NCBI GenBank assembly: GCA_011109175.1
Contig: RDEW01000056.1
Coordinates: 124,001-188,000, forward strand
DNA from: Dicyema japonicum
Lineage: Eukaryota > Animalia > Dicyemida
Direction of reading: 5' to 3'
Length of the DNA stretch: 64,000 nt
Part shown: piece by piece, positions 1 through 64,000 of the stretch
How positions within the stretch are numbered: position 1 is the first letter of the stretch
Layout of the letters: each line of letters begins with the position of its first letter
Program-made: the position numbers and the translations under genes
Notes under the pieces: generated by a model
Databases searched by the model: none
Told to the model about the DNA's origin: nothing
The model's input: only the letters and a program-made list of their open reading frames with translations

Positions 1-1290
1 CTCGCTGCTAAACTACTACATAGGTGTTGTGGAGTTTGAGCCCAAAGAGTATGATGAGATGGATGTTATGATCCGTGGAGTACTCAGAGAGAACCATGTC
101 CATGTGTTGGCAGCCAATAAGGAGAGACTATATTTACCCCGTGATAAATTCGGCCGTGGACTGTGTGGAGTAGTCCAACTAAGTGAGCGTATCCTAATGC
201 GAATGCACGACACCCTGATAGCTGGGTCAAGTGTGTCTGCTAGGAAGCACGCCATAATAACGACCGAGAAAACACGGGCAACCCACCTAGGCACTATCAG
301 ACCTTTTTTGTCTGCTAAGTATGGTGTTGATGATGGTGGGCTAGTAAATGTGAAGGCGTTGATCGAATTACAATATAATAATTTGATGGAAAAGATCAAC
401 TTAAAAAGCCTTCATAAGGTCCTCTTCAGAGCATTGGACAACCCACATGTCGACCTTAAGTCGTCGACAATATGGCTAAAATACGGTGACAACTCACCTC
501 GATCGGAGGCGTTGTACACGTATATGCAAGACCGCAATATTTTTTGGGGTCGATCAACAAATACATGTCCCCACTGTAAGTCAAGGAGCATGTCGGTTGA
601 TCATTTAGCCACTCGATGTGGATCCATGCTCTGCCACGACTATGTGTGGAGGCATAACGAGGTAGTAAGGAGTCTTCATCTTCTACTATGCAATAAGTAT
701 GGTATTCGCCACACCAGAAAGTTGCGGACTCATAAGGTGCAATCTGTAGTAGAGAACACCAGGTTCTAAATTAAGGTAGACAGTGTTATCCGTACCTCGG
801 TGCTAATCAAGCACAATAAACCGGACATTGTGGTACACGATAAGGAGTCTGGCCAAGTCCTTATCATAGAGTTGGCATCACGTCTCAAGACCGTTTGCAG
901 ACTGTGGAGGTGGAGAAAAAAAGGAAGTATGACTTTCTTGCAAACGAGATGGGGCAGATTAGTTGCAAAGTCCTCATTATTCCTATAGTAATGACGTGGG
1001 AAGGAATTGCATCAAAGTACCACAAGGGTTATCTGAAGCAGTTAGGGGTAGATAGGAAGCTCCAGGCCTATCTACAGTCCACTGTGTTAAAGCGGACCCT
1101 AGAGAGCTTGACACTGGAGTATAGGAGGAAGAGCCCTGAGATGCCATACGGGCAGAGGGTTCAATTTGACAATGCGCTCTCGGAGTTGTTTCAGCAACCA
1201 GAATCGAACCTGCCTGAGGAGGCGGCGAACAGGCAGACGAGGATGGTTGTTGATTAATAAATATATTAACTTTTTTATTGTTTGTTAAAT
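1..1290 (+). mobile_element. 3' part of an R4/Dong-like non-LTR retrotransposon (RT C-terminal region, CCHC finger, restriction-like endonuclease), with a stop codon and a frameshift
   Basis: ORFs 29-769, 800-988 and 895-1257 carry CPHC...DHLATRC, RHNEVV, KPDIVVHD...IIE and EKKRKY, the RLE signature; AT-rich tail after the stop at 1257. Confidence 0.85.
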
Positions 1291-1379
1291 AAAGGTGGTA
1301 AATAAGTTATTGTCTCTTTTATTTTCTTTTATTATAATAAATTTTTTGAATAATTTAATTAATTAATTGATTCACTATT

Positions 1380-2320
1380 GCATGCCGTTTCTCGTTAACC
1401 AAAAGGGAAATAGAAGTTTAGAACATGATGGAATTTTATATCATTTGAATATGACACAATGCTTCAAATAATTAAACGTCTCATTCCGGATTTAGAACCA
1501 AGAGTTATTGTCTCAGATTTTGAAAAAGGAGCAATAAACTCTTTTCAAAAATCATTTCCAAACGCACGGATAAATTGCTGCATGTTCCATCTAGGACAAA
1601 ATATTAATAAAAAAAATATTGGAACTAGGAATTTTCAACGACATAAATAATGAAGATATAAATAGGTTAAATGTGATTTAAAATTAACGATAGATTTGTA
1701 AAACTGTTGAAATGCCTCTCCTTTATTCCTACACATTCTGTAAAGAACACTTTTGATTGTATAGTGTCGAGATCAGATTTTCCTGAAATTCTAAATCCAT
1801 TATATCAATATTTTTCAATCAATTATATTGGAAATCAAGAAAATGCATTTATTCCAAGATTTCCAATTAATTATTGGAATAATCGGGTTAATTTATATGA
1901 GGACTTACATCGGACAAATAGCTCAATTGAATGCTGGCACAACGTTTTTAGAAGTACATTTGGGACACTAAACAAGTCGCCAAGAAATTTTGTAAAGAAA
2001 TTGATAAAAGAAGGCATAATGATTAAATTCTTAAGATTACAAAATGGTGAAAAAATTCTTAGAAAAACTTAATATATCGCTTTATCTGAGAATATATTGA
2101 GATTTGTTCAAGAACAAATATTACTTAATATGAATCCGACAGAATATATATTCAATTTAGTAGAATATGTGTTCTATTAACATTTATAATCATTTTCTTT
2201 TTTTTCTTTTAAAAATAAATATTTCAATTTAAACTTATATAAAAATATTAAAAAAGATGACTTTTTTAGCTAAAGATGTCGAGGACCTTGGTAAAATGTT
2301 CCACTTAGCCATAGGACCCC
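1380..2320 (+). mobile_element. MULE/Mutator transposase remnant
   Basis: SDFEKGAINSF...CCMFHLGQ and RTNSSIECWHN motifs in ORFs 1459-1650 and 1707-2072; ~40-bp direct repeat at ~2257 and ~2352 near the end. Confidence 0.8.
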
Positions 2321-2449
2321 TTAAAATCAATTTTTATAAGATTTAAAAAAAATGACTTTTTTACCTAAAGATGTCGAGGACCTTGGTAAAATATCTCGTG
2401 ATGTTTATTGATGAACTTATCCAAAACTTGAGAAAATTTATCGGAGGCC

Positions 2450-3720
2450 ATTTTGAATGGGAACCGCAGCAACGTATTGCAATGAAACGAATTCGCGTTG
2501 TGTAACAGAGATGATAATCGGGTTCCGTGCTAGTAGGTCATCACGGTAGAAGAGGGAGGTTCCCGTACCGGCATTGGTATTGCTATTGAGCTACATTCCT
2601 CCGTTGTAGTAGTATTGGTCTTTTTTATCTTGGTCTCGTTGACCACCAGGAAGTCAATCCTGGTGGGCCGATTTTTCTTACCTTCTGTCTTGATTCCATT
2701 TTATTGTTGCGAGTATCAAATTTTTGTTTAGCATCTAATATCACTGGGCATCCTCCATATTTGCCCCGTGTTTAGAAGATCAAAAGTTGACACAGTTTGT
2801 TTTCGATCTCGGATCTATCTTGCATTCGGAGATATCTTGTTCCCCTGGACATCGGATACAATTCTTCCTCTCATTGCATTTGTATGCAAAGTGTCCAATT
2901 TGTTGGCAGCTATAGCAAATCGAAGGCACTCTTCGCATCCATTTGCAAGTGACCACGTTTCCTCCAATGAAAAAGCCGCAACGGTCTATCGATTGTGGCA
3001 ATGTGTGTTTTCCTAGATTCAAGGAACAGCTGGATTCCATTCTTTCTGAGACAAATGTTAAACTTTCGTTCCAAATCAGTCATGAACTGATACAACATAC
3101 ATTCAATTTTATAAGAAATTGGAACAAGCTGTCCCCGTTCAAAATTAGAATTACTTTCCATTAGCTAATTAGTCCATTTAAAACCCCCCAATCCACGTTG
3201 AGGCTAGAACAGTACAAACATTATAGAGAAAGCTATGGTCCACCGATCGTACCCTTTCTTTACATCAATTAAACTGTTGAACAAACTTTTTCCATTTTGG
3301 TTTACTAAGAGAGAGTATTCTACTTCAGTAATCTGCCTTCCAATGATATTGAGCGACTTTAAATTTTTATCTATTCCCACACCGTCTCCCAAAACGAGAG
3401 GTGTTTGTCATTTTCAAATCCAAACTCAGTTCTCTGGTCCTCATTGGTAGGGTTAGAATAGAATCTCCACAATTTTCTTAAAAAGCACAATTATCATTCC
3501 TGAGTGCCTTCTTCTCTTCATAAAATTATTATTTTCTCAATATCTTGATTCTGTGCTTGATAATAATAAAAACTCATGTTAGCTCGCCTTTCTCAGATTT
3601 CTTATATCCATAACATATCTATCCTTTTCCCTTGGTTTTTGATTAGGAAAGGTATTGGGAAGAATAAGGTTCTCATAAAGTCCAGAAATTTTCTTTTCTG
3701 GATTTTCTTTTTAAAAACTT
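2450..3720 (-). mobile_element. Degenerate LINE ORF1 (gag-like, zinc knuckles)
   Basis: CYSCQQIGHFAYKC then CIRC... and CVN in ORF 2780-3040; a homologous decayed copy lies at ~17890-18800. Confidence 0.7.
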
Positions 3721-4199
3721 GTCGTTGATATTCTTCATATTAGAAAACCATAAATCCCATTTGGCAACACCGGTAAATTTCTGTGAGTCACATTCAAAAT
3801 GCGCATGCGTTACTCACGTCGAGTCGAAAACATGATACGAGCATTACGTCAAACCATTCATTTCATATGCTATGCTTCATAGGCGCGTCTTGCTCTTGGA
3901 CAAATTCCATGAAAATCGAGGCTTGCAAAAAAATGGCTTCCAAAATTACGAATAGATGAACTTATAGAAATTCGCAGTCTTCAATGGCTCTCAAAACCTT
4001 AATAAGTAAGAACCGAGGAACGTGTCGTTGAGACTACATGGAACCAGTTATTCGTAGACTTGCGTAGACATGAGGGAGGATCCAAGCTGAAGTCTCTTTT
4101 GGACCTGCTAGGATCACTTGATTAGTTTATTTCGTGTTACTGTTGTCTTTAGAATTCATTTTCTTTAAAAAATAAAATTTCTTTGATAAAGTTATTTTT

Positions 4200-4330
4200 A
4201 ATAAATTTGTCACTTCATCGCTCATATAAATTAAATTATTCATCTCTGATAGAATAAAATTATCATGTTTATTGGATGTCTGAGAAAAAATATTGTTTTT
4301 AAGTTTTTTGATTGTTATTTGTATATTGTT
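4200..4330 (+). pseudogene. 5' fragment paralogous to the HtrL-like gene at 11270
   Basis: Shares the AAATTATTCATC-type upstream repeats and the N-terminal TM coding stretch (TTGATTGTTATTTGTATATTGTT) with 11195-11340. Confidence 0.55.
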
Positions 4331-4334
4331 GAAG

Positions 4335-4740
4335 TTTTTTGGTCCAAGAAAATCCAGCATATGTGTCATCGCTCTCAAGTGGAAGCCTTTTGGTCCAATA
4401 TTCCTACGTATTACAACCGGACTCTCTTGGGAAAAAGTCTTCGACAAAGCTCGTTGCGAATGGTGTGAAACAGTTTGGATATGGCGAACGATCCTTCGAG
4501 GCAACGTGACTGGGATGATATTTACTCTAAGAATATCTTCGATGTGCTAAAGTCTGAAGCCAACCAGCATCGTCTTGCATGCCTTATGTCCGCCGCCAAC
4601 CATGGGAGCGGAGTGTGGCTGGATGCATCCCGTTTTCCTCCCTGGGGACCCATTGGACGATGACTGTATTCGGATTGGGATCGCACAACGCCTGCGAGCT
4701 GATGATGGCGTCGAACACCAATGTCGCTGTGGATCCCATT
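4335..4740 (+). mobile_element. CRE-clade non-LTR retrotransposon fragment
   Basis: QRDWDD, SGVWLDA, IRIGIAQRL and QCRCG motifs typical of the region between RT and RLE in CRE elements. Confidence 0.7.
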
Positions 4741-4968
4741 CGTATTCAGTTGTATAATTGTAAAACCTCTCCATGGACAAGGATTGGTTTCGACGTCTCC
4801 ACATAGAAGAATCAGAAGTCTGAACAAATGGGGATACCAGACAGGGTCGAACACACAGGAGATGAAAAGACCACTGGACGGTGAGGAGAAGCTGTTGGCT
4901 ATTTTCGTTCCTTTTTGGAATGGATGAAACCATTTCTGGTGTGCCACATGACACCACGCTAACAACAT
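4722..4968 (-). mobile_element. 5' fragment of a Vingi/Ingi-like LINE: 2A-like peptide followed by the start of the APE endonuclease
   Basis: FRLLILLCGDVETNPCP (2A consensus D[V/I]ExNPGP) directly followed by FTIIQLNTNGI (APE motif I). Confidence 0.7.
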
Positions 4969-4989
4969 TTATTCCTCGAACCTTTTATA

Positions 4990-5540
4990 ATTATAATTTT
5001 AGACTTTTTTGATTAATGAATTAATGAAAATTAGATTATTATAATTATAAAATTATTATAAATATCATTTTTTTAATTATTAATACTAAATTCATCAATA
5101 TAACAAGTAGATAATTCAACCAATTAGCCACGTAATAATAATAACCAATTAGCCTCTTAAACCAACAAATTATGTGATCCCGGTACGCCTCAACAGGAGC
5201 GAGAGGATTTTATATGTGCTAGTTTGCCAAATAGGGGATTGATCTTGATGAATTTGATTTCGAAGCTCCATAGGCCCATGAGGCACAAGCATACTCAATC
5301 GTCGGTTTTAGGAGTTGATTGAACACGACAAGGGCGCATTCCTGTCACGACCTTGACTTCAAGAGCAGTTTAATTATATTCAGTTTCCTTAGACCCTTTG
5401 TCAAAACGTTTTTCACATGTTGAGAAAATGTCATCAAAGGGTCAATTATAATTTTAGACTTTTTTGATTAATCAATTAATGAAAATTAAATTATTATAAT
5501 TATAAAATTAATATAAATATCATTTTTTTAATGATTAAAA
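4990..5540. repeat. Pair of ~90-bp AT-rich direct repeats (~4990-5080 and ~5445-5535)
   Basis: TTATAATTTTAGACTTTTTTGATTAAT...AAATATCATTTTTTTAA occurs twice with few mismatches. Confidence 0.8.
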
Positions 5541-5583
5541 GTTTATTGCAAAATACGGTTACAAATGTAATTTATAAATAATA

Positions 5584-6637
5584 ATGGTAGACAAGCGATA
5601 ATTCAATTGAACAGATTTTCATTTTTTTGAGGATGTTATGCCGTATACAATCGAAATGAATAACTTGATCTACCAATTTTTTATTGAATTCTCAGAAGAA
5701 TTTTACAACATCTCAATAAAAATAAAATTAAATTCTAGTATTTAATAGTTAACACATAAAGATAATCGAATCTATACAAATACAACAAATGTTCAGAATA
5801 TTAAACAAGGAAATTATTACAGATGCGGATTTATATCAGTAAATTTTAAGAATCGTGATACTCTCACATTATATTCTTTGGTGATAGAATTTTACACTAA
5901 TGGATCACATCCAGCTTTAATTGGAAAAGGTTTTATATAATTTAATTCAGCACATGACTGTGATCCATCTAACAATCCAAAAGTTCGAAATTGGTATTTT
6001 ATTGCGGAAAATCGACTGAAAGCTATATTAAGTGGGCATTTTAAAATCATAATTTTTCATAAACGTAGTGTTGAAATAGTAAGTTGTATATTTTAATATT
6101 AGATTAATGATTTATAAGTTTTTTTGAAAATGTGAAAACGAAGATTAATTTTGATAACAAAAGTGTTGAGTTAACTCTTAAGGGGAGACATTTTGAAATA
6201 CTTTTTACATTTATTTTGTCTCAAGACAAATATTATATGTCTAAAATTCAGTTAATCGTCAATAATATCTATATTGTGTCTTGGATTCTTAAAAAGACCA
6301 AATTGATTGATGTTGAAAATTCATGTTACTTTGAATTCTCTCTCACTAAATTTTCTGATGAAATATATGCTGAGTTTTCACAATTTAAGGCACAAATTCT
6401 TCGGGATGACTATAATTTCCATTTTACTGGAAAAGGTTTGATTTTTCATGAATTTTAGAGTTGAAATGTTTTGAAAAAATAACTCCCGGAAAAAATACAA
6501 TTTCTAATCATTCAAAAATGTATATAATTGTAGGATCTACACTCACCGTTTTAACATTTACAATCATCGGAGTCATCGCATTTGTTTTTAAGCGCCGAAA
6601 TGTGATAAGACAAATGGTATATGTTCCTATTCTTTAA
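5584..6637 (+). pseudogene. LAMP-like (lysosome-associated membrane protein family) type I membrane protein, tiny introns, disrupted frame
   Basis: Spliced reading gives ...FSQFKAQILRDDYNFHFTGK/ELKC..., a TM helix (LTVLTFTIIGVIAFVF) and a short tail KRRNVIRQMVYVPIL* with YxxI; in-frame stop near 6115; start position uncertain. Confidence 0.5.
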
Positions 6638-6999
6638 CTGTTGTAATTTTCTGTTGTTTCTTTTTTTAAATACTCCCAAGCACGTTACATAATAATTTCG
6701 TTAATTATCCTCTTCCAATTAGCTCTTTCTTGTTTTCTGTATTCTGCAATTTCAACTCTTTCTGATATCGTGATTTTGGGATACTCGCAGACAAGATCAT
6801 ATTTTTTTTCTCTGGAAAATCTGACTCGTAATGTGGCATCTGCATACACCTTTTTGCATTCAAAATTATAGATTTTCCAAATTGAATGCTTAGGAGGCAT
6901 CGCTAGTATTCGAGAACTTTAAATAACCAAATACAACAGCCTCTGACCAGATTTCATCAGTAGACCGTCGTCGTCCATACGAGTGAAGTCATAGGGCCT

Positions 7000-8560
7000 T
7001 AGAAGATCTCTTTTTAAGATTGCTTAGGTCAATGATATCAAAAACAACAACGATTTATTAAGAAAAGAGTTAAGGAGTTTTCTGTAGGGTATTACATCTG
7101 AGTCCTACCATAAGGCATGGAATCCACACCTGGACCATTATTCCTTTTTTTATTAATTTTTTTCAGGACGTTTTTCCCAGCTTTATATACGTGTCCTGGA
7201 TCTTTGATCTTCTCCTGAATCCATTGATCTAATCCTCCATAATCCTGCTAATCGGTTCTAAGAGCTTGTTTTCGTCATCGCTTAGACAGTCTTTCAATTT
7301 CTTGTTTAAGGAGAGCTTAATTGCAGCTCTCCTAGTCTTCTCTAAGAGGGATAAAATCTTCTCCCTTTTCAGAGAGAAAAACCACCCTTCGCACCCATAA
7401 AGTAGGCTAGGAAGAATAACTTCCTTGAAGATGAACGTGTAACTTTAGGTAGGTGTCGCAGCTAACATGTAACTTACGTGTACATAGGAGAGACTGAAAG
7501 GCTCTCTTTCTCCTCCCTTTTATGTCGTCCATGTAATCTCCTGCGTGTCCATAGTCGACCCCCAGGTAGCGCAGACTGTGTGAATTGTTTACTCCTAGTG
7601 TGTATTCTTGTTTCAGGTGCTTTTTCACATTGCTTATTCTGAGTGCGCAGGATTTTTCAGCAGAAAGCTTTAGCCCTCTCAAGTTGCACCAATGCTCAAT
7701 CTGGTCAACATACTCCCGAATTTTTTCTTCAGATATAGAAGATTTTAGAGATGTGTCTACCACGATTACGTCATCCGCATAAATAAGAAGACTCGTATTA
7801 ATATTCCTCGGACGCGGAGAACTCGCCATGAATATATTAAACAAAATAGGACTCAACACCGAACCTTGTGGTACTCCCCCCTTGAATGATATTGCATCGG
7901 ATATATTTCCACACACCTTCACAAAAGATTGTCTTTCCTGAAGATAATTTTTTAGCCAAACAAATGGGTATCTTGGAACACATGCTGATACAAGCTGCTT
8001 TAACAACGCTTCATGCATCACTGTCGAATACTTTCGAGATATCAAGACATAATAAGTTTTTTGCATCTTGGAATCCCTTGCTTCATGATTTCAGAATTCA
8101 GTAGATAGAAACAGTCTGCACAGCCTCTTCCGGGACGAAAACCCCACTGCTCCGAAATCAGAAAGTTATTCTCTTCTATATGTCTGCTTAGCCTTTTGAA
8201 ATGATACGTTCACTCACTTTCGCTAAAGAACATATTAAGCTAATTGGTCTGTAGCTTGCCGGATCTCTCTTGGCATCCCTGGTTTTGGAATCATCCTCAC
8301 AACAGCTTTCTTCCATATTAAAGGGAGGTGGCCAAGTCGTAAACACCCATCATAAAGACATCGCAGATAATCAAATAAAATATCCGACCCTTTTTGATAA
8401 GTTTCATTGATATGTGGTCATATCCTAAAGCATTGACCTTGCATTCCCTGATAGCTCTCATCACTTCCAAAACGCTGACAATGCTTTCAGCAATAGGCAG
8501 TTCCTCGTCGAAGTGTTTAAATATATCGCCAGACACCTTCTTTTGTCATCAGGAATCAAA
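7000..8560 (-). mobile_element. Decayed LINE ORF2 (RT domain), I/Jockey group
   Basis: GVPQGSVLSPILFNIF, IYADD and RYLGV in ORF 7407-8066; a related copy lies at ~49100-49790 (+). Confidence 0.85.
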
Positions 8561-8589
8561 CTCAACGGAACCACACCATGATTTTTGGA

Positions 8590-9275
8590 GCTGATCCCTG
8601 AATATATAAATATGTTTCCTCCGTTATGCATACTCCCCCGTCTGGTTTATTCAATATAATTTTTTTGGAGCCATTGAGTTGCTGCCTCAATGACCGGTTT
8701 GAGCGAATACCAGTTCATTGTGAGGGAGTTTGTTTCAGAACAAATCACCTTCTTTTTATCTATGACCTGAAGATGTATGCTCGAACAGCCGAGGAGCTCC
8801 ACTCCATGGGAGTCTGTGCCAGGGAATTCGGTACTTTTGCAATACATGATCGACGAAATAAGGCTCTAAATGAATTAATGAATTTTTTTTGAATTTCAAA
8901 ATTTTATTTTAAAAAAATTATAATAATTTTTACTAATTCGACATTGTTTAATTTTTTTTAATTTTGGATCGAATATTCAAAAAAATTTTATTAATTCATT
9001 TAGAGTCTTATTTCGTGAAGCATGTATTGCAAAAGTACCGGGAATTTTTTGAGAGTATAGGACTAGATTTGAATTATTCAAAGTCTGCGACTAACACGCA
9101 AGTATCTAGCGAGTTAATAAGAGTCCTAGAGGAACACGAAAAATATACGTATCTGGGTGTTACCGAATCTCCGAAGTCTCTTATAATGCCTGAGACAAAG
9201 CGACAATTTACTGAAGGCATCCTTAAAAGAGCAGCGTTATTATGTAAGACGTCTCTAAATCAAAGGAATTTGTGA
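8590..9275 (+). mobile_element. R4-like RT fragments
   Basis: NHLLFIYDLKMYA and YTYLGV motifs, separated by an AT-rich insert. Confidence 0.65.
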
Positions 9276-9289
9276 ACCGGACTATCTTG

Positions 9290-10950
9290 GATGTGAGATG
9301 TGGCAAATCGGCATTTTTTTATTTACCCCAATATCACCGGATTAGAAAAAGATAACTAAGTGATCCCTGTTTTCGGAGTTCTGGCTCACATAAGGACCAT
9401 AAGAAGTAGGATGTATCCCCGAAATATTTCAGTGAACCGAAAAAGGAACCGGATACGATTCACTTCACTGAAGATGACGTGAGATATACATTGAAAGCCA
9501 TTAAAACAACCTATTCTAACGGACCGGATAAGATCCCAATGATCCTCCTAAAGAATCTTGGAGACTAACAGCATTTATAGAGATCTCTCTAGAAGAGCTG
9601 AAGATAGCAATAAGAGATGTCAAGAATCAAGCTTCGGGCAGTGATTTCATCAAAGCTAGGATGTTCAAAGAAGGTCCAGAAATTTTAATCTGTTCATAAA
9701 GATATGTTCAATGCATGCATAAAAATTGGTCATGCTTCACACGAATGGCAAAAAACTATTGTACGGATGGTAGCGAAGACAGGAAGATCGAAGAATGATC
9801 ATTCAATTATCGCTCGATAAGCCTGATTCGGTCAATTTCGAAAATTATAGAAAAATTGTCTTCTGGAGGCTTATAAATCAGCTGGAAAAAAAGACTACTT
9901 AAGAAATGATCAATTTGGTGTTCGCCCAGGGCGGTCATGCGGTGACTGGATATTTCATATCAACTCCAAGTTATGCAAAGACAGAGAATCCAAATGTTTT
10001 CTGAATGTCATATGTCTCGACATATCAAAAGCATTTGACAGTGTTAACTACAGAATCATAATCGTTCAGTTATTTCGGACGAAAAACCTAAAGGAACTAG
10101 TGAATTGGGTGAAAGTAGGAAAAAAATCCTATGCTAGATGCGGACGCTAATTTTCAAGTATGATGTTATTGAAGAGAGGAGTTCCACAATTTGAGCCCTC
10201 TATTAATTAACGTTCTAGTGGCCGGCTACCCGTCTCCGACTACACCAAAAACGAGATCTCTGATATACGCAGACGACGTGCTACTGTCTGTTGTGTCGAG
10301 ATCGAGCATGATCTCAGAGAAGAGACTCAATGTGTACATGGAAGAGATAAAAGACTCGTGCTGTCTTCATGGATTAAAACTGTCAGAAAAAAATTTAGTG
10401 CAATGAGGTTTTTCAATCGGAATGGTAAAGGAAATCAGAAAGACTCCATATGCGGAATTAACATTGTGAGCTCCTTGAAGTATCTCGGAACAGATTTTGA
10501 TAAATCTTGGAGCACATTGTGCAATTTTAAACTCAAAAGGAAAAAAGCCCACCATGCAATATTGTGTATGAGGAAATTGAGACTCTAAACGGATATGTTT
10601 TTATTCATTTTTTCACGTACGATCATTCCATCATTCCATTATGGACTGTTAGGATGGTATTACACTGCATACAAAGAGTTTTTTTTATCTTGCTTCTTGA
10701 AAAATCGAGGAGAGCAGGGATCAAGATTGCCCTACATTAAAGGCTCGACGAGAAGCTAGATGATGAAAATTTGCTAGTAAAGTCGATAAGAGATGAAGCA
10801 GAAAAAAATAGAAAACTTCCTAAAATGAGATGCCATCATTGACTCGTATGTTGCAGCACAGAATAATTGATAAGAGGGGTCTGAGAGCGCAGAAAAGAGT
10901 CCAAGATTTTGCAAAACTTGCGGTATGAGGCCAACTGACTCCCTCTTTAA
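9290..10950 (+). mobile_element. Decayed LINE ORF2 (RT)
   Basis: GPDKIP, DISKAFDSV, IYADD and KYLG motifs across frameshifts; a related copy on the opposite strand at 45895-47350. Confidence 0.85.
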
Positions 10951-11269
10951 TTTTTTTGCTAATAAAGTTATTAAAGTTAAAGACAAGGGTGAAGCCAAAC
11001 TAATTAATTCTTTGATCCTGATGAGTTCACAAGAACTTCACACAATAACAATGATTCAAAGGAATGTTTGGAAAGCTGAGGTCGATTCTAGAACTCGTAG
11101 TCAGAAAACGAAATTGTATCAATTTCAAAATTGCCAAATTAAAGAGTGGCAAATTCAAGAAAGTTTCTGTATGTAATATTCAACTCTGAAATAAATAAAT
11201 TATTCATCGCTGATAAATTATTCATCACAGATATAAATAAATTATTCATCGTTAATAAAAATAAATTCA

Positions 11270-12134
11270 CATGGGTAGTGGACATATCAGCAAAAATATC
11301 ATTTTCTTGCTTTGTTTGATCGTTATTTGTATATTGTTTGTGGAAAATTGATGTAAAGAGTTTATAATATTTAGAAGAATGACAGAGCTTACAACAAAGT
11401 CATCTTATTAGTCAGTGGATACTATAATATAGGAGGTTTTATGAAACCAGGTGGGTTTCGTAGACCTCAAGAGTATTTTATGTTTATGAAAAAATTTGCC
11501 TTTATTGAAAACCATCTTGTATTTTTCTCAGACGACGAACAAAATCCTCAGACGCATGGGTAAGATTAGAAAAAAACCTTCCTACCACTTTAATTAACCT
11601 AAACAGGTCAGAATTGATTGGGTTTAAAAAAATTGAAGAAATAAAGCATATTTTCACACTTCCTGGATTTGGCTTGTATTCTGAAGAAACTGGAAATTAT
11701 AACTACTCTGCGGTCACGAATTCCAAACACGATATTTTGAAAAGAGCAATCGTAATGTTCTCCATAATTTCTCATACGTCGCCTGGGTTGATGTCGGTCT
11801 TTTCCGCAACGTGAAAACTACAAAAATGTATAAACTGAAAAAACAAAATACGTGTACGATACACGTGTCACTATGAGTCAAGTAAAAAAATATGAAGAAT
11901 ATCCTATCGAAAATGTCATAAAAAATGCAAGAGTTTGGGTATCTGGAGCTGTATTTATAGTCCTGTTGACCTAATGTACAAATTATGTGATAATTACGAA
12001 AAGTTTTTTCTTAAATTGTTATCTCTGAAACTGATGGCGACTGACGAACAAGTACTATTCTCAATGTACAAATTCGAAGGAATCGGACTTTTGGATAATA
12101 AAGTAAAACTGAGCCTCTATCAATGCAATTATTA
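11270..12134 (+). pseudogene. HtrL/YibB-like protein with N-terminal TM; frameshifted, 3' end interrupted by a Ginger element (remainder at ~16321-16445)
   Basis: LVSGYYNIG...EYFMFMKKFAFIENHLVFFSDD, VAWVDVGLFR, WVSGAVF and TDEQVLFSMY motifs; removing 12135-16325 rejoins the frame (QCNYYPLY). Confidence 0.6.
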
Positions 12135-13107
12135 TGTCACATGGCCAAGCGATACGTATGGGCTGCCTGTTACATTAACCTTGTACCAAGATTAACTTCA
12201 ATTAATTTTATAAATGATTTATTAACCACAAAAAATTAAATTTAAGTAACTTTATTTAGTCTACTCATTAATACAGTCGATATGTCTCCTTTCAAATTTT
12301 TATCTATCAAATTGAATCTGTTCGCATTCGATATAAATTTTTAAAAAATTGAATCTGTTCGCATTCGGAATTATCTAGATATAAATTTTTTAAATCAAAC
12401 TACGTGAATTTTCAATAGATTTTGGAGTCAAACAATTAACCAAATCGTCAATTTGTTCTGGAATCGCACACTCATCACTTAAATTATCTAAGTCATAATG
12501 TTAAGTATAACCATTAATTATTGAATTTATTCCCTTAATTCTCGATATCTTTCGAAAGGACTTTCGTTAGAAAATAAATGGACCGATATGTTATAACTGT
12601 AGACAGCACTTTCTAATTTATCAAGCCACTTTTTTCACTGTTATCCAGCATTTTGACAACTTTCTCGTGATCGTCTAGGACGCGAAAATTTGCAGACTTC
12701 ACAATTTCGAATGACTTTTCTAATAATCTCATTCTTTACAGTGAAGTATCTTTGTCGACATTCATACTTAATTTTATTGACTCCTCCGTGTGAAAACTCG
12801 TGCAACGATTTCGCACATGCTCCATTTCGGTTTCATTATCCAGGGATATGACTAACTTGGGATCAGTTGATTTAAGATACAGTCTAAAATTATTGCAAAT
12901 TTACAATACCTGTCATTGATAATAGAAAAATTCTCTATCTTCTTTACAAGTCTATATTTTCTGTGCCTCAAAAGATTTTCGGAAATTTATCATGCAAAGC
13001 ATCTTTTAAAGTTTGATATTCAACGCAATCTTTCACAAAACCCTTGTATGAAGCCATTGCAACAAAATAATCTTCCATGCTATAAATCACGGTAGAAATC
13101 TAGGTTT

Positions 13108-16100
13108 TATTTATTATTATTATTTAAAGCACTCCCGAGAAGTCATAAAATTAATCAAGCCTCCCTTGTGCCGTATTTCTAGCCATCCTCTCTATCAGCC
13201 TTTTCCAGGACCCTCTACTTCGTGCCAGTTCCCTTAAGGTATCTAGGTCGTCTGCGGAAGTGAGCTTCAGTCCCACAGCCGACAGGTCTCCATTCAAAAT
13301 AGTTGGGAGTGTGACTCTTGGTCTTCCACGGAAACCGGCTCCCGTATGCATTAAGTAGTTTTCCATGGCGATATTCGCGGGTACTTGAGCATTTAGACGT
13401 AAGATATGTCCAAAGAGACTCCATCTTGATCTGAAGATCTCCTCGGATAGTATACCAGATTTGCACTTCGAGTAGAGGTCATTGTTTGAGATCTTCTTAG
13501 GCCACTTGATCTTGATTACTGATTTCAATTGTGTCCTGTGGAAAGCGTCAAGACGGTCCATCTCTTGTTTAGAGATTCCCCAAGTGCCTGAATTGTAGGT
13601 CAGGACGGGGATGACAAAAGCCTTATATATTCTGAGTTTGGTGTTTAATCCCATCCTCTTCTTATGACCCCACATATTCGATACTTTCTTTAGTGCACAC
13701 ATTGCGAGGATTTTCCTCCGAGAAACATCTTCTGAGTCCCCGAGAAGCGAACCCACCTTCTTTTGCTTTCTCCAAGACTCGTCCGATCTTCGATCATTGC
13801 GTGTAAGTGTTGTGAACTCTGTTTTATCGGTGTTAACGGTTAAGAACCATTTCGAGAATACGTGTGGAAGAACGTTAAGCATGTGTTGAAGTACTTGAAT
13901 ATCCTCAGAAACAAAGTCCAGGTCGTCCGCGTAGATTATCTCGTTATAATTGTTGCCAACCAGGGGTCTGAACTCTCTTAGTGCGGCCTCAAGGTAGACA
14001 ATAAAGAGGACCGGGGATAGTGAGTCCCCCTGTGGAACTCCACGTGAGGTCGAAAAAAAGTTAGAGGTAGAGTCACCAATTTTGACGGCAAGTTGAGTGT
14101 TCCGCATGAGTAAGTGTATTATTTTGACATCGTCAGGCAGTAGAAAACTCTCCAACACTTCCATAAGTTTTCCACGGTCCACCGAGTCGAACGCACGGGA
14201 CATGTCGATACCAAGTATCTCAATAGATTTTTTGTATTTTTGGCACAGGGCACAATACCACCTGTGCCCCCATACCACGTCAGCCGTGGACCTGCCCGTC
14301 CGGAATCCACTTTGGCCGTCCGAAAGAAATATGTTCACCCTCTCCTTTATTCGGTTTAAAGCAATGAGGGATAATGTTTTTCGTATGGAGGTTAGGAGTA
14401 TAATAGGTCTGAAGTTGTGAGGGGGGCCTTTACTTTTTCCCGGTTTTTGTAGTGGAATTAGCCACCCTTTTCCCAGTTCCAGTTCATCTGCACCCTCGAG
14501 AGACCGGTTGAAAATGTTAGTAATCATTTCAATTAGCTCCTCCGGGCCGTATTGTAAAAGTTCTGCAGTAATGAAGTCTGGTCCGGCAGATCTTCCGGTA
14601 TTTAATTTTTTAATAGCTTGTTGAGTTTCGGATATGGTAATAGGGCTAGTTAGAGTGTACTTGTAAGACTTCCGAGATTTCATTGCTTGGTCAGCCGCGT
14701 CCTGTTTGTTGAACATAAGGTCAAAATGGGATGCCAGAACGTTTGCTTTGTTAATGGTCCCGATAACGTCGTGACCAAGGTTGTCATGGACAGTTAACGA
14801 AATTGGACAGTTTTCTCTGCTAAGAAGCCGGATTGCTTTGAACATTCTTGGTCCGTTCTTGTACTTTAATATGTCTGAGATTTTCTCCTCAGCTTCATTT
14901 TTGGCAAGGAATCTTTGTATTTGTTTGATCTTCGTTAAGACTCTCCCTCTCTGGGTGCGCAGTACTTTGATATCTTCCGGAGCGTTTGTGTTTTCCATCC
15001 GGAGTCTGAGCTCTTTCTGTGTTACAGAGAGTTGTCCGATATCCGGATTACATTGTTTGTGACGAGATTTGGTGATGTGACCAAGCACACTAAAGGCTGT
15101 GTTTTGGATAGCAACCACTATTTCATCCCATAAGCTGTTTGTCGGCTGATTTTGGTTAATACTGTTGATGCTATCTCTCAGAACTGCACTATAACGACAT
15201 TTGGTGGATTCTTCGTAGCGTAACCTCTCAGTGTCGAAACGTACTGAGGTAAGGCCTTTGTGTTTCCCGTGTATTCCATGGATTCTTTTAAGTACTAGCC
15301 GGGCGACCACAAGTTTATGATCGCTACTTGTTTCAAGTCCACCGTAAGATCTCGAGTCCTGTAGGAGGGCCTTCTGATGTTGCTTGCAGATAATATAGTC
15401 GATCTGATTGTATATATTGACTGTGTTTCCAGATTTGCCTTTTCTGGTACCAACCCACGTGGTCCTGTGTCTTGCCGGGTGCTTGAAACAAGTGTTGCAT
15501 ATGAGTAGGTTGAATGCCGTGCAAAATTGTATTAATGCCTCTCCGGGGATGTTACGGCGGTTTCTACCGTGGGATCCAATACACGTTTCACCAGGTCTTG
15601 CTTTTCCGGCCCTGGCGTTCCAGTCCCCGGCGATAAAAAGAAAGTAAGAGGATGAAAGTGAGTTGTACACACTTGTGAGAGTAGAGTAAAACGTATCCAG
15701 TTCTTCGATATTCGTTGATACACGTGCTCCGGTTGGGGCATATACGTTTATGATGGAGATCACTGAGTTGAGTTTGTTTCCGCATTTGATTTGTAACACC
15801 GCGACACGGTCAGATACTGCCCATACTCTTGAGACACAGTGAAACAAGTGCCGATGAACAGCAAATCCGAGCCCATAGTGCCTGCAGTCTGGTGTGAGGG
15901 TCAAAAGGTAAAAATTCTTTAACAGTTCTGCAGATTGTTCGGTTATTTTCGTCTCTTGCAAACAACAGACAGAGATGTTGTATTTACTCAGATCACGCGC
16001 CAATTGTTGTTTCTTGTAGCACTGATTGAGGCCTCGGCAGTTGAGGGATCCAAGAGTGAGGGGAGAAACTGGTAAGCAATACGAAGAAGACATAGTGCAA

Positions 16101-16138
16101 GTAGAGGGACGTCACCACCTCAACCAATATTAACCAAT
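13108..16138 (-). mobile_element. Full-length RTE-clade LINE, copy 1 (potentially active)
   Basis: 12-bp TSD AAATCTAGGTTT (13096-13107 and 16139-16150); (TAA)n-like 3' tail; single intact ORF. Confidence 0.95.
13151..16093 (-). CDS. RTE ORF, 980 aa: APE endonuclease plus reverse transcriptase
   Basis: LNCRGL, CLQET, AGDWNA, IDYI, SDH (APE); QSGFR, DMSRAFDSV, GVPQGDSLSP, YADD (RT); RWSLFGHILR and GRPR (RTE C-terminus). Confidence 0.97.
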   Translation of the reverse strand: MSSSYCLPVSPLTLGSLNCRGLNQCYKKQQLARDLSKYNISVCCLQETKITEQSAELLKNFYLLTLTPDCRHYGLGFAVHRHLFHCVSRVWAVSDRVAVLQIKCGNKLNSVISIINVYAPTGARVSTNIEELDTFYSTLTSVYNSLSSSYFLFIAGDWNARAGKARPGETCIGSHGRNRRNIPGEALIQFCTAFNLLICNTCFKHPARHRTTWVGTRKGKSGNTVNIYNQIDYIICKQHQKALLQDSRSYGGLETSSDHKLVVARLVLKRIHGIHGKHKGLTSVRFDTERLRYEESTKCRYSAVLRDSINSINQNQPTNSLWDEIVVAIQNTAFSVLGHITKSRHKQCNPDIGQLSVTQKELRLRMENTNAPEDIKVLRTQRGRVLTKIKQIQRFLAKNEAEEKISDILKYKNGPRMFKAIRLLSRENCPISLTVHDNLGHDVIGTINKANVLASHFDLMFNKQDAADQAMKSRKSYKYTLTSPITISETQQAIKKLNTGRSAGPDFITAELLQYGPEELIEMITNIFNRSLEGADELELGKGWLIPLQKPGKSKGPPHNFRPIILLTSIRKTLSLIALNRIKERVNIFLSDGQSGFRTGRSTADVVWGHRWYCALCQKYKKSIEILGIDMSRAFDSVDRGKLMEVLESFLLPDDVKIIHLLMRNTQLAVKIGDSTSNFFSTSRGVPQGDSLSPVLFIVYLEAALREFRPLVGNNYNEIIYADDLDFVSEDIQVLQHMLNVLPHVFSKWFLTVNTDKTEFTTLTRNDRRSDESWRKQKKVGSLLGDSEDVSRRKILAMCALKKVSNMWGHKKRMGLNTKLRIYKAFVIPVLTYNSGTWGISKQEMDRLDAFHRTQLKSVIKIKWPKKISNNDLYSKCKSGILSEEIFRSRWSLFGHILRLNAQVPANIAMENYLMHTGAGFRGRPRVTLPTILNGDLSAVGLKLTSADDLDTLRELARSRGSWKRLIERMARNTAQGRLD

Positions 16139-16847
16139 AAATCTAGGTTTACCGCTATAAAAATAAAATCTTTATTCATAACATTATGAATAAAACTAAT
16201 TAACAGGTTAAATACGATATAAATCGGATATACAAAATTAAATGTCGGATAATCAAAAGACCTTTTCAAGGTCGAAAAAATGTAACAGGCTGCCATGCGT
16301 TACGCGCCGCCCATGTGACATATTATCCACTTTACACGCTTCTAACAAACGTGAAATCATCTGATCATTGTTACACTTAGTTTTATTTTCTAAATATGGG
16401 TTTATTTGGTGTTTTACTGATTATTTATTAGTTTGCTATTTATAATCAGCTTTAGGATAAATTAATTGTTCATATCATGGGGAATACACAGTTTCTCCGA
16501 ATTTAGTTATCCCAAATACTGAGGTGCATGGATTATTAGTACTGTGGATATTTTATTCTGATTATAAAAAAATTTATCGTCTGCATTTTTTAAATACAAT
16601 CCACCCAATTAAATTAAAATTATTATCGATTCTTCCACTCAGACCTTTCTCTTCTTAGAAGAGGAGCAAATACCAGATAATTCTCCGTTACCTCCTCACC
16701 ACCGTTGTCTAACTGAGTTTTAGTTCAATTAAGTGATTGGTTACTGCAACAAAGTTCTAGATAGTGGATACTTCGTATTTAACTCAGCCAAACATACTCT
16801 CCAACGTTTTTGAAGACGACGGATTAAATTTACGTGAAATTTATAAT

Positions 16848-17830
16848 ACAGTAAACTCTCAAATTTTGGCACTCTTAAATTTGTCATTTTAATCGAGTTT
16901 TTTTTATTTTTTTAAATATTTTAAAAAGTTAAATAATTTAAAGCAAGCATAGGTCGGAATGTTGCTGTCGGAGGCTACACCAGATATTCAATTGCTCAAA
17001 AAGTGGAAATATTGCGGTATAAAGAAACTAAAAATCAGCTTCACGTCATTCGATGTGCAACAGATTTTCCTCTATTTTTAAAAAGAGAATCTCAAGAAGG
17101 ACAGTCAATGCAATATTGATGAATGCAGAATCGTTTTTATTTCAGTTCAAGAACAGAAATACTAAACTAAAAACTTGTAAAAAATTAAAATATCAGAGCT
17201 TGACGAAAATCTAGTAGATTGGATGTATTCAATGGAATCAAAAAGTACACTATTTACTCTAACATTTATTTTCTTTATTGACCGATTCTCTAATATTTCA
17301 TAGTGCAGAATTTTTCGCTAAAGAACTTACGTTATTAATTTTGAAAATTTTTTGGGTTTTTGGAGAAATTTAAAAAAAGACATGGATTTCGAATGCGTAA
17401 ATTGCACGACGAAATGCGCACTGAGAAACACTGAATATTGATGGCTTTCTAAAAAAATTTGAAGAAGTTTCAGAGTTACTCGTCTGAGAAATATCTATAA
17501 TTTGGAATCATATAAGAGGTTAAATCTTAGGGATAAAATCTCACAATTTCAAACTGTTTTAAACGTATTTAACGTGCAGAATGCGAATCAGCAAGACATC
17601 TTTTTCGAATTGATCACCCCTGGAGGACACTTCAGAAGATGAACGGATACATTATCAGAGCAGCTAATGGTGAAATTATCAATGAATGTATAATTTTTTG
17701 TGCTTAAGTAGTATTGCTGAAAAAATTAATTTTCTGGCGTTATTGATTGACCACGTGTCTATATTGGTTGACGAAATGTCGCTGTTTATTGACTATTGTC
17801 GTTATTGACTGATCGAATTTGCAAATATCA
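16848..17830 (+). mobile_element. pogo/Tigger-like transposon remnant
   Basis: TA-CAGTAAACTCTC terminus at ~16848; CENP-B-type HTH fragments (YQELDENLVDW, FKKRHGFRMRKLH). Confidence 0.6.
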
Positions 17831-17889
17831 GTTTCCTGTCTTGAAAAAAATACTATGCCTCAGACCTCGGACTATTGTTTCCACTGACA

Positions 17890-18800
17890 ACCACTCTGAG
17901 GATCCAGCAACATCCATATTTTCGTCCTAATAGCAATTATAAAGTATAAAGCGACTTGGTGGTACTATTTCTGTTGATTCTCCCTGATAGGGCTTACTTG
18001 GGCGGGGTCCATCTTATATTAAAAAATGGAATCCAGTAATTGTGGCCATATGTGTTTTCCTAGATTCAAAGAACCGCATGATTCCATTCTTTCTGAAACA
18101 AATGTTGGACTTTCGTTCCAAATCAGTCAGGACAACATACATTCAACTTTATGAGAAATCGGAACAAGTCCTCTCCCAAGTTTAGCACTATCAATGTACA
18201 ACCTCTCTTTGTCAGCAGGCTTTAAATGTATCTTATACTCCGATAAAATACCGCGAATTTCTGCATCAAAAATCAGACTCCTTGGTTCAATTTCGATTAA
18301 GCAGCATTGAACTTCGTGTGTACAAATCTCACGATTCTTCCGTTTTCCATGATCGTCCTCATAACATCCTGCTTCATGACGTTGTAGGTGCGATCTTCTA
18401 AAACTCAGATATAATGATTGCCTTCATCCCACTCATAAATTTAAATCCCTCATGCACTAGTAGATTTAAAAACCTTCCAATCCACGTTGTGAGACCAGAC
18501 CAGTCAGAAACAGTCCAGAGAAAGCCGTGGCCTACGGAATCGTACGCTTCCTTTTCATCAATCAAAGTGACGAATCTTCAATTTCAAGTATTGGGGGTCT
18601 GATGATTCAACTCAACTCCCAAAAAATATTTGATCTCATTCATCAGAAACCCGAATATCAGTGATTTAACGCTTACAATACCTCAAGCCATCCATAGTGA
18701 GGAATCCGACAAATCCCAACTAACTTCTCTCCCTCGCAAACTCCCTCATTTCACTCAACACTACTAATTACACTCTAAGGCACCCTCAACTGTTTCCTAA
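17890..18800 (-). mobile_element. Second decayed LINE ORF1 remnant
   Basis: Nucleotide similarity to 2990-3300 (e.g. TGTGTTTTCCTAGATTCAA, GATTCCATTCTTTCTGA). Confidence 0.65.
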
Positions 18801-19204
18801 GAACTAGGGCGATATTTGTCAATAAAGTACAAAATTCATGTTCTTTAAAATTGTTTAAAACTTATAAAAATGTGATTTTTAATAAAATATTATATAAATC
18901 AAAAGTTTAAAGTCAAAAGTTTAAAGTCAAAAAAGTCAATATTTTGAGTCATGTTAAGAAAAATCAAAATTTAATTTTTTAGGACAATAAAGTCAGAATT
19001 TTTATTAATTTTTATTTATTTATTAATTTTTAAAGTTTTTGAATAAAATAGTAACGTGTCATCAACTGTTGTGCATTCAAATCATGAAGGTCATTGAAAG
19101 GTTAAGACTGTTATTAGAAAATATCCTGGTGAATTTTCTATCAACTCACGAATTTTCTAGCAACAGCTTTTTATAGAATCTTTTGTCTAATTTAACTGTA
19201 TTTG

Positions 19205-19365
19205 CATGGGGAAGGTGGCCCTGCAAATACAGTCAGCCGCCCAGTACGAGCTTGTGTGGGCACGAGGGAGAAGCACCGGGAAAGAATGAGGATTTTGGTA
19301 GAACGCATTGGATCACGTGATAGCTAGTTTGGTTTTACCGTGGTCTTGGGTGTTAAATAATAAAA
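19205..19365 (+). repeat. Short 3'-terminal fragment of a Vingi/Ingi-like LINE; further copies at ~37362-37515 (+), ~52340-52480 (-), ~63445-63545 (-), ~63625-64000 (-)
   Basis: Encodes RPVRACVG.REEHR..MR.LLE..GIT*, homologous to the C-terminus of the LINE at 41035-41900; all copies contain GATCACGTGA; the 63.6-64.0 kb copy extends into the YKQYI...YACAVW thumb region. Confidence 0.75.
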
Positions 19366-19867
19366 ACTAACAGGTCTATCATTTTTATTAGTATTTCACA
19401 GGTGCTACTGTAAAAATATCCGATTTTCTCATTCCATCTACCGACTCTAGGATCAAAGAGGTCACTAATGGTTAGTCAAATATGATTTTCCTTGCATAGG
19501 CGAACATTAAAGTTTACTAAGCTTTTTTGAAGGTATTGGACGTTAATTTACTTCCTTCTATGCAAAAATGTAGAAAATTTATGCCAGAGGTGACTTGACC
19601 GAAGCTATTTTTGAGTTTTTTACATGCATTTATTATAGAGTTGGAAAAATTGGTTTGATCTACGAAATCGACATAAAAATACGTGAATAAATTTTTTCCA
19701 TAAAAATAGAAAGTTTATTGAAATTGGCTAAATTTTTAAAGTCAAAAATGTCAAAATTTCGGATTTATAAAGTGAAAAAATCGCCCTAATAATAACCATA
19801 AACAGGCACGTGCACCTAGCAACTACCTAATCTGCCATAATATTCACAAAACTTTAATAAATGATAT

Positions 19868-21315
19868 TTAAATCCTAACCAATCCATTATTCTTCATTAC
19901 AATGTATTTGTGGCGTCGGGGGTTGTATCTGCTCCCCTTTTCGAAAAGTTCAGATAAAATTTTCTATTTATCAGCCTTGGGAAGTACCTTGTTGTACAAC
20001 TTTCTCTGGAGACGATTTTTTGAGTAGTACTCCTCTCTTTGCTGGTCCTCCTTCTTCTTTATCACTTCGGGCAGTCTTTTATAGATCTTTTCGTTTTGAG
20101 CACGGATCTCAGTCATTGACATCTTCTTCCGTTTCCCGGGATTCAAGGGACAGGTCACTAAGTATTATAAAGGTAGGGTACCGTTCGGATATTTATCACT
20201 GCTCTTTCTGTGGTTCACCTGATTTGAGTCACTTTGGCGGAGCTTTATTGTCTCCTCAACATTTTCTGCCTCCCACGTGAGTTTTTGACGAAGTAGGACT
20301 GTGAACCTCGAAAGCTTCTTGTAGGGACATATGAGGACTCGATTCATCCTACAGAGGAATGTCCCAGGCTAAGGGACTTCTTTGAACGTTGGATTCGATC
20401 GTAAGCTGGGACGAGTAGTGGGAGTGAGAGTGAGTGGAAAATGAGTCAGACTCAGTTATTTGGGATAACAAGTGATTCTCGAACTCTTTGAATATCGAAA
20501 TCACCCCCAGCCCCTTTTTTACGAGATCTGGTCTCCTCTTGTTGGCAGAAACCCAAAGTTTCCACAGTCTGCTAGTTATTGGAGGCATTTTGGTTTCGGT
20601 CTCCGACATTTCCTCGTCCATCGGCATTTGTCCACAGTCGGATGGTTCCGAATCCACGTCTGAACAGACCGATTCCTTTTCCGTGACTTCCCCGTTAACC
20701 TTGGCATCCTTGAAGTACACCACGGTCCCTAACTTGCGGAATTATGGCCAAACCTGTTGTGTTGGTTGTCTCGTCGGTTCTGAAACACGTTAAACCAAGG
20801 ATACCTGTTAGTTAAGCGAGATTCCTGGGATTCGTTCCGTCTAGGGATCTGGAGCAGTTCCTCACAAGTGTTTATGAATGATTCCGCTCGCACGTGGGTC
20901 ATCCTCTTGCATATAGTTGGAGTCTATATTTAGAAACTTGGCGAACCACGGGTAGCTCAAAATTGAGGAAGTCTTCCTGAAGCATTAGTCTGGCCTGTTG
21001 AAGGGCGCCGTTGAAAAGATCAGTCGGTTCTTGGGAGGTTTCCGTGATTTCGAGCAAAACGTCGTCGATATTGACGGTCTTTGCGTCAAAGATGTGTTTG
21101 AGTTCGTCCTCAGAACTGATGTCGTTGTTTATGTAGTTATTTCTCGCCAAAGGATCAAACAAGCTGCTAATTTCATCCAATGTGCTCAATTCCGTCGTGG
21201 AATTCTCTGACATTGCGTCGTTCTTAGAGCAGTTTGACCAAATGGAAGTTGAGTCTGATGTGGGCCCCGCTATGTCCTCTTCAGTAAAGCAAATCAAATC
21301 CCTTGTTTCCATCAT
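19868..21315 (-). CDS. ALMS-motif centriolar protein (ALMS1/C10orf90/CEP295 family), spliced; 5' end uncertain
   Basis: SLQEAFEVH...RQK and EIRAQNEKIYKRLPEVIKKKEDQQREEYYSKNRLQRKLYNK match the ALMS motif; 24-25 nt introns link acidic upstream exons; apparent 1-nt deletions near 20297 and 20262. Confidence 0.7.
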
Positions 21316-21364
21316 CGAGGTTGCGGAAGGAGGGGACGTGTCTGCATTGGCCAGTCTAGATCTA

Positions 21365-21560
21365 TCTCCCGGCCTTCTTCCTAATGGTGTTCCTCAAGGA
21401 TCCACTTTGTCTCCATTACTATTCAATCTATTCATGGCGGATCTCCCCACAACGGACGTCGGAAATGATATTCTGATTTTTTGCCGACGATATTAACATT
21501 GCGTCACGTGATCAGGACATCCAGATTGTTACCTAGAGATTGCACAAATCTAGACCGTCT
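21365..21560 (+). mobile_element. LINE RT fragment
   Basis: GVPQGSTLSPLLFNLFMADLP...FADD. Confidence 0.75.
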
Positions 21561-21654
21561 AGTCCAGTGGTTTCTTAACCTTATTTAAGTCCCCCTTTTG
21601 ATACAATTTTGAATCTTCAAAATTTTCAGTTCCTCTTAAGATTTTTTTTGGGGG

Positions 21655-21925
21655 GTAAATAGGAAGCTAAATAGGAAGGGGTAAATAGGAAGCTCCAGGC
21701 CTATTTCTACAGTTCCACTGTATTAAAGCGAACCCTAGAGAGCCTGACACTGGAGTATAAGCAGGCAGAGCCTGGATATGCATATTGGCAGGGTTCAATT
21801 GGACAAGGCGCTCTCGGAGTTGTTTCAGCAACCAGAATCGAACCTGCCTGACAATGCTGGCGAACAGGCAGGCGATGAAGGTTGTTGATTATTAAATATT
21901 AACTTTTTTTCTTTTTTTAAATAGC
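21655..21925 (+). mobile_element. 5'-truncated copy of the R4-like element 3' end
   Basis: Close match to 1045-1290. Confidence 0.85.
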
Positions 21926-22469
21926 CTTTTCACGAGAGCCATAATATTTATAGCTCAGCATAGGCAGGACACACACTTTATTCAAGTAAAGAAAAGTTAA
22001 TTTTAACTATTCGTAGAACCAAGGAATTATCTTCACTTCTTTTTTCTTTTTCTTGTGTGTTCTTTCTAGACAATATTATTTTTTTATCAAAATAATATTT
22101 TAACTCAAGCTGTCTTTTATTTTTTAAAATCTTATTTTGATCTCGTCCATATTTTAAATTTCGTCTTCTTTATACTGTTTGGAAATTTCTACAAATCCTT
22201 ATCGGTCAGGTTGTTGCCCATGTAATTTATGCATTCGAAAACCATTTATTTTTTTGAATCTTGTATGAAATCCTTTTGAATTCTTGATATTACTAATTGA
22301 TAAATTTTCAGCAATATTTTGTGCTTTAATGATATTAGTGCATCATTTAACAAGGCACCCAACATAAATTAAAAATACCCTTAAATTCCATAAATCCATC
22401 CATCCAACAAGCATAGTATGAAGTTCAGGAAATTTCAACAATTTGCGTGTCTTTGTTGGAGGAAAACAA

Positions 22470-22620
22470 TTTTTATTATTATCAGCACTGCCGAGAACAC
22501 ATAAAAAAACAAAAGTCAATTAAGGTTCCCTTGTGCCGCGCCGGCCACCCTTTGCACCAATCGCATCCAAAGGCCTCTCCGTTTCGCAAGATCTCTTAGT
22601 TCATCGAAACAATTTTTAGA
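22470..22620 (-). mobile_element. RTE LINE 3' end, lying within a probable Tc1/pogo remnant whose TIR-like end is at ~22720-22748
   Basis: C-terminus AQGNLN*, 3' motif TTCTCGGCAGTGCT plus (TAA)n; TA-CAGTCAAGTCCCTCTAATTGGCC terminus nearby. Confidence 0.65.
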
Positions 22621-23179
22621 TGTTTTTAATATCGACTATAAAGAATTTTTTAGTTTGAAATTTTCATTTTTTAATAAAATAATTGAAAAAGATTAGTAAT
22701 TTTATGTTTTTTAATAATGTGTGGCCAATTAGAGGGACTTGACTGTATATCCAAAGATTTCTTTGATGGTTATCGAAAGCTTGATTGACAGATGGTCAGA
22801 TTTCAAATCTATTATGTCTACTTGTATCTCGATCTCAACTGTGGAAAGCTTTACATTGAAATGATCAATAATCCATGGCCGAATAACTAAGTTGAAGAGA
22901 TCAGTATATCGTGTTTGAAAATCGTTTTAAATATTCTTAAGATGTAACTTTTAAATCCTCCTCCCTATTTTGTATTAAAAAATATTTTTTTCTGATTTAT
23001 GCTTAAGTGTCCAGCCAACGGCGTCTAGGCTATGGACGATGACATTATATATTAATTTTCACCAGTTTTTTTTATTAAAAATCTTTTTTTCTGTAGCTGG
23101 TCTATTTGATTGAAGATGTTGACTATTTTCCCAGTGGAACAAATTTTTTTCCAGTCCCCGTATTTTTATGACAAGTGAA

Positions 23180-23760
23180 ATGCTGAAAGCAAGTGTTGCA
23201 TAAAGAAGACTAAATGATTGGCATAAGTTGGTCAGTGTCGATCCAGGGAAGTTTCTGAGTCCTCTTCCATGCCGCCGATAATGGCCTATCTCCTCTTCAA
23301 ACTCATACCTTCGCATTCCAGTCTCCAACAAGTTCAGTCATTGTCCTCCCCAATCCCTTGTAGAACAAATAAGATCTTCTAAATTCCTCATAAAACGGCC
23401 ACTGTGTGGAACATAGATTTTTATGATCGTAGTAAGTCTCCTCGACTCTATTAGCATCCATTTTTAATTGCAATACACAGATCCTGTCGTTGACTTTCCA
23501 GTATCTGTACAAACATGGGACAATGTCTTTATGTATAGAAAATCCTTGAACATAGAATCTCGAATCCGAGGAAGCAACTTTAACACGTAGTTTCCTACAG
23601 GCAGCATACCGATCCGCCATATTTTGGAATGTCCGAACACAATGTGCGTCTCTTCGTAAAATCTTTGTGTCCATTGGTGTTGAAGATAAGAAAGGTTAGT
23701 TCATTTTGAAGTCTCAAACTCTTTTAGACATTTATGCAATTAAGGCGCGTAAACACCTCA
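23180..23760 (-). mobile_element. Decayed RTE endonuclease region
   Basis: QGFSIH...YWKVNDRICVLQ...VGDWNAK, homologous to the N-terminus of the full-length RTEs. Confidence 0.75.
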
Positions 23761-24069
23761 GACAATTTTTTATCTTAAATATTAATTTAAAAAATTTCTA
23801 TTTAAAAAAACTTTAGTTAAATTTATTATTTTATAAATAATTTAGTGAGAAATCGATTCGTTTCCTAAAGAAACTTGGACGCCTAGCTACACTAAAAAAG
23901 CCAAGACGCACGTGAGACTCGGTGGCTTCTCCAGTTGATTTCTGTTGCGATCGGAGAGGCAACTCAACGTCGATTATGTAGACAGGGACCGCTTTTGATT
24001 GATTTTTGTATTTTTTGTTAATGATTTATTGCCTTTAATTTAAAATTGAATAAAACAAAATTAAAAAAA

Positions 24070-24660
24070 ACAATGAATTCAACCAATTTGCCAGAGACAG
24101 GATTTCTTAGAATCGATTTCCATTTCGCTGAGGACAGTTTACTCCGTCCTTGACATATCTCCTCCCAGACTGGTCAGAGAGATCATCTCGGTGGACGGAG
24201 CAAAGGATCTTGGTATTTACTCATATTTATGCAAAGAACAACTGATTAGCCTTTCTTTGGAGATTTATATTGAACGAACCTTCAATCCATGTGAAGCTTA
24301 TTCGTATACCAAAAAAGGGCGGCTGGACTGATTCGAGTGAGATTGAAGGGGCCAAGGACGCTACGGGGGATGTCCTCATTTTTCTTGACTCACATTGTGA
24401 GGCAACATCTGGTAGAAGACACTCTAACATTTGAGGGGAGAGAACTTGGAAATATCCTTCAGAGTATAAAATAACTAAATATGTTACTTGGATGTGCGGG
24501 GGATCTCTCCAAATCCACTCCTGCTTGTTAGTGGGGCATATCTTCTGCACCAAGAATCCATATCAGTAGGGAATAAAAATGGACGTCTTTACTCTAAATT
24601 AACTACGACTAGCCCACGTGTGGATTGATGAGTACAAGAATTACTACATAAATTCTTCTG
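24070..24660 (+). pseudogene. Polypeptide N-acetylgalactosaminyltransferase (GALNT family) pseudogene with an internal deletion
   Basis: SLRTVYSVL...REII, RLKGAKDATGDVLIFLDSHCE, CGGSLQIHSC..VGHIF, RLAHVWIDEYKNYY; stops and frameshifts. Confidence 0.85.
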
Positions 24661-25684
24661 GTCCTTATTAACTTAGCGTCGCACCTCATAGTGAGAGCAA
24701 ACTTTGTAGTGGATCCTGATCTTTTCCAACAAGATAATTTTTCCGTAGAGGAAAAAACCACCCCCACATACATATAATAGTGATGGGAGAATGACTCGTT
24801 GGAAGACAAAGAAAAAAGTATCCAACCAAGCATTCGTAGACACAACATTGCTTGAAAGCCTTCTACCTCCTTGCTGCAATCTCTACCTTTGCTTGTCTTA
24901 ATGATTAAAATATAAATCTCTTGAGAGTTCCCTTTGGGAGTTAGTTTCCTGTTTAATTAAACGTGGCACGTGATCGTTGAATCTCTCTGCTCTTCTTCGG
25001 TAAGAAAGGGCACGGTGTCCGTATATATCGACTGCTCCGTGGTGTGCTCAATATTTTTCAATCCCAGTCGAGTGGGAGTCCAGATGCAGACTGTCTCGTC
25101 GAGGCGTGTTTCACTACTAATTTCTCTCACTACCAATTCTCCCTAAAGAACCCAGTCCAATAGGTCACGTGATATGTAATACATGTCTTAATCTAAGTTT
25201 TTCCTTCTAAGACCATCTGGAAAATAACATGGCTCATGTGGTAACACCTAAGGCAGAGGTTCCCAAACTTATTCAGGTCATCGCCCCCTTTAACAAACTT
25301 TTAAAAAATATCGCCCACCAGGAAAACCTATATGGCAACGAGTTGGAAATAAAAAATTTAATAATTAATGTGAACAATGATGTTGCAAAAAGTTAGACAC
25401 ATTTTTCTCAATATTTAGGTTCAGTTTTGTAAGCCTAATCCGTAGATCTTCTCTTTCAACAATATCCAAGCGGTTTCTCCTTTTGGTAATTAGCTGTGAT
25501 ACAATACTGAAGCCTCTCTCAACCAAATAAGAAGTGGGGAAAACAATAAAAACAATTTTGATTTTTTCCATAACATAGGATATTTTTCAGGAATATCTTT
25601 TTTTAACCAAAAATCTTGATACGACGGTTGTTTAAAAGTGAATTTAGTTTAACTTCGCCTAAATTAATTTAAAAAGTAATTATG

Positions 25685-26035
25685 TTATCCAATTAAGTCG
25701 TGTCCGACCCTTGGAGATCTCATGAACGAGTTTCCTTCACTCTCCCCGATCCGTTGCAATTTGGAGTAGCCTTTACATAGGCATTCCCGTGACGTCTTCC
25801 ACCGTGGATAGCCACCGAGTCCTCGGTCGACCAGGTCTTCTTTTCCTAGTAATATTGGTCAACATAATGGTTCTTTCCAGGGAGTCAGAGCGGACAACAT
25901 GCCCAAAGAACGCTAATCTGTGTTTTACGATTCTTCCTTCTAGCGAAATGTCCGTCTCCACCCGTTTGAGTACATCGGTGTTTGTTATTTGGAAGTCCAA
26001 GGGATTCTTAGTAACCTCCTCCAGCATATTACCTT
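25685..26035 (-). mobile_element. RTE-BovB-like LINE 3' fragment nested in the hAT
   Basis: LAFFGHVVR.DSLERTIML...RRPGRPRTRW; 3' end GGGTCGGACACGACTT resembles BovB-type termini. Confidence 0.8.
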
Positions 26036-26659
26036 GATTAAATTAATATCAGCAAATTGTAATTTCACATTAATTCATTAACTTAGCAAAAATATCCGCT
26101 AAGTAAGCCAGATCATGTTTAACGGATTCTAGTTCCGGGCCAATTTGAGAAAATCTACAACAGTGCTGAAAAGAGAGAAAATCCGCGCCAAACAGTCGCC
26201 CTTTGATTACCACCGTACTTCAGTGTGTATTAATAATCGTATAAAATCTTCATCATTTTCAATACATAGCTCTCGACTAAGATGTGAATTTAATTTTGTT
26301 AATAGCAGAAATAACTGTATTGAGAGAGTCATGTAGACGACCATTTGTATTTTTAGCAACCAGATGCTGTCGATGGATTACGAAATGAATAGTCATTACA
26401 TTTGGTACGTGTTCTTTTAAGTATGCCACAAACCGCGATAGCGACCAATTATTGAAGGTGCCCATCAGTTGCACATGCAACTATATTTGTTAATGGTATA
26501 TCTGTAAGACAGAAAAATTCATGGACTGTCGAACATTGATTTCCCCTTTGTATCAGTTTCAAGCTTTCGAGCAAAAAGTAATTGTTGAATAATAAAAATA
26601 CACCGCAAATCACGCTAGTGTTAATTTAAAATTACAAGTTCACCATACTGAATTTCTAT

Positions 26660-26870
26660 TATATTAATTTATTTTATTTATTAACCCAGGATATACCGAT
26701 AAATAAGTTAAAGTAAACGACTAATTAAGTGAATCCAGTTTCCACTTCTACAGAAACAGAGTCCATCCGGAATCAGCATAAAAGGTAAAAGACGTCCATT
26801 ACATGCAGTTGTGGAAACCCCTCCAGTGGAGTGGGGAAGAGCAAGTGATTTTTTTCGTGCCGGCCTGGCA
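26660..26870 (-). repeat. Dispersed repeat, probably a LINE 3' end; inverted copy at ~47390-47580
   Basis: CCAGTTTCCACTTCTACAGAAACAGAG and TGCAGTTGTGGAAACCC are shared as reverse complement. Confidence 0.7.
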
Positions 26871-27832
26871 CTGGACGTCACCTAAACAGGTGGATCACGT
26901 GACGCCACACTATTAGGAAGAGAGAGGAGGGACAGACAAGCAGAAAACTTCAACCAATTAACCACGCAGAATCACATGGCGCCATGCGGCTAAATTTTAA
27001 ATTAATTAAATGTATTATATAAATTTTACGAATAATTTATTATCGCCCCTTGAAATTAAAAATGCCCCCGATAAACGATTTACTCATAAACGCCACCTTT
27101 GAATTTCTTATCGCCCACTTTGGGAATCCCTGACCTAAGAAGATAAAATAGCTCTTTAATCCCTCAAACACTCTTGACCAACTAAAGAGTTTTTCGATTG
27201 GGCTTAATTTGACATCGATGACCTTAAACAACAATTTTTAAACTTCACACTACAGGATAGTCTAGTAACCACCAAAAAAGCCACATTGGACTGTTAACCA
27301 TTGGTTCCCTTAGGAAGAAAAGACTGGAGTAAATAAATAAACTGTAATATTTTCATTGCGTAACAAGAATTTCTGATATAAGCCACCACGTGATGTGATT
27401 AAGGTTAACAACATAAATATTGACACCGTCATGAATAGACGCAATATTGATTCTTCAGTCGACTGCTTTAACAACTCTTGAATTATATTGGGCACTGGAA
27501 ATGTCTCCACTGAATTTTTGCCTTTTTAATTCCTAAGAAGAGTCATGCGGTTTACCTAGCCAAGGAGATCCCCAGTGACTGGCTGGCATCCAAAAAATCT
27601 ATATCTTCCTTAGGGTGTTGGAATGGACAAGATTCGAACCCGGATCCGACGTGCATCCGACACTTCTCTTGTTCAGAATTTGGTTTTCAATGCCTCCGTG
27701 CCGCGACACCTCTTTCGTGCTCAATTAGAAAAGGAAGACAAGGAGACCACCCACGTGGCAAATATCATAATTCAGCTTACATCACACCAAAAAATCAAAA
27801 TTAATACTAATAAACTAATCCACGACCACCCC

Positions 27833-28960
27833 TCACTTGGGCTCAAATGTCCTCCCCCTAAAATGAACAACCAATGCTTACGAGGCTGTCTTCTTCTCCA
27901 CAGGTTTTTCATATTTGCACCGATTTATCCTCTTCATCAACCCCACACTCTGGTCCCTCAACCTCGATATGAAGAACATCTAAGAATCACCCACATCCCC
28001 CACATTGTAGTTGGAGACCGAATAGTAGATTTGCATAGGCATAATTGTAAGTATCTTAGCCACCATCTCCCTCTTCGAGAAAAGCCTCCCATCGACCACT
28101 TTTAACATATTTTAGGGGACCAACTCATGGATAAGTAAATTGTGTTGCTGTTGGGTGACACATTGAACGCCTTCTTAAGCTCCTTTGGGGGATCTCTTTC
28201 ATTGTATGTCACCAAGGGGGCCATATTGTTGTACTTCTGGAGGTTCTTCAATTCCTTAAACTACCAAACACGTGACAACCTGAGCAAACTGTTTCAAAAA
28301 CAGGAAGTAGATTGAATCCTCACTGTAGATGGAGAAGAACATCCAGAAAACCTGATTCTCGACCATGAGGTACCTATTCAGTCACAACAACTTGAGTACA
28401 GCTTGTCCGACCTTCCAAGGGGGAGAGTCAGTTTCTCAGGTGTCTTAGAGTTAGCAGCAGCGTCGACGAAGTGGTTAACAAGAGCAGAGATGCACTGAAT
28501 TTGAGAAACTGGGCCTTCTTGATCTCCTCAGAAATCTCCTCACTGAGTGGGGGAGTCAAGTCGTACTTGAGGACCGCAGTTGAATTTGATTCAAAGGAGA
28601 TGGACTCCTTGTAATATTGTTTTAATGACTAATAATTAATTTAATTATCACATTTTGAATAATATCAGTTAAATTATTCATAAGGGGAAACAAAATTTTA
28701 AGCTGAAATAAAATAATGAGACACCTGGATAACGTAGCGACTGTCTCCCAAGTTGCTAAATTTGTAGACAATGTCGAAAAAATCTAACTTAATTACACTT
28801 TGAAGGGCTTACCGTGTGCTTCTCCCTTGATGGGGTCTGGCTTGTTGCTATTGGTTAAACAGTGGTATTACCCTTTCTGTACAGCATTGAGCCTCGATTC
28901 CAGTATCTCGCTGATCACTTTAGTGCCAATGCTTAATATTGCCTGATTGGTCGAGTCCAT
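27833..28960 (-). CDS. ARPC2: Arp2/3 complex subunit 2 (p34-Arc), divergent, about nine tiny introns
   Basis: Spliced product MDSTNQAILSIGTKVISEIL...GNKPDPI...DFFDIVYKFSN...LKYDL...APLVTYNERDPPKELK...SRLRDQSVGLMKRINR...EKKTASGRTFEPK* is colinear with ARPC2; one apparent 1-nt deletion at ~28501. Confidence 0.8.
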
Positions 28961-29074
28961 CAGAATATTGCTTTTTATGGTATTTAAATTGGTTTTATTT
29001 ATTTTTTGAATTATTATTTTTTAATTAATATTTAATTTAATAATAATTCATAATTATACCTTTTCTAAAATCAC

Positions 29075-30075
29075 TCATGATATTATATTATTGACCCCAT
29101 CATCTTTAATTCCCTCATTGGTGAGATTATTCGACTGCCATGTAGTACTAGTCACCCACGTGCCGCAGTTGTATGTTTTCTTAGCTAACTCCCTCCCAGT
29201 TCTTACAACCAGATATGAAGCATTCATCTTCCCTATGGAGATTTTCTCTGTTAGGCCAATGTTCCACCAATTCAACTTACTATGGCGGTTAACTCTCGCA
29301 TGGCGGGCAAACTTTTGGATCGATCATCTACCAACGGAAGCTACGACCCGTCGGATAATCTTAGAACTTAGTCTACCAGCATTCATACACGGTCGGGTGG
29401 TCCCAAATCCGTATGGAAGCGTCCGTCTGACTTTTATGCTCTCGTTGACAAGCGTTTTCCTTCAGTTGAGGAAGTACCTGACACTGGTTTCTTATATCCC
29501 CCGTATCGATTTTGCGTTAGCTGCATATCAAGATCCTTTACTATTCTTCTCAACGTCCGATATTTAGAATTAAATTAAGTGGTCTCTTCAGTAAGACTGC
29601 CTCATGGGGGTGGAGGCAGAACAAGGACCAAGCATATAAGGTGGCCTAAGACATAGTTCAGACATCATTTGATGAGAAGGCGCAGACAATAGTCTTGGAA
29701 AAATGAATAAACTGAGATGGAAGTAACTCAAACAAGAGGGGCAATTAACTCCAAATATGAATTCGGATAACACGTCAAATGCGGTATATTCCTCGAGTCA
29801 ATCTTTAACTAGTATCAAATCAAAGTCCATATTTGAATCACTCGGTAGATATATATATTTCACGGTTCTCGAAGCAATTTTCGTCTCCTATCAGTATAGA
29901 CATCATATAGAAAGTATCTCCTTCCACCAGGACATAAAATACCTCTAGCATTAAATATAAGAAGTTTCATACGGAAACATTCTCTTGTACAGTCCGACCT
30001 CGAAATGGAGCAAAAATTCCCCAATTTTGAGGTTTTCCAGAATGGAATTTGCTTATGAGGCTGGCGGACAGGCAT
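29075..30075 (-). CDS. Unidentified spliced gene
   Basis: ATG preceded by TTTTTTAGC; GC-richer coding-like tract with short GT-AG introns between AT-rich spacers; exact structure unresolved. Confidence 0.35.
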
Positions 30076-30199
30076 GCTAAAAAAGTTGTTGATTGCTATA
30101 TAACTTTTTCGTTGGTTAAATAAAACTGGGTTTGAATTTAGTTACTAATTTCCCTAATTTTGGGTTTTATTTATAAAAAATTCATATTACTATTAAAAT

Positions 30200-30512
30200 G
30201 ATAAGTCACAATAAAATTGAGGTTTTCCCCGCAATTTGTGTATCCCGAAACGAAGGTCGGACTGTTTCTTTTTACATATTCTCCTCAATTTTATACTTGA
30301 CAAATTGGGGGGACTCAATTTTACACGAGTATGAGGAGAGAGGTGATGTCGTATCTCAACTTTGCAAGATCACCCCGTATACTACCAAGGACTTTTAATT
30401 CCCAATCACTTATTTTCAGAGGTAACTTGTCATGTAGTTCGTTCACTGAGTACATTGGTGGAGTTAGTCGCAATTTTTTGAGTTTGGGAAAGATAATAAT
30501 GGCTCCACTCAT
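30200..30512 (-). CDS. Small unidentified gene (MSGAIIIFPKLKKLRLTPP...)
   Basis: ORF 30321-30512 plus a probable short intron; flanked by AT-rich spacers. Confidence 0.3.
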
Positions 30513-30525
30513 TATTTTTTAAGAG

Positions 30526-33500
30526 ACCTTTTATTTTTTATTTAAAGCACTCCCGAGAAGTCATAAAATTAATCAAGCCTCCCTTGTGCCGTATTTCTAG
30601 CCATCCTCTCTATCAGCCTCTTCCAGGACCCTCTACTTCGTGCCAGTTCCCTTAAGGTATCTAGGTCGTCTGCGGAAGTGAGCTTCAGTCCCACAGCCGA
30701 CAGGTCTCCATTCAAAATAGTTGGGAGTGTGACTCTTGGTCTTCCACGGAAACCGGCTCCCGTATGCATTAGGTAGTTTTCCATGGCGATATTCGCGGGT
30801 ACTTGAGCATTTAGACGTAAGATATGTCCAAAGAGACTCCATCTTGATCTGAAGATCTCCTCGGATAGTATACCAGATTTGCACTTCGAGTAGAGGTCAT
30901 TGTTTGAGATCTTCTTAGGCCACTTGATCTTGATTACTGATTTCAATTGTGTCCTGTGGAAAGCGTCAAGACGGTCCATCTCTTGTTTAGAGATTCCCCA
31001 AGTGCCTGAATTGTAGGTCAGGACGGGGATGACAAAAGCCTTATATATTCTGAGTTTGGTGTTTAATCCCATCCTCTTCTTATGACCCCACATATTCGAT
31101 ACTTTCTTTAGTGCACACATTGCGAGGATTTTCCTCCGAGAAACATCTTCTGAGTCCCCGAGAAGCGAACCCACCTTCTTTTGCTTTCTCCAAGACTCGT
31201 CCGATCTTCGATCATTGCGTGTAAGTGTTGTGAACTCTGTTTTATCGGTGTTAACGGTTAAGAACCATTTCGAGAATACGTGTGGAAGAACGTTAAGCAT
31301 GTGTTGAAGTACTTGAATATCCTCAGAAACAAAGTCCAGGTCGTCCGCGTAGATTATCTCGTTATAATTGTTGCCAACCAGGGGTCTGAACTCTCTTAGT
31401 GCGGCCTCAAGGTAGACAATAAAGAGGACCGGGGATAGTGAGTCCCCCTGTGGAACTCCACGTGAGGTCGAAAAAAAGTTAGAGGTAGAGTCACCAATTT
31501 TGACGGCAAGTTGAGTGTTCCGCATGAGTAAGTGTATTATTTTGACATCGTCAGGCAGTAGAAAACTCTCCAACACTTCCATAAGTTTTCCACGGTCCAC
31601 CGAGTCGAACGCACGGGACATGTCGATACCAAGTATCTCAATAGATTTTTTGTATTTTTGGCACAGGGCACAATACCACCTGTGCCCCCATACCACGTCA
31701 GCCGTGGACCTGCCCGTCCGGAATCCACTTTGGCCGTCCGAAAGAAATATGTTCACCCTCTCCTTTATTCGGTTTAAAGCAATGAGGGATAATGTTTTTC
31801 GTATGGAGGTTAGGAGTATAATAGGTCTGAAGTTGTGAGGGGGCCTTTACTTTTTCCCGGTTTTTGTAGTGGAATTAGCCACCCTTTTCCCAGTTCCAGT
31901 TCATCTGCACCCTCGAGAGACCGGTTGAAAATGTTAGTAATCATTTCAATTAGCTCCTCCGGGCCGTATTGTAAAAGTTCTGCAGTAATGAAGTCTGGTC
32001 CGGCAGATCTTCCGGTATTTAATTTTTTAATAGCTTGTTGAGTTTCGGATATGGTAATAGGGCTAGTTAGAGTGTACTTGTAAGACTTCCGAGATTTCAT
32101 TGCTTGGTCAGCCGCGTCCTGTTTGTTGAACATAAGGTCAAAATGGGATGCCAGAACGTTTGCTTTGTTAATGGTCCCGATAACGTCGTGACCAAGGTTG
32201 TCATGGACAGTTAACGAAATTGGACAGTTTTCTCTGCTAAGAAGCCGGATTGCTTTGAACATTCTTGGTCCGTTCTTGTACTTTAATATGTCTGAGATTT
32301 TCTCCTCAGCTTCATTTTTGGCAAGGAATCTTTGTATTTGTTTGATCTTCGTTAAGACTCTCCCTCTCTGGGTGCGCAGTACTTTGATATCTTCCGGAGC
32401 GTTTGTGTTTTCCATCCGGAGTCTGAGCTCTTTCTGTGTTACAGAGAGTTGTCCGATATCCGGATTACATTGTTTGTGACGAGATTTGGTGATGTGACCA
32501 AGCACACTAAAGGCTGTGTTTTGGATAGCAACCACTATTTCATCCCATAAGCTGTTTGTCGGCTGATTTTGGTTAATACTGTTGATGCTATCTCTCAGAA
32601 CTGCACTATAACGACATTTGGTGGATTCTTCGTAGCGTAACCTCTCAGTGTCGAAACGTACTGAGGTAAGGCCTTTGTGTTTCCCGTGTATTCCATGGAT
32701 TCTTTTAAGTACTAGCCGGGCGACCACAAGTTTATGATCGCTACTTGTTTCAAGTCCACCGTAAGATCTCGAGTCCTGTAGGAGGGCCTTCTGATGTTGC
32801 TTGCAGATAATATAGTCGATCTGATTGTATATATTGACTGTGTTTCCAGATTTGCCTTTTCTGGTACCAACCCACGTGGTCCTGTGTCTTGCCGGGTGCT
32901 TGAAACAAGTGTTGCATATGAGTAGGTTGAATGCCGTGCAAAATTGTATTAATGCCTCTCCGGGGATGTTACGGCGGTTTCTACCGTGGGATCCAATACA
33001 CGTTTCACCAGGTCTTGCTTTTCCGGCCCTGGCGTTCCAGTCCCCGGCGATAAAAAGAAAGTAAGAGGATGAAAGTGAGTTGTACACACTTGTGAGAGTA
33101 GAGTAAAACGTATCCAGTTCTTCGATATTCGTTGATACACGTGCTCCGGTTGGGGCATATACATTTATGATGGAGATCACTGAGTTGAGTTTGTTTCCGC
33201 ATTTGATTTGTAACACCGCGACACGGTCAGATACTGCCCATACTCTTGAGACACAGTGAAACAAGTGCCGATGAACAGCAAATCCGAGCCCATAGTGCCT
33301 GCAGTCTGGTGTGAGGGTCAAAAGGTAAAAATTCTGAAACAGTTCTGCAGATTGTTCGGTTATTTTCGTCTCTTGCAAACAACAGACAGAGATGTTGTAT
33401 TTACTCAGATCACGCGCCAATTGTTGTTTCTTGTAGCACTGATTGAGGCCTCGGCAGTTGAGGGATCCAAGAGTGAGGGGAGAAACTGGTAAGCAATACG

Positions 33501-33544
33501 AAGAAGACATAGTGCAAGTAGAGGGACGTCACCACCTCAACCAA
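30526..33544 (-). mobile_element. Full-length RTE LINE, copy 2, near-identical to copy 1; ORF 30569-33510 broken by one missing G
   Basis: G5 at 31839-31843 versus G6 at 14421-14426; only a handful of other substitutions; no clear TSD. Confidence 0.95.
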
Positions 33545-33642
33545 AAAAAAAATAAATTATGTTTATTAAAATAAATGTAAACTAATATATAAAAATAAAC
33601 AATATTTAGAAATAAGAGGGAATATTTAAAAATTGTCTTGTT

Positions 33643-34414
33643 ATGGAATTAAGTTATAAAGTAAAGAAGCGATTTCCATACGGCAATTATGACCGTTATT
33701 ACGGCTATAGAATTGGAAATAAGGAGGACCCCAGGATAGAGGCAATGAAGGATGTCTGGTTCAGAGACAAAAAAGTATTAGACATTGGCTGCAATGTTGG
33801 CTATGTAACCATCATGATCGCCAAAACGTTTCTGCCCCGCCACATTCTCGGAATCGACATCGACAGGAGTCTATTACTCAAAGCCTCCCGTAAGATCCTG
33901 CATCAAACGCCATCTGACTCATTTCCTTCCAATATTGCCTTCCACTATGTAACTATCCTTATATCTTCCATTTTACTGATAAATATGTAATTTAACAGGA
34001 AAATTACGTTCCATGTGACTTTGAGGAGTACATCCCAGTGAGACGGTACGACACGATATTGGCCTTATCTCTCACTAAGTGGATTCATCTAATAAATGGG
34101 GATAAGGGCCTCAGAAGTACGTTTAGACGAATGCATGATGATCTGGTCCCTGGAGGACTTATTATTGAGATTCAGCGTGGGAAAGCTATGAGAAGAATCG
34201 AAACTCGTCGGTTTACGTTTGTCTTATTTTACTAGGAAAAGGCCTCTTTGAATTACCCGAATTTGAAGTTCATGCCTGAAGATTTTAGGAGGTACTTGGT
34301 TGAAGATTTGATGTTTGTATTTGTTGAAGACGTCGTTTGTGATGAGTGTACAATGGGTTAGGGACCTCTCTCTATTTAGGTTTCTCGAGGCCTCTCTCAG
34401 TTTTTCAAAAGTGA
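33643..34414 (+). CDS. MEPCE: 7SK snRNA methylphosphate capping enzyme (Bin3), methyltransferase domain only, 3 introns
   Basis: YGNYDRYYGYR, VLDIGCNVG, GIDID, YDTILALSLTKWIHLINGDKGL, GFSRPL; apparent 1-nt deletion at ~34176 (expected QPWESY). Confidence 0.88.
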
Positions 34415-35379
34415 TTTGTTTCTCTCAGTTTTTCAAAAAGTTTGTTTTCACGTAATTGATGACTCCCTTGTCTCCCTAAGGCATATTTTCCAGGTTCCTC
34501 CATTTTGTGGGAGATGGGATCCGAATTAGGATGTTGGCGTATCCTATGCTTTGTTAGTTCACGTGTGTATTCTGAGTCCATTAGGGAGGAGGTAAGATGG
34601 CGTATCCACCATGAGTAGATGAAGAAATATAGTGTAAGGGAGCTCATCTGATGTGATAAATCAAAGGGGACAATACAAGAGATGAGGTGACCGTTTAGAT
34701 GGCAGAGAGGACACAGCGACTGAGCCCATCGTCATGTGGTCATGTAAATCAATGCAATTAAGGATACAAACTTCCCGGGATAGGGAAGTTCTCTTTCATT
34801 GGTAACCGTAAATTGAGGGACCACGTGGGCGGGTTCTTAGATAGAAGTGGTCGAAATTTTGATTTGCATATTATAGCTAAAATGCGATTTTGGAGATTAA
34901 TTCGACGAAAATGCGATTTTGAAAATTAATTTGATAAGAGTCACGTGTCGTGACGGTAAGGACGTGTGGAGAAAATGAAAGGGAGGACCTACTTCTTCAC
35001 CTCTCTTCAGAAGCGGAAGCCTGTAATGGATTATTGGAGGATGAATTTGATCGTCACAAGCAGACGTTCTCCCGTACATTCCCTCCATGATTAATTGACT
35101 CTTTGTGCTAGTGCTTACCAAAGATTGTACACCTGTAATCATCAAATAATTAAATAACTCTTCATATCCATCTTCACCTATTGACACATCCAGAAGTTTT
35201 GTATACGACGCTCTAACATGGCTTTGTTCCATAATTGGCTATTGTGTCTTGAATCACCGTTTTCATTAGCTCTATCAAGTAGTTTTCTTCAGTGCTGAGG
35301 ACATTCTTTAATCGATATTTTCTATCACTTTAACCAGTATATCCACCCACGTGGTTCATATGGTTTATTGGAACTTGCA

Positions 35380-36809
35380 TTTTTTGGAGAATTGAACTTT
35401 TAGACTTTCTTTTATTGTTTGAAGTGTAAGCAGCTCATCGCTATACTGAAAGAGCACAGCCTAAAAAGGAATTATTAATCTAATCATCGATCATAAACTT
35501 ATTTCGAAAGAATTAAGTTTGCTATTAACCAAGAAGGTTCAATGCGTGTTTTAAAGGTAAATGAATTGCAAAAAAGATTTAACTACGTTACAGACTCATT
35601 TCACAAAAAATCATAATCGAAGTACTGCATCAGTTACTGCAAGCTATGAATGCGATGGTAATTTCATAAAGCTAGTAAAAACAGCAAAAATTATTTGTCC
35701 AGACAACGCCCACTTGTTTAAAGATTTTTCATTTACCAGAAACACTGTTTGACTTTATTCAATTGCGATCAGTGAAACAGTTAACGTTGTGGAATTGCAC
35801 AATTATCAATCCTTGTTAGAGCCTGTGATTCAAATTGTAATAATTATGTGGAATTTCTCGAACTGGTGCACGATAATAACACAAGTAAAGATATCTCTGT
35901 AAAACTACTACAAACACTCTTTGACTATGGGATTTATTTGAAGAAGCTTGTATGTTTGTGCTCCGGAGGTGCTCGGAATATGGTCGGACGATTGCTGGCG
36001 TTGCTGCCAAATGCGATCTGAGATAGAAAAGTTTAAACCCGGGTTATCATTTCTCACATTCATTGTATTTTTCATGAAAAAAAATTTATGCTCAAATATT
36101 TAAAAAATGGAAAATACGACTAGTTTGGTCAGGAGAACAGTAAACTATACAAGAAATCATGCCTTCAACCACGGGCAGTTTTGTAAACTAAGAAATATAT
36201 GAATAATCAATTCAGCGACTTTCCATTTTATACTCCAGTCCGCTGATTATCGCTTCACAAAGTTGTTAATAGATTTTATTTGTTGAGACAGGAAATAATT
36301 ATATTTATGGAAATTAAAGGCTAAACACAGACGAAATGAAAAGCAGATGAATGCTTACAAATGGAACTATTGGAAATCAATCAGATTCTGTATTTAAGCT
36401 AAATATTTGGAAGTTGGAATACCTGCTTTTTTATATCTTCCTAAAGTTTAAACTAAAAATTTTGCAACAAAAATCATTGGTATGTTTGGTTCGACATATG
36501 TGTGTGAACAGCTTTTCTATTTATGAATTTTTCAAAAACTGCTCAAAGAACAAGATTCACTAATGAAAATTTATTCGCTTTAATAAAAGTCGGAACTACA
36601 CGAATAGCTGAGCCCGAAATATCAAAAATTAAATCCAAAAAAATGTCAACTAGCTCTCACCAAAATTAAAAAGTGGTGATAAAATAATTATTTTGGTTTT
36701 TCATTATAATAAATAAATTCTTAAAAAATAATATATCAGAGCTAATCCTCCCTTGATGAGAAATTATTATAAATGCGGCCCTCGAAGCGAAATGAGTTTG
36801 ACACCCCTG
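35380..36809 (+). mobile_element. hAT (SPIN/GTF2IRD2-like) transposon remnant
   Basis: HCIFH, VNY.R..A.NH.QF, CEQLFS fragments; terminus GAGTTTGACACCCCTG. Confidence 0.75.
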
Positions 36810-36999
36810 ATCTTGGGGATCAGCCCACGTGACTCATATCGTCGAATTTATCTATTAAATCATATTTTAACGATAATATAAAAATAAAAATTTTGACCTC
36901 TTTTATCAAGAACCCGACCACGTGGTCGCTTGAATTCACCGGCGATGAATTTACCTAGAATCCTCCTATACACCTCGTAGAAGTTTGTCAATGCCAAGG

Positions 37000-37360
37000 C
37001 TTTCGGCGGCTTTAGTATAAACCCAGTGGTAAATTGTTTGAGGCACGACTGAGTGGGTTCAGTGATTCGAAATCAAAGTGTATTGCTTCACAATCTGTGG
37101 ACAAGATCAAGTTACGTTGATCAAACAGAATTAAAGTTTCTAATGATTGAAATATCTATTGTTGCTGATCTAAAAATAGGCTGAACACAATTATTGCCAT
37201 TTTGGTAGAGACAGGTTATATAGTCTTTATAGAAGAAAATATACATTTTAACGAAAAAGAAGTTCAAGAAGCAATAAATAAGTGATCTTTTGTCAAGCCA
37301 AAAGAATGATGTCGACTAAACTTCCAATCACGAAGATAATATTGGAGACAACCTTACTGC
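37000..37360 (+). mobile_element. Integrase H2C2 fragment (Ginger/Gypsy-integrase-like)
   Basis: EHNYCHFGRDRLY...KEVQEAINK..FCQAKR across frameshifts. Confidence 0.55.
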
Positions 37361-37779
37361 AAAGGTCCAGTCAAGGTCCAGTCACTCGACCGGTACGTGC
37401 TTGTGTGGGGTCGAGGGAGGAGCATCGGGCCAATATGAGGTCCCTGCTAGAGCGTGCTGGGATCACGTGATTAGTTAGTTTGTATAACCGTGGTCTCTGG
37501 TGTTATCATTATTGTTAAAAACGTGTCACATTATTTGCTTGTTGTTCTTGTTTCACTGTCAATTATTAACAATATTGTCAGAAATATTGAAAATATCTGA
37601 ATAATGTGAATTACTTTGGACTTAGAATTAAAATATGTAAGTTTTTTTCCAGAAAATTAGTGAAATTAGTTAAGTGATCCGGCAAATGGCGGGTCCGTTA
37701 AATGGACGCTCAAAAATAATATTATTTAAAATCAAATTTATTTTTTTTAAATAATAAATAAAATTACTAAGCAACTACG

Positions 37780-39634
37780 ATGGACAAAGCACAAATTCGA
37801 GTCATTTCTGGTCTCATTAACCAGGGAATCGAGACTAAAGACATGATTAACACCCTAATCAAAATATTTGGGACCGACTCTCCCAATAATGTAAGGACCA
37901 TAAGTGACTCTCAGTTCGAAGAGATGATCAACCATGTAAGGCTGAGTCAACGTCAAGATGTTAACAATATGACCAGGAAAACTGCCACCTGTCCTCCTAA
38001 GGATTTTACCGGAATATCAGAGTCTACCAACGATCCACCAGACACCTCCCATTATAGCCGGGCTTCAACCGGCAACAAAAATAGGTTTAACTAAGCTCTT
38101 TTGTTCAACGTCGATTTAAATTTCTAATCAATTAGTGAGATCCTGAATATCTGCGTGATCGACAAGGTCAGGGATGGTTGGGTTTATTTGACATCTCTAG
38201 TCAACATCTATTTCAAATGTGAGGAACACGTGATCACCAGCCAGATGAAATATTTTGCCTGCAATCTCCCCAAAGACAGGAAGAACAGAAAAGTCGACAT
38301 TTCAGTACATTGTGACGTGGATGTCTTCGAATTTTTGCTTAACTATGCCCAACGTGCGAATTCCGGCAACCAAAATTGCCACGAAGACATAAGTTTATGA
38401 GATATAACATTCAGACTACCAAAATGTCGTCTCCCTGTTGATTTCCGCCGACTTTTTGGGGATGGAGACACTGGTAGTCGTTAAATGGATTTATTAGGTC
38501 GACCACTGCGTTGAAGTATTTTGGCGGGAAATTCGATCCATTATTCCATTTAAAATCAATCTGAATTGTATTAACGATGGGTTAGTACGGAGGATCTCTG
38601 ACAGATTCACAGCCCTTGAGATCGACTCACTTTCTGACGAGGCTGAGAAGATCAAACAGTCGCTGTTGTTGTGAGTATAGACGTCTGTTCTTCTGGAAAA
38701 TCGTTAGTCTCTTCGATTCCTCGAGTGGGGACTCTTATGCGTCGACCTTATTCAAGTCATCTTTTGATTGAGCCCAGATGTATCCACTGTGGGAAGTTAC
38801 TGACCTTAAAGACCGCCAAACTGTTCATTTGTGGACCAAAAAGGTGACCTTATACCTAACCCACCAGATATATAATTTCAAGGAGTGGGGAGATCGAGCA
38901 CTGTCATCAACCTGATGCCAACTGGGATGTCAACGAGTTTGTAGTCAACAGCAAACAGACACTGGAGGACTGGAGACTCGTGTACTGGTGGATCTGGAGT
39001 ATTATAAACTACTTTAAATGTGCGAACTGTCAGAAATACTTCCCTTGCTACAAAAAAGTCGCCGAGGAAGGGAATTTTGTGCCCCCCACGAGGACTGACT
39101 TTGATTCCCTGACCAACTCTGTGAGTAATTATTGGTCACTTCTCAGGGATGTGCACATCTTGACCATACTCTAGAATTTAGTGGCGGGATTTTTAAGGGA
39201 GAAGATCTCATTGGCAAGGAATTGTTAGAGGGACTTAAGATCAGTGACGGCTACCATTGCTCGGTGGGGAGTGATGAGTTAGCAGTGCAGTTATTTTAAG
39301 ATGTTTGGACCCCTCTGTTATTTTCCCCCTACAAAGTTTACCTTGCGAGAAACAATCCCCAAAAAAGCTGGTTATTGTTTTTCTAACAAATCAGAGTAGT
39401 GGGAGAAGGCAATCCTCTCATAATGGACGGAAGATGAGCATTGAAGAGAAGTGGGACTGCCAAAAGTCAGTGAGACAAAACCAGGACATGCAAAGACGAC
39501 AAGGTTACAACAAATGGAAATACTTAGAATACCTAAGAATGACAACCACGTCCAGTTTGGGGGAAAGGAAGACGTTTAGGAGTATTTACCACAGATTGGA
39601 AAGTGAATACTGTAAGAGTAATTGTGGACGATAA
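37780..39634 (+). CDS. SANBR: SANT/BTB domain protein KIAA1841/SANBR orthologue (DUF3342), many 22-24 nt introns
   Basis: MKYF...VDISVHCDVDVFEFL, NVVSLLISADFLGME, CIHCGKL, WRLVYWWIW...CANCQKYF; the core reads open once six short introns are removed. Confidence 0.85.
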
Positions 39635-41034
39635 TCAGACGTATAAGTTCAATAACCACGATTTAACGGTTCATTTATTTATATGTTTCTCAGTGACGCA
39701 GTGTAGCTTAGTGTGAGGACACGTGACTTTGTAGGATTTGTTCCATGATTAGAAGATTCTCAGGACAGGGTAGCTTAGTATGGCGACGTCGATTCCTTTT
39801 TAGAAGGAAGTCAGGGAAACTCACTAAGAGCCTATGAAGGATAGGGTCTTTACAACCTCAGCACTCCACCACGTCATGGTTGTTTAGTTAGAGAACAACG
39901 ATCCCGACCTTGTAGAATAAAATCAAGGGGACATCTGATAGAGAGGTCCCAATGAGGAAAGGAAGGGTATTTTTGTCGTTACTCGAGAAAAAACGTCAGC
40001 CTCCTCCACGAGAAAATGAACACGCATCGAAATTATATTTATTAAATGTTATTTTGTGATTTCTGTTAACGATATTTTCTGGAGTTTTAGTTAAAATTAA
40101 AATAATTCCAAAGACCAAAGGTAACTAAACTAACTAACTCCTTGATCCTGACTCGTTCCAGAACTTGTCTTAAGGTAACAACATTGTCCCCTGGGAAAGA
40201 ATAGCTGGATCCTCTTGATGTCGGCCAGGCATTGGGCGTCTCATCAGTAAGGTGGATCCAATGACGCCATCGAAGGAAGAAAATAATTTTTGACCAACTA
40301 GCAACATAGCACCACACGGTGCCACGCGGCCATATGTAACATTTTTTCAGGCATCTCATCCATAGCTCACCGTGGACTTTTAATTAAATTACTTATAATT
40401 AATTTATAACTATTGATTTTAATAGACTAAACAATTTTTTTCTAGGCGAGTATTCTCTCATCGAAAAGCCGGAAAGGAAGGGTCATTTTGTCTTCATGCA
40501 AGGATAAAGTCAGTCTCCTCCACGAGGAGATGAACACAGATCGAAGAACACTAACTCCTATACACTAATGATATTCGCTAGATCCCCTAATCATTAAGAA
40601 AATATATTTCATATCCCTAGCAGTCCCTACGTTTCACTTTGGAGTAACAGTCTCTGTTCAATACAGTGATCTTAGACCCCACTGTTTGACGTTGAAAACT
40701 CAGCTAGAATTCTATAATTCTATCAATCACTCTCCTCTCGCAGTGTCTCCTCCATAGCTCACCTGTATTCTTAATAAAAATCTACAATCACTCCATCTCG
40801 TTTGTTGACGACGATAATGGAGGGTCGTTGGCCAATATGAGGATCTTCCAGGATCTAACAAGTTCGCAGAAAAGTGACTGTTTCCCCAATTCCAGTCCTC
40901 TAAAGATGAGCTGGAGTGTTACGTGGATTATATACAAGTATATGTAGCTCAATGACTTGAGTTTTGTCAAACAGGTCTTAAGCTACAATATAAATAATGC
41001 TTACATGACTAACATCAGAGTTTTGCAGAATACA

Positions 41035-41900
41035 TTTTTTTTATTTTTTTAACCCCGGGAACACCGAGGAAGAAAGACAAACAGTTAGATGATCCCAGTC
41101 CTCGCAATCAATTGAGCCATTCGACGTCTGTGATCTTACATTGTCCCCACTACTTTCCGGAAGAGCCTTCTCACGGTCTTGCAAAGAAATCCGATTGGGG
41201 AATTTCTTATCCAATCGGTTTTCTCTTGCCATGGAAAGGATCAGGCGAAGCAGGTTTCCATCTTCCTCACAAACGCGAAGAAATCCGGAGCAACGACTAC
41301 GGATCTTAGCTTCGATGAGTAGTGGGTGGACTGTTGCTCCATTACGTGGGCAAAGCATACTGATTGTTTTCTGTTGTATTGAGTTGACTCTTTGGACCAT
41401 AGACTCCTATAGCGCGAATCTCCATGCAACAGAGGCATACCCAACGGCTGGGCGATTGTTTGTTGGTAGAATAAAAACATAAAAGTCCATGTTCCTCGGG
41501 GTCCTCCGACAAGGGCGCGTAAAACGTTAATTTTCTGGAGGCCCCTGGTAATCATGTCTTTTACGTGTTGTTGAAATTGAGTAGACTGTCGTACTTGACT
41601 TCAAGTACAGTGGGAAACCTTGTCACTGGAATCCGAGGGGGACCAATAAAGATACTCGGTTCATCCTTAGAACGACAGTTTTAAGTGAAGTGGAACAGAT
41701 GGACTTGGTTGCAGAAATCGTAAGTCGATTACCAACAATCCAATGGTGGAGAGTGTTCAATTTTGCCTGAGTCTTAAAGGATGCGACTTGCGTCGAGCGG
41801 TTCCGTATTGCAATGACTACATCGTCTGCGTAGGATAATAGCAGGGAATCTTCGTCTCCGTCATTAGGTAGGTCGTGTAGGAATAAGTTGAATAGAATTG
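41035..41900 (-). mobile_element. Vingi/Ingi-like LINE 3' half (RT, no RNase H seen)
   Basis: FNLFLHDLP...SYADD...FQQHV...KINVLRAL; A-rich tail at ~41035-41052. Confidence 0.8.
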
Positions 41901-42057
41901 GTGAAAGTAGAGACCACTAATAGTATCCATACACAAACTAACTTGACAGTTCTTTTATTTAAATTTAATATTTTTATTAGTAGTAAATAATAGCAATAAT
42001 TATTAAATTTAATATTAGATGGCTTAGATGAGATCCCCAAGATATCAGAAACTGAAA

Positions 42058-42805
42058 TAGCAAAGAAAAGGTAATTGCACTTTTGGAGAAAATACTTATA
42101 AAATGGCTGAATGGTCATTAAAAGTAAACACAATCAAAACCGAAATCACGGAGCTAAAAAGAAGTGAGGAAAGGACCGAGGACAACTGGCGCAGATCAAA
42201 AAACTAGGATCCTTTCTCGGTGACACCGAAGATATAACACGAAAGAAGACATTAAATAACGTCGCTTTCAACAAAATGAAGAAGACCTGGCTTCTGCACA
42301 AAAGGCTTGACCCTAAAACTCGAATGAGACTATACAATGCCATAGTGAAGCTAATCCTAATATATAATGCCGGTACATAGGGATGTACAATGCAGGAACT
42401 TGAAAAGTTGAATTCTTTTCACAGAAATCATCTCCGAGCACTCCTGTATTCTTGAAGATTTTTCAAAATGCCGTCCAAAATCTTAGACAAGAGAACCATG
42501 TGATATTACTGATTCAAGATGGAGGCTGCTTGGACACATTTTCCCCCACGATATGGGGACCCTGCCAACATAGCAATAAAGGAGTATTTTGTTTTAGAGG
42601 CTTCGTGTTTCCGCCGTCGGCCAAAGACAACACTGCCGGTAATCTTAGATGAAGATCTCAGGAGGATAGGAAAGTGGGGATAATCTAGATTTGCTACGGA
42701 GTATGGCAACAAATCGTAAAAAATGGGCGATGTTAATTAGATTGTTAACTTTTCGTGTTGCACATGCTTTGTCATGACCTTGGAATCAAGCACGTGCCTA
42801 TAATA
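42058..42805 (+). mobile_element. 5'-truncated RTE LINE
   Basis: 14-bp TSD ATCAGAAACTGAAA (42044-42057 and 42806-42819); KKLGSFLGDTEDI, RLYNA, FHR motifs; (TAA)n tail. Confidence 0.88.
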
Positions 42806-43379
42806 ATCAGAAACTGAAACTTCTGTCATACTCGGAAGCTATGAAAGCCAATGGCTCCTAATTTGATCTTTATTGCTATCGCTAGAAGCAATATTATATC
42901 AGTTATGCTGGCGGAGGTCACTATTTTCAAAGACTTTTCAGTGCATAAAATTCAAAATTACATGAATTGTCAAGATTTTACGTAAAAAGTCGTCTGAGAG
43001 AGAAATTGCAAAAACGCATGAAATTTTAGGGTCACTGGTGACATGGGTCGACGTAGCATTATTATTAGCAACTGCACTTTTTTACGCAGAGCCACATTAG
43101 CTAAAGCTCCTTCCAGGCAGGACACTCACTTTATTTAAGTAAAGACCAGTATGATAACTAATCGACGAGGGAGAACAAAGGATTGTTTTTCAGTTCTTTT
43201 TGTCGCGTGTATGTCCTTTATAGACGGTTCCGCAGTGAAATGTTCACTGATGACGGCGTCACTCGTCAAACCAAAGCATTGTAGATGCGTGGAACCTACA
43301 CTAGAGTAGTGAAGAGTGGGATTCTTCTGAATATCGGGCACTGGGCGTCTCCTGAATGGGGTGGATCCAGTAAGGTAAA

Positions 43380-44070
43380 TCGTGTAAAAATAAGTTAAAT
43401 AGAAAAGAGACAAAGGGGAACCTTGTGGAGCCTTATTTGGGAGTAGTCTTGATTTTGAAGTAATTTTTCCAATCCGAAATCTTCACATCGGTCAGTTAAG
43501 AAATTTTCCAGACATAGTCGCAGACTTTCTGTATATTGATAGACACCAGAGCCTCCTTTAGTAAGTCCGTCTTAATTTTAAAGCCATGTGATGAACTGCG
43601 AGACAGATCCCAAATGAGTCGTTGCAGAACGGTCTGCTCTAAAGCCATGTTGAAAATCGAGAAATGTCATAGGGAGTAAAGAAGGCAGCACATGACGTCT
43701 GTTGTGGACCACATTGTTTGACATGCAGGGAGCGAGAAATATTCTTGTGAGTTATCAACACAATATTTCATAAGATTATTTGCAAGTTCCCGTGCAGGTT
43801 CCGAGGAAATAGGGGTAACGATTTCCACCCCACCGCCATCTTCGTTTATAAGACTGTTAATACTTCTCAATGTCTTCCAGAAGGTACCAAACATATTTTT
43901 GTGGCATAATCGACCAATAAGCGAGCTCCACTAATGTCTGTGGTTATCACTGATTAGATTGGAAATTCAGTAATTGAGAGAGCGTATGGCCGATATAGAG
44001 TCATCTGATTGCATTTTGGTTTTCTTCAAGGCATCCCGTATCTTGATAAATGCTAGGATACCCGAAGATA
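43380..44070 (-). mobile_element. Highly decayed LINE RT remnant
   Basis: GST.FP...FNLFLHDLP and upstream RT-like blocks. Confidence 0.55.
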
Positions 44071-44205
44071 GTTTCGAATTTATTTATTTAGATTTTTAAG
44101 ACAATAGGGGGATAATTATTTAATTTAATTTTGTTAATATTAAATCTAATTTAAATAATATAAAAATAATTTTTAACCTAAACTGTAATAAAATAAAAAT
44201 ATTTG

Positions 44206-45895
44206 ATGACTTTAATGCAGGTGTTGTCCTCCATTGCTAACCGGATTCGAGTAAATTCAATACTTTCAACTTCTGCTGCCAATTCTGGGTACATTTAGTA
44301 TTTCATCATAGTCACCCAACTTCATGCTGTTCTATTGCTGAGATTATGAGTGTCCTATTCTTCAAAGAAATGAGTTATTTCCCTGACTCCCCTAAGGATC
44401 CCTCAAATGACAGATTTATTCTATCAAAGGGGCACGCTGCTCCAATTTTACGCAGTTTGGACAGAACTAAGCCTCTATAACGAGGAGGACCTCCTAAATC
44501 TCCGTAAGATAGACTCTCCCTTGGAAAGACATCCAACCCCAGTACTATTACTTCCCATCGATTATTTTACTGATATTTCTATAATTTCAGAAACTCCCGT
44601 TCGTTGATGTAGCCACTGGTTCCCTTGGACAGGGCCTCAGTTCGGCTGTGGGAATGGCCTATGTCGGGAAATATATCGACAAAGCCTCGTATGTGTTGTT
44701 AAAAATCAAGATATCGAGTGTAATGCATCGTCGGTGACGGGGAATCGGCTGAGGGATCTGTTTGGGAGGCCATGGCTTTGGCTAGTTACTACAAATTGGA
44801 CAATCTTGTGGTCATTATCGACTGCAACTTTTATGGTCAGTCCCAAGAGACTATGCTTGGTCATGATGTGCAGACATATGCTGCCAGATGCTCTGCCTTT
44901 GGGTTTAACTCGATTGTGGTGGATGGACATGCCATCCCTGACATCGTTTTTGCCTTTGAGAGTGCTAGGAGAAAGAAAGACATGCCGACCGCTTTGGTTG
45001 CAAAGACTATGAAGGGGAAGGGCTTCCCTGGTGTGGAAAACCTTAATGGATGGCATGGAAAGGTCCTCGGTGATAAATCTGCTGCCGTTCTGGAGCTTCT
45101 GAGATCTGACTCTTCACGGACATCGGTGGTTGAATTGGTTCCCAAGCCGTTGGACGCTGTGCCTACAGTTGATTCCTCGAGGAAAACTTGTCTTTCATCA
45201 CCCCCAGACTACAGTATTGGAAAAATGGTGGGAGTGTGGCTTATGGTAGGTGGCAACAAGGACAGCATATGGGGACGCTCTTTTAAAGCTCGGGAAAGCA
45301 TCCCCCTGGGTGATGGCCATGGACGGAGACACTAAAAACTCAACCTTTGCATCCAAATTTGCGGTTTATTAGTGTTATCTATAAAAGGAGGCATTCAGTG
45401 GAGATAATCGTTTTATTGAATGCTTCATAGCAGAACAGAACATGGCTGGGGTAGCTATTGGGGCAGCCACTAGGGAAAGAGCTGTTGTGTTTGCCAGCAC
45501 ATTTGCCGCCTTTTGGACTAGGGCTTTCGATTAGATAAGGATGGGAGCTATTTCGATGACGAATGCTAATTTTGTGGGTTCTCATGCTGGAGTGTCTATT
45601 GGGGAGGATGGTCCTTCACAGATGGCCTTAGAAGACATTGCAATGTTCCGTTCTATTCCCGGGTCTACTGTCTTCTATCCAAGTGATGCTGTCTCTACTG
45701 AACGAGCTGTCGAGTTGGCTGCCAATACTCAGGGTATTTGCTTTATAAGGACCTCTCGACCTAATTTCCCAGTTATTTACGGCAATGATGAGTCATTTGC
45801 AGTAGGACATCCCAAAGTATGGCTGATAATTATGGTTAGGTTGTCAGAAGTAGTCCTAATGTTGTCTGTACTGTGATTGCTGCGGGTGTGACCTT
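44206..45895 (+). pseudogene. TKT: Animal-type transketolase, truncated pseudogene
   Basis: [72 protein letters not shown]; TAG at 45532-45534 in FD(Q)IRM; frameshift at ~44450; cut by a LINE after AAGVTL. Confidence 0.92.
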
Positions 45896-47350
45896 AAAGA
45901 GGGAGTTAGTTGGCCTCATGCTGCAAATCTTGCCATATCTTGGACTTTTCTCTGCACTCTCAGACCCCTCTTATCTTTTATTCTGTGCAGCAACATGCGA
46001 GTTAATGATGGCATCTCTTTTTAGGAATTTTTCGTTCCTTATACTGATGCATCTCTTATTGACATTATTAGCAAATTTTCATCTTGATCTAGCTTCTCGT
46101 CGAGCCTTTAGTGTAGGGCAATCTTGATCCCTGCTCTCCTCGGTTTTCAAGAAGCAAGATAAAAAGCTCTTTGTATGCAGTGTAATACCATCTTGAATGA
46201 TCATAATGGAATGATCGTACGCGAAAAATAAATAAAAACACATCCGTTTCGTGTCTCAATTTCCTCATACACTACATCACATCGTGGGCTATCTTCCTTT
46301 GAGTTTAAAATCGCACAATGACTTCCCAGATTTCTCAAAATCTGTTCCAAGATATCTCAGGAAGCTAACAATGCTAATTCCGCATACGAAGTCTTTCTGA
46401 TTTCCTTTACAAATCCGATTGAAGAACCTCATAGCACTAAATTTTTCTTCTGACAGTTTAATCCATGAAGACAGCACGAGTCTTTTATCTCTTCCATGTA
46501 CACATTGAGTCTCTTCTCTGAGATCATGCTCGATCTTGACACAATAGACAGTAGCACGTCGTCTGCATATATCAGAGTTCTCGTACTTGGTGTAGTCTGA
46601 GATAGGTAATCGGCCATTAGAACGTTAAATAATACAGGGCTCAAAATTGATCCTTGTGAGACTCTTCTCTTCAAAAATATCATATTAAAAATAGCGTCCG
46701 CATCTAACATAGGATTTTATTTTTACTTTCACCCAATTCACTAGTTCCTATGGGCTTCCGTCCGAGATAACTGACCGATTATGGCTCTGTGGTTAACACT
46801 GTCAAATTCTTTTGATAAGCCGAACATATGACATTCACGAAACATTTGGATTCTCTGGCGTTGCATAACTGGAGTTGAGATGAAATAACCAATCACCGCA
46901 TGACCGTCCTAGGCGAAAACCAAATTGATTATTTCAGAAGTAGTCTTTTTTTCAGCTGATTTGTAAGCATCCAGAAGATAGTTTTTTCTATAATTTTCGA
47001 AATTGACCGAATCAGGTTGATAGGGCCATAATTGAAGGATCATTCTTCGATTTTTTTGTCTTCGCTACCATCCATACAATTGTCTTCTTCCATTCGTGTG
47101 GAGTATAACCAATTTTTATGCATGCGTTGAATATATCTTTGAGAACAGATTAAAATGTCGGGCCTTCTTTGAACATCCTATCTTTGATGAAATCACTGCC
47201 CGGAGGTTTTTTCTTGACAGCTCTTATTTCTATCTTCAGCTTTTTTAGAGAGATCTCTATAAATGCTGTTAGTCTCCAAGATTCTTTAGGAGGATATTGG
47301 GATCTTAGACGGTCCGTTAGAATAAGTTGTTTTAATGGCTTTCAATGCTG
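45895..47350 (-). mobile_element. Decayed LINE ORF2, same family as 9290-10950
   Basis: QGSILSPVLFN, IYADD; extended reverse-complement similarity to 9490-10950. Confidence 0.85.
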
Positions 47351-48169
47351 ATTTAAGTTTCTTTATAATAATTATTATTATTAGCACTTGGCTGGCACAA
47401 AAAAAGATTATTTGTTATTCCCCACTCTACTGGAAGGGTTTCCACAACTGCAAATATGTAATTTTTAATCTTTTTGCTGATTCCGTATATACTCTGTTTC
47501 TGTAGAAGTGGAAACTGGGTACACTTAATTAGTTGATTATGTTAACTTCTTTCTCAGGGGTTCCGGGGTTAATAAATTAAATCTAAATTTCGAAAATAGG
47601 CAAAGCCATTACGTCATTCGTAATTGACCCTCATGCTTACCCAAAAGCCGTTTTGATAAAATCAGACGTGCTCAAAAACGCCAGATATTTTATTTTTCCA
47701 TCGACATCCTTTTTATATATTTGTATTCTCCAGTTTTATATTTACTACTTTTTTGTGTATCTTTGTCTAACATTAATACATTCGCCTTATTTAGATTTTA
47801 TCGAGAAGCATCATAGGTGCTTAGACATAAGTGCTTTTATTGTCCAAGGTTCAAGCACGTAAGACGTCTCAACGGAAATCGGCTGGAAGAGGAACCAAAA
47901 TGCTACGGTACTTACTTTTTTTCGAATCTTCAGCACTACTATCTGCAAACCCACGCACAACGATGACTCTAGCGGAATCGCGTATGAGAAATTATCCGTG
48001 AACGTTGAATCGTAAGAAAGACATCTCAATTGGCTCTGTTGTATTTGGTTTGTTTAAAAATTGGGAATTCTCATTAAAATATAATTTTTTGTACCTGTTG
48101 ATTAATTTTAAAAATATTTATAATTATAAACAATTTATTATTAGGAAACATGAGTAGTTTTAATTATTG

Positions 48170-48595
48170 AGTCCAGCGGATATGATCGAGTGGCTGATAC
48201 CTCTGACTACTGCCAGGGATATCCTTTGGAAAAGCCACTCGGTTTCCCGACGCTCCCTAAAGGCTTTGGTCAATAGACACCCAAGTGCTCTAAGGAAAGA
48301 GACCCGCTCGTCTCGATGACCACTGGCTGTACATGAAACGGTTTAGGAGGCTGCTGTATTTCTTTATTTTTGAGTTTTCATATAAACGGGCGGACTCTCC
48401 CGCTTTCATTGTCGACCTCAAAAGTTTCGACTGGGAAAAGCTGTCAGGACATGCAGCATCCCAAATTAAGCATTTGCCCCGAGAGAAGGGGAAGACAGCA
48501 ATTCCATCGGTTCTAGGCTTCCCATCATCCCTACTCAAGCCCGTTGGTTCTAGAATGGATGAGTATCTCGCCAACTCGAGGGCGCGCTTCACCAT
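48170..48595 (-). mobile_element. CRE-clade RLE 3' fragment
   Basis: EPTGLSRDDG..DG...PF.RGKCLIWD...PD...KIKKY and RISLAVVRG. Confidence 0.85.
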
Positions 48596-48769
48596 ATATA
48601 ATTATTATGCATTCGAAAAATAATATATTATGTTAGATTAATAAATGGGCGCATAATGCTATGTGGTGCCACATGGCTATTTGATTAAAGATTTAATCTT
48701 AAAAAAATATAAAACTCGCATTAAACTACATCCCTAATAGACTTTAAAATGCCCTCTTAATATTGCTTT

Positions 48770-49100
48770 CAGTCGATTTTCTGATATAAAATATCAATTT
48801 AGAACTTTTGGATTGTTAGATGGATCATTTTCATGTGCTGAATTAAATAAAATAAAACCTTTTCCAATTAAAGGTGAATATGATTGATTATTGTAAAATT
48901 CTATTACCAAAGAATATAATGTGAGAGTATTAACACTCTCAAAATTTACGGATATATATCCGCATCAGTTATAATTTCCTTGTTTAATATTCTGAACATA
49001 TGTTGTTTTGTTTGATTCGATTATCTTTATGTGTTAACTATTAAATACTAGAATTTAATTTTATATTTATTGAGATGTTGTAAAATTCGTCTGAGAATTT
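48770..49100 (-). pseudogene. Duplicated fragment of the LAMP-like gene, introns retained
   Basis: Reverse-complement match to ~5690-6010. Confidence 0.75.
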
Positions 49101-49790
49101 ACTTGTCAAAAAGGTCCGGATATTTTATTTGACTATCCGCGATGTCTATATGATGGGTGTTTACGACTTGGCACCTCACTTTAATATGGAAGAAAGCTGT
49201 TGTGAGGATAATTCCAAAACCAGAGAAGCCAAACAGAGATCCGGCAAGCTACAGACAAAATAGCTAAATATGTTCTTTTGCGAAAGTAAGTGAACGTATC
49301 ATTTTCAAAAGGCTAAGCAGACAGATAGAAGGGAATGACTTTCTGATTTTGGAGCAGTGAAGATTTCGTCCCGGAAAAGGCTGTGCAGACTGTTTCTTTT
49401 TACTGAAATCTGAAATCATGAAAGCGTGGGATTCCAAGAATCAAATAAACTTATTATGTCTTGATATTCCGAGGAAGATTAATACTAGCCTTTTTATTTA
49501 TGCGGATGACGTAATCGTGGTGGACACATCTCTAAAATCATCCAATTCTGATGAAAGAATCCGGGAGTATGTTGACCAGATTGATGATTGGTGCAACTGA
49601 GAGGGATAAAGCTTTTTTCTGAAAAATCTTGTAACTCCATTTAAGCAATGTGAAAAAGCACCAGAAACAAGAATACAAACTGGGAGAAAACAATGTACAC
49701 AGTCTGCACTACGTGGATGTCGATTATGGACACTTAGGAAATTACATGGACGACATAAAGGTGAGGAGAAAGAGAGCCTTTTAGTTGCTC
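49100..49790 (+). mobile_element. LINE RT remnant, same family as 7000-8560, internally deleted
   Basis: Reverse-complement similarity to 7490-8400; IYADDVIVVD. Confidence 0.8.
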
Positions 49791-50449
49791 CGGAAGATTA
49801 TGATCTCCAAGAGGATACATCGTAACTTAGAATATTTGAAAAAACACAATACATAGAAGATATCGATGTTCAAAGATTTCTCAACTTTGGGCGAAATAAC
49901 GGATCTACGATGCAACATTTTTTTTCTCAACTTACCCAAAAATCAAATAGACATTAAAGCTTCCCTGTTATTTTCACTCAATAACATAAGGAACAAATTG
50001 ATGATATCTCCGAGTTGGGCCAATTGATCACTCGGTGCGAAAGATGCGAAAGTGAAACGGATCAGATGTACTTCTATAAGCATCTCAGTTAATTTTGGAC
50101 TAATTCCCTATCCTTAACTTTACTAGCATATCTTGATTTCTTTACCTCTTCTGGTGTCATAGTCTCCAACTTACTAACTCCTATTTGAGGATCACCAAGG
50201 AAACTTAGATAATGTTCTTACAAGTTTTGGTAGTTTTTAGTATACAGATGAACACGTTTGTGGTCTCTGTTGTCTGCAGTCATTTATATCCCTTACAGTA
50301 CTGAGACCTCGCTAACGGAGATTGTTCTCACAACATTCTAAAATGGCCATGGTTAGTGCCAATGGATACTGTCTCTAACAGCTTGATTTGTTCAATAGAA
50401 GAGAGCTTGATTATTGTCATTATGAGAAGTGCAATTGATTTTTCGTCAC

Positions 50450-52260
50450 TTAAATTGACATTATCGCTGTGATTAGTTTTAAAGATTCTTTTGTAATTGG
50501 GTCAATCAACTGCCTATAAGTCTGGAATGGTTGTGGTCGTTCAACCAAGTGTGGTAGATAGACTGAATAGTTGAAAACAAGGAGACTGAAGGAGTCTAAA
50601 TTACCCACACAATTATCTCCTTCGAAAAGAAAAAGCGTGCTTCTAGCGAAACGAATATGGTTCATACAGAGATGACTCTTGACATGATCAAAATGCAGCA
50701 AACCCTCATAAATCCGAACAAAAAAATTTGGATGCCTTTTGGATTGTGAAGGGAATAAATGTACTAATTTCATTGTAGTTAATATTTATGTCTTCATATA
50801 TCTCTCTTTTTCGGAATCAATATTTTGCACGTCAACATTATAATCTTCACAAAGAATTGCAATTTCGTTATCGTTGAGCATTCAAAACAAAATCTTGCAT
50901 GATATCTTCATTTTTCTATGATAATGCATAAGTTATTGATTATGCCTGCATTCATTGGTTTAAGATGTGCAGTTGCGTTTTAGAAAAGAATAAAATTTCA
51001 ATATTTTCAAAAAAATTGTGTTAAACGTGGCTTTGAGCATTATTAATTAGTAAAAAGAAAGCATCTAGTTTACCATATATTGACATTAGTGGTAACAATG
51101 TGATCTTCTACTATCAGAAAACTTGAAAACGTTCGTCAAAGTTTTTATATAACTCCAAGAGTATATCGCATAATTTTCCAAGACATTTCCTAACGACTGC
51201 AGCGTTGGAAGGTGCGCAATATAATCAAATTGCATTACCCATAATGAAAGTTTGCATTCGAAGCATTTTATTCAGCCATCACCCTAATAATCTGTTTCGG
51301 ACCCTAAAGGCTGCCATTAAGTTTGATAAGTGATTCGTGAGGAATGTAAGATTTGTTGTAAAAGAAGGAACATCATTGTCTTTCATTATAAAAAAATTCT
51401 TTTTTAGAGACAAAAAAATTTTTCAGTAAATTTCCTCATTTAACCATCTCACTTTATGATTCAGAGATATCCACGGATAAAGATAACACATTTAGCGACA
51501 CTATTCACAACGTCTTGCACTAATATTTTTTCCACATAGTGCCTCTTGATAGGCAATTTATTGCAGAGATACCAATGGTGGCAAGTCTATTTTTCAGATC
51601 AACCGCACTCGGGTAGAACACAGTGCACGCCCACCAAAATGATCTCCTTGATCAGTCTGTCGCCACTGAAAAAAGTTTTGACCAGTCCAGTTCGTTCAAT
51701 ACACATTTCCAGTTCCATAAATATTTCCTCACCAGTCACTCTTCCTTTCAATGTAAGCAGATCTAATAATCCTTCAATATGATCTTTTATTGACCCCACA
51801 AATCAAAACAGCACAAAACGAAGTGTCTCTCTATTACATGTACTTTCATCAAGTGAAAGAGAAAAACTTTCAATTAGTAGAATTGATGCGCTTGGAATAA
51901 CAATTGTTTGACAATTCAGTGATTCTGCTAGCAACAATGTTTGCTGATAAACCAAGACTCTGTAATCAAATTTTCATTTGTAAATGGTTATGACGACTTT
52001 ACGATCAATTCGCATACAATATAACTGTACCACATTCTCAGTCGAATTATTCATATTTTTGACAAAATTTCGCTGATTTAATATAGAAAATTTAGTTTCT
52101 GTGCTTTTTCAAATCGCAATTGTCCACAATAAATTTCATAGTCATCTTTATGGTTAGACACGTATGCCTTTTTATACTCTATTCGTACACAGTTGTATCC
52201 ATACAGATCATGCATTGAAATTTTTGTTTCAAATCTGTAACAAATTATAAATGCTCCCAT
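50450..52260 (-). mobile_element. hAT transposase remnant
   Basis: FSLSLDEST, LLDLLTLKGRVTGEEIF and HCI.HQ-like fragments. Confidence 0.7.
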
Positions 52261-52879
52261 TTTTTTGAAAAGTTCTGTTTTCTAGTTATATTTTCCTTTT
52301 TTGAGGTACATACATTTATCCAGAACACAAAAAACAGATTAATGATAATAGCTCGAGAGGACACTGTTACATAAACTAACTAATCACGTGATCCCAGCAC
52401 GCACTAACAGGGCCTCATCTTGGCCTGATGCTCCTCCCTCGACCCCACACAAGCACGTATCGGTCGAGTGACTAAACCTTCGCAGTCAAGACGGCGCGTT
52501 CCATGGATCATTCGTATCAAGGCTTCAAGTTGCAATGGTGGCTGGAACTCTCCAGAAATCCAGCGTTCCGTGATTTTGGAGGCTCTTTTCCAGCTTACCT
52601 CGATCTTCAAGACATTCGTCCATAGATTAGAAAGCATGACTGTCAAAATTATTTTATTTCAAAATAAATAACATAATTTAAAAATTATATTAATTTTTTA
52701 GATTATTTTTTGGGCCGCGTGGTTGAGACCCCTTGGTTAGAAGGACTACTTCTGGGAGTATTGCCTACAAAATCATTTGTAGCCCTTTTTACATCTTGTA
52801 AACAACGTTATACAAATAGACCTAAGACCATATCGGCCTGGGGTCTCTTAGGAACTTTCTGTCCTTTTAATCTGGTGAT

Positions 52880-53520
52880 CCTGGATAACAATTATACAGA
52901 GATGGTTGAAATCATTTCTGTCTGGCTCACTGGGACATACTTACCCCCCCCCCCAAACGGAGTCCCGAAAAGCTTTGCACTCTCTACGGCTTTGTTCAAT
53001 TTCTACCTGAGTACCATATCCAAGCTGGAAGATACTCTGGTCCTTGTCCAATGCGGATGATTTGATCCTCGCGGCTCAAGATAGAAACATCAGTTCCACC
53101 TTAGCTCCTCTCCAAACAGACTAGATTCTCTAGAGTCTTGGTTGTCAACCAATCACCACTTCCCCTCCAATTCCAGCTTCAAACATAAAATTGTAGCTGA
53201 AAATTTTCTTGGGAAGTCTCAAAAACTCAAAAATCGTGGGAGTAATCTACGACAAATGTTTTACATTCTCCTCCACGTGGACCACGTGGTTGGAAAAGCA
53301 AAAAAGAAATTGAACGCCCTCCATCGGTGACCGGATCAATCTTTGGCTAACACAAGGAAACCTCTAGAATAATCTATAAACAGTATATCAAGACCACCTT
53401 GAACCACGCGAACCATTCGGGCCTCATCCTTTGCAGCTTGCAACATCAAATGAAACACATGCACACCGTCCGACCACCTTCACTGAGAATCCACCATTTT
53501 CCTTGTGGAAGATCACCTTT
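52880..53520 (+). mobile_element. Decayed I/Ingi-like LINE RT remnant
   Basis: NGVP...LS..LFNFYL, (Y)ADD-like, HVDHVVGKAKKKLNAL, IYKQYI. Confidence 0.6.
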
Positions 53521-54982
53521 GCTCTAGGAACCTCGAATTTTTAGACGAAACTACGGAACCAGAACATCTTTTCCATTTCCTGACTTCATGAAGAACATCA
53601 GGAAGATAATTCCGATCATGAGGAGCCTGTTTTGTTAAGTGGCTAAAATCCCTCAGCTACCTTCCGATAAAACCAAGTCAAAGAGTAGACATGACCACAT
53701 CTCTACCAAGGCCACCCAAAAACTTATTTTAAACGATAACTCTCCCCATTGACGGATGACTCGGAGACTAGACAAACTACGTTCTGGACTCTTCTTATTT
53801 TTGACTAGTTTGTCTCGGCTTTTATAACCAGACCAACTGTCAATGATACCACAAGAAACTTTCTCCTGTCCGTGACCTCCAGTACACATCGAAGACTTGT
53901 AGAAGCGGCTTGGACCATCTGGGGCTACTAACTAATCTAATTGACATCTATAAAACAGAGGTTATATTTACGTCATTTGGAGACTTATTGACTTTTCCCC
54001 CTTGCATCTATTCCCATTCCCCACTCTTATCTAAAATATAAAATGTTTCCACTAACCTCACATTGATATAGTTTGTCATAATTACTTTCCGGATTACATC
54101 TTTTTTAGAAGATAAATGATGAGTCATTCAATTACTTTGACCCAGCGGGAAATTTAGATAGCGTATCTTTATCATGAATGCCCCGTATAGTGGCCGCGTT
54201 TCTAAAGACCTGGAGGAATTGGATGCCGAGATTGTATCTCACTACAAGTCTTCCTCATTAGATTAAGGTAACGCAATAGGTTGTATGTTTTTCTGATACT
54301 GAAAACATATAGAGGAGCTGAAGGTAAAAAAAGGTTGAATTTATTATTTATAGATCAAAATAAGAGAGATATGTTAAAATTGGAAAAATCGATCGGGGAC
54401 CACCAACGGCATAAGCACAAAAGCGGATTGTACCATTAATATTTTTAATTAGATTTTGGGGGTCAATTCGTATTTTGAGGCTACAAGGGATTGGCATTAA
54501 AAAAAGAGATTATTTTGATGTTGGAAGACAAGAGGAGATCTCCATAAAGTTAGCTCTCCGGATGATATCTGACGCGAAAGTTAATGAGGAACAGTGATAT
54601 TACTGAGACAGGTGAGAATTATTGTCGAAGAAAAGCAAAAATGAGAGAAGACTTATCCATCTCTTTATTCAACCGGGAAACAATTTCGTTCCATGACGAC
54701 GAATTTTGACTTCGATTCAACTTATTGACAATGTCCTCTAGCTCACTGTGTTTTGATAATGTTTCTACTAGAATGCACCTGGATCAAGGGATCAGTAAGT
54801 TTGGTATTACATTTGGTCTTTGTAATAATTTTGTCTTATTCATTTCAGTTTATATTCCATTTAAATTTAAGAGAAAGCAGTTCCAGTTAAGAGCTTCAGG
54901 ATGACGATGAATCCCAAGCTCAGTCACAAAGTGTTAGGTCTTAATTAAGAAACAGGTTGTTTTTCTCTTTCAGGTAATAATA

Positions 54983-57900
54983 TGTCACATGGGCCAAGCG
55001 ATACCTATGGGCTGCCTGTTAGATTAACCTTGAACCAAGATTAACTTGAATTAATTTTATAAATAATTTATTAACCACAAAAAATTAAATTTAAGTAATT
55101 TTTTTAGTCTACTCATTAATACAGTCGATATTTCTCCTTTCGAATTTTTTATCTATCAAATTAAACTATTTAAAACTACCTCCACGCGATTATTCGATAA
55201 AACATTAATTATTTCTGCTACTGGATAATACTGAGACTCAAACTTATACAGTCGCAATGAGGGATTTGTTCCAAAGTCTTTTTTAGCCCAAACCTATTTA
55301 TTTATTATTATAAGCAACTACATAGAATCATATAAACTATAATTCTATTCGTTCCGCGTCTGAACAATCCTCTTAATTAGCTTTTCCCATCCCCTCCTGT
55401 CCGATGCCAAGTGCCGCAGACTACCAAGGTCTTCACCGTCCTTTAGTAGTCTGGTTACTGATCTCAGGTCACCATTAAGGACTTCCAGAAGAATTATTCT
55501 TGGACGACCTCTGAACTTCTCCCCTGACGTATCGAAGTATTCTTCTATGACGACGTTTGCTGGCGTGTCTTGTTCTAATCTGAGAATATGGCCAAACAAT
55601 CTCCAGCGAGCCTTCATGATCATGGTGCTCAGAGGTCCGGAACCGCATCTTCTATATAAATTTTCACTCCCTACACGCATTGGCCACTTTAGTCCCAAGA
55701 GAGATCGAAGTTTCCTTCTGTGAAAGGAGTCAAGGTTTTGTTCGTCCGTTTTCGAAATTCCCCACGTCCCAGAGTTGTATGTTAGTATGGGCTTCACGAA
55801 CGCCTTATACAACCTGATTTGGAGTGATGGCCCGACCGAGCATTTTCTTATCCAACATTTCATAAGTTTTTGCATAGTAACCGTAGATAACAATTTTCTT
55901 CTTGCAATGTCTTCGGAGTCTCCGAGAAGAGAGCCAAGCTTTACGGTCTTCCTCCAACATTCACTATTGCGTAGTTCAATCCACTTAATTTCAACAATAT
56001 CCGTTTTCTGAACATTCAGTGATAGACATCATTTGGCCAAACAGCCTGATGCAACCTCCAAGAGACGTAAGAGTGCTTCTTTGTCAGTCGAGATAAAGTC
56101 AACATCATCGGCATACACGATCTCCATAATATCATTGTTGTAATACTTCCGGAGGTCTTGCAGAGCCGATTCAAGGTATATAGCAAACAATACTGGGGAA
56201 AGGGAATCTCCTTGGGGTGTGCCCACTGTTGAAATAATTTCCCGTGACAAACATTTTCCAATACGCACTCGTAACCTCGTGTTTGATAAGAGTATCCGTA
56301 TCAGAATAACCGAGTCCTTATCCAGGAAACTTTCAAGCACTTCAATGAGTTTTCCCCGACGGACAGTGTCGAAAGCTCTGGTCAGATCAATTCCAAGGAT
56401 AGTCTTTGAGCTCCGGAATCTTTGTTGAATAGCACATTGCCATCTATGGCACCATACTACATCAGCCGTTGATCTCCCTGTCCTAAAACCACTCTGGCTC
56501 TGGGCCAAGTACCCGTCCACCGGCTCTTGGATCCGATTAAGAGTAATTAGGGCAAGGATCTTCCTTAAGGTGTTTAGAAGGATGACAGGGCGCAGGTTTT
56601 CAACTGGCCCAGGGGGTTTATTACCTTTTTGAACTGGTACTAGTATCCCCTTTCCAATTTCTGAAAAGTCCTTGTTTTCTATCATGTCATTCAGCAATTT
56701 TGAGAGTTTATCTGCAAGTTCTGGAGGGCCAAATTTTAGCAATTCAGATGGTATATTATCTGGTCCTGGAGAGCGCCCAGATTTAAGTTTCCTTATCGCC
56801 ATGCAAACCTCCTCCGGTGAAATGATCCGTTCAAGTGTTGTGTTCTTAGGCGTGAAATCTGATTTTTCTCCTTTTACAAAGAACAGTTGTTCAATATGCG
56901 ATGCTATGAACTCTGTCTGTTCTGCAACATTTCCTATTGTTTTTCCATTTCTGTCATGCAAAATAAGTTTCACTGATTGGCTCTTCCTCCGTATTAGTCG
57001 TATAGCCATGAATGTCGCAGCATTGTCTTTAAGGTTTTCTACCTCTCTGATCTTGCTTTCCAACTGACTAGTGTGATGTAGTCTGTTTAGGAGTTTGATT
57101 TTTCTCTCAATTTGCCTTCGTTCTTGTTTCAGTTTGCAAACAGTCTGAGGATCGACAGTATTTTCGGATCTAAGCCTTAAGTTCTTCTGCAAATTCAATA
57201 GGGCTGACACTTCCGGGTGACGCTGACTGCTATGGGGTTTAAGTTCCCCCAAATGTTTGTCAGCAGCGGAAATGATCCCTCTCATAGTTTCGAGCCATGC
57301 CTTTCCTGGTGAAAGATCCGATGCCGTATTATTAATTGAATCCGATACACATTCTTTATAGTCTGCTTGTACTTTTGGTGAAGAGCCCAAGAGTTCAGTC
57401 ATATACCTTCTTGATCGCGTGGAATCTCCACCACGATGTGTTTGGAAGAAGCATCTTCTATTAGTTATCCCGTAGAGGAACTCCTCCGCAGTTGGACCAA
57501 GTCTTAAGCTGAATCTTGCTGACACAATTTTGTGATCACTGTTAACAGTTAGTCCTCCATAAGATCTCGAGTCCCGTAAGAGAGATTTGTCTTTTACTCG
57601 ACACAGAATATAATCGATCTGATTATAAATCCTTATCAGATTTCCGGTGGTCGATAGTCTAGTGCCCATCCACGTTGTCTTGTGGCGTGCGGAATGTTGG
57701 AATTGAGTATTGCACAGGAATAAATCAAAGGATTCGCAGAAATATGCCAGAGCAGTACCAGAATAGTTCCTGATCCCCCTTCCATCTGGTCCAATAAAAC
57801 GTTCGTGTCCTTGATGTACCCCAGCTTTAGCATTCCAATCACCAGCGATAAAGAGGAACGTTGAAAACTTCAGAGAAGATACGACCCCGACAAGTTCTTT

Positions 57901-58615
57901 GTAGAAAACGTCCAATTCCTCTGGGTTTTTGGAAACACGGCCACTATGTGGGGCGTACACGTTCACAATGGAAATTAGTTGCCTGGACTTCCTTTTGGGT
58001 CCAATATGAAATTGAATAACATATATCCTGTCATCAATTTTCCAATATCGATGTAATCTGGGGAGCAAATTCTTGTGAACAGCGAAACCCTGTCCATAGT
58101 TTTTATTGTACGATGGAAGGAGGATTAGTCTGTATTCTCCAAGGTTTTCATCGAGTCCTTTTCTGAGCTTCGTCTCTTGGAGACAGCAAACAGAGCATCC
58201 ATATTTTGCAAGGTCCAGACATAGTTGGTGCCTCTTTGATCAGTCATTAAAACCCCTGGCATTGAAGGTAAGGGTAGAAAACCAGAAAGGATTATTCAAA
58301 TACGTATTAGACATATGTGCTATAGAGGGACGTCACCACCTCAACCAAAATATCACCACCTCAACCAAACCTATTTATTAATGTTTTTAATTCATACTTT
58401 ATCTCCCATGTTAAAAGTATATTTACTATATGAACATTCATTTTCCTCTTCATAGCTTTTTAATAATTAGAATTTTCTTCAATCGATTTAATTTCGAAAT
58501 TGAATCTCTTATCTGACTGAGAATTATCTAGATATAAATTTTTTAAATCAAACTACGTGAATTTTCAATAAATTCTGGAGTCGAACAATTAACCAAATCG
58601 TTAATTTGTTCTGGA
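54983..58615 (-). mobile_element. Second Ginger copy (one TIR, truncated) with a nested RTE
   Basis: 54983-55165 matches 12135-12315; 58500-58615 matches 12350-12460. Confidence 0.8.
55303..58364 (-). mobile_element. Full-length RTE LINE of a divergent family; ORF ~55345-58314 with stops and frameshifts
   Basis: TSD CCAAACCTATTTATT (55288-55302 and 58365-58379); APE and RT motifs in ORFs 56029-58068 and 55345-55893. Confidence 0.92.
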
Positions 58616-58619
58616 CCTT

Positions 58620-59170
58620 ATCGGGTGAGCCACAAGACCGGGTGGTGGGATGTAAATATTTACGAATGTTTACGGTGACATGGACGGAATTATGTCCAAT
58701 GTGACCTTCAATCAAAGCGTGAGTCCGAGTAGAAGTATCACAAAATGGAATAGACTTGTTTTAAGGATGAGTACATCGCTTCCCAAGTCTGAATTAGGTC
58801 GGTCTCGGCGAATTATACAATAATCTTTGAATTAAGGAAAAATTGATTTTCCAGATAGTTTCGTTTCTTGTAGGAAGAAAATATCGATTTTGTGGATGGT
58901 GAGAAAGGCAATAAGCTCAGTGGAGTTGTATGCGAGGCCTTTTATGTTAAATTGCATGACATTAAGGAATTTCCCATTTTTATGAGGCACGGGGTTCTTT
59001 TCGATGTCCTCATCGAGGATTAAGAGTATCAAATAGGATTTTTGGGAGCGAAAGCCATGCGCCCGCTCAGTATCCCCTATCATCCAGTCCGACTTCCCGA
59101 GATCGTTGAACAGGTTGACAGGGGGTAATTGTAATTCTTTTTGTTGCCAGATTGAAAATGGTATCAAACT
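58620..59170 (-). mobile_element. 5' fragment of a Vingi/Ingi-like LINE with a decayed 2A-like peptide and APE start
   Basis: YLILLILDEDIEKNPVP then VMQFNIKGL...LQETKL. Confidence 0.7.
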
Positions 59171-59244
59171 ATCCCCACGTGAAGGTGAACCACATCAAAA
59201 ATTAATCTTTTATTGTCTAGAAACAAAAATAAAATTGCGGAAAA

Positions 59245-59760
59245 CAAATTAATTATTAAAAGCACTCCCGAGAAAACTTAAATTAGTTAAATTTTCCTTG
59301 TGCCGTATTCCTAGTCATCCTTCCGTCAACCTCGACCATGATCCACTGTTGCGCGCTTGTTCTTCTAGGTAGTCTAGATCGTCAGCCGAAGTTAGTCCCA
59401 TACCATCTGCCGATGGGTCTTCGTTCAAGATAGTCGGGAGTGTTGTTTTGGTCTTCCGCGAAATCTGAATCCTGTGTGTGCGAAGTAGTTGACCAGTGCG
59501 AAATTTGATGGGATCTAATCATTTGGAAGTGAAAATATCATCTGACAGCACGCCATATTTGCATTTATTATAAAAGTTTGCATCAGAGATCTTCATAGAC
59601 CAGTTAATCTTGATTTTTGAGCTGAGCTATGTGGAAAGAGTCAAGACGGTCCATTTCCCGTTTAGAGATTTCCCAAATCCCAGAGTTGTAGGTCAGTACC
59701 GGGATGACAAAAGCTTTGTATATTCTAAACCTGGTATTTAGTTCTATCCTCTTCTTGTGT
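59245..59760 (-). mobile_element. 5'-truncated RTE related to copies 1 and 2
   Basis: RIYKAFVIPVLTYNSG, C-terminus AQGKFN*, 3' motif TTCTCGGGAGTGCTTT. Confidence 0.85.
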
Positions 59761-59934
59761 CTATGTCGCATACCAGTTGGTGCTTCTTTTGATGTCGTTT
59801 AAGTCCTCTGCAATTGAAAGTTCACAGAATAAACGGAGTAGTCGGTAAAGAATACGAATGACAAACAATTCTACAACGACGCAAATTTTATGGGTTTTTT
59901 GTAAATAAATTTATTTTATTTAAATTTAATTTAA

Positions 59935-60240
59935 TTATTAGGGAGCTTGAATGACCAGCTATTTCCTCTGACAATGGCTATCGAGATTCGCTCTCGAAAC
60001 TGTCCAGCCTCATGGAGAGTCTAGGTGACCCTTTGGATCATTGAGTCGATCCAACGGACTAGATCGTTCTCTTTTGGACTATGGATTCCTGACGTCCTAA
60101 AAGCAAATAGGACAAACAAATGATCCTTCAAAATACTTCAGTACTTCATTCACTGATCCTCGGCTTGCTTAGAAGCATTACCTGGTTCTGGGAAGGAAAG
60201 ACCAGTCCTTGTAGTCGTTGGAACCCCTCCAATGCACTGG
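59935..60240 (-). mobile_element. CRE-clade 3' fragment
   Basis: FRERISIAIVRGN C-terminal motif. Confidence 0.65.
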
Positions 60241-61250
60241 ACAGAACAAATAATCCTATTTGTGTAATTTTAACACTGGACATCGCCTGAGACACGTAGA
60301 TAAGGAAAAAAAAGAAAACCTTCCACCAAATAGCCAATAGGAGAATTGTACCCATAGCCATTCACCTGATCCATAAATTGATATGGGAGAGGATAAATTA
60401 CCGAAGCATAACAAATCAATAAGCCTTTGTTAAATTATACAAAAGAATAATGTGATAAACTCACTCCACCATTATAGAGGTTAATATATTGATTGTTATG
60501 GAGGATACAAGGATGGTAACCAACGTTAAGACAAAATTACTGTTTTGAACACGTGTGACCGCAATATATCCAAAAACGTGCATATCATCGCTTAATCTGT
60601 TCTTTACAATGCAAATATAGACTCCACTCGATTTACTCTCCAGTGATGTTTTGTTTTGGACAAAATCGTTTGTAAAGTCACTGACAAATTTGCCGTCCAA
60701 CTTCCAAAAGACTTCAACTTGGTCTCCTTTGAACTTGCACCAATATTGAACAATCTCTCCACGTGAGGTTTTTTTAAAATCAACAACTTTGGCTTTTCTT
60801 AAAATCAAAAAACAAGAGACCGACGGAGTAAACATGTGCGGTAAGAAAAGGTCTCTCAGCGAAAGATCAGACGTGCCAATGCAGTAAAAGTCTTGTTCTT
60901 CTCCTTAAAGTTCCGTATTTTTAAAATCGACGTATCTCCTGAGACTTGGACGGAAAAATCGTCCGACTGGTTAATGGAGAATGAAACATTTCCACAAAGT
61001 GAACAGAGGCCTTCCTGTCGTCCCCGTAGTAGTCCTTCCACACCAACTGAGAATTACTTCAAAACCGACTTTCTTAGCATTGGACTGGAACAAACCAATT
61101 TTACGGATTTGTTTTTAAGGACATAGTGAATCTTGGGGAAAATGTTCAGTTGTACCCCGTTTTCAGTAATCGAGTTGGCTTTTACATGGAGAGTCATTAA
61201 TACCACTAAGCATAAAGACGTGTCATACAGGTATTGAGGGAATAATTTGA
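60240..61250 (-). CDS. Immunoglobulin-superfamily membrane protein (two Ig-like domains plus TM segments), probably cut at the 3' end by the CRE fragment
   Basis: Signal-like SLCLVVLMTLHVKA; KLVC...W...LKIRN...FYC; YWCKF...VFWKLDG...SGVYICIV; hydrophobic segments follow; apparent 1-nt deletion at ~60905. Confidence 0.6.
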
Positions 61251-61964
61251 TTGCTAATTTATATTTTTAATTATTCCAGATGGCGACTCCAATTGAGTGC
61301 TCTAAGAGGACTATTAGTAAATTAATTTATTATAAAGATTTGGGGGTTGTTGGGGTTGGTATTGAAAGTAAATGAAGGTGCCTAGTGTACGCACGTGTGG
61401 AGTTGTTTAGGTTTTACTCGATATTTGGTTATTTTATTTGATTTTTTACTCTCGTGGATGGAACAGATTTTCTGAATTGTTAAATTTTAATGTTACGTCT
61501 GTGGGAATTGTGCTATCTAATTGTGCATTACTCTTTAATTAAAAATAATTAAAACTGACTTTTTTCGCGCCCTCATTTTGGAAGGTGTTCCTCCATTAAG
61601 GGCGTGGATGTGTAATCGAAACATTCTCTAATACAACTCATTCAACAAGGAATATTAAGTTACAGTGGAGGTTTTTCTCCTGTCCAGGGCCTCCGTTGAC
61701 AATCAAGTACTTGGGCTACCTGCTGCTCGCTTTCTACAAGCTGCTGATGTCGTGGCTATCTATTGTAACTAATATTCATAGTGATAAAAAGATGTTGTCC
61801 ATGTAAGCATCCTACTTTTCTTAGATAGTAGCACTTTCATGAGAAACTTATAGCTTCCCATGTGCGGGAACACGATTTATTTTAAGTAAAGAACAGTTAT
61901 GTTAATTAATTGTTGAAAGAAGGCATGCTCTTAACTTCTTTGGTTTCGTGTGAGTCCCTGTGAG

Positions 61965-63366
61965 CAGTGTTTCCTAATATGGGTTCCGCGAAGTATAACA
62001 AATTTTTTTTATTTTTTTTAAAAAAATAATTTTTCGAAACTAAGTAATTTAATTCGCGGAGTTTTGTGACAGTGCATATCTAAAATTTCGATCGTATAGA
62101 TAAAGTAATATTGGCTTTGGTTTCACATGGACTGGAGACATGGATTTCCTTCTACCACTTTGTGTTGTTTGCGGTGAAAAACGTACGAATAGTGCTATGG
62201 TTCCAAAAAACTTTGACGTCATTTTTCTACCACGCACCCTGAACTTTCAAAGAAAAAAAAGAATATTTTATGCGGAAATTGGACCAAAATAAAGTTCAAG
62301 CATCCCGTTTTACAAAAAATTCAAAATAAACGAAAAAGTAGTGCATGCTAGTTGTGTTGTTAATTTTCGCTAAAATATGAAATCACATATCATCGTCGAA
62401 ACTGTTATTTTACCTGCAAACAAAAAATTAGTGAAGATAATGTTCGAAGAAATTGCTGCCGCTGAGCTCGACTTAATTCATATTTCTAATAATTCTGTGA
62501 GCAGACAAATCAAGCATATGTCTGATGATATTAAACCACATTGGTTAAGCGAAAAAAAATCTCTGTTTTTTGCGCTTAAGTGGATAAAAGCTTAAATAAG
62601 ACGGGAAGAATTCAATCCTTGTTTTCGTGACTCAATGTTTTCAATTGGTAGCATGCAAGGAACAAATGAAAATCTATTGAGTTGCGCAACAAAATAACTG
62701 TTTTTCTGAAAAAAAATACAAATATGGAAACGACATATCAAGAATGGAAACTTGGAAATGTTCCCTCATTTGAAAGAAAGAAATTTTAAAGAAATTGTTC
62801 CACAATTTGTAGACCATTTGGAGTCACTATTTACATGTACAAAAATTATTTTCCACCCAAATCAGTTGAACTCTATGATAGGGTAAGGAATCCTTTTGCT
62901 GAGTACGAAACTACTGGAAACGAGCTATCATTAAAAGGAAGAAGAACTTGCGTTTGTTTCAAGTGACAGAACGTTTAAAATGGAATATTTACAGCTTGCT
63001 GTTGATTCTTTTTTATCTGATCATTAAAAAATAATATCCTATTCTGACAAACAAAGCTTTAAGGGGTTTGATGCAGTTTTCAACGACATATCTCTTGAAA
63101 GTGGATGTTCTGCTTTAACAAATATAAACCATAAAAACGCGCGAACCTACTGTATGTGGATGAAAACCTACGTTTATCCCTGTCAAAGACAAGGTTAAAT
63201 ATCACATAGTTATGCAAGAGACATCAGCCTCAACAATATCATAACTAGTATTTTATTTTTTTTATATTAGTAAAATACTGATATTTGCTAAAAACTATAT
63301 AAGGGTTCAGCATAAAATGAAAAATGTCGTTAGGGTTTCGTGCTTTCAAAAAGTTGGGAACCACTG
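61965..63366 (+). mobile_element. hAT (ZBED5/SCAND3-like) remnant
   Basis: TIR-like CAGTGTTTCCTAA and TTGGGAACCACTG; H.I.E..ILPA, SNNSVSRQI..MS, FSTTYL motifs; no TSD match. Confidence 0.8.
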
Positions 63367-64000
63367 GTGACGATGTCACTCGTCAAGGCAAGAAGCGTGG
63401 TAGATGAATTTAATATTTAGCTAGAATAGACTGCAGAGAGACTTATGAACTAACTAATCACGTGATCCAGGCATGCTGCAACAGTGACCTCATCTTGGTC
63501 TAATGTTCCTTCCCCAAAACCAGACAGCACGTATAGGACGTAAAATTGGATATCCATAGTTGCACAGGCACGTCCCTCGGTTTTCACTGATTAGTAATCA
63601 GTAGGCCAACTAATTGCAATAAATTTCAATTTTTATTTATTTAACCCAAGACCACGGTAAAACCAAACTAATTATCACGTGATCCCGATGCATTCTAACA
63701 GAGACCTCATTTTTGCCCGGTATTCTTCCTTCGTGCCTACGCGTGAAAGTACAGGACAGCTGCCTGAATTTTCAAGGTCACCTTCCGTGATCTAGAGTCT
63801 AGTCTCATAAGGGCCTCCAGAGGCGTAGGTCCGGTTCGGTGATCTTCACAACTTTAACGCTCCGTTACTCTGAAAGCCCTATTGCATTTCCTCGATTTTC
63901 CTCATATTTGTCCAAGATATGGGCGGTCTCCACACAGCGCATGCATATGAGAAACATAACTCGATGTACTGTTTGTACACGTCCATCAAGACTGGGTGAG

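Follow-up and report, generated by a model that had tools for sequence, protein, structure and literature searches.

A conserved 26-nucleotide leader at the 5′ ends of divergent RTE retrotransposons in Dicyema japonicum: a candidate compact cis signal encoded by the elements

The stretch of DNA analysed here, referred to below as the window, covers 64,000 nt of Dicyema japonicum sequence (assembly GCA_011109175.1, contig RDEW01000056.1, positions 124,001-188,000 of the forward strand). It contains three RTE retrotransposons, all on the minus strand, and each of them opens with the same 26-mer, the leader. Exact matches number three in the window and zero in 100 dinucleotide-preserving shuffles. 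In all three copies 8 nt separate the leader from the ATG, and the DNA upstream of it is different and unrelated from one copy to the next. An earlier note on this DNA had described the elements as beginning in this way, and its coordinates and spacing were confirmed.

The first copy, assigned to family A, is the most complete of the three. Its leader (16102-16127, minus strand) is an exact match, forms the first 26 nt of the element and has an unrelated upstream flank. The remainder of the 34-nt 5′ UTR is CTTGCACT (16094-16101, minus strand), which is semi-conserved, its GCAC being common to families. An intact ORF of 980 aa follows (13151-16093, minus strand; from the ORF list), with AP-endonuclease and reverse transcriptase domains (Pfam Exo_endo_phos and RVT_1). 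The exact ORF was sought in the contig collection and was not on record. The short 3′ UTR (~45 nt; 13108-13150, minus strand) ends in an A-rich tail of TAA repeats, and its 3′ end motif is found 71 times in the genome. The element is bounded by a clean 12-nt target site duplication (TSD), AAACCTAGATTT, with its 5′ copy at 16139-16150 and its 3′ copy at 13096-13107 (both minus strand). This duplication encloses the leader, which bears out the claim that the leader lies between duplications. Between the 5′ copy of the TSD and the leader there are 11 additional nt that partially repeat the leader start, TTGGTT (16128-16138, minus strand). With a single ORF and AP-endonuclease and RVT_1 domains the element is an RTE-clade non-LTR retrotransposon, and further RTE-clade traits are present: the 34-nt 5′ UTR, the ~45-nt 3′ UTR with its TAA-repeat tail and the 12-nt duplication. 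A T-rich stretch also lies ~10 nt upstream of the TSD (16151-16170). It is a single case that recalls the RTE insertion signature described elsewhere (PMC6007223).

The second copy also belongs to family A. Its leader (33519-33544, minus strand) is an exact match with a run of 8 T immediately upstream (33545-33552), and its ORF (30569-33510, minus strand) is in two pieces, 31810-33510 and 30569-31756, as judged from the ORF list and protein comparison. The third leader (58323-58348, minus strand), again exact, heads a family B element with an interrupted ORF remnant (56029-58314, minus strand; ORF list and protein comparison). A partial second copy of leader positions 1-16 lies 4 nt upstream of this full leader (58353-58368, minus strand). 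This partial copy resembles a scar of template switching and probably falls within the target site duplication. Amino-acid identity is 99-100% between the elements at 16 kb and 33 kb, which belong to a single family, and 45% between these and the element at 58 kb. The earlier assignment of the 58 kb element to another family with a diverged protein is upheld.

How far does the leader extend beyond the window? The earlier note had proposed a genome search with the 26-mer, and this was carried out on the 67.5 Mb Dicyema japonicum assembly of 377 pieces (published assembly: PMC6736024). Allowing up to 2 mismatches, the 26-mer has 191 genomic matches and the reversed control pattern has 0. About 100 of the leader places, together with related ones, were read individually. 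All but three of these copies head an RTE-type element, with ATGTCT and an RTE N-terminus 7-10 nt downstream. Their upstream flanks are mutually unrelated and the sequence downstream represents many RTE families; 69 distinct sampled 5′ ends fall into 29 clusters at 80% identity. An anchor that is independent of the leader gives the same picture. The start of the family A ORF, CTTGCACTATGTC, was used to search the genome, and the leader precedes 29 of its 29 matches, one of them truncated within the leader. Full-length copies thus regularly begin with the leader. In the genome, 71 3′ ends and ~30 5′ ends of family A were counted, so ~40% of its copies appear to be full length. This is a high share for a LINE. 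In practical terms, the motif can serve as a marker for full-length RTE 5′ ends in the Dicyema japonicum genome.

Some individual places deserve description. Three orphan leaders or leader starts (L034/L053, L071, and L081) are followed by non-RTE sequence. At L053:5300-6096 (G000 C2:1325299-1326095, minus strand) an orphan leader with 1 mismatch precedes ~260 nt of unique non-RTE sequence, after which comes a ~920-bp repeat with 652 candidates at a first look through the genome, its aligned copies being 96-98% identical. L007, L099, and L100 (all G000) are short, internally deleted RTE derivatives that retain ~150-300 nt of the 5′ end, leader included, and ~100-130 nt of the 3′ end. L067 and L082 have common flanks and are segmental duplicates rather than independent insertions.

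One suggested origin of the leader is capture from the host: an RNA of the host, whether a trans-spliced leader or a small RNA's end, would have been copied onto RTE cDNAs. The length of ~25 nt and the short gap to the ATG are like those of spliced leaders, trans-splicing is known from flatworms, to which dicyemids are related, and the orphans place a leader before non-RTE sequence. However, apart from these 3 orphans the ~100 copies read are all RTE 5′ ends, and the 12-mer gives about as many orphans as the reversed-pattern control, which gives 11. The distance from leader to ATG is constant. Leader variants go with particular families and occur in multiple copies, and heritable variants of this kind argue against a single host donor RNA. 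In addition, an RTE from an unrelated marine metagenome (L197, see below) has a similar motif. A host gene for the leader was also sought, because the note had pointed to a leader followed by GT as the mark of one. Genome-wide, the leader core with GT within 0-3 nt has 2 matches: 1 is an RTE copy and 1 lacks the 5′ half of the leader, a chance partial match. A genome search for each leader half without the other turned up nothing but RTE variants, scars at junctions and a small number of orphans, and text searches returned no paper with the motif and none reporting a dicyemid spliced leader. With no leader-plus-GT gene copy, no convincing non-RTE context, inherited variants and a similar motif in a foreign RTE, capture of a host leader is very improbable. 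What is left to it is the slight chance of a donor gene in an unassembled, perhaps tandem, gene array. The tempting inference that dicyemids possess a spliced leader with the sequence of this leader is thereby removed as wrong.

The leader is far more conserved than the elements that carry it. Family A proteins are ~43-45% identical to those of family B, ~41% to those of C, 55% to those of D and 40% to those of E. In codon alignments the third codon positions of different families are 34-35% identical, which is near saturation, whereas 25-26 of the 26 leader positions are identical. This combination indicates strong constraint on the leader, which sits at the terminus, descends vertically with the elements and has its primary sequence maintained by strong purifying selection. 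Two observations had been named in advance as ones that would speak against such a reading. One was drift of the motif at the rate of synonymous sites, and the figures above show the opposite. The other was that the 58 kb element might be a recent recombinant. This element is not a one-off: the leader is present throughout its own family, B, in which at least 10 copies have an identical junction, and in at least five further divergent families. Conservation also does not stop right after the 26-mer, as had been thought from the three window copies, because GCAC and ATGTCT recur in most families.

With the first 12 or the first 16 nt of the leader as anchor, variant searches recover further RTE families, several of which have 2-4 identical copies. 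Multi-copy variants keep positions 1-12 (the first 12-16 nt), the TGACG core, CTCT, TTGCAC and the ATG. Positions 13-21 vary among variant families, with loops that include GATGACGACG, GTTGACGAC, and GTGGCGTG. Accordingly, the TGACGTC core to which attention had been drawn is not conserved as a whole; only its TGACG half is retained in most family variants. The changes T11C and C20G are each common to several families. Leader variants are family-specific and inherited vertically with the elements. Many of the old families are single decayed copies, and some of their “variants” may reflect post-insertion decay, such as loss of the CpG in GACGTC. At leader positions 17-18 the CpG of GACGTC is often TG or CA in old copies, which would fit CpG decay of the methylation type. 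We also considered whether positions 1-16 had been added separately as a module, with breaks concentrated between positions 16 and 17, and rejected this as an effect of ascertainment: the search anchored on 12 nt finds many variants, breaks elsewhere and orphans at control level.

What if identity of the leader reflects exchange rather than selection? Reverse transcriptase might switch templates among co-expressed RTE families and homogenise their 5′ tips, so that the likeness is one of concerted evolution. The 5′ junctions contain traces that bear on this. Position -1 relative to the leader is T in 56 of 67 flanks (84%; loci L001-L091 in G000) compared with 38% background T, and a variable run of 0-8 T lies directly upstream of the leader. 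Partial leader repeats sit between the TSD and the leader at 16128-16138, at 58353-58368 and in L018. We would interpret both the T runs and the partial repeats as junction scars, left by untemplated A addition and by template switching of the reverse transcriptase at the RNA's 5′ end. The repeats indicate that switching onto leader sequence does occur, and L072 has a 19-nt copy of its own flank within the leader. Another clue is that the leader of family A matches those of the distant families B to E exactly, whereas its nearest relative, family J, has a different loop. The greater likeness of A to B-E than to J could come from exchange of 5′ tips rather than from selection alone.

Nevertheless, several features do not fit. 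When the switch happens at the RNA 5′ end, the first leader stays in place and a second is added upstream of it. Many families retain multi-copy variants of their own, positions 1-12 are retained even in old, divergent families, and the junction with family-specific sequence is always within a few nt of the ATG. Exchange alone also leaves the retention of TTGCAC and ATGTCT unexplained. Through template switching, tip exchange may account for part of the exact identity seen among families A to E, which are young, but it cannot explain the whole pattern. As the main cause of that pattern it appears improbable to us.

The leader, then, is very probably a constrained cis element that belongs to the retrotransposon itself. 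At what level does it act? One answer is that it works in the RNA, as a 5′-terminal recognition or processing element. This could take two forms. In the first, a small hairpin with a GAGG/CCTC stem and a GTGACG loop would be bound by the protein of the element, securing full-length cDNA and 5′ joining. In the second, a new and very small motif that is self-cleaving or cleaved by the host would free the RNA from read-through transcripts. There are precedents among 5′ ribozymes, namely the twister variant of Perere-3, which is of the RTE clade (PMC8501958), and the HDV-like ribozyme of R2 (PMC3774820). The 5′ ends of the Dicyema elements are precise in every copy, as such an activity would make them.

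However, the leader of Dicyema itself gives little sign of a fold. The earlier note had proposed that GAGG and CCTC pair. Pairing is possible, but the 34-nt UTR is no more stable than its shuffled versions (z = +0.1 to +0.6), and the stem has no covariation within Dicyema. Minimum-free-energy folds of the first 40 and 140 nt from 15 families have no common structure. Rfam 15 at gathering scores gave no ribozyme match in the window, and Rfam with E-values up to 5 gave 0 matches in 20 Dicyema 5′ ends. We agree with the note that ~34 nt is too short for an HDV-like ribozyme, and the same is true of the twister, hatchet, and pistol folds, with nothing past ATGTCT conserved. Membership of a known ribozyme family is excluded. 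Two candidates were tried and rejected. The leader could not be threaded by hand onto an HDV-like fold, since its loop does not leave enough room for P2 and P3, and its complementarity to the family A codons CTCAAC is not kept by other families.

Foreign RTEs provide another line of evidence. The public RTE proteins closest to the Dicyema element are 40-45% identical to it and come from contigs of ~3 kb with a single ORF of ~1000 aa. Among these loci is L197, which comes from a marine metagenome. Upstream of its ORF there is a motif that has TTGGTTG at its start and includes GGTAACG and CCCT; the alignment of this motif to the Dicyema leader has a Smith-Waterman score of 27, a value reached by 0 of 2000 control windows. 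This match alone argues that the motif predates the radiation of RTEs in Dicyema. The motif of L197 is also in L112, and their stem differs from that of Dicyema at one position with pairing kept (A:U versus G:C). Aligned singly to the leader, L112, L114, and L195 are not significant (p = 0.1-0.3).

A more distant group of arthropod-type RTEs, with ~25% protein identity, is represented by many contigs from soil and termite-gut metagenomes and has a hairpin in its 5′ UTR (L130, L132, L135, L140, L141, L159, L163, L168, L171, L172, L184, and others). This hairpin consists of TTGGGC, a 6-bp stem, a 7-nt loop of CTAACAA or GTGACGA and the returning stem, and is followed by CCCGTAAAAAA. Four of its pairs have both sides changed, and 95.8% of cells are paired compared with ~57% in slid controls. 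It sits in a conserved 5′ UTR of more than 150 nt. No Rfam family matches it, and a search of 12 foreign RTE loci with Rfam at E-value thresholds gave nothing relevant. A covariance model built from the hairpin finds 6 additional members. L133, labelled as human gut metagenome, was left out of all analyses.

In having TTGG, two bases, a stem and a TRAC-containing loop, the arthropod-type hairpin has a suggestive likeness to the Dicyema leader. This likeness may serve as a lead only, because reciprocal covariance models gave no link. Foreign motifs were not recovered by the model of Dicyema leaders, nor Dicyema leaders by the model of foreign hairpins. Should the motifs be homologous, the position of the foreign RTE motif in a hairpin loop, with a covarying stem in one group, would favour a role at the level of RNA. 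Taken together, an RNA-level signal at the 5′ terminus, which the foreign hairpins favour, is the main competitor of the reading preferred below, possible but not likely. A bolder version would have a new minimal RNA-processing module in a deep RTE branch that spans animal phyla, consisting of TTGG and then a hairpin with a GTRACG loop, cleaved or recognised at its first base, with Dicyema having the minimal form in which the module is the whole 5′ UTR. This we regard as distinctly unlikely.

The alternative that we prefer is a signal read at the level of DNA. Conservation of primary sequence without a thermodynamic signal fits a motif recognised in DNA or by protein better than it fits a folded RNA. 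The constraint is strongest at the terminal 12-16 nt, the TGACG half-site lies at a fixed distance and structural signal is absent, and these three observations point towards a promoter. The leader also has what an internal promoter would be expected to have. It is at the extreme 5′ end, within the duplications, in every full-length copy, and more constrained than neutral sites. The second suggestion of the earlier note, that a strongly selected internal promoter or processing signal of compact size is at work, therefore fits (25-26 of 26 leader positions versus 34-35% of third positions; 29 of 29 ORF starts). There are also points against a promoter. The start is unlike the Inr or DPE consensus, as judged by eye, and TGACGTC is not conserved as a full palindrome. 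RNA processing, too, can produce precise 5′ ends. A reading of the leader as a Pol III A box was rejected, because a B box is missing and the 3-kb transcript contains T runs.

The 26-mer opens a 34-nt 5′ UTR that is found throughout this RTE lineage and encoded by the elements. On balance it is somewhat probable that it has a promoter-type function. That the function is specifically that of a minimal internal promoter or initiator is a more tentative proposal, and its chances are at best about even. The leader is copied with every full-length reverse transcript and passed on vertically within families, and purifying selection has retained it during divergence of the proteins to 40-55% identity. 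Acting as a minimal Pol II promoter or initiator downstream of the start, with its invariant first 12-16 nt and a TGACG half-CRE 14-18 nt in, it would have transcription begin at the first base of the element. Each new copy would thereby bring its own start signal.

To our knowledge, it is still unclear how RTE elements, which are nearly without UTRs, are transcribed and set their 5′ ends. Text searches on 5′ signals of the RTE clade found only 5′ ribozymes. Many RTE families that have otherwise reached saturation keep a single sequence of 26-34 nt at their first base, which makes it a compact candidate for such a cis signal.

How does the leader compare with known systems? Spliced leaders, such as SL1 of nematodes and the SL of flatworms, resemble it in being an identical 5′ leader of 22-36 nt near the start codon. 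They differ in that no SL RNA gene and no unrelated recipients were found in Dicyema, where variants are heritable within families. Internal promoters of other non-LTR elements are closer in concept. Drosophila jockey, I, F, and Doc have an Inr and a downstream element within ~+1 to +40, and human L1 has a YY1 box. As the leader is proposed to do, these promoters act downstream of the start, within the first tens of nt, through a position-dependent motif of primary sequence that is retrotransposed along with the element. However, no resemblance of the leader to the Inr, DPE, or YY1 consensus was seen, and the Dicyema promoter is putative. We also know of no report that these promoters are common to families as divergent as those considered here.

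Self-cleaving RNAs are the other class of 5′-terminal elements. In 2011 Ruminski and colleagues reportedly described HDV-like ribozymes at the 5′ ends of non-LTR elements, including RTE, and one is located at the 5′ end of R2 (PMC3774820). They share with the leader a precise 5′ end of a non-LTR RNA, just upstream of the ORF. In contrast to the leader, which is without such a fold, covariation or a model match, they need a nested double pseudoknot of ~60 nt or more. The element Perere-3 of Schistosoma mansoni, a member of the RTE clade, has a T-variant of the twister ribozyme at its 5′ end and 0-7 A beside the TSD (PMC8501958). Here the likeness is greater: an RTE-clade element of a spiralian parasite, a conserved 5′-terminal element adjoining the TSD, and a variable homopolymer at the junction. 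The differences are that the Dicyema leader is without the twister core (P2-P4, >50 nt) and without an Rfam match, that the nucleotide at the junction is T and not A, and that the UTR is just 34 nt.

Finally, the Pr77 hallmark of the trypanosomatid L1Tc/ingi/NARTc/SIDER retroposons is a 77-nt sequence for which experiments have established both Pol II promoter and HDV-like ribozyme activity (PMC1874656, PMC3185411, PMC4748587). Like the leader, it is short, is carried within the element at the extreme 5′ end, is common to different retroposon families of one genome and is far more conserved than the rest. The Dicyema motif, at 26-34 nt, differs from both Pr77 and Perere-3. It is unrelated to them in sequence, much shorter, given that 34 nt is the entire UTR, and has no recognisable ribozyme fold. 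By analogy, Pr77 may be considered its closest counterpart in logic and the twister variant of Perere-3 its closest counterpart in phylogeny. The leader takes its place with them among the conserved 5′-terminal cis elements of non-LTR retrotransposons.
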